From positions 1-33,963 of the IMG/VR virus record IMGVR_UViG_3300023107_000066: a stretch of DNA of 33,963 nt; one strand, 5' to 3'. The notes beneath the pieces are model-generated. The model made no database searches, was not told the origin of the DNA, and saw nothing but the letters and a program-made list of their open reading frames with translations. Of the stretch, positions 1 through 33,963 are shown piece after piece (the first letter of the stretch is position 1; each line of letters opens with the position of its first letter). The position numbers and the translations under genes are program-made. The stretch is from a virus (taxonomy: Duplodnaviria > Caudoviricetes).

Positions 1-438
1 ATGAAAAAGATGCGCCGCCTCATCCCCGACACCGACCCAGAAACCGGCGACGTGTCCTACTTCCGCCCTGGCCACACTTCGCGCGTGGAAGCCATCAAGG
101 GCCAGCGCCGGGTGCCGCCGCCCACCAAGGGCCAGAAAGCCCAGCAGCGTCGGCGTAAGAAAGAGCACTACGCCGGCTGCCCCGTACCACGCCCACTGTT
201 CCACCACGGCACCGACCGCAACGAGGTCAGCGACGAGGAGCGCATCCGGCTGAAGAAAGCGGTCATTGCCGCCGCCGGTGGCCGCTGCCAGAACTGCCGG
301 ACCAAATTCAAGCTCACCCTCGACCACATCATCCCGCTTTCCCGCGGCGGCGGCTGGCACTGGGAAAACCTGCAGTGCCTTTGCCGGAAGTGCAACCGGG
401 CCAAGGGCGCGCTGATGCCCTACGAACTAGCAGCGTAG
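1..438 (+). CDS. HNH endonuclease (possible HK97 gp74-like packaging accessory)
   Basis: CQNC...LTLDHIIPLSRGG...NLQCLCRKCNRAKG is a typical HNH/CxxC signature; the gene lies directly upstream of TerS. Confidence 0.9.
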   Translation: MKKMRRLIPDTDPETGDVSYFRPGHTSRVEAIKGQRRVPPPTKGQKAQQRRRKKEHYAGCPVPRPLFHHGTDRNEVSDEERIRLKKAVIAAAGGRCQNCRTKFKLTLDHIIPLSRGGGWHWENLQCLCRKCNRAKGALMPYELAA

Positions 439-445
439 TTATTTT

Positions 446-480
446 GTCGTTAATGTGAGTAATTTGCTCACATTAACGAC
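446..480. promoter_or_regulatory. 14-bp perfect inverted repeat containing copy 1 of the 25-bp late box (451-475)
   Basis: GTCGTTAATGTGAG (446-459), 7-nt spacer, CTCACATTAACGAC (467-480); intergenic, upstream of terS. Confidence 0.7.
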
Positions 481-511
481 TTACTTTTCATTACCTGTTG
501 TACTTTTCGCT

Positions 512-1285
512 ATGCCCACGGGACAGGCAGACGCACCGAAACCAAAAAAGCTCACGGGCCTGCAGCAGCGGTTCGTAGAAGCCTACGCCCGCATCTGGAA
601 GGGTGCGCCGGCCGCCGTGCTGGCTGGCTACGCCGAGGGCAGCGCCAAGCAGACGGCCCGGAACCTGCTCCAGCTTGAGCACATCCAGGCGGCTATTGTC
701 GAGGAAGCCGCCCGGCTCGGTATGACGGTGGACGAGGCCACGGTGCGCATGTCAGAGTGGGGCCGCGTCACCGTGGACGATCTAATGACGCTGGGCGAGG
801 AAGAGTATACTACCTACGTCGATAAGCCCTTCCGGGAGGTTGTAGAGGAGTTTTACGAGAACATCGTTTTTGAGCAGGAACTCGCTATTCGTCAGGAAAT
901 CCTGTTCACGGACAAGAAGGAGCAGAAGCGGTTTCGCAATAAGCAGCAGGAGTTGCACCTGAAGCGTCTGCTCGAATACGAGCGGTTGAAGATGGAGCTG
1001 GAGAAGGAGCCCAATAAGGTTCGCCAGGTTCCAGGCCCCAAAGCAGTGCGGGAAGTAGTTCGGCTCGACTTGGTCAAAGTGTACAAGCACAAGGCGGGCC
1101 ACTTGATCAAAAAGGTTAAGGAGACTCGCTACGGGCTGGAAATTGAGACTCACGACGCCAAGGATGCTACCGATAAGATCCTGAAGCTACATGGTGCCTA
1201 CGCTCCGGAGAAGCACGACGTCACCACCAACGGCAAGGATTTGCCCGGTTCCAACATTATGATGCCCGACAATGGCCGCGACTGA
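512..1285 (+). CDS. terS: Terminase small subunit
   Basis: N-terminal LTGLQQRFVEAY...AAVLAGYAEGSAKQTARNLL is a Terminase_2-type HTH; C-terminal KILKLHGAYAPEKHDVTTNG tail. ATG 512 preferred over GTG 455, which lies inside the inverted repeat. Confidence 0.85.
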   Translation: MPTGQADAPKPKKLTGLQQRFVEAYARIWKGAPAAVLAGYAEGSAKQTARNLLQLEHIQAAIVEEAARLGMTVDEATVRMSEWGRVTVDDLMTLGEEEYTTYVDKPFREVVEEFYENIVFEQELAIRQEILFTDKKEQKRFRNKQQELHLKRLLEYERLKMELEKEPNKVRQVPGPKAVREVVRLDLVKVYKHKAGHLIKKVKETRYGLEIETHDAKDATDKILKLHGAYAPEKHDVTTNGKDLPGSNIMMPDNGRD

Positions 1286-1583
1286 TTTCTATGATGATTT
1301 AGCGTCGGCTGCCCAGTGGGCCGTCACGGACGAAATAGCAGCTGGTACTGCTGAAGCTCAGCGCTGGATAGTTCACCGCGTTGAGCAGGCCACTAAGCGC
1401 CTGAACCACCGCGAGGGTCGGCTGCTATCGTGGTTTTTCGACTACTACGCGCAGTGGTTCTGGAGCGAGTATGGTGACCGGAAAAATGCCGGCGAAGGGA
1501 TCGGGCCCTGGGGCATCCGTCGGGTGCGTGAAATGACCCAAGTGGAGGGATGGACAGGATGGAAGCCCAAGAAGCAACGGTAG
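1272..1583 (+). CDS. Hypothetical protein
   Basis: 103 aa ORF overlapping the terS end by 14 nt; part of a tightly packed run. Confidence 0.55.
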   Translation: MAATDFYDDLASAAQWAVTDEIAAGTAEAQRWIVHRVEQATKRLNHREGRLLSWFFDYYAQWFWSEYGDRKNAGEGIGPWGIRRVREMTQVEGWTGWKPKKQR

Positions 1584-1585
1584 CC

Positions 1586-1861
1586 ATGGCCACACGCTTC
1601 CTTCGCTTTTTCGACCGGTGCAGTAGTGCCTGGGCGGTGTTTCGGGCCAAGCGCGTGCTCGTCATCACCTACGACCCAGGCAAGCCCGCCAACCTACTGG
1701 AGGACATCTACTACAACGATGCCCACCCTACCGAGGTAGCCGAGCGCCTGGCCAATGCCGCCAGGGTTGCTGCCCGCTACAACGAAATGGATAGCGAGGA
1801 AGGCCAGTGGAATGCCCTGCGCCGGGCCCGTGAAATACTCAACATCAACCCCACCCGATAA
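1586..1861 (+). CDS. Hypothetical protein
   Basis: ATG 1586 just after the upstream stop; TAATG coupling to the next gene. Confidence 0.6.
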   Translation: MATRFLRFFDRCSSAWAVFRAKRVLVITYDPGKPANLLEDIYYNDAHPTEVAERLANAARVAARYNEMDSEEGQWNALRRAREILNINPTR

Positions 1862-2184
1862 TGGAAGAAACCGCCACGCCCGCCCCCGCTATCCACGAAG
1901 CGGACTTCACCCATCCTGGCTATGAAGCTATCCACAACTGGTTCAGCCTCACCTACGCCAACTACCTGGTGCTACATCGTACGCAGTTACAGTCGATGCC
2001 CGAAGACTGGCAGCAGCGCTTCGTGAAGTGCCTGGAGCAGCTTCACGAAGCTTTCGAGGGCATGCCCACCGTCGATGGGTACCGTGTTCAGGCCGTCAAT
2101 AGCGAAGGCAAGTTCACCAAAGACCCCATGCCGCACTACAACCGGGGGCGCACCCGCCTGCCCATATATCCATTTGAGGCATGA
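1861..2184 (+). CDS. Hypothetical phage protein
   Basis: 107 aa, coupled on both sides (TAATG, ATGA); protein-like sequence IHNWFSLTYANYLVLHRTQLQSMPEDWQQRFV. Confidence 0.7.
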   Translation: MEETATPAPAIHEADFTHPGYEAIHNWFSLTYANYLVLHRTQLQSMPEDWQQRFVKCLEQLHEAFEGMPTVDGYRVQAVNSEGKFTKDPMPHYNRGRTRLPIYPFEA

Positions 2185-2606
2185 GCACCGAGGCCTACGA
2201 AATCCAACTGGTACCCTCCGAAACGGACTGGGACTACCATGCCTGCTTGTTGGCCACCATCACCGGCCTGCCCAGATTAGAAGTTTACAACAAGTTTCCG
2301 GAGAAGCTACAGAAGCTCGACGGCTGGCGAGGCAGCTACTTCGGGGAGGCGGCCCGCGCGCTGGGCTTCAACACGAACCCGCGCTTCATCAAGTTCGACC
2401 CGCTCACACCCTGGCCCTGCATCCTGCGCGTGCAGGTGCCCGATGCGTGGGGATGGAAGGGCAAATGGTGGGCGTTGGTCTACAACCAGGGCGTTGTGTA
2501 CAACGTCAACGGCCACCCCGCTGAAACTCAATACCAGCATTGGCTGGAAGATAACCCCGGCTGTCGCATCACTAGCATGCTGCAAATCTGGATTTCTGAC
2601 CTATAG
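2181..2606 (+). CDS. Hypothetical protein, possibly a degenerate peptidase C39/papain-like fold
   Basis: ATGA overlap; pattern DYHACLLATITG...AARALGF...PCILRV...KWWALVYNQGVVYN resembles the C39 layout without the catalytic residues. Confidence 0.6.
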   Translation: MSTEAYEIQLVPSETDWDYHACLLATITGLPRLEVYNKFPEKLQKLDGWRGSYFGEAARALGFNTNPRFIKFDPLTPWPCILRVQVPDAWGWKGKWWALVYNQGVVYNVNGHPAETQYQHWLEDNPGCRITSMLQIWISDL

Positions 2607-2616
2607 CCTTACCCAA

Positions 2617-2946
2617 ATGAACATCCAACGATTTGATTCTAAGGTAGACGATTCCATCACCATCTACCTGATGGCTATTGAAAACGGGGTAGTCGAGGGC
2701 GTGCTGCGTATCGACCCGGACGGCTACATCCTGTCGCTGTACGTGATTGAGGCGGCCCGCAAATGTGGCCTCGGGGCAAATCTGGTAGAGCAGGCGTGCG
2801 AGGTGCTGCGAGCCGAGGGCCGCAAAATGGTAGGCTTATCGGTGCATAAGGATAACGAAGCCGTGCGCCGGCTCTACGAAAGGCTCGGTTTCCTGCCCTA
2901 CATGCCTGGCCATGATGACTACACGCAATTTGTCAAAGTGCTATGA
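2617..2946 (+). CDS. GNAT family N-acetyltransferase
   Basis: ILSLYVIEAARKCGLGANLV (motif A, RxxGxG) and LSVHKDNEAVRRLYERLGF (motif B); ATG 2617. Confidence 0.85.
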   Translation: MNIQRFDSKVDDSITIYLMAIENGVVEGVLRIDPDGYILSLYVIEAARKCGLGANLVEQACEVLRAEGRKMVGLSVHKDNEAVRRLYERLGFLPYMPGHDDYTQFVKVL

Positions 2947-4469
2947 GCGTAGCCCCCGCCGAAGCGGCCAAAGTCATCTACCCGCAGCCCGGCTTCCAGA
3001 TGGCGGCGCTGAGCACGCCCGCCGACATCGCCATCATCGGCGGCGGGGCCGGCGGCGGCAAGACGTACGCGCTGCTCATGGAGGCCAGCCGGCACCGGTT
3101 CAACAAGGATTTTGGGGCCGTCATCTTCCGCCGCACCTACGCCATGGTGACCAACGAGGGCGGTTTGTGGGATACCAGCAAGGAGCTCTACCCTATCGTG
3201 GGCGCCAAGCAGGGCGACCTGGAATGGCGGTTCCCCAGCGGCGCCCGCGTCTCGTTTGCCCACATGCAGCACGAGAAGAATATGTTCGACTGGCAGGGCA
3301 CGCAGATTCCGCTCATCATCTTCGACGAGCTCACCCACTTCACCAAGAAGCAGTTCTGGTACATGCTCACCCGTAACCGGAGCCTCTGCGGGGTGCGGCC
3401 CTACGTGCGCTGCAGCTGCAACCCCGACCCCGACAGCTGGGTGGCTGAGCTCATTGCGTGGTGGATTGGTGAGGACGGCTTCCCCATCCCTGAGCGGGCC
3501 GGCGTCATTCGCTACTTCACCCGCGACGGGGAGGTGATGGTGTGGGGCGACACGCCCGAGGAGGTGGTGGAGAAGGCCCCGCACCTGTTCAAGGACGAGT
3601 TGGCCCAGACCAAGCCCAAGAGCCTCACCTTCATTCCGGGCAGCATCTACGAGAACAAGAAGCTGCTGGCCGTCAACCCTGAGTACCTGGCCGGCCTGAT
3701 GGCACAGGACGAGGCGACCAGGGCGCAGCTGCTGGAGGGCAACTGGAAGGTGAAGGTCGACGGCCTGGCCCTTTACGACTACGCGCGCATCTCCGACCTG
3801 TTCAGCAACCAGCTCACCCAGCCCCCACGGCCGCGGCGCTACATCACCTGCGACGCCGCTGGCTTTGGGAAGGACTTCACGGTGATATTCGTCTGGGAAG
3901 GCTGGGAGGTGGTGCAGATCGTGGTAGCCCGCAAAACGGCCCCGCGCGACATCTACGACCTGATCGAGAAGCAGCGCCGCAAGTGGTCGGTGCCTGAGTC
4001 GGACGTGCTCGTAGACCAGGATGGCGTGGGCGGCAAGGTCTTCGCCTACGGCCGCGGCTACCGCGGCTTCTCCGGTGGCTCTACCGCCCTGGCCGACCCT
4101 ATCACCAAGAAAGCCGAGAACTACGACAACCTCAAGACCCAGTGCTACTACCGCAGCGCCGACCGGGTCAACGCGGCAACCATTGCCGTGCGCGTTGATG
4201 ACTACACCGTCGAAATTGATGACGTGCGGGGCATGAAGCTGAAGGTCGGCGGCAAGGAAACCACGGTGCTGGAGCTGCTCAAAGCGAACCTGCGCGCCAT
4301 CAAGCGGGCCAAGACGGATGCCGAGGGCAAGCAGAAGATCAATACCAAAGCCGAGCAGAAAATCATCCTCGGTGGCCTCTCCCCCGACTTCTCCGACACG
4401 TTCAGCCTACGCGAGTGGTTCGAGTTGCAGCCGGTGGTACAGCAGGGCTTCCTGAAGCGGGTTAACTAG
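2943..4469 (+). CDS. terL: Terminase large subunit (Terminase_6-like)
   Basis: Walker A GGGAGGGKT, Walker B IIFDE, coupling motif CSCNPD, nuclease acidic motifs ITCDAAGFGKD, VDQDGVG and SPDFSD. Confidence 0.95.
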   Translation: MSVAPAEAAKVIYPQPGFQMAALSTPADIAIIGGGAGGGKTYALLMEASRHRFNKDFGAVIFRRTYAMVTNEGGLWDTSKELYPIVGAKQGDLEWRFPSGARVSFAHMQHEKNMFDWQGTQIPLIIFDELTHFTKKQFWYMLTRNRSLCGVRPYVRCSCNPDPDSWVAELIAWWIGEDGFPIPERAGVIRYFTRDGEVMVWGDTPEEVVEKAPHLFKDELAQTKPKSLTFIPGSIYENKKLLAVNPEYLAGLMAQDEATRAQLLEGNWKVKVDGLALYDYARISDLFSNQLTQPPRPRRYITCDAAGFGKDFTVIFVWEGWEVVQIVVARKTAPRDIYDLIEKQRRKWSVPESDVLVDQDGVGGKVFAYGRGYRGFSGGSTALADPITKKAENYDNLKTQCYYRSADRVNAATIAVRVDDYTVEIDDVRGMKLKVGGKETTVLELLKANLRAIKRAKTDAEGKQKINTKAEQKIILGGLSPDFSDTFSLREWFELQPVVQQGFLKRVN

Positions 4470-4496
4470 GAATAATCCCGCATAGTTGCTTGTTGT

Positions 4497-4528
4497 GAAA
4501 TAAAGTAATTATTTTACACACATTATTC
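4497..4528 (+). promoter_or_regulatory. Late box copy 2 (32-bp exact repeat of 20241-20272)
   Basis: GAAATAAAGTAATTATTTTACACACATTATTC, AT-rich and intergenic. Confidence 0.75.
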
Positions 4529-4546
4529 ACCTAACATCTCGCCACC

Positions 4547-5167
4547 ATGGCCACTTCCTGCACTCGCCCCGATTCTTTGACGGCCATTGCGGCGCAGCTT
4601 TGCGCCGTGAACTTTAAGCAGTTCCAGCGCCTGCTGCTCCAGCGCTCTCAGAAGGTGGCCAGCTTCGCCACCGAGGCAGAAATGAAGACGCTGGCCGCCT
4701 GGACTACCCTGCTCGAAGCGGATGACAACACGAAGGTGATTGTCACGCCCTTCTTCCAGAACATGGTGATTCCGTCCTCGGAGGCGCAGTTCGGCGGTGA
4801 GAACAGCAACGAAACGCTCAACGGCGTAGGTACCTTCCTGGGCTTCAACCCCGTGAAGCCTACTGGTAACTTCGTTGGCCTGGATTCGGCCCTGTACGAG
4901 GTCCTGGACGCGCTGACGCCCGAATCGCTGGCCGAGCTCGGCGTGTCGCGCCTGACGTCCTACCTCGTGACGGCTGATGGCGAAATCGTGCACAAAGCCC
5001 TGAAAGGCATCCCCGTCTTCAACTGGGTCGTGGGTAGCCCCGGCACCCAGGGCTTCAAGTCGCAGACGCTGTTCCCCTTCTCCTTCTCAATGACGGCCGA
5101 CTGGTTCAAGGGCGTGAACGTGCTCAAGCCGACGTTCAACCCGCTCACCGACCTGGACGCTGAGTAA
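4547..5167 (+). CDS. Putative major tail (tube) protein or other abundant virion protein
   Basis: 206 aa, beta-rich, strong codon bias like the capsid gene; no other tube candidate despite a tape measure and chaperone. Assigned by elimination. Confidence 0.5.
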   Translation: MATSCTRPDSLTAIAAQLCAVNFKQFQRLLLQRSQKVASFATEAEMKTLAAWTTLLEADDNTKVIVTPFFQNMVIPSSEAQFGGENSNETLNGVGTFLGFNPVKPTGNFVGLDSALYEVLDALTPESLAELGVSRLTSYLVTADGEIVHKALKGIPVFNWVVGSPGTQGFKSQTLFPFSFSMTADWFKGVNVLKPTFNPLTDLDAE

Positions 5168-5412
5168 TGGCCCGGCCAACAGCCGGGGTACCGGAGCCGG
5201 TCTGGCTCCGCGCCCCAGACCTTGGCGACATCCCAAGGGCTTTCGACCCGGCCCACGCGGCCCGGATCCTGGCCCGGCAGGAACGCACCAAGCTTCACCT
5301 CTGGCTGCTGGCGGAAGCCCCAGCCTCTCCCCCCTCCCCCGATTCTACGGCTCCGCCGCAAGATGATCCTAAGCCCCGAAGACGTACGCGTACTCCTCGA
5401 AAACCCCGCTAA
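5167..5412 (+). CDS. Hypothetical protein
   Basis: TAATG-coupled to the upstream gene; Pro/Arg-rich tail overlaps the portal start. Confidence 0.55.
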   Translation: MARPTAGVPEPVWLRAPDLGDIPRAFDPAHAARILARQERTKLHLWLLAEAPASPPSPDSTAPPQDDPKPRRRTRTPRKPR

Positions 5413-7156
5413 CAACGGGGCTATTGGTGACTGCCTACGCCACGAGCAGCGGCTGCGGCTTCATGCCATTCCCCACGTAGACCCGATGCGCCGCCCCGAA
5501 GGCTGGCGCTACCTGCGTGATTGGGCTAAGGAGATGCTGCCCGAAAGCGAGTTTGTGAAGTGGGAGCAGTGCGTGCCAGCTCCGCTGCCTACCACCGATA
5601 TCATTGAGGACATCTTCACGGGCCTCAAGCGCGTGTTCGAAGCTCAAGACGGTCTGGTGCAGGTCGAGCTGGCAACGCCCGAGTTGGAAACAGACTTCGA
5701 AACCTACCGCACCTCCCTGAAGGAGTCGGACTTCTGGACCACCCGGGCGTTCAAGGCCCTGCGTGGCCGGCCGCACTCGCTGCTGGTAGTCGACATGGCT
5801 GCTGAGCAGCGCACGCCGCGGCCAGAGCCCTACGTGTTCCTGCTGCATCTGGAGCAGCTCTGGGACGTGGCCCTGAAGGAAGACGGCACCTGCGAGTACG
5901 TGCTCTTCACGCTGTCCGAGCGCAAGGATGAGCAGGGCAACGTGATTGAGCGCATGGCCTGCTACGATGATGCCGCCTACGCCATCCTGGAAAAGCCCGT
6001 CGGTGAGCAGGTCTGGGTGGAGGTGCTACGCAATACCCACATTCTGGGCTACTGCCCGGCCCGCGTGCTCTGGTCGGACCCACTCGACCAGCCTACCGAC
6101 CTGCCGCGGCTGGCACCACTGACGGCCGTGCTGGGCAACCTGGACCGCTACATCTGGTGGGACGGGGCCACCGAGTACTTCCGTCAGTACGGCACCTTCC
6201 CCGTGATGTGGAGCTTTGAGGAGCAGTGCTCCTTCCAAGGCGAAGGCGGCAGCCCCTGCCAAAGCGGCATCGTGCAATACGTCAGGAGCTACCAGAAGCT
6301 CGATAACGGCGAAGAGGTGCCGGTGTACGGGGAGAAGCCTTGCCCTGCCTGCGCCCTGCGCAAGCTCATCGGCCCGGGCGTGCACGTCAAAGTGCCCGCC
6401 CCGTCGAAGGAAATGCCCGACACCCGGGTGCCCGTCGGCTTCGAGGGTGCCGGCGTGGAAATCCTGGGCTACCTAGACGAGGTGCTCAAAGGCCGGCGCG
6501 AAGCGCTGCTGCGCTCGGTGCTCGGCGGTGGTGGGGAGCCCAGCAACGACCAGGCGAAGAATACCAAGCAGGTGCAGGGTGGCTTCGAAATCAAACAGGA
6601 CGTGCTGGTTGAGTTCAAAAAGCCTCTGGAAGAGGCCCGCGCTTGGACCCTGCGCACCATCGGCACGCTTCGCTATGGAGCCCTGATGCGGGGCGTGTTC
6701 GTCACCTACGGCGAGCGGTTCTACCTCAAAACGCCCGAACAGCTGGCCAAGGAGGAAGAAGAAGCCCGCAAGGCCGGCCGGCCCGTCTACGAGCTTAGCC
6801 AGGCCCGCGACTTCCGCTACCAGACCCAGTTTCGCAACAACCCCGCGCAGCTGGACCGCATGCGCATCCTCTCCGATCTGGAGCCTTATCCGGAATACTC
6901 GCTGGAGCAGATCCTGACGATGATTGCCGGGGCCATGACCGGGACTAATCCGTTCGTGCTGGCCCTCTTCGACCGGGCCATGCTACAGCTAAAGGCTGAT
7001 TTCGGCCGCTACCTCACCCGCTTCGAATCCGAGCATATGGACGTGCGGCGTTTCGCTTCTCAGCAGCCCTACTACATCAAGCTCGCCACCATCACTCAAA
7101 TCCTTTTGTCTTATGTCAACAGCAACCAAAACGGCCCTAACGGCCAAAACGGCTAA
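5363..7156 (+). CDS. Portal protein with a Cys4 insertion
   Basis: About 597 aa, helical, between terL and scaffold/capsid; NTHILGYCPARVLW resembles the portal HxxGxxP motif; ATG 5363 (MILSPEDV). Confidence 0.75.
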   Translation: MILSPEDVRVLLENPANNGAIGDCLRHEQRLRLHAIPHVDPMRRPEGWRYLRDWAKEMLPESEFVKWEQCVPAPLPTTDIIEDIFTGLKRVFEAQDGLVQVELATPELETDFETYRTSLKESDFWTTRAFKALRGRPHSLLVVDMAAEQRTPRPEPYVFLLHLEQLWDVALKEDGTCEYVLFTLSERKDEQGNVIERMACYDDAAYAILEKPVGEQVWVEVLRNTHILGYCPARVLWSDPLDQPTDLPRLAPLTAVLGNLDRYIWWDGATEYFRQYGTFPVMWSFEEQCSFQGEGGSPCQSGIVQYVRSYQKLDNGEEVPVYGEKPCPACALRKLIGPGVHVKVPAPSKEMPDTRVPVGFEGAGVEILGYLDEVLKGRREALLRSVLGGGGEPSNDQAKNTKQVQGGFEIKQDVLVEFKKPLEEARAWTLRTIGTLRYGALMRGVFVTYGERFYLKTPEQLAKEEEEARKAGRPVYELSQARDFRYQTQFRNNPAQLDRMRILSDLEPYPEYSLEQILTMIAGAMTGTNPFVLALFDRAMLQLKADFGRYLTRFESEHMDVRRFASQQPYYIKLATITQILLSYVNSNQNGPNGQNG

Positions 7157-7820
7157 GCCCAAGCTCGACCTGAGAGAACTGCAGCAGAAGCAGCTCAATG
7201 GCGAGGAAATCGAGATGACCGCCGGCAATGCCGACGACGCGGGCGACTACGAGTTTCCCAGCCACGAGTCGGACCGCGTGCACGTCGAGCTCACCAAGAA
7301 GGTCAACGACCCGATTCTGAAGCAGTACACCGACGAGGTGACTCGGAAGAAGTTCGTGCCGGCGCAGTTCGACCGCATGGTGAGAAGCGGCTACTTCGAC
7401 ACCACCACCTACGACAAGGTTCGGGTGCTGCACGATCCGCGCTACACCAAGTCGGCCCCTGCCTCGACTGCGCCCACTGGTGCCCGCCCCTGGGAGCCGG
7501 CAGAGGGCCTGCCTACGCTGCAAGATGCCCAGATGCGCTATAAAGAGCTGTATGGCCAGAATGCCCCGGCTGTCTCCTACGAGTCGCTGCTGGAGTTCAT
7601 TCAGGCCAAAGAGCTGGAAGTTGGCCAGTACACGGACGAACCCAACGGCGGCACGGCCCCCGGCCCCCGCAAAGCCATCCGTAGCACCGTGGATGCGCAG
7701 GAGCGCTACAAGGAGCTGTTTGGCGAGGACGCCCCCGCCGACAAGAGTTTCACCGAGCTGAAGGTCCTCATCGAAAATGAGGAGAATCGGCTGGATGAGG
7801 AGGGTGGAGCGACCAGATAG
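7113..7820 (+). CDS. Hypothetical head-module protein with two C-terminal helical repeats
   Basis: DAQMRYKELYGQNAPAVSYESLLEFI and DAQERYKELFGEDAPADKSFTELKVLI, 56 codons apart. Confidence 0.75.
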   Translation: MSTATKTALTAKTAKPKLDLRELQQKQLNGEEIEMTAGNADDAGDYEFPSHESDRVHVELTKKVNDPILKQYTDEVTRKKFVPAQFDRMVRSGYFDTTTYDKVRVLHDPRYTKSAPASTAPTGARPWEPAEGLPTLQDAQMRYKELYGQNAPAVSYESLLEFIQAKELEVGQYTDEPNGGTAPGPRKAIRSTVDAQERYKELFGEDAPADKSFTELKVLIENEENRLDEEGGATR

Positions 7821-7828
7821 GAAGCTCC

Positions 7829-7880
7829 AGGGCCGGTTCCACGCGGGTGGGACTAACCGGAGCCGGCCCTTTCCTTTCCC
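7829..7880 (+). terminator. GC-rich hairpin with pyrimidine tail (terminator or regulatory); loop contains GTGGGAC
   Basis: AGGGCCGGTTCC (7829-7840) pairs with GGAGCCGGCCCT (7859-7870), followed by TTCCTTTCCC. Confidence 0.5.
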
Positions 7881-7922
7881 TCCCGCACAGCAGTTGTTTT
7901 CACCGCCATTTTCCCCACTCGC

Positions 7923-8339
7923 ATGGCCATCCCAATCAAATTCCCCGAAGCCAACGCCGTCTTAGAAAAGCCGGCCAACATGACTGAGGAAGAGTGCCAC
8001 TCCCTTCCCATCCTGCGCAAAGACGGCCAGTGCATCAGCATGTGGAAGCTCTCGCCGGAAGAGTTAGTAAGCGTCAACATCACCCACTGCGTCTGTGTAG
8101 GCGTGCTTTCGGGTCATACCCAGCCACCTATCTGGGTGGAAGGTGCCGCCCCAGCTGAAGGTGTAGAAATCGACGGGGGCCGCATGCTCCAGATGAACGA
8201 AACCCATGAGCTCGGTACCCTGGGCATTAAAATCTACCTCTTCTCTGATGAGGCCGATGAAATTGAGCAGGCCCGCGCATCGGAACTGCGCAAACGCATT
8301 TCAGCAGTCATTCAGGAATACCAGGCTTCTGGTTTTTAA
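7923..8339 (+). CDS. Hypothetical protein
   Basis: 138 aa; ANAVLEKP...ECHSLP...CISMWKLSPEE...QPP is a phage-type small protein pattern; flanked by a direct repeat. Confidence 0.7.
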   Translation: MAIPIKFPEANAVLEKPANMTEEECHSLPILRKDGQCISMWKLSPEELVSVNITHCVCVGVLSGHTQPPIWVEGAAPAEGVEIDGGRMLQMNETHELGTLGIKIYLFSDEADEIEQARASELRKRISAVIQEYQASGF

Positions 8340-8377
8340 GTCAATAAGTCAATCATTTTCCCACTCGCAACCACCCG

Positions 8378-8394
8378 ACTGAACGGGACTCAGT
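8378..8394 (+). promoter_or_regulatory. ACGGGAC-loop hairpin abutting the scaffold start codon
   Basis: ACTGA-ACGGGAC-TCAGT followed by ATG 8395. Confidence 0.55.
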
Positions 8395-9300
8395 ATGGCC
8401 ATCACCGACAACACTTTTGCCCCCGAAGAGCTAACCGCCGCTATTGCCGCGAATCCAACTCTGATCCCTCACCTGGTTGGCGCCGTGAAAAGCTCCGGCT
8501 ACATCGCCCGTACGGCCGATGAAGAAAATAAATTCATCGGCGATAAGACCAAGGAGTTATATGATGGCCTGGACAAGGACCTCTTTGATACCTCGGGCGT
8601 CGCCAAGAATCCGACGGAAAAGACCTACGACTACGCTAAGCGGGTAGTAGGAGGCCTTAAAACCAGCCTCACGGAAGCCACCACGCCGCTACAGACCAAG
8701 ATTGCCGAGCTGGAAAAGCAGATCAAGGACGGCAACGGCAACGAAACCTTGAAAGCACAGCTGGAGCAGCTGCAGGAAAAGGAGAAGAAGTATCAGGAGG
8801 ACATCACCGACCGCGACACGAAGCTTTTCCAGAAGGATGTCATGCTTGACATCCGCGACGGCCTGCGGGCTGTCGAACTGAATAAGACGCTGCCGGAGTC
8901 GCTGCGGAAGCTCGCCGTCAATGACGCCACCAATGCTATCGTGGGCATGGCGAAGCTCCAAAAGAACGCTGACGGGACGGAGTCGGTGGTATACATCCGC
9001 GACAATAAAGTAGCGCTCAACAAGGATGGTCAGCCGGCTACGGCTGCCGACCTGTTGCAGGAGTTGCTGAAAGATGTGATTGAAGCTGGCCAGCTTGGCG
9101 CTGGTGGTGGTGCGGGTGCTGGTGGCACTGGTGGCGCCAGTGGTGGTGGCCGTAAGGCTGTGCCCACCTCGCTGCCTGCCACGGTGAAAACCCAGGGCCA
9201 ACTACACGACTACCTGAAGGAGTACGGGCTTATCGCTGACACCGAGGAGTACGACAAAGCCTGGGACGCCCTGAAAGGCGACACCCTCTCGCTTCGCTAA
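8395..9300 (+). CDS. Capsid scaffolding protein
   Basis: Coiled coil, Gly-rich linker, short C-terminal domain; immediately upstream of the capsid gene. Confidence 0.75.
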   Translation: MAITDNTFAPEELTAAIAANPTLIPHLVGAVKSSGYIARTADEENKFIGDKTKELYDGLDKDLFDTSGVAKNPTEKTYDYAKRVVGGLKTSLTEATTPLQTKIAELEKQIKDGNGNETLKAQLEQLQEKEKKYQEDITDRDTKLFQKDVMLDIRDGLRAVELNKTLPESLRKLAVNDATNAIVGMAKLQKNADGTESVVYIRDNKVALNKDGQPATAADLLQELLKDVIEAGQLGAGGGAGAGGTGGASGGGRKAVPTSLPATVKTQGQLHDYLKEYGLIADTEEYDKAWDALKGDTLSLR

Positions 9301-9304
9301 CTAC

Positions 9305-9387
9305 CAGGGCCGGCCGCACGGGACGCTGGCCGGCCCTGCTTACCGCTTACCGCTTACCTACTGCGTGATTACGGGACGGCCGCGCAG
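9305..9387 (+). promoter_or_regulatory. Two ACGGGAC-loop hairpins in the major capsid leader
   Basis: CAGGGCCGGCCGC-ACGGGAC-GC(T)GGCCGGCCCTG (9305-9338) and CTGCGTGATT-ACGGGAC-GGCCGCGCAG (9361-9387, G-U pairs and one mismatch). Confidence 0.6.
9338..9358 (+). repeat. Tandem repeat (GCTTACC)x3
   Basis: GCTTACCGCTTACCGCTTACC between the two hairpins. Confidence 0.9.
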
Positions 9388-9425
9388 GACCTGTTCATTT
9401 CTCTTCACTTTTCCCTTCTCAGACG

Positions 9426-10508
9426 ATGGCTTCCATCACCCAAACCCTCAAACAGGCCCTCCGCACCCGTTATCGTCGTGGTACTGGCGGCCTGGACAAC
9501 CTGGAACTGCGCGGCTCTGTCTACGGCGCCTACAACCTCTACAAGAAGCAGACGGCTTCGCCCACGGGCATTGTGACGCCGGAGCTTAAAGCTGCTCTGG
9601 AGCAGAGCTTCGGCAACACCGTGCAGGTGCCCGTCATCGACTGGATGGCGCCCACCATCGGCAACGTGCGTACCTGCGCCGTGCAGGTGGGCGGCCTCGT
9701 CTCCAAGCTGGTGGAGTTCACGGCCGTGACGCTGACCTTCGGTTTTCCGATGATCCGCTCGCAGTTCATTAACAACAACATCAGCGAAGTAGACTTCTTC
9801 TACCGGATGTTCGAAGCGCGCCGGCTGGCCGCTATGGAACTGCTCGACACCTGGTCGGTGGACCACCTGGAGGATAATAAGAACCAGTATTTCCCTGCCG
9901 AAATCCTGCAATACTACCCCGAGGCCAACGACGCGCTGCAGGTACCCGGCGACAAGGAGGAGCGCATTGAGTTCTACAACCAGATCCGCTCGATCCTGAG
10001 CTCGATGGACTTCACGGGCAACCCCGACGTGGTGACCAACCCGATGGCCATGGGCGACATCCGCACCGTGCTGGGTGCCGGTACCACTGACGCCGGTAAC
10101 CTGGCCTACGTGTTGGATTCGGTGGGCAGCTTCTTCGAGTCCAACCGCGTGATTGCCGGCACCGGCAACCGCGCCGTGCTCTACCTGGTGGGCGCCAACT
10201 CCGTGGGCATGGTGACCCGCATCGACCCGGACTGCGAGCGTGGCGAAACCCACGGCGGCCCCGAAAACCCCGTACGGGAGTGGACGAAACAGGAGGTGCC
10301 CGGCATCGGCACGATGGGCCTGTACTACCGCGCGGATTGCGCCGATCAGTCGGCTACGCTAGCCGCCCAGAACCTGCAGGGTCTGACCCGCACCTCGGTG
10401 GAGTCCTTCGAGTGGAGCATGGATGTCTTCTTCATCAAGCTCTACAACTCGGCCAGCGGTACCCGCTACTTCCCCATCATCAAGGTGGAGCAGAAAACGG
10501 CCGCCTAA
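9426..10508 (+). CDS. Major capsid protein
   Basis: 360 aa after the scaffold, GNTVQVPVI E-loop-like motif, strong codon bias, followed by a terminator. Confidence 0.8.
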   Translation: MASITQTLKQALRTRYRRGTGGLDNLELRGSVYGAYNLYKKQTASPTGIVTPELKAALEQSFGNTVQVPVIDWMAPTIGNVRTCAVQVGGLVSKLVEFTAVTLTFGFPMIRSQFINNNISEVDFFYRMFEARRLAAMELLDTWSVDHLEDNKNQYFPAEILQYYPEANDALQVPGDKEERIEFYNQIRSILSSMDFTGNPDVVTNPMAMGDIRTVLGAGTTDAGNLAYVLDSVGSFFESNRVIAGTGNRAVLYLVGANSVGMVTRIDPDCERGETHGGPENPVREWTKQEVPGIGTMGLYYRADCADQSATLAAQNLQGLTRTSVESFEWSMDVFFIKLYNSASGTRYFPIIKVEQKTAA

Positions 10509-10527
10509 GATTCTCGCCGCTCTTCAG

Positions 10528-10562
10528 AAAACGCCCGGTCCGGCTTCGGGTCGGGCGTTTTT
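10528..10562 (+). terminator. Rho-independent terminator after the capsid gene
   Basis: AAAA-CGCCCGGTCCG-GCTT-CGGGTCGGGCG-TTTTT. Confidence 0.85.
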
Positions 10563-10684
10563 GTGAGGGCTTTGCCGGCTTCCACGAGCTCGGCAGCAGT
10601 GAATCCCAGCTTTGCCGTGGTAAGCGCCTGAGCTGCCTGAAGAACCTCTGTCGGAGCTTTCTTTTCCATAGAACAAGATACGCA

Positions 10685-11800
10685 ATGTTCAACTCCCTCA
10701 CCCTGGCCGCGCTGCTGGCTACGACCATCGGCTACCGCCTCACCTCCGCCAGCGCCACCGACGAGCCCCAGGCCGTGCCCCCGGCGCTCCAGGCCGCCGA
10801 GGGCACGCTAGCCATACAGGACGTGCACCCGCTGCTCACCCTGCGCAACCTGCGCATGGCGGCCCCGCAGATGCCGGAAGCCGACTTCTTTATCTACCTG
10901 GACACCGCCCGCGTGACTGCGGCCACGAAGGTGTTGGACGCACTACGGCAGCAGAAGCAGCTGGCCGGCACCGGCAAGCGCCTGCTGGAAAGCCGCCTGC
11001 TCACGGCCCGCAGTGGCGAGTACCGCAACAAGATCATCCGGGAGGGCCGCTTCGTGGGCCTAGCCCTACGGCCCCGCGCCGATAAGCCCCAGGTGGCCGT
11101 GCGCATCACGGCCGTGGGCACGCAGTTTACCCAGCCCGAGCCGGGCTTCAAGCTGCTGCTGCTGCACAGCTCGGATATGACTACGCCGGTGCGGGAAATA
11201 GACCTTCCCCGCACCGACAAGGTCTATTTCGAGTGGACCCCGCTTGTAATTGACCTTTCCAGCAAGCCAGGCGGCACCTGGTTTCTGGGCTATAACGAGT
11301 CGGTGATGAGCGGGCAGGCCATTCGCCTCGATCAGAACCTACAGCAGCGCCCGGGGCAGTGCTGCGGTACCGATTACGTCAACTTCGACGCCTGGAACCC
11401 CTACGTGCAGGTGCTGCCCTTCAGCCGCGCCACGCCCGAGGCGGATATCCTCTACCAGTCGAATACTAACTGGGGGCTGAACCTGCAACTGGAAGCATCC
11501 TGCGACCTGACGGGCTACCTGAGTACCCAGCTGCCCGCCTTCGAGCCGGCCCTGCGGCTCCAGCTGGCCGTGGACCTGCTCACGATGATGGCCAACAGCA
11601 CCCGCAACAACGGCTTGGAGGCGCAGGTCAAGGGCATGGCCCTGGTGGAACTCAATAACCGCCCGAACACCAACCAGAAGGGCTTCCTCTCCCAGCTGGC
11701 CGACGCGCTGGCGGCCCTGGATGTGGACTTGTCAGCCGTGCCCGCCCGGTGCCTGCCCTGCGCCACCAAGCCGGGCGCCGTTAAATACGGCCGGGTGTAA
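10685..11800 (+). CDS. Putative head-tail adaptor or structural protein
   Basis: ATG 10685 after the terminator; position after the capsid gene; helical N- and C-termini with a central beta domain. Confidence 0.55.
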   Translation: MFNSLTLAALLATTIGYRLTSASATDEPQAVPPALQAAEGTLAIQDVHPLLTLRNLRMAAPQMPEADFFIYLDTARVTAATKVLDALRQQKQLAGTGKRLLESRLLTARSGEYRNKIIREGRFVGLALRPRADKPQVAVRITAVGTQFTQPEPGFKLLLLHSSDMTTPVREIDLPRTDKVYFEWTPLVIDLSSKPGGTWFLGYNESVMSGQAIRLDQNLQQRPGQCCGTDYVNFDAWNPYVQVLPFSRATPEADILYQSNTNWGLNLQLEASCDLTGYLSTQLPAFEPALRLQLAVDLLTMMANSTRNNGLEAQVKGMALVELNNRPNTNQKGFLSQLADALAALDVDLSAVPARCLPCATKPGAVKYGRV

Positions 11801-12237
11801 TGCGGCGGCTCGACAACCTGGAGCGGGCACTGAAGCGGCTCCCCGACGTGCTGGAACTGGCCACCGAGCAGGTGGTGCAGGACAACCGCGCCTTTTTGGA
11901 GGATGCCAACACGGCCCAGCTCGCCGCTGGCGTAGACCGGGAAGGCGAGCCGATTACGCCGGAATATGCGCCCCTCACCGTAGCCATTAAGCAGGCAAAA
12001 GGGCAAGTTTCAAACCGTGTAACTTTACGAGACGAGGGGGATTTCTACAGCGGCATACTCGCCCAGCTGAGCCCGGCCGGCGTGGAGCTGGTCGGCACCG
12101 ACCCCAAGACCGCCGGGCTCACCGAGAAGTACGGCGAAGAGATTCTGGGGCTCACCGATGCCCACGTTGCCGAGTTCCGAGAAGACTACGTGAAGCCCGA
12201 GCTGCTTCAGAAAACCCGTGAAACGTTAGGACTATGA
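11800..12237 (+). CDS. Putative neck/tail-completion (virion morphogenesis-like) protein
   Basis: YAPLTVAIKQAKGQ...VTLRDEGDFYSGI resembles the morphogenesis-protein LxDTGxL motif; TAATG coupling. Confidence 0.6.
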   Translation: MRRLDNLERALKRLPDVLELATEQVVQDNRAFLEDANTAQLAAGVDREGEPITPEYAPLTVAIKQAKGQVSNRVTLRDEGDFYSGILAQLSPAGVELVGTDPKTAGLTEKYGEEILGLTDAHVAEFREDYVKPELLQKTRETLGL

Positions 12238-12542
12238 CCGACGCAGACGAATCCCCGATGTTCAAAGAGTTGGACGGAAACACCCTGTTTATGGCCACCA
12301 ACTTCTGGCAGGCTGAAACCGGCGTCATGCGTTTCGCCACGGGCATATGGCCCTGGGAAGAAATCAGCTCGGTGGAGCACATCAGCGAGGACATCATGCC
12401 CGAGGTACAGCCTCGGTGCGCCCTAAAGTGGCAGGGCGCCTACCTCTATCTACAGGTGGAATTTACTGTTGCCGCCAACGCCTGGCGCCGGTACCGCCTG
12501 CGCTACGGCAGCAAGCACCTCACCTTCACCACCGAAAACTAA
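12234..12542 (+). CDS. Hypothetical protein
   Basis: ATGA-coupled 102 aa ORF. Confidence 0.6.
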   Translation: MTDADESPMFKELDGNTLFMATNFWQAETGVMRFATGIWPWEEISSVEHISEDIMPEVQPRCALKWQGAYLYLQVEFTVAANAWRRYRLRYGSKHLTFTTEN

Positions 12543-12543
12543 G

Positions 12544-13113
12544 ATGTCCGTTTCCTACCTCAACCCCCAGGCGCCCACGCTGCCCGACCCGGTCGGGCTT
12601 GATAAGGAAATCCAGCGCGTGCAGCTGCTGCTGGCCGCCAAGCTCCCCTGGCTGCAGGTGAGCTACGGCAAGGCGTACCGCGGTGGCCGGCGGGACGGCA
12701 CCAAGACGCTCTACTACCCCGAGGTGTACGACGCCGAGCGGGAATACCGCGACGTGCTGCCCAACGACAACGTGCGGGCGCAGAGCTTCTTCTACCCGCG
12801 CGACCCGGCCAGCAATCCGGATCAGGAGCCTACGCCGCTGGGGTTGGCCCTCAACCAGCCGGTGGATATCATCTTCTGGTACTCGCTCCAGCAGGTGGAC
12901 CCGACCAAAGATTACCGCTACGACGCGGAGCTGCTGCGCGACGTGCTGCGGGTGCTGGCCAGCGCCAGCGTGCAGGTGCAGCGGGTATACACCGCGGCCG
13001 AGGAGGTGTTTCGGGGCTTCTCGCTCGACACGGTGGCCGAGCAGTGCCTACGGCATCCATTCGGCGGCTTCCGGATCCAGACTGAACTGAGCTTACAGAA
13101 CGTGCTATGCTAA
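12544..13113 (+). CDS. Putative tail terminator/completion protein
   Basis: ATG 12544; about 189 aa alpha/beta protein at the end of the head-tail block. Confidence 0.5.
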   Translation: MSVSYLNPQAPTLPDPVGLDKEIQRVQLLLAAKLPWLQVSYGKAYRGGRRDGTKTLYYPEVYDAEREYRDVLPNDNVRAQSFFYPRDPASNPDQEPTPLGLALNQPVDIIFWYSLQQVDPTKDYRYDAELLRDVLRVLASASVQVQRVYTAAEEVFRGFSLDTVAEQCLRHPFGGFRIQTELSLQNVLC

Positions 13114-13382
13114 CTGAGCTGCTTTCGCTGGTGCTACTCGTGGGCCTGACGGCGGCCACGTTGCTGATCTGCTTTGAAAAGTGGGGCTGGCTGCGGGCCT
13201 GGGAAGTCCGGCGGCCGTCGTGGCTGATGCGACGGTGCGACTTCTGCGCCGGCTTCTGGTTAGCCGTGGGGCTGTTCGTGGTGGCCGTGCTCTGGCTGAA
13301 GCTGCCGTGGTGGTGGGTCGGTGGGGCGCTGCCAGCAGCGGCAGCATGCCGGGCTATCATGGTTTTCGGAGTAAACAGTTAA
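13107..13382 (+). CDS. Small membrane protein with CxxC (DUF1360-like)
   Basis: Hydrophobic helices flanking CDFCAGFW. Confidence 0.65.
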   Translation: MLTELLSLVLLVGLTAATLLICFEKWGWLRAWEVRRPSWLMRRCDFCAGFWLAVGLFVVAVLWLKLPWWWVGGALPAAAACRAIMVFGVNS

Positions 13383-14278
13383 TGCACAAGCTCACGAAAT
13401 GTATTAACTGTTTTTTTATCATCGCAATCAAAAGCATGCACTCGTAATACAGGCAAATCTCCTTTGTCAATCACAATGGTTTCCGTATTGGCGCTATCAG
13501 AAAATACAAAAACATCATTAACCTTGCCTATATATACCATATAATGGCGACTGTTATTCAGTTTTTCAGGCAAATCCTTGCACAGAGCATAATGAAATCT
13601 TTTACCCTTAACAATACTTTGTGATTCGCTGTATCCATTTGCAATTGCACTTACTGGCAAAAAAACAATAAGCATTATAAAAACATGATCTACTAAATAA
13701 ACCCATGCTTGATTTTCAACTGATACACCTAATAAGTTATCAGGCCAAAGATCAGCATTGCGCATAATCATATGAAATAGCTGCGCAACTAAAAAACCAA
13801 CAAGGGCACTTTGGTATTTATCTTGCGGGGATTGAACAATTCTCCAAATAATAAATACAATACCAATTGAAATTAATACGCCGACTAAAATATCTGCAAT
13901 CTTTAACTTACTTAAATGATTTGCAAGGTATTTATCAAATTTCTTTAATTTATCTTTATATTCCTCATCCAATTCTATGCGCTGGGCATTGCTTGATTGT
14001 TCTTTGCCCTGAATATCATCAACAGAATCAAGATCAAGCAAATCCCCAGCTTGTTTTATATTGCCAACAGGTATAAATATTGAGGTCAAGACAATAAACA
14101 TAATAGCTGACACAAAATACACCCCACTGTATTTGAAAGGAAATATAATACCAAGCAAAAAGTCTTGAGGCTCAAAGAATGGCAGAATATCGAAGTCGAA
14201 CACCCACCAAAAGGACACATAGTACAGACAAGACACCACAACCAAGAAGGTTACATACGTAGTAGCAGCTCTAAGCAT
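13379..14278 (-). CDS. AT-rich moron: multi-pass membrane protein
   Basis: 299 aa with about 5 hydrophobic segments; abrupt AT-rich composition; antisense to the structural genes. Confidence 0.8.
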   Translation of the reverse strand: MLRAATTYVTFLVVVSCLYYVSFWWVFDFDILPFFEPQDFLLGIIFPFKYSGVYFVSAIMFIVLTSIFIPVGNIKQAGDLLDLDSVDDIQGKEQSSNAQRIELDEEYKDKLKKFDKYLANHLSKLKIADILVGVLISIGIVFIIWRIVQSPQDKYQSALVGFLVAQLFHMIMRNADLWPDNLLGVSVENQAWVYLVDHVFIMLIVFLPVSAIANGYSESQSIVKGKRFHYALCKDLPEKLNNSRHYMVYIGKVNDVFVFSDSANTETIVIDKGDLPVLRVHAFDCDDKKTVNTFRELVH

Positions 14279-14287
14279 TAGATTAGG

Positions 14288-14321
14288 AGGATTAGTTATT
14301 TGTAAAGGAATAACTAATCCT
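14288..14321. promoter_or_regulatory. 13-bp perfect inverted repeat between divergent accessory genes
   Basis: AGGATTAGTTATT, 8-nt spacer, AATAACTAATCCT. Confidence 0.6.
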
Positions 14322-14377
14322 TGGATAGACCATACTTTTCAAAAATCCATTTTAGGCAGTTTCGTATATTGGCTGCC

Positions 14378-14842
14378 ATGAAACACTTAGCTACTCTCCG
14401 CTACCTCCTACTTGTGCTCCTGTTCGCCACGGCTTCGGCTTGTGGTGACGACGAAGGGAAGCAGGCCGACCCCGCGCCCACCTCCCACAGCGTGGCTATC
14501 CACTACATTGGCGCTGGCCTAAACAACCTGGGCGCCCGCATCGCCGCCGGTATCATCCCGCCCAGCGGCCCCTCGCAAAGCCTGCTGAACATCGACCCGA
14601 TTCCGGGCGCTCAGGTGGACGTCACCACGGCTGCCAGCACGGTGCCCACCTCCTCCGACTTCTCCGTCACAGTCGACTTCACCACCGTGAAAGGCACGGC
14701 CAAAGCTCCTGCCGGTGCCTACCTGAAAGCAGAAATCATCGTCGATGGCAAGGTGCGCAAGACGGTCCAGATTGACTCGACAACCCCGGCCGGAGCCGCC
14801 TACGTGACCGGCAACGCTACCATTCTGAGTAAGGAGTGGTAG
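14378..14842 (+). CDS. Lipoprotein, probably surface-exposed
   Basis: MKHLATLRYLLLVLLFATASA-CGDDEG: signal II followed by acidic residues like the Bacteroidota lipoprotein export signal. Confidence 0.8.
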   Translation: MKHLATLRYLLLVLLFATASACGDDEGKQADPAPTSHSVAIHYIGAGLNNLGARIAAGIIPPSGPSQSLLNIDPIPGAQVDVTTAASTVPTSSDFSVTVDFTTVKGTAKAPAGAYLKAEIIVDGKVRKTVQIDSTTPAGAAYVTGNATILSKEW

Positions 14843-14854
14843 GCGACCTGCCAT

Positions 14855-14893
14855 AAAAAAAGCCCCGCCAGCGTACTGCTGACGGGGCTTTTT
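14855..14893. terminator. Bidirectional terminator between the lipoprotein and tape measure genes
   Basis: AAAAAAAGCCCCGCCAGC-GTACT-GCTGACGGGGCTTTTT. Confidence 0.9.
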
Positions 14894-14903
14894 ACTTTCC
14901 GGG

Positions 14904-17900
14904 CTACCCGTTGCGGCGGTAGTAGGAGTTGGTGTGCTTGGTGATGGTGCCGCCCTGCTTCGTGTAGAGTCGCAGGCCGTCTTCGGTGAGCCGCCACTCC
15001 GGCCGCTCGTGCAGGGCCTGGATGATGCGGTCCGCGTCGCGGCTGCTGGCCTGCGCCGCGGCGGCAGCTACGGCCGCCACCTCTGCCGAGGCGCCCCCAG
15101 ACCGCCCGCTCCGGATATCCGCCACCTGTCCCTGCATCGTGGTCAGGTAGCGACGCTGGATAAGCAGATCCTGTAGCGCCCGGTCGTTGCGCAGGATCTG
15201 CTCGGTGCGAAAGTTGGTGCGCACCTTGTCGCCGGCCTGCAGGTAGGTTATTGTCGGCTTCTCGACGAGCCGCATTCCGCCGGAGCGGCCCTCAATCAGC
15301 TCGCGGCCCTGCTCACCGACCATAGCCCATTCCGCCGGTCCGCCCTCCCGGCCCTTGAAATACTGCGGGATGGGTTTGGCGGCAATGACTGCCGCCTGGG
15401 CTACGCCCTGGGCAATCACCAGCGCCGAGAGGATGCCGGCGCTAATCCCAAAATCCGCGTAGCGCGTGCCGCCACCCGTGCTCAGCACCGAGGTCACGGC
15501 CATGGCCGTGTTGAGGGCCACGTTGAACAGGGCCGCCGTTTTGTCGGCTTTGGCCTGCTTCTGCCGCAGGGCCAGCTCGCGCTTGCGGTAGTTCTCCTCA
15601 ATCTGGGCTTTGAGCTCGGCATTGTCGCCGGCTACGAGCAGCTCCTGCTCCTTTTTGTGGGCCAAATCATCCAACTCCTGCTGCCGGCGACCCGCGCCGA
15701 TCTGGTAGAAGGCGTCAGCAATGGCCTGCGTATTCTGCAGGCCTTCGATGATGAGCGCGCCTTCCTCTTCCCGCAGCCGCTTCTTCTCTGCATTCTGGTT
15801 GCGCACCCGTTGCAGGGCCTCCTCGTCAGCCTGGCGCTGGGCCTGGGCGTCTTTCTGCAGGTTATCAACCCGGTGAGCGCCGTAGTCGTCATCAAGCTGC
15901 TTGAGCTGCTTGTAGTAGTCCTTTTCCGAAATCAGCCCGGCGGCTAACTTCTGCTCCAGGGCCAGCTGGTCCTGCACGTAGCGCTTCTGTAGCTCCGAAT
16001 TGGCCAGGTCAGAGTTGTTGGCCCGCGGCCGGGCCAAAATCTCGGCCTTCTGCTTTTCGAGCTCTTCCAAGATGAGCTTCTCCTGCAAGGCGTCCCCCTT
16101 GGCGGCCCGGATTTTACTCTGGGCTTCCAGCTCGGCAATTTCGATCCGCCGGGCGGCCGCATCGAGCAGGGCCTGCTGCCGCTCCTGCGCCGAGCGGTTT
16201 TCATCCTGGGCAATCGTCTCCAGCGCGTCGATTTCGCTGTTGATGGCCAGCTTGTCGATGGCCGTGAGCTGGTCGAGCAGAGTATTGTGCAGGGCCAGAA
16301 TCTGCTTATCGGTGCTGCGCTCGATGTCAAGCTTCTTAGCCGAAAACTGCTCGGTGAGCCGCACCCGCGCCACCTCCAGGGCCTGGGTACCGCCAACCTG
16401 GTTTTTGTAGGTCAGGGCCGCCTCGTGAATCAGTTCGTCCCGCTCCACCTCGACCAGCTTAATGCGGGCCTCTTTGCCTTTTTGCAAGGCGCGGGTGCGG
16501 ATTTCTTCGCTGTTGGCCACGTTGCCCGCCTGCCGGTCGTAGTCGGCAATGCTGGCTTCCAAGCGCTGTTTTCGCAGCGCGTTTTCCTCCTTGATGAGGT
16601 CGGCGACGGCCTGCTTTTTCTTTTTGTCGACCTCTACGCTGTTATCCTCCGCGTTGGTCGCGTCATCGGTGGCCTGCGCCAGCAGCGTGTAGGCGCCGGC
16701 GGCATCGTAGCCGAGCCGGCGCAGCTGGGCCAGCACCTTGTTGCGGGCGTCTTCGGCCCGGGCGGCCTTGTTGGCGGCCAGCTGCGAGTCGTTGGTGAGC
16801 TTGACGTACTCGGTGTAGGTAGCCATCGTCTTGGGGCTGATGGCGCCCTCCGAGCTGTCGTAGAGCTTCGGGGTGGCTTCGCGCTGCCGGATCTGCTGGG
16901 GCAGCACCTTCTCAAAATCGGCCGATTGCAGGCCCGTGGCGGCGCGCACGAGCTTTTCCCGCGCGGTGGCCTCTTCCTGGATAGCCGTGGCCGTGGCGCG
17001 GGACATGCTGGCTTCCTTGTCCAGATTCTGCAGGCGCTTAGCCAGGGCCGTGGCATCCTCCAGGTATTTGGCCCGGGCCTCCTTGGTGTTACGGGCCACC
17101 GCGGCCGTGTTCAGGTCGTACTGCCCCGTCTGCTGGTTGAGAATGACGGCCGTCTCGCCCAGCCGGTCCTTGAGCTGGAGCACGGTTTCGCGCAGCTGAT
17201 TCTGCTCGGCAATGCTGGGCTTGGTCACGGCGCTCAGGCGCGTGAAGCGGGCCAGCAGGCTGTCGGTGCCGTCAGCAAACTTGCGCTGGTTCAGGGCCGA
17301 ATCGGCCAGGCCCTTGCCGTAGTCATCGAGCTGCTTCTTCGCCAGGCCGAGCAGGCGGCCGTCGAACAGGGCCCCGAAGCCGTCCTTAAAATTCAACGAG
17401 GCCCGGGCGCTGTCGACCAACCACTTCAGCGAGGATTCGGCGGCGCCGCTGGTAAAGAACTCGCTGACATCCCGCTTCAGCTTCGCCCACGAGCCTGCTA
17501 GGTTATCGTTCTTGATCCGAGCTTCTTCCGTTACAGATGTTGCCAAAATCAGCTGCTCATTCGCCGTAGCCTGCCGCTCGGCAAACAGCTCCGTGTTTTT
17601 AGCCAGCGTGGTGATGGCATTCTTCGCCTCGCCACTCTGGAGCTTCAGCGTAGCTAAGAGAGCATTGAATTCGGTGGTCGTATGGCCACCGGCGTTCAGA
17701 CCTTTCAAGAACGCCTGGATGGCACCCTGGAAATCATTATTTACCAGATGCTTAAATTGCTTCAGGGTCAGGTTCGCGTCGCCAATCTTGGCAATGGCGA
17801 AGCTTTCCTTCGTTTTGGTGCTGAGCGTGCTGAACAGGCGGTTCAGAGATGTGCCAGATGTTTCAGCGTTGAAGCCTGTTTCCTGCAGCACAGCAGCGTA

Positions 17901-19385
17901 GGCAAACACATCTTTCAGTGCCAGGCGAGCATTAGATGCTGTTGCGCCCACGCGCAGAGCCACATCGGTTAGAAAGGTGGGGGTAGCAGCCCCGTCGGCG
18001 CTAATTTGATTGATAGCCGAACCGATGGCCAGCAGATTCTGGTTTTGGTCCTTGCCCAATGTGTTCTTAAACACAAAGCTGATCTTGCCGAGCGACGTAG
18101 CAATTTCCTCAGCGCCACCCTTAAAGTCATCTTCTAGGGCCTGCACGCTGATATCAATGGCTTTGGTAAACCCCTCAATATCCTTGCCTGCTACCCCCAG
18201 CTGCCCGCCCACCTGCGCAATGTCCAGCAGGCCGGATAGTGAGGTCCGGCTGTCTACCTTTTTCAAGCTCTCGGCCAGCTGGTCGGTAGCCTCGCGGGAG
18301 AGGTTGGTAGTTTTGCGCACGTCGGCGAGCTGGTCGGAATACTCGGCCACGCTTTCGAAGGTCTTCGCCACCGCCCCGGCCAGCGCTGTCACCCCCAGGT
18401 AAGCCCCCAGGAAGTTATTGGCCATGCCGGCCGCGCCGGCACCCAACGACTGCGACTCCTTGCCGCCCTTCTTCGCCGCGGCGCCGTAGTTATTCAGCTC
18501 CCCGGTGACCTTTTGCAGCTCGGATTCGGTCCGCTCGATTTCGGCGCGCAGCTTGCGGTGTTCGTCGGCGCTGAGGTGCGTGGCGTTGGCCTGCATCTTC
18601 AGGGCCTGCACTTCGCTGGTGAGGGCCACCTTCTGGCTGTTCAGGGCCCGCACGGCTTCCAGGATACCCTTGGCGTAGGAACCGACCTCCCGGAAGTTCT
18701 GATTCAGCTCCCGGTCGAAATCCTTTAGCTTCTGCGTGTTGTCCGAAAACTGCTGCTTGAGCTTCTTCGCTTCCGCGTTGGTGGCTTCGAAGCCGCCGGG
18801 CAGGGCGCGAATCTTCTCGCCCAACTGCTGCGTCTCAATCGTGAGCCGGTTGTAGGAGCCGGCGGCGGCCGTCAGCTCAGAATTGGCCCCACGTACAGCC
18901 TTGTTGAGCTGGTCCGTGTCGCGCTTATACTGCTGCACGGCCAGCGCGGCCTTGGTGATGCGGTCCGCATCCTTAGCCGTAAACGCCTCCTTAAGCTCGG
19001 CCTGCAGCTTTTTCAGCTCTGTGCTGGCGGCCTTGGTTGCGTCAGCTACCTGCCGGCGTACCTCCGCCTGCCCCTTCTGCGCATTTTTGTAGCTCTCCTG
19101 CTCCCGGGCCAGCTTGCCGATTTCGGTAGACAGGCCTGCCAGGCTCTGTCGCTCCTGCTCGTTGGCCACGTTGAGGCCCTTGACCTGCTCGGCCAGGGTT
19201 TTGTTGCTCTCGGCGATGCCAGCCAGGCCTGCAGCAATGCGCTGGCCGTCGGCGTCGAGCAGCTTGGACATGGCCTTGTAGCTGCGGTTGAGTGCGGCGA
19301 CGGACTTTTGATACTCGTCCAGTTCCTGCCGGCCGGGCCCCAGCTGGTCGAAAAGGTCTCTGTGGGAAATCGGGTTCTCTGCCAT
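14904..19385 (-). CDS. Tail tape measure protein
   Basis: 1493 aa Ala/Gln/Lys-rich helical protein; TP901-like core (LADVRKTTNLS...IAQVGGQLG...AETSGTSL); C-terminal YFKG...AMVGEQGRELI motif. Confidence 0.92.
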   Translation of the reverse strand: MAENPISHRDLFDQLGPGRQELDEYQKSVAALNRSYKAMSKLLDADGQRIAAGLAGIAESNKTLAEQVKGLNVANEQERQSLAGLSTEIGKLAREQESYKNAQKGQAEVRRQVADATKAASTELKKLQAELKEAFTAKDADRITKAALAVQQYKRDTDQLNKAVRGANSELTAAAGSYNRLTIETQQLGEKIRALPGGFEATNAEAKKLKQQFSDNTQKLKDFDRELNQNFREVGSYAKGILEAVRALNSQKVALTSEVQALKMQANATHLSADEHRKLRAEIERTESELQKVTGELNNYGAAAKKGGKESQSLGAGAAGMANNFLGAYLGVTALAGAVAKTFESVAEYSDQLADVRKTTNLSREATDQLAESLKKVDSRTSLSGLLDIAQVGGQLGVAGKDIEGFTKAIDISVQALEDDFKGGAEEIATSLGKISFVFKNTLGKDQNQNLLAIGSAINQISADGAATPTFLTDVALRVGATASNARLALKDVFAYAAVLQETGFNAETSGTSLNRLFSTLSTKTKESFAIAKIGDANLTLKQFKHLVNNDFQGAIQAFLKGLNAGGHTTTEFNALLATLKLQSGEAKNAITTLAKNTELFAERQATANEQLILATSVTEEARIKNDNLAGSWAKLKRDVSEFFTSGAAESSLKWLVDSARASLNFKDGFGALFDGRLLGLAKKQLDDYGKGLADSALNQRKFADGTDSLLARFTRLSAVTKPSIAEQNQLRETVLQLKDRLGETAVILNQQTGQYDLNTAAVARNTKEARAKYLEDATALAKRLQNLDKEASMSRATATAIQEEATAREKLVRAATGLQSADFEKVLPQQIRQREATPKLYDSSEGAISPKTMATYTEYVKLTNDSQLAANKAARAEDARNKVLAQLRRLGYDAAGAYTLLAQATDDATNAEDNSVEVDKKKKQAVADLIKEENALRKQRLEASIADYDRQAGNVANSEEIRTRALQKGKEARIKLVEVERDELIHEAALTYKNQVGGTQALEVARVRLTEQFSAKKLDIERSTDKQILALHNTLLDQLTAIDKLAINSEIDALETIAQDENRSAQERQQALLDAAARRIEIAELEAQSKIRAAKGDALQEKLILEELEKQKAEILARPRANNSDLANSELQKRYVQDQLALEQKLAAGLISEKDYYKQLKQLDDDYGAHRVDNLQKDAQAQRQADEEALQRVRNQNAEKKRLREEEGALIIEGLQNTQAIADAFYQIGAGRRQQELDDLAHKKEQELLVAGDNAELKAQIEENYRKRELALRQKQAKADKTAALFNVALNTAMAVTSVLSTGGGTRYADFGISAGILSALVIAQGVAQAAVIAAKPIPQYFKGREGGPAEWAMVGEQGRELIEGRSGGMRLVEKPTITYLQAGDKVRTNFRTEQILRNDRALQDLLIQRRYLTTMQGQVADIRSGRSGGASAEVAAVAAAAAQASSRDADRIIQALHERPEWRLTEDGLRLYTKQGGTITKHTNSYYRRNG

Positions 19386-19409
19386 AATGTGAGTAAATTA
19401 AATACTTTA
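19385..19409 (-). promoter_or_regulatory. Late box copy 3 (minus strand), ending on the A of the tape measure ATG
   Basis: Reverse complement TAAAGTATTTAATTTACTCACATTA, 22/25 identical to copies 2 and 4. Confidence 0.7.
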
Positions 19410-19452
19410 CCACACGGCTTCCTATCTTCGCCCTTCCCCTACCTGCTTTTCT

Positions 19453-19881
19453 ATGCGCACCCTCCCGCTTGCTGACGGCCACATCGTTACCCTCTACCAG
19501 TCCATGCACGAGCTGCCGGCTCAGCGCCACAGCGAGTTTCAGTGCCGGCTCGTGCAGGCGGCGGGCATCGGCTCGACCATGGCCGACGTGAACAAGCACT
19601 TCGAGCGGCTGGCGCAGTTCATGGCCGCCGGCCGCTCAGCTGACGCCGCCGACGAGTTGGCCCACCTGCACTACAACTTCAACTTCGCCCTGGAGCAGTT
19701 TAGCCCCGAAACGCTGGCTTTTGGCTGCCTGGTGGCCGCCGTGGACGGGCAGCCGACGCCCGCCAAGTGCGAAGATGACGGGCTGCAGGAGCTACTCAAC
19801 CAGCTCAGCGGCTGGGGGCTGACGGCGGGCCTGGTAGAGGATATCTGCCAGGAAGTAAAAAAAAACTTCAGACCGAGCTAA
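19453..19881 (+). CDS. Tail assembly chaperone (G-like)
   Basis: 142 aa adjacent to the tape measure gene; ends EVKKNFRPS across an A9 run. Confidence 0.7.
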   Translation: MRTLPLADGHIVTLYQSMHELPAQRHSEFQCRLVQAAGIGSTMADVNKHFERLAQFMAAGRSADAADELAHLHYNFNFALEQFSPETLAFGCLVAAVDGQPTPAKCEDDGLQELLNQLSGWGLTAGLVEDICQEVKKNFRPS

Positions 19882-20225
19882 GCCGGCAGTTCCCGGCCCG
19901 CTTCGGGGACCAAGCGCGCGAAATAGCCTACGCCCAGCAGCAGAGGCGCCGCGTCCTGGCACTGTCGGGCTGGATTGATTCCGCCGACCCCAGCCACCTG
20001 CACACGATGCAGCAGGTGGATAATTGGATGCTGGATATGGTCCGGCCGGAAGTCTTCGACGACGGCCACCCCGACAACGTGCTGGTGCTGATGCGGCGCA
20101 GCTTTGCGCACCTCTGCGCCATCCTGGCCGAGCATGGCGTGCACCAGCCGGCCGAGCTGCCCCTCTTCGAGTTTCACGCCTATTTCGAGTACCTGGAGCA
20201 GAAGCAGCGCCCGGAAAATGGGTAG
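19857..20225 (+). CDS. -1 frameshift extension (GT-like) of the tail chaperone
   Basis: The -1 frame is open from the A9C run (19857-19866), reading KLQTELSRQFPARFGDQ... into the 20007-20225 ORF. Confidence 0.7.
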   Translation, partial: KKKLQTELSRQFPARFGDQAREIAYAQQQRRRVLALSGWIDSADPSHLHTMQQVDNWMLDMVRPEVFDDGHPDNVLVLMRRSFAHLCAILAEHGVHQPAELPLFEFHAYFEYLEQKQRPENG

Positions 20226-20240
20226 GGATTGGTTACTTTG

Positions 20241-20272
20241 GAAATAAAGTAATTATTTTACACACATTATTC
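20241..20272 (+). promoter_or_regulatory. Late box copy 4 (exact 32-bp repeat of 4497-4528)
   Basis: GAAATAAAGTAATTATTTTACACACATTATTC just upstream of GTG 20281. Confidence 0.75.
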
Positions 20273-20280
20273 CCCTGCCC

Positions 20281-22470
20281 GTGGCTTCTACCTCTCCTGC
20301 TCTGCGCTTTACGCTGGACTCCGACGAACTCGGGCGCCTAGTGGTGGACGCCGAAGAGGACCCCATCGGCTGGGAACAGCTGGGCCTGCAGCTGCACCGC
20401 GACCCGAAGCTACACGGCATCACCACCGAGTACACGGTGCAGCTGGGCTTTATCAAGCGGGCAAAGCAGTACCTGGAGCGCATGGACGAGCTGCGCGGCA
20501 TTCAGGCCGACGTGCGCCTCACCATTGAGCAGTACGACCCCAATACGTTCCTGTGGGCACCCTACTACGTCGGCCGCCTGGCCTTCCGGGCTGCCCAGCG
20601 CACGGCGCTGGAGTTCCGCTGCAACGTGGAGAATGAGGACTTCACCCAGCAGGTGCTCAACCAGACCGACAAGCAGGTGGACCTGCTCAGCACCACCTCG
20701 CTCAGCGGCGCCGCCTTGCCCGCGTTGGCGCCCGTCACCGTCTCGCTGCACAGCAAAGCCATCGTGAAGCGCTACGAAGGCAAAGTGGTGGATACGCCGC
20801 TGGTCGGCCCGTCGAACTACGTGAACAACGGCGAAAGCCGCTTTCAGACGCTCTATTTCGGCGTGGGCGAGCCCACCGCCGACGAGTTCGGCATTGGCGT
20901 GCTGCCCAACGGCCCGGTCACGGTGCCCACCGGCAACGACCACGCCGAGGTTCCCATCTACACCACCAAGGAAAACGGCCCCTTTGGCTTTGCCTTCACG
21001 CTGAACACCCGGCTCACGATCAAACAGGGAGTCCCTATCCCTATTTTCTTTGATTCGAAGTTTCACCACGTCAAGGCCACCTACTACTTCCGCATCAACC
21101 TGGAAGCGCCCGTGGTGCTGGCAACCGTGGAGCAGACCGTCGGCAACAGCAACTTCAACCGGGATATCCCGCTCACGCTTCAGAGCACGCGCCCGCTGGC
21201 ATTTGGGGATAAAGTATACCTCTACGCCCTGCTGGAGGTAGATGATATTTACTCCGATCCGGCCGGGCCCGGCTACTCCTTCGAAGTCATCAGCACGGTG
21301 CTACCCGGCTCCAGCTTCGTCATGCAGGCCGAAACGGCCACGGAGCCCACTGACTGCGTGGGCCTGCTAGCCTACGAGGCCCTGGAGCGAATCTGCCAGT
21401 CGCTCACCGACACGACACCCGCCTTTCACTCGGAGTTTTTCGGCCGCACCGACACGGTACCGGCCTACGCGCAGGACGGCGAAGGCGCCCTGGCTCTGCT
21501 GGCCAGTGGCTTTGCCGTGCGCGGGTTTCCGCTGACTAAAAAGCCGTTTTCGCTGTCGTGGAAAAACAGCTTCGAGCAGCTGGCCGCCACCCACTGGCTG
21601 GGCATGGGCGTGGAAAAGAACCCCGCCGGCGCGCCCGTGGTGCGGGTGGAGTCCGTGCCGTATTTCTACAATGACAACATCGTCGTCGACTTCACCACGC
21701 CGACCGAAACGAAGCTCAACACGCTGGAAGATGAGCACTTCAACGCTGTCGAGCTGGGCTTCCAGAAATGGCAGACCGAGCAGGTCAACGGCTTGGACGA
21801 GTTCAATACCCGCCGCGAGTGGTCCCTGCCGCTGACGGCGGTGAAAAACGCCTATTCCTTCATCAGCTCGCTCATCACTGGTGGCTTTTACCTGGAAAAC
21901 ACCCGCCGCAAGCGCTACGATGACTCGCAGAGCACCGACAACACGAGCGACAACGACACGTTCCTGATCTGCCTGCTGCGCAAGGCTGACGGCGGCTTCG
22001 AAACGGAGCGTAACCAGCTCTTTGCCGCTCTGGACGGCATCTTCTCGCCCGATACAGTCTACAATGCCCGCCTGAGCCCGGCCCGCACGCTGCTGCGCCA
22101 CGCCCGGGCCTTCGGGGCCGGCCTGCGCCACGAGTTGCAGCAGATGGTGCGCTTCACCTTCGGAGAGGGTAACAACGAGTTCAGCAGCCGCCTGAATACC
22201 GAGCCCGTAGCCGTGGCCGAAAAGGCTTCCGTGCCCATTGCCAGCCTGCCCGCGCCGCTCTGGCTGCCTCAATCCTACGAAATCAAGCCCGCCATCACCC
22301 GCGAGCAGGTAGCTGCGCTGCTGGCCAACCCACGGGGCCGCGTCCGCTTCCGCAATGATGCGGGCCAGGTCTGCGAGGGCTGGGTGCTGGATTTCAAGCA
22401 CAACCTGCAGGAGCAGGAAGGCGACTTCACGCTGCGGCGCTGTGCGCAGCTTATGCCCCTATCCCGCTAA
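20281..22470 (+). CDS. Tail tip/baseplate (hub-like) protein
   Basis: 729 aa beta-rich, first gene of the distal tail block. Confidence 0.6.
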   Translation: MASTSPALRFTLDSDELGRLVVDAEEDPIGWEQLGLQLHRDPKLHGITTEYTVQLGFIKRAKQYLERMDELRGIQADVRLTIEQYDPNTFLWAPYYVGRLAFRAAQRTALEFRCNVENEDFTQQVLNQTDKQVDLLSTTSLSGAALPALAPVTVSLHSKAIVKRYEGKVVDTPLVGPSNYVNNGESRFQTLYFGVGEPTADEFGIGVLPNGPVTVPTGNDHAEVPIYTTKENGPFGFAFTLNTRLTIKQGVPIPIFFDSKFHHVKATYYFRINLEAPVVLATVEQTVGNSNFNRDIPLTLQSTRPLAFGDKVYLYALLEVDDIYSDPAGPGYSFEVISTVLPGSSFVMQAETATEPTDCVGLLAYEALERICQSLTDTTPAFHSEFFGRTDTVPAYAQDGEGALALLASGFAVRGFPLTKKPFSLSWKNSFEQLAATHWLGMGVEKNPAGAPVVRVESVPYFYNDNIVVDFTTPTETKLNTLEDEHFNAVELGFQKWQTEQVNGLDEFNTRREWSLPLTAVKNAYSFISSLITGGFYLENTRRKRYDDSQSTDNTSDNDTFLICLLRKADGGFETERNQLFAALDGIFSPDTVYNARLSPARTLLRHARAFGAGLRHELQQMVRFTFGEGNNEFSSRLNTEPVAVAEKASVPIASLPAPLWLPQSYEIKPAITREQVAALLANPRGRVRFRNDAGQVCEGWVLDFKHNLQEQEGDFTLRRCAQLMPLSR

Positions 22471-22472
22471 GC

Positions 22473-24806
22473 ATGGCCATTCAAACGCTCGACGTACTTA
22501 CCTATCCGCTGGCCAACTACCAGCAGGCAATCACCTTCAACGACGTCAATCTGGAGGTGATTGCCGGCGCGCGCACGGCGCTGGATGAAAGCAAGCCCGT
22601 GAAGTTGCCGGGCTCGGAGGTGCCCGCCCGAGAGTTCGCGCCCGGCACCGTCATCATCGAAGAGTACTGCGACGAAGCCAATGGCAACCCGCTGGTGGGC
22701 GTCACCGTGGTTTCCATCGGGACCTACCCGTTTGCGCGGGTGGACCAGGATCCGGCGGCTACGCAGTGCGCCTTGCCGCCTACGAGCCCCGGCGACCTGA
22801 CGGGCGAGATCAGCTACCAGCCGGTCGGCAGCACCGTCACAATCAGCGTCAACACCTCGCACCCGCCGTTCCGGGCCCGCCTGGGCACGGTTGGTAGCTT
22901 TGTTGAAGGGCAAACCGTCTTCGCCGTCGTGCCGGGCCAGCAGGCCACCGTGTCGGTGAAAGATGCCCTGAATTATGGTATTACGCTGTTCTACTCCGTG
23001 CCCGGCCCGGGCGGGGGCGGCGGGCCCATTGATCCGGAGGTAGATCAATTTACGACGAGCTCCGGCCTTACCTGGCGCGTCTACTACTACGCAGACTATC
23101 CCCGGCGCATCACGGCCGACAGCCTTCCGCCCGATTCGGGCCACGCGGGGGTTTCGACCGCTGAGCGGGGCCGGGCCATGAACTCGGTCATCACCTCCTT
23201 CTGTGAGGGCACCACCCGCGTACGGATCCGGGCCCGCCTGGGCTACCCGTATGCTTACCTGGAGGTAGTAGAGAACAGCGTGGACTGTGGCTACGTGGCC
23301 CCGACCGGCCCACTCGTGCTGTTGCGCCTGACGCCGGTGGCACCGCTACCCCAGCAGGCTACCGGCAGCGTGCAGCTAGAAACGCTCGGCGGCGTGCTGC
23401 CCGTCACCGTGACCATTGCCGGCGTTACGGCGCAGCCCGAGCCGGTGGATGCCTTCGGCTACCTCGAAATCAGCGGCATTGCACCCGGCGACTACGAGGC
23501 CATCATCCGGGACAGCGCTGGGGCGCAGATTTCGCAGCTATTCACCATCTCGGCGGCTAGCATTGGCGGCTGCATGGACGCGAAGGCGACCAACCGCAAC
23601 CCGCTGGCCACCTACGAGGACGGCAGCTGCGTGTACGCGCCGCCGGCCCCGGCCCGCGTGTTCCAGGCCCCGCTGCTCAACCCGTTGCGCTTCGTGCCCG
23701 TGGTGGACACTGATACTTGCGCCGCCTTCGAGACGGCCGACAACGTGCTGTTCTGCCAGCAAACCCGGCTCGGCCACCGCGTCCGGCCGCTCTACTACCA
23801 GAAGGTGCAGCGCTGTGACAAGGTGCGCGTGCAGGTGCTCAGCAACTACACCGCCGTCACGGCCACCGTGCGCACCCACCGCGGCGGCACGCAGGTGCTC
23901 ACCCAGGCCGCTACCCGCGTGCAGCAGCTCACCGGCACGGCCCTGCCGCTCACCATTCAACTCTTCGACAACGGCGACGGCTGGACCCAGTTGCGCGCCG
24001 CCGATCAGGTACTGCCCGAAAACCTGCTGCAGACTGGCCGCGTGGTGCTCAGTGGCGGGGTGAGCGGCACCTACCTGGTGCGCGCCCGGCAGAAGAATCC
24101 GGCCAACGGCGAAGAGTACTTAGTGATTGGCCGGCCCTGGCAGCCCACCAGCAGCCTGGACGTGCTGGTACAGTGGGAGCTAACGGGTCCGGGGTTCGAC
24201 GTGTGGGAAACCACCCTCGACCTGGGCGGGCTGCCCGAAGACAACTACCAGGTCGAGCTCACCGGTGCCCGCGCCGGCTGGCCGACGGCCGTGCTGCTGA
24301 GCGAGCCGCTGTCCCTGGCCGATGAGCACGAGGGCACGGTGGTGGTAGAGTACAAGAATACCGACAACGCCTACGGCATGGTCTGGACTACGGCCGTCAA
24401 CGGCGTGCTGCCCCGGCTGCGGGTGGAAGCGGCGTTTTTCCGGCTCAAGCCCGCCGGCACGCTCAACGTGCATCGCAACAGCAACGGCTCGGCCGCGCTG
24501 CTGGCCTCCACAGCCCAGCGCAAAATCCTGCTCGAAACCCTGTTTCTGCCCGACTACCTGCACGAAAAGCTCTACCTGATCTGCCGGCTCGACTACCTGC
24601 GCGTGAACGGCCGCCGCTTCGTCACCGACGAGGTCTACCAGGTCACCGAGCAGCGGGCTTACCCGCTCACCGGTGGCGTGGTAGCCCTGGAGCAGGTCGA
24701 CTGGCTGGGTGCGGGCAACGGCGACGATGCGGGCCTGACCCTACCGCCGGCTACCAACAACTACCTGAAGGTGAACGACGACTATTTAAAACTGACGGTG
24801 CGATGA
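22473..24806 (+). CDS. Tail protein with SprB-like/Ig-like modules and a GCxD...DGSCxY motif
   Basis: TGSVQLETLGGVLP...ISGIAPGDYEAIIRDSAG; GCMDAKATNRNPLATYEDGSCVY. Confidence 0.65.
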   Translation: MAIQTLDVLTYPLANYQQAITFNDVNLEVIAGARTALDESKPVKLPGSEVPAREFAPGTVIIEEYCDEANGNPLVGVTVVSIGTYPFARVDQDPAATQCALPPTSPGDLTGEISYQPVGSTVTISVNTSHPPFRARLGTVGSFVEGQTVFAVVPGQQATVSVKDALNYGITLFYSVPGPGGGGGPIDPEVDQFTTSSGLTWRVYYYADYPRRITADSLPPDSGHAGVSTAERGRAMNSVITSFCEGTTRVRIRARLGYPYAYLEVVENSVDCGYVAPTGPLVLLRLTPVAPLPQQATGSVQLETLGGVLPVTVTIAGVTAQPEPVDAFGYLEISGIAPGDYEAIIRDSAGAQISQLFTISAASIGGCMDAKATNRNPLATYEDGSCVYAPPAPARVFQAPLLNPLRFVPVVDTDTCAAFETADNVLFCQQTRLGHRVRPLYYQKVQRCDKVRVQVLSNYTAVTATVRTHRGGTQVLTQAATRVQQLTGTALPLTIQLFDNGDGWTQLRAADQVLPENLLQTGRVVLSGGVSGTYLVRARQKNPANGEEYLVIGRPWQPTSSLDVLVQWELTGPGFDVWETTLDLGGLPEDNYQVELTGARAGWPTAVLLSEPLSLADEHEGTVVVEYKNTDNAYGMVWTTAVNGVLPRLRVEAAFFRLKPAGTLNVHRNSNGSAALLASTAQRKILLETLFLPDYLHEKLYLICRLDYLRVNGRRFVTDEVYQVTEQRAYPLTGGVVALEQVDWLGAGNGDDAGLTLPPATNNYLKVNDDYLKLTVR

Positions 24807-27205
24807 GCTACAACCTCGATACGATTCCCGAGATGGAGGGCACTGGCCTAGTGCCGGGGGAAACGCTGATGCTCGTGCGCAACACGGCCACCGGCAAGGA
24901 CCGTAAGGTCCCCGCCCACCGTGTCGCCATCCGCAACGCCAACGCGTTGCGCGGGGCTGATAAGGTCGTGGAGTTTCTGCAGCCCTTCCCCGGCATGCCG
25001 TCGCTGGCCAGCACTCTGGCGACGCTGGACCCGAAAACGCTCTGCCCCGAAGTCGTGTGCACCGTGCAGAATGATGCTGGCTACGCGGAACTTGTGGCCG
25101 GCGTGCCCGGTAAGAAAAAGCAGCTCGTCGTGGCCATTGATGTCAACGGCGAGTTGACGGTGATGGCCGATGCGGGCCTGACCAGCCGCACGGTGAAGGC
25201 GACCTGGGTAGCGGCCGGCACGGTGGCCGCGCAGCTCGCCGGCCGCGAGTACTTCACGCCCTTCCCTGCCCGCGGCGACTACCCGCTGGGCTTTGAGGTC
25301 AAGTACGTGGTTCAGGGTAAGCTGCGCCTGTTTCAGGCCAAGAAGCTGTTGGCGGTGGATAGCTCGGACGAGTTTGGCATCCCCGCTCCTACTGGTTTGG
25401 CCAGTGATGAGAATTGGGAGGAGCTTTCCCCGGAAGGCACCACCCTACCGGCCGAAATCATCATCTCGGCGGACCTGGCGCGCACGTTGCGCGACGGTGG
25501 CAAGATTCGTCCCACCCAGTACCGCATTGAGCGGCGGGTGGATGTCGAGGGCCAGACACTGCGGCCGGTCGTAGTCCGTGGCATTTCGGCCAGCGCCTTT
25601 GACTTGGAAAATGCCTTGCAGCAGCGCGAAGACGGCAGCTGGGAGCCAGGCACGTACGTGCTGAATGAGGAAGGTGAGGGCGACTTCACGGCCCGCACCA
25701 GCGGCGGCCCGGGTGGCCCGCCTGCTATTCCCCTAGCCGGTACGAATGCAAACGCCCCCGTTACGGGTCAGGTGGAAATAGTCGGGGGAAGCCTGCGCCT
25801 CTACGACAGCGCCAACAACTACAACATCGATGTAAGCGCGGCCGATGGCTTGAACATCATTGTCTCCGACAAAGGCACAGGGGCGGTTATATCCGAATAC
25901 AACTTTCAAGGGGGCGGGGCCCTCAACACCGCCGCCCTGCTGTTGACTAATGTCGGTGGCAACGGGGTACTCACCTACGACCCGGTTCAGGGCCTGCTGA
26001 TAAACGGGGTGCCCGTGGGCGCGGGCGGCACGGGCCTAACGCCTGAGCAGGAAGCCACCATCAACGCCCTATACGCCCCAGTGCGCACGGTCAGCTCCAA
26101 CTCCCTGATTTCCTACGATACCCTCTCCGAAGCCGCCGATGCAGGTACCGAGGATTGTGTGGTGTTTCTGAACCGGGGCATTGTGCAGGTTACCGCACCC
26201 GCTGTATTCGGAGGCGGCTCCTTATTCGGTAACGGTGCCTCGGTGGAAGGCGCTCCCCTGGCGTTCAATGCCAGCGCCCGCGTGTTCGATACTATCTTTT
26301 CGGCCGTTGCTCCAGCGGTCACCGGGTCCGTAACCCCGTTCTCGCGCTGCCGCCTGCTGTCCGGGCTGTACGTCAGCGCCGGGGCCGAAGCTATGCTGCA
26401 GGACAGCACTATACTACAGGGGTCCGTCACGGTGGCCGGCATTGTGCGGCTGCGGCCGGGCGTGATAGACACGGACGCCACCTACACGCTGGCTGGCACC
26501 GGGCTGGTCATTGATGAGCGGGGCGCCGGCGGGGGCGGCACGGCTGGTGTCTCTTCCGTCAACACCCGCACCGGGGACGTGACGCTGAGCAAGGCCGACG
26601 TGGGCCTGAACAACGTCAATAACACGGCCGACCTGAATAAGCCCGTCAGCACGGCCACGCAGGCCGCCATCACGGCGGCCATCAACGGCCTAATCAACGG
26701 GGCCCCGGGCGCGCTGGATGCGCTCAACGAGCTGGCGGCCGCGATGGGCAACGACCCCAACTTCGCTACTACCGTCACCAACGCCCTGGCGGCGAAGGTG
26801 GCCAGTGCCGACGTGGTCAACAACCTGACCACGACAGTGGCCGGCAAGGTGCTCGATGCCCGGCAAGCCAAGGTACTGGCCGACCGCCTGACTACTGCTG
26901 AACAAACGCTGGCCGCCTCGCGCGACCCTTACGCTATCCGCGACAACAGCGCGGTGGTTACGGCCGTCACGGCCGTCGGCCACCTCTGGACTAGCGGCGA
27001 CCTGATTGCCTACGGCACCAGTGGTCAACAAACCGCTGGTGCCCCGCCTGCCGTTTCCGGCGCTCCATCCTCTGTGCTTGTGGGCACGGCGGATGTGGCT
27101 CCCGGAGATACGTTCGATGCTGTGGACGCGGCCGGCAACACCTATCGCTACACCTACCGTCGCCGCAACGACGGGAGCTTAGGATGGACCCGACTGATGA
27201 AGTAA
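24803..27205 (+). CDS. Tail fibre protein
   Basis: VSSVNTRTGDVTLSKADVGLNNVNNTADLNKPVSTATQAA and GAPGALDALNELAAAMGNDPNFATTVTNALA are common fibre motifs. Confidence 0.85.
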   Translation: MSYNLDTIPEMEGTGLVPGETLMLVRNTATGKDRKVPAHRVAIRNANALRGADKVVEFLQPFPGMPSLASTLATLDPKTLCPEVVCTVQNDAGYAELVAGVPGKKKQLVVAIDVNGELTVMADAGLTSRTVKATWVAAGTVAAQLAGREYFTPFPARGDYPLGFEVKYVVQGKLRLFQAKKLLAVDSSDEFGIPAPTGLASDENWEELSPEGTTLPAEIIISADLARTLRDGGKIRPTQYRIERRVDVEGQTLRPVVVRGISASAFDLENALQQREDGSWEPGTYVLNEEGEGDFTARTSGGPGGPPAIPLAGTNANAPVTGQVEIVGGSLRLYDSANNYNIDVSAADGLNIIVSDKGTGAVISEYNFQGGGALNTAALLLTNVGGNGVLTYDPVQGLLINGVPVGAGGTGLTPEQEATINALYAPVRTVSSNSLISYDTLSEAADAGTEDCVVFLNRGIVQVTAPAVFGGGSLFGNGASVEGAPLAFNASARVFDTIFSAVAPAVTGSVTPFSRCRLLSGLYVSAGAEAMLQDSTILQGSVTVAGIVRLRPGVIDTDATYTLAGTGLVIDERGAGGGGTAGVSSVNTRTGDVTLSKADVGLNNVNNTADLNKPVSTATQAAITAAINGLINGAPGALDALNELAAAMGNDPNFATTVTNALAAKVASADVVNNLTTTVAGKVLDARQAKVLADRLTTAEQTLAASRDPYAIRDNSAVVTAVTAVGHLWTSGDLIAYGTSGQQTAGAPPAVSGAPSSVLVGTADVAPGDTFDAVDAAGNTYRYTYRRRNDGSLGWTRLMK

Positions 27206-27209
27206 GACG

Positions 27210-27893
27210 ATGCACGAACGACTGCAGGAGGCCGTAAACACCGCCACCGCTATTTCCGCCGCCGACGCCACGACCAAAGCCGCCGCCGCCCGCGAGGTGC
27301 GGGTGGCTTCCTCGTTGGCGGACCTGAAGGCCATGACGCCCACCGCAACAGGCTTGGTGCTGCTGATGGGCAAGACCGCTTCCTCCGATGGACTGGGCGG
27401 CACCTACTACTGGGACAGTGCCAGCGCAGAAGCGGAGGACGCCACCTACCTCAACGTCGTGGTGTCTACGGCGCTGGGTGTGACGGCCGGCCGGTGGAGG
27501 CGCATCATTGCCAAAACCACCGTGCTGCCGCAAGGCACGCTGGTGGTCAGTGGCGGGGTGAAGACGCTTTACGCCACGGCCACGGTCGTCGGCAGCGCCG
27601 GCCAGGCCACGCTGAACCTAACGACCGACAACACGGCCACGGGTCCGGCCATCTTCTCCGAAATCTGGGCCAACCTCTCCGACGTCAAGCCGCCCATCAC
27701 CGTGACGGTCATTGAGGATACGCCGGCCTGCAGCGTGCAGAGCGAAACGACCAAGCAAACGGTGCACGTCGCTACCCGAGGCAACAAAACCACGCTCGGC
27801 TCGACGCTGCTGGCCTTGACGGGCCTGGTCATTACCAGTCTGCGCTACGCCCCGGCCGGGACCGTGCTGCGCATCACCGTTACCGGCATCTGA
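27210..27893 (+). CDS. Tail fibre/spike-associated protein
   Basis: DGLGGTYYWD...GRWRR resembles tailspike N-terminal domains; Thr/Val-rich. Confidence 0.6.
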   Translation: MHERLQEAVNTATAISAADATTKAAAAREVRVASSLADLKAMTPTATGLVLLMGKTASSDGLGGTYYWDSASAEAEDATYLNVVVSTALGVTAGRWRRIIAKTTVLPQGTLVVSGGVKTLYATATVVGSAGQATLNLTTDNTATGPAIFSEIWANLSDVKPPITVTVIEDTPACSVQSETTKQTVHVATRGNKTTLGSTLLALTGLVITSLRYAPAGTVLRITVTGI

Positions 27894-27896
27894 TCC

Positions 27897-28574
27897 ATGG
27901 CTATTGCACACCTACAGGCCCTCGGCGGCCAGCTCCAGCGCCACGGCGCCACTCTGGTCAGCACGGCAGCTACTTACGCGGCCTACGAGCCAGCGGCCCC
28001 GCCCAACTACGCGGTGCGCCTCTCAGGCGGCACGTACGGCTTCGGCCCGGCCAGCGCGGATTTCATCCTCGGGCAGGATTTCGAGATGCGCCTCAAACAC
28101 CGGCCGCTGGACGACTCGGCACAGTACCTGTTTGCCTTCGGTGACAACAACACCCATGTGGCAATCATCCGCGGCTTCGTGGCCGGCAAGTACGAGTTAT
28201 TCGCAGCGAATGGCACGGTACTGATTCGCGCTACCCTGCCGGTCGTCACGACTGTTGGCAGCTGGAACGACGTGCGCTTTCTCTACCAAGGCGGGCGCGT
28301 GAAAGGCTATCTAAACGACACCCTACTCTACGATGAGGCCGGCACTTTCACCCCGCCCGGCTCAACCACTGGCCTGCTGGTAGGAACGGTTAACCCGAAT
28401 ACCGGGGCCGACTACGGCGACTACGATAACCTGGCGCTTTACAAGGCGGGCGTACAGGTGTTCGAGTACAAATTTTTTGAGGGTACTGGCCCCACGGCCG
28501 CCGATAGACTGAACCGGTATGCCCCAATTGTCACCACGGGAGGGGCGGGCCCTTGGTCTTGGATTACACTCTAA
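27897..28574 (+). CDS. LamG/concanavalin-A-like jelly-roll protein (candidate receptor-binding protein)
   Basis: GSWNDVRFLYQGGRVKGYLND...LLVG...YGDYDNLALY...YKFFEGTGPTAAD. Confidence 0.75.
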   Translation: MAIAHLQALGGQLQRHGATLVSTAATYAAYEPAAPPNYAVRLSGGTYGFGPASADFILGQDFEMRLKHRPLDDSAQYLFAFGDNNTHVAIIRGFVAGKYELFAANGTVLIRATLPVVTTVGSWNDVRFLYQGGRVKGYLNDTLLYDEAGTFTPPGSTTGLLVGTVNPNTGADYGDYDNLALYKAGVQVFEYKFFEGTGPTAADRLNRYAPIVTTGGAGPWSWITL

Positions 28575-28616
28575 ACCTGCCCCATCACCATTCCACCTGC
28601 TTCCCCACGTCCCGCT

Positions 28617-28943
28617 ATGGCCGCGCTGAAAATTAACCCCGACAACTCTATTACGCTCCCCTTCCCCTTGCTGGCCATCATCGTGACCCTCTGCCTGGCC
28701 ATTGCGGCCTGGGGCGGCGCGATTCGGGCTGACGTGGCCTCCAACAAAGAAAATACCCGTGCCCTGCTGGAATGGAAAGAAGCCCACCTCAAGGAGGCCG
28801 ACCGAAAGCTGGCCGAAGTGCAGGCATCCATTGCCGAAACCAAAAGCATGGTCAGCACGGCCAGCGCCGCCAGCACCAAGCAGAATGCCGAATTGCAAGA
28901 AACCCTCACTACGGTGCGCATCCAACTCGCCGCGCGCCGCTAA
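28617..28943 (+). CDS. Single-TM plus coiled-coil protein (lysis-associated, holin/antiholin-like)
   Basis: LLAIIVTLCLAIAAWGG followed by heptads; first gene of the lysis block. Confidence 0.6.
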   Translation: MAALKINPDNSITLPFPLLAIIVTLCLAIAAWGGAIRADVASNKENTRALLEWKEAHLKEADRKLAEVQASIAETKSMVSTASAASTKQNAELQETLTTVRIQLAARR

Positions 28944-28956
28944 CCACGCCCAACCC

Positions 28957-29616
28957 ATGAAACACCTCTTTCACCTCTGCCTGCTCCTTGTCCTGGCCAG
29001 CTGCACCGGCAGCCGGCAACTCGAACGTGCCCAGCGCATCGTAGCCCAACACAAAGCTGAGACGCCCCCGGATCAGCAGCTCACCGAGTTGGTAACCCAG
29101 CACCCCGAGCTCGTGGGCAAAACCGTGCGCACCGTAGTCGAGCATGACACCATCTACCGACCCGGCGCCACCGTCACTGTACACACGCCGGCGGTGAGCA
29201 CGCCGGCCAGCGACAATGCGCTGGTGGATTCGCTCATGCGCTCAGCCGCCCACCAGCTGCACGCCAAGGACAGCATTGCCTACGCCCTGCGGCTGCGGGC
29301 CATCCTGGCGGCCCGGCCGGCTTTGCGCCGGGATACGCTCGTGCAGGTGCTGGGGCCGCTCACGGTGCGCACATGGGTAGATGCCAAGGGCCTGCCGCAC
29401 ACCACCGTCACCAGCGCGCCGGAGAAGCTGGCCTACGAAAAGAAAGTCATCACCACCGGCCCGCTGCAGCCCCCTATGAAGGCGCTCAGCACCGGGGAGC
29501 GAATCTGGCTGTACGTGAAGGATGCCTTCTGGACGCTGCTGGTCCTGTTCGGCCTGGTGGTGGCGCTGCTGCTTTTCTGGTTTTTCCGCAACCGCAAGGC
29601 CAGTCCTGCTTCCTGA
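28957..29616 (+). CDS. Putative unimolecular spanin
   Basis: N-terminal lipobox MKHLFHLCLLLVLAS-C plus C-terminal TM WTLLVLFGLVVALLLFWFF-RNRK; lies in the lysis cassette. Confidence 0.7.
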   Translation: MKHLFHLCLLLVLASCTGSRQLERAQRIVAQHKAETPPDQQLTELVTQHPELVGKTVRTVVEHDTIYRPGATVTVHTPAVSTPASDNALVDSLMRSAAHQLHAKDSIAYALRLRAILAARPALRRDTLVQVLGPLTVRTWVDAKGLPHTTVTSAPEKLAYEKKVITTGPLQPPMKALSTGERIWLYVKDAFWTLLVLFGLVVALLLFWFFRNRKASPAS

Positions 29617-29623
29617 ACCCGCC

Positions 29624-30082
29624 ATGACCTTCACCATTCCCGCGCCGCCTCACTGGTGGCCCTACTTGGTTCTCTCCGCCGGCGCGTTGCTGCTGCTGAT
29701 CTGGCTGATCCGCGCCGGCACGCTTCGGCAGCTCGCCACGCTGTGGGTAAAATCCTTTGTGGAAAACGAGCGCTTCAGCCCGCGGCTGCTCACCATCTTC
29801 TTTTTCGTGCTGCTCACCGGCTACCTGGAATACCGGATTTTCCTGCTGGAGCGGGCTGAGGCGCAGATGCTGGTCTACGTGCAGGTGGTCTTTGCCAACC
29901 TGACGCTGGTAACGGCCCTGCTCGGAGCTGGCAAGCTGGCCGACACCTACAAGACGGTGCAGCTGGAGAAGAAGACGCCCGATACCCAGATAACGGCCAA
30001 AACAGCCGCCGTCAGTGGCCAGAACATATCCGTGGGCACCGATGCGACGGTGTCCGAAAACCCTGTAAACCAAGCTGAATAA
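29624..30082 (+). CDS. Putative holin (3 TM, hydrophilic C-tail)
   Basis: ATG 29624; three hydrophobic segments; TAATG-coupled to the endolysin. Confidence 0.6.
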   Translation: MTFTIPAPPHWWPYLVLSAGALLLLIWLIRAGTLRQLATLWVKSFVENERFSPRLLTIFFFVLLTGYLEYRIFLLERAEAQMLVYVQVVFANLTLVTALLGAGKLADTYKTVQLEKKTPDTQITAKTAAVSGQNISVGTDATVSENPVNQAE

Positions 30083-30618
30083 TGGTAACGCTTCCCAAAA
30101 AGTACGCCTACCTCGCCACCGAGGGGGCTCCGAATATCCTGCTGCAGGCCCTGGCCAAGTTTGGCACCCGTGAAATCGTGGGCCCTGGCAGCTCATCCCA
30201 AATCTTGGGGTGGGCCAAAGAGGTCGGCCTGAGCCGGGACTACACCGCCGACGAAACGCCCTGGTGCGGGCTGTTCGTGGCCGTCTGCGCCCACGATGCC
30301 AACTACCCCCCGGCCCGCATTGCCCTGCGTGCCAAAGACTGGCTGAACTGGGGCAAGCCCGTGCCCACGCCGATGCTCGGCGACGTGGTTGTGTTTGACC
30401 GCGACGGCGGCGGCCACGTCGGTATTTACGTCGGCGAAGACACGGCCGGCTATCTGCACATTCTGGGCGGCAACCAGGGCAACTGCGTTTGCATTGCCCG
30501 CTTCCCCAGCAGCCGCATGGTCGGGGCGCGCCGCTCCCCCTTCAAAATCGGCCAGCCTGCCAACGTGCGCCGCATCTGGCTGGGCGCTGATGGGCCCATC
30601 TCGCACACCGAGGCGTAG
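30082..30618 (+). CDS. Endolysin, TIGR02594-like NlpC/P60-CHAP cysteine peptidase
   Basis: DETPWCGLFV, GDVVVFDRDGGGHVG, ILGGNQ. Confidence 0.85.
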   Translation: MVTLPKKYAYLATEGAPNILLQALAKFGTREIVGPGSSSQILGWAKEVGLSRDYTADETPWCGLFVAVCAHDANYPPARIALRAKDWLNWGKPVPTPMLGDVVVFDRDGGGHVGIYVGEDTAGYLHILGGNQGNCVCIARFPSSRMVGARRSPFKIGQPANVRRIWLGADGPISHTEA

Positions 30619-30660
30619 GCCTCCATCCCTTTCTTTTTCTTTACCCTTACCCCTACTACC

Positions 30661-31194
30661 ATGTTCAAGAACTGGCGCGTGTGGCCCTTTTTGCTGGCCT
30701 GTTTCGTAATTCTCACCCTCACCGTGCTGCTGGTACCGCAAGGCACCGGCCGCTTCATCGGCGCCGGCGTGGCGGCGCTGGTGTTTCCCATCTTCCCGCT
30801 GGTGACCGGCATGTTCGGCTCGAAGAGCCTCAACGACAAGAACGGCCGGGTTAACGTATTGGCGTGGCCTGTGTTGCTGCTGTGGATGCCCTGCCAAGAA
30901 TGCGTAGCCGGCCTTATTGGGGCGGCCATTGGCCTGCCCTTGGCGCTGGCAATGTGTATCATTATCGACGTAAGGCACGGCGACAGTTTCTGGGAAGCGG
31001 TGCATAACGTTGTGGGCGGCCTACTCATGGTCATTGCAGGGCGTGCTGCCTGGGCTAAACAATTTTATCATTGGACGGCTAACAAGGCCCGGCAAGAGGC
31101 TGCGCAAATAGAATCTTTTCAGAAGGAGTCCATTACGCAGCGGCCCGCTACTTTTCGTGACGCCGAAATCCGGAAGAGGTTCAATAACCTATGA
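30661..31194 (+). CDS. Hypothetical membrane protein
   Basis: Several TM segments; pyrimidine-rich leader. Confidence 0.65.
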   Translation: MFKNWRVWPFLLACFVILTLTVLLVPQGTGRFIGAGVAALVFPIFPLVTGMFGSKSLNDKNGRVNVLAWPVLLLWMPCQECVAGLIGAAIGLPLALAMCIIIDVRHGDSFWEAVHNVVGGLLMVIAGRAAWAKQFYHWTANKARQEAAQIESFQKESITQRPATFRDAEIRKRFNNL

Positions 31195-31763
31195 TCTGGC
31201 TACTCTGGCTCTCCCAGCCCGCCGCGCTGCTGCTCTTCTACCTGGCCGTTCCATTCTGGATTCGGCGCGATGTGACCGACTTCACGCAGAACGGCGGCGC
31301 CGACAGCCTGCACGGCAAGTTTCACCGGCAGCGCCTGACGTGGCGGGTGGTGTCGGCACTGGCCTTCGCGCTGCTCGGTACCGGCCCGCTGCTCTTTGCT
31401 GCCACGGCCGGCGCGGCCTACTGGCTGCCCGCGCTGGCCAGCTTCATCGGACTGCTAGCCGTGGGCGGGGCCTATACCTTCTACGCCTTCACGCCCGGGC
31501 TCAACGAAGCCCGGCAGCTGGCCTACGTGCCGCGCTACTACGTCAGCCCGGATCCGGATGCGGCCTGGCTCCCGGATCGGCTGCTATGGCGGCGCGCCGT
31601 GCAGGCTTTCGCGGATGGCACCTTCGAGGCGGGCCTGCTCCATCGTACTCGAATGGCCTTTGCTGGCCAGCTACTCGAAAGGCTGCTGCGAACGGTGTTG
31701 CGGGTGGGCCTAGTGGCGTACCCAGTCTGTTTGGCCGTTGGCTGGTACTTTATGAGACGGTAA
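31191..31763 (+). CDS. Hypothetical membrane protein
   Basis: ATGA overlap; about 4 hydrophobic segments. Confidence 0.65.
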   Translation: MIWLLWLSQPAALLLFYLAVPFWIRRDVTDFTQNGGADSLHGKFHRQRLTWRVVSALAFALLGTGPLLFAATAGAAYWLPALASFIGLLAVGGAYTFYAFTPGLNEARQLAYVPRYYVSPDPDAAWLPDRLLWRRAVQAFADGTFEAGLLHRTRMAFAGQLLERLLRTVLRVGLVAYPVCLAVGWYFMRR

Positions 31764-31765
31764 GT

Positions 31766-31797
31766 AAAAAGCCCCGGCCGGATGGTCGGGGCTTTTT
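31766..31797. terminator. Bidirectional terminator
   Basis: AAAAA-GCCCCGGCC-GGAT-GGTCGGGGC-TTTTT. Confidence 0.9.
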
Positions 31798-31799
31798 CG

Positions 31800-32000
31800 T
31801 CAGATCACTAGATCGGGGGTTTGCTCAGCTGGTGGGCGCCAAAACTTCAGCAGCATGGACAAGGATGCGTACTTGTGCTCCTTACCGCCGATCTTTTTCA
31901 ACTCAAGGAAGCCCTGATGAACATTCCAGAGCACCGGGTAAATTTCGTCGGGCTGGAACTCGTCGGTAGGCGGGCCGATGTAGCGCAATTTCTCAGTCAT
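31800..32000 (-). CDS. Small hypothetical protein (66 aa)
   Basis: Ends at the bidirectional terminator; preceded by a TAnnTTTG element. Confidence 0.6.
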   Translation of the reverse strand: MTEKLRYIGPPTDEFQPDEIYPVLWNVHQGFLELKKIGGKEHKYASLSMLLKFWRPPAEQTPDLVI

Positions 32001-32004
32001 GGCA

Positions 32005-32012
32005 CAAAGGTA
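32005..32012 (-). promoter_or_regulatory. Bacteroidota -7 promoter element TACCTTTG
   Basis: Reverse complement of CAAAGGTA matches TAnnTTTG, 4 nt before the ATG at 32000. Confidence 0.55.
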
Positions 32013-32036
32013 CTGTTGAATATCTACCTTGGCAGT

Positions 32037-32321
32037 ATGAGCGAATCACTACCAGCCCCAAAAATATACGAGTTTGACGAAGGTAAACTCAAGGTTGAGC
32101 TACTCCATACACATCCTGATTATGGTACCCCACGGCTCGTTATGCAGATAAAGGCATATGACTTTGTGCCAGAAAACGCGACCTACCCTGAAATTTGGCA
32201 GGCGAAGGGGCACAGCGACGAGCGCGTCGTTCATTATTGGTTTGAATCATTTTCCCAAGAAGAGGCTCGCGGTTGGATGAATAGCCTTTATCAAGACCAT
32301 ATGAAGGATATAAGCAAATAG
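32037..32321 (+). CDS. Hypothetical protein
   Basis: ATG 32037 (MSESLPAPK); lower GC than flanks. Confidence 0.55.
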   Translation: MSESLPAPKIYEFDEGKLKVELLHTHPDYGTPRLVMQIKAYDFVPENATYPEIWQAKGHSDERVVHYWFESFSQEEARGWMNSLYQDHMKDISK

Positions 32322-32357
32322 CCACGTTTTAGCAAAGGTTAATTTATCAAGTCTACT

Positions 32358-32636
32358 ATGACAGAAATGGAATCAAATGCCCACTGGGTAATCGGTATGA
32401 AGGTAATAGACCGCCAAGCCGACCCTATAATCTTTCGCTTCGAGCGGGCTATGTTTAACCGCGACACGGTGGACGTAGCTATCACGCAGCACGACTGGCA
32501 GGCCATCGGGCCGTTTCAGTCCGCCGGGCTACTCATCGACGAGTACCTGACCCGCTATCCGGAAGAGCAGCAGCGCGTAGGCTACCGTAGTTTAGTGGCA
32601 TGCGTATTCCATGCCCTGCATTTAGACCGCTGCTGA
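32358..32636 (+). CDS. Hypothetical protein
   Basis: 92 aa, convergent with the integrase. Confidence 0.55.
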   Translation: MTEMESNAHWVIGMKVIDRQADPIIFRFERAMFNRDTVDVAITQHDWQAIGPFQSAGLLIDEYLTRYPEEQQRVGYRSLVACVFHALHLDRC

Positions 32637-32637
32637 G

Positions 32638-33963
32638 CTACCAGGTCGGCGTGCTGTTGTAGCAGTCGCCGAGCACCTCTTTCCAGGCCGCCAGCACCTT
32701 CGGCGCTACCCGCCGCACCTTGTCCTTGGCGTAACGGTCGGTAATATCCTTGCTCGTATGCCCCAGCACGAAGCTGGACAGCGACTTGTCGCCGTCGGAA
32801 CCCTCAAGCAATAGCGAGGCGCAGGTGTGGCGGGCCGTGTGGGTAGTAATGATCTCGTGCACGGGTCGGTGCTTGTCGGTCACGGCGCCGCCGCTGATGT
32901 GCATGATGTTGAACTTGCGCGTGAGCCCGGCCGCTTTGGCCACCTCCTTGATAACGCGGTTGCGGTACTGGTTTGTACGGATGGGCAACTGCCAGTTCCA
33001 CCGCTCGCCGATGGCCAGCGCCAGCGGAGGCAGCGGGGCCAGGGTGAGCTGGGTGGTTTTCTTCTGGGCGTGGCGCAGGCAGGTGATGATGCCCTCGGCC
33101 GTATCGACTGCCTCCAGCTGCAGGGCCGACAGACTTTCCATATCCGCATCCCGCCGGCCGGCGAAGCATTCGAGTAGCCACCGGTCCCGCTCCTCGGTCA
33201 GGGCCGCCGTAGGCATACGCGCCCGGATCAGCTGCTGGAGCTCTTCCTTATGCAGGTCGAGCTGCGCGGCGCTGTTCTCCTGGTAGCGCAGCCATTTGAC
33301 ATCGGCCGGGATGCCCGTACGGTTGCCCACGATGCGCAGCCATTTGAACTCCCGCGAAATTGTGGCGTCGGAGCTGCCCTTCTTGAGCAGGAAGCGCAGG
33401 TAGTCCTTGGTAAAGGCCTCATCCAGGTCGGCCGCCCGGGCCTTGGGCCGGAACGCCTGGAGCAGCTTGGCCACCGACTTGAATTTGTGCAGGTAGGCCG
33501 GCTTGAGAATGCCCTGGTTTTCGGCCACCCACTGTTCGTAGTGCTGCACGAAGTTCAGTGTGCGCGGGTCGGCTACGACCGGCTTCTTCTTGATTTCGCT
33601 CTCGGCTTCCGGGAACAGGTGCGCCTCCATCATCTCCCGCGTGACCTCCTGCATGCCGCCCGGGCCGGCGAGCGTGCGGAAGGCGTCACGCACGCGGGTT
33701 TCCCAGTGGGCCAGCCGCTCGTTAATGACGGCTGCCTCGGGGTGGTTGGCCGTCACGCGCATCGTGTCCGGGTCCCAGAGCTTTTCCGGCTTGCGGCCGG
33801 GCAGCTCGCGCGTGGGCAGGATGCGCACGCCGGGAAAGACCGAAAATTCGGTACCGTGGAAGTAGGCAATCATGCGCGTGGCGTAGGTTCCGGCCGCATC
33901 CAGGCGCCGGAGCTTGACGTGCAGCGTAATCTTGTTGAGCGGGAGTCGGGGGCGGTTTGGCAT
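32638..33963 (-). CDS. int: Tyrosine integrase with N-terminal arm-binding and SAM-like domains
   Basis: Catalytic set CFAGRRDAD (R), QKKT (K), HTARH, VLGH, TDRYA (Y); Bacteroidota-type architecture. Confidence 0.92.
   Translation of the reverse strand: MPNRPRLPLNKITLHVKLRRLDAAGTYATRMIAYFHGTEFSVFPGVRILPTRELPGRKPEKLWDPDTMRVTANHPEAAVINERLAHWETRVRDAFRTLAGPGGMQEVTREMMEAHLFPEAESEIKKKPVVADPRTLNFVQHYEQWVAENQGILKPAYLHKFKSVAKLLQAFRPKARAADLDEAFTKDYLRFLLKKGSSDATISREFKWLRIVGNRTGIPADVKWLRYQENSAAQLDLHKEELQQLIRARMPTAALTEERDRWLLECFAGRRDADMESLSALQLEAVDTAEGIITCLRHAQKKTTQLTLAPLPPLALAIGERWNWQLPIRTNQYRNRVIKEVAKAAGLTRKFNIMHISGGAVTDKHRPVHEIITTHTARHTCASLLLEGSDGDKSLSSFVLGHTSKDITDRYAKDKVRRVAPKVLAAWKEVLGDCYNSTPTW

Follow-up and report, generated by a model that had tools for sequence, protein, structure and literature searches.

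The scaffolding protein of phage P22 (gp8) combines a C-terminal helix-turn-helix with an N-terminal part which, in the accessible portions of the literature, is implicated in autoregulation. Free P22 scaffold reportedly represses via a structure at its own start. The accessible portions of the P22 autoregulation literature contain no molecular account of RNA recognition, and we know of no dsDNA phage besides P22 for which scaffold-to-coat matching has been described. Phage proteins doubling as mRNA-specific translational regulators are also represented by T4 gp32 with its autogenous operator and by the proteins acting on the MS2-type coat operators. GP20 is another phage scaffold protein. Eight structured RNAs located directly upstream of phage GP20 genes (GP20-a, GP20-b, and six csRNAs) were reported in PMC10690425, the accessible part of which proposes no reader for them.

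Here we analyzed a 33,963-nt stretch of phage DNA (the window). Its preliminary description had pointed to hairpins sharing the loop ACGGGAC in the leaders of the scaffold and capsid genes and had named P22 scaffold autoregulation and CsrA-type GGA loops as precedents. The former turned out to be the right one: the gene presumed to be regulated encodes the scaffold, an RNA structure is present at the scaffold start codon, and this scaffold likewise ends in a helix-turn-helix. Unlike in P22, one loop occurs at four genes, the sign of control is predicted to depend on position, and a covariation between a protein residue and an RNA base is visible. On this analogy, the system likely works as P22 scaffold autoregulation does, extended to several genes. 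The search for gp8 homology yielded no PDB match for the scaffold by fold or profile (the C-terminal domain was not queried alone). T4 gp32 and the MS2-type coat proteins are alike in the regulatory second job, but the proteins and the RNA shapes differ, and the candidate reader here is a transient assembly chaperone. The RNAs preceding GP20 genes are structured, as the hairpins here are, but span 72–107 nt according to the part of the report available.

CsrA/RsmA operators, with their purine-rich loop on a variable stem near the starts and several copies per leader, look similar to the hairpins of this family; unlike in those operators, the invariant core here is G-N-G, often without GGA. Loops lacking GGA include ACGAGAC, ACGTGAC, ACGCGAC, AAGAGTA, and AAGGGTA. 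CsrA itself was rejected as the reader, PF02599 being detected in none of five prophage-bearing host genomes (controls were positive) and in none of the 33 window proteins scanned, and the precedent drawn from it was abandoned.

The motif matched no Rfam family, either in the window (best E 1.4, unrelated family) or in seven loci (0 matches). Six motif strings were not found in the searched files of PMC10690425, a study listing 8495 IMG/VR candidates, and the motif may still sit uninterpreted in its alignment archives. The literature covered, largely without subscription papers, showed no description of this motif and none of a scaffold that regulates genes besides its own; the accessible parts of PMC5737381 and PMC4347634 contained nothing further on the motif.

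Late Genes and Hairpins of the Window

The late region of a temperate siphophage makes up the window; the phage is of Hymenobacter type, belongs to the B40-8-like family, and has genes for terS, terL, portal, capsid, tape measure, an endolysin-like protein, and integrase there. Its capsid protein shares 68–87% identity with Hymenobacter prophage proteins and 25–32% with the counterparts in B40-8-like lytic phages that infect Bacteroides, Parabacteroides, Flavobacterium, Croceibacter, and Elizabethkingia. The scaffold gene was assigned on the basis of its position before the capsid gene, the coiled coil and C-terminal helix-turn-helix of its product, Foldseek viral matches named scaffolding protein, and one homolog annotated as head scaffolding protein. 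The structure model (mean pLDDT 85) consists of an N-terminal helical hairpin, the coiled coil, a middle domain, a Gly linker, and the helix-turn-helix. The product of 7113–7820 has a conserved N-terminal domain and two short repeated helical units, and Pfam and PDB searches with it gave no match. The metagenome contig L021 (38,678 bases) encodes ten tested proteins identical to those of the window and is therefore not independent evidence. The features are collected in Table 1.

Table 1. Genes, hairpins, and candidate elements of the window.
Feature	Coordinates	Strand	Basis
Terminase small subunit gene (terS), putative target	512..1285	+	PF03592, phrog_51
terS hairpin TGCC[CACGGGACA]GGCA over codons 1–6; predicted repressive site	513..529	+	relatives
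Tail tube gene (MP2 of B40-8)	4547..5167	+	L149 homolog matches PDB 9wwa 'tube protein', E 2e-118
Separate element: stem 7830–7840/7859–7869, loop 7843–7852 able to pair with 7877–7886	7830..7886	+	9 sequences of the window's clade
Scaffold-start hairpin ACTGA[ACGGGAC]TCAGT, abutting the scaffold ATG; predicted autorepression operator	8378..8394	+	conservation, covariation, position
Head scaffolding protein gene	8395..9300	+	structure model, Foldseek, annotated homolog
Scaffold residues 51–90, proposed RNA-reading module; Asp62 codon 8578–8580	8545..8664	+	co-loss, residue–base covariation
Distal capsid-leader hairpin, just 3' of the scaffold stop; loop ACGGGAC	9305..9338	+	kept in 18/18 Hymenobacter-clade representatives
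Proximal capsid-leader hairpin with its loop at −55; capsid site found across the family, here with an imperfect stem	9361..9387	+	relatives
Major capsid protein gene, putative target	9426..10508	+	homolog of MP1/major capsid protein of B40-8-like phages

All four loop hairpins were found where the preliminary description had placed them. Five copies of ACGGGAC occur in the window, which is not above chance (4.47 expected); all five lie on the + strand, four of them at or just before the starts of head genes. The fifth, at 8972 inside the scaffold gene, has no GGGAC counterpart in five Hymenobacter-type loci (L001–L005). When compared with shuffled sequences, only the distal capsid-leader hairpin folded better (z −3.57) and the other three hairpins were weak alone, the one adjacent to the capsid start having an A-C mismatch near its loop. 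The tube-gene leader of the window has no loop hairpin, though many relatives carry one. The reality of the motif is argued from conservation and covariation in relatives, and not from its count or folding in the window.

Several other features of the window were recorded. A hairpin with the loop GATGCGAC at 30033–30057, 40 nt upstream of the endolysin-like gene, is a possible further site. Unlike the rest of the structural genes, the tape-measure gene (14904–19385) is encoded by the minus strand, which may reflect an inversion or an assembly matter. Between the tube and portal genes there is a small basic ORF (5167–5412), overlapping the portal start and with a counterpart in 66 scanned loci. 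Upstream of terS, at 446–480, a perfect 16-bp inverted repeat is present; in relatives, similar repeats lie over a promoter-like element upstream of both terS and the tube gene, and represent a candidate DNA site for late-gene control. GGGAC, which we take to be a type IIS restriction site, is rare across the window (1–33963; 31 observed vs. 79 expected), possibly through restriction-site avoidance.

Occurrence and Covariation of the Motif in Relatives

The locus set comprised 213 loci, 209 with scaffold and capsid, reduced to 64 representatives at 85% scaffold identity. The search rule, set after the loci had been seen, asked for a core R-H-G-N-G-D-H closed by a stem within −70 to +15 of an ATG. 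It matched at 47/60 scaffold, 38/56 capsid, 22/53 tail-tube, and 7/15 terS starts, compared with 96/1139 for other genes. The proposed tie to scaffold and capsid gained support from these counts, and by the same sequence comparison the tail tube and terS are further predicted targets. When the scaffold-start core was picked by sequence alone, 51/61 representatives had it, with one candidate each; it was absent in 10/61, including PD691P3 and BF486P3, in which the scaffold N-domain is intact.

As judged from these alignments, the general form is a stem of 4–6 bp and a loop of 7–9 nt with a G-N-G core, ACGGGAC being one form of it. The claim of a conserved loop on variable stems was thus upheld by relatives and covariation as far as the architecture goes, but the invariant part is G-N-G and not ACGGGAC. 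Invariance of the two G's is by construction in the later counts, since both are part of the search rule; they had first been noticed unprompted, before the rule was set. The distal capsid-leader loop varies in relatives to ACGTGAC, ATGAGAC, and ACGCGAC, and both capsid-leader hairpins are present in 18/18 Hymenobacter-clade representatives.

The scaffold-site alignment (50 sequences, 39 distinct, G045 left out) had 82.5% of its cells paired, compared with 43.7% after shuffling and 33–44% when slid, with double changes at all six stem pairs. At the capsid site (49/53 rows; L181, L185, L232, and G045 left out), 78.5% were paired vs. 47.2%, a pairing favoured by the choice of the best stem among several cores in 9/53 rows. 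The loop conservation and covariation that the preliminary description had proposed to seek in relatives are therefore present at both sites. The terS copy, described as weak, proved real, occurring in 10/15 Hymenobacter-type genes with three complementary stems within the coding sequence (GCC/GGC, GGC/GCC, and GAG/CTC) and altering amino acids while the pairing persists. The assignment to the + strand RNA was also sustained, as coding-strand stems contain more G-U than A-C (34 vs. 17; p 0.024), and the window with eight prophage regions gave 29 plus-strand matches and one minus-strand match. Altogether, we consider it nearly certain that the motif is a real, uncatalogued cis-acting RNA element.

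Genome searches at the order and phylum levels added few loci (7/401 and 3/401). Single extra loop hairpins were seen near the end of the TCUEAP2 record (L247:42495-42520), 22 nt upstream of a tail gene (tail-145 homolog) in C1_85S2P (L054), and 50 nt upstream of an 1102-aa gene in the G002 prophage. Seven Flavobacterium-type loci (L055, L160, L292, L293, L295, L297, and L300) have a scaffold hairpin with a wider loop, which pairs with the AUG, and an insertion of 4–5 residues in the loop of the scaffold module described below.

A Separate Structured Element Downstream of 7113–7820

The hairpin at 7829–7870 had been listed with the loop GTGGGAC as a related copy. It was rejected as such: its loop also takes the forms GTGGGAT and GTGGGGAAT, and in 9/9 relatives tested it pairs with sequence further downstream. 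This second helix has 9–14 pairs in all nine sequences of the window's clade, with at most 7/500 shuffles as good, and shows wobble and compensatory changes among them; the first helix is 100% paired, with double changes at two pairs. Such covariation makes 7830–7886, 3' of the 7113–7820 stop, a candidate H-type pseudoknot or two-state alternative-pairing element. Other clades have unrelated long hairpins at its position. As a guess, its role might be that of a nuclease or ribosome block.

Predicted Direction of Control

The scaffold stem overlaps the −14 to +10 region in 48/48 cases and the capsid and tube stems in 0/73, the latter hairpins lying 40–60 nt upstream of the start. In the Flavobacterium-phage group the scaffold stem pairs with the AUG itself. 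Structure within −20 to +20 lowers initiation in Flavobacterium, according to the accessible part of PMC6847099. Since the scaffold stem covers the initiation region and such a structure lowers initiation, repression is predicted for the scaffold gene, and likewise for terS.

According to the proposed mechanism, free scaffold, either not yet built into a procapsid or recycled once packaging is over, would attach to the G-N-G loop and so lock a stem that is weak by itself. Where the locked stem lies over the initiation region, as in the scaffold and terS genes, ribosomes would be kept from entering. In the capsid and tube leaders the hairpin stands outside this region, and translation would be left free or possibly raised. 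The net outcome would be a feedback setting the scaffold:capsid ratio.

Masking the proximal hairpin opened the capsid start by a median of 3.07 kcal/mol in 17 Hymenobacter-clade leaders, compared with 0.16 for shuffled letters; outside the Hymenobacter capsid leaders, start opening on masking failed the letter-shuffle control. Among 18 leaders 14 opened, and for the window's own capsid leader the effect was +0.59 kcal/mol, with no activation predicted. In 7/9 members of the sister clade, the 20 nt preceding the capsid AUG paired with the 5' arm and loop of the hairpin better than shuffles did, and L005 shows a compensatory change; direct hairpin–start pairing was found in 0/9 leaders of the window's clade, 2/33 other capsid leaders, and 4/31 tube leaders, counts that are not independent since the leaders are related. 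In this one Hymenobacter clade, locking of the hairpin would prevent the pairing of its 5' arm and loop near the capsid AUG and so free the start. Capsid activation is thus a possibility supported for one Hymenobacter clade only, and elsewhere scaffold binding may be neutral, message-stabilizing, or scaffold-titrating.

Every site has the same loop, and the opening of the capsid start on hairpin locking is confined to the Hymenobacter clade, as would be expected if the scaffold repressed all targets including capsid and tube, with the block spreading from the upstream hairpin over an unstructured leader as a general late-structural brake. We find this unlikely: capsid and tube stems never lie over the initiation region, hairpin locking removes the start-region helix in seven of nine members of one clade, and repression of the capsid at high free scaffold would presumably worsen the imbalance. 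We therefore prefer, as rather probable from the positions and pairing described, the reading in which the hairpins serve as operators on the mRNA and are recognized by the scaffold through its N-terminal helical hairpin, with scaffold and terS repressed and capsid and tube left free or raised. True capsid activation as a family-wide rule appears doubtful on the leader comparisons. Sequence, position, covariation, co-loss, and residue–base covariation were observed; that the scaffold physically binds the loops, and in which direction each gene is controlled, we infer.

The Scaffold N-Terminal Helical Hairpin as the Likely Reader

In the B40-8 clade (B40-8, B124-14, BK649P1, and 40–41 related loci), loop hairpins are missing from the scaffold, capsid, and tube starts alike. 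The capsid-leader stem stays and the loop drifts; the scaffold start is now a stop–start overlap. A quick tree nested the clade among loop-bearing gut phages. When 507 segments of 12 structural proteins were scanned, the four most decayed in this clade all fell in scaffold residues 46–90, a region in which the clade scored below all 56 loop-bearing scaffolds; the co-loss counts as one evolutionary event. Portal residues 171–229 had likewise diverged (z to −2.5). A terL N-terminal signal in the same scan came from 2/4 rows and was discounted, as it probably reflects a start or insertion artefact. Residue 62, 76, or 78 is also changed in L047, L072, and L073, which form a second group without the loops and are distant overall.

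Key residues of the module are Y/H56, D60, D62, G68, K71, E75, K76, Y78, Y80, K82, and R83. Asp62 follows the first loop base: among the representatives, it is kept in 49/50 with A only and replaced in 11/11 with G or C, two of these non-A cases (L159 and xL074) being probably spurious. Asp62 had been spotted by eye before the column scan, in which it ranked first among 2795 columns (p 3e-11 when kinship is ignored), with scaffold K82 next. On the tree, five independent pairs changed in the same way and none in the opposite (p 0.0625). The 302 loci comprised 213 with Asp and A, three with Asp and non-A, three with non-Asp and A, 24 with neither, and 59 without a call; the exceptions are the L170 lineage and three loci of one lineage with Asp and a non-A call. 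A pre-registered held-out sample had little power, as it brought one new lineage whose loops were outside the rule and gave no call. That Asp would accept a hydrogen bond from the N6 of adenine, and give way to Lys, Thr, Asn, or Ser for guanine, is plausible on chemical grounds.

The different sites of a single phage carry loops that resemble one another beyond chance, also outside Hymenobacter (1.27 vs. 1.82 differences, n = 26), and in L311 all three sites share a 6-nt form of the loop; when concerted change was tested on the tree for each loop column, none of the tests reached significance. Based on the co-loss, the Asp62 covariation, and the within-phage likeness of loops, residues 51–90 of the scaffold, its N-terminal helical hairpin, are the likely reader, and we consider it probable that the scaffold acts as reader with autorepression. 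Against this speak the portal divergence in the B40-8 clade, the 10/61 representatives lacking the scaffold-start core, some of them with an intact N-domain, and the scaffold N-domain itself, for which fold, profile, and Atlas searches gave no known RNA-binding fold or family.

It may be asked whether another structural protein (capsid, tube, portal, or the 7113–7820 product) reads the loop and the scaffold N-domain changed for an unrelated reason, e.g., portal contact. All four proteins are present in the loop-bearing phages, the portal divergence noted above falls in the B40-8 clade, and capsid column 242 came third in the covariation scan (p 9e-5). This reading is nevertheless improbable, since no segment of the 7113–7820, capsid, or tube proteins fell below z −1.5 in the loop-less clade and Asp62 was ahead of the best non-scaffold column by more than six orders of magnitude. 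The 7113–7820 protein, which the preliminary description had named as a candidate binder, was dropped: it has no PDB relative, the loop-less clade retains its domain, and the evidence favours the scaffold.

The loop might also be imagined to be read by the host, through ribosomal protein bS1, an RNase, or an RNA-binding protein, or the purines of the scaffold site might act as a Shine-Dalgarno-like enhancer. In many members AAGGG precedes the scaffold AUG at −8 to −13, a position at which the B40-8 clade has GGAG together with the stop–start overlap, and adenines at −12/−13 promote initiation in Flavobacterium, according to the available part of PMC6847099. A TAnnTTTG-type promoter precedes 16/26 tube hairpins, which places them near 5' ends. 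The same loop, however, occurs at −40 to −60 and within the terS coding sequence, its variants are phage-specific and follow a phage residue, CsrA was absent from all five hosts, and Bacteroidia ribosomes do not recognize Shine-Dalgarno sequences as far as the accessible literature goes, so we regard this explanation as very unlikely. DNA- or transcription-level signals (an operator, a cruciform, or a nut-like antitermination site) are hardly credible: some hairpins do lie just 3' of promoter-like elements and short inverted repeats can serve as DNA sites, but the pairing is kept while the stem sequence is free, the distance to the AUG is fixed, G-U exceeds A-C on the coding strand, and the terS copy keeps its pairing despite amino-acid changes.

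Significance

The most complete reading is that the scaffold of this phage family would be a regulator that binds RNA in a sequence-specific manner through a helical-hairpin module of an undescribed kind, repressing scaffold and terminase, switching on capsid (and tube) via protein-driven re-pairing, and reading the first loop adenine through Asp62. Taken as a whole, and resting on comparative sequence analysis, it is tentative, and we would sooner expect some part of it to fail. The system lends itself to tests in cultured Bacteroides phages, with a target of 17 nt, a candidate reader of 40 residues, a natural loss clade (B40-8 and B124-14), and a predicted residue–base contact. Combining co-loss with residue–base covariation would offer a method for unread hairpins in other phage families. 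If the proposal is true, a reader would be named for the hairpins of the scaffold and capsid leaders, and the Bacteroidota, whose ribosomes ignore Shine-Dalgarno signals, would possess a compact protein–RNA switch.
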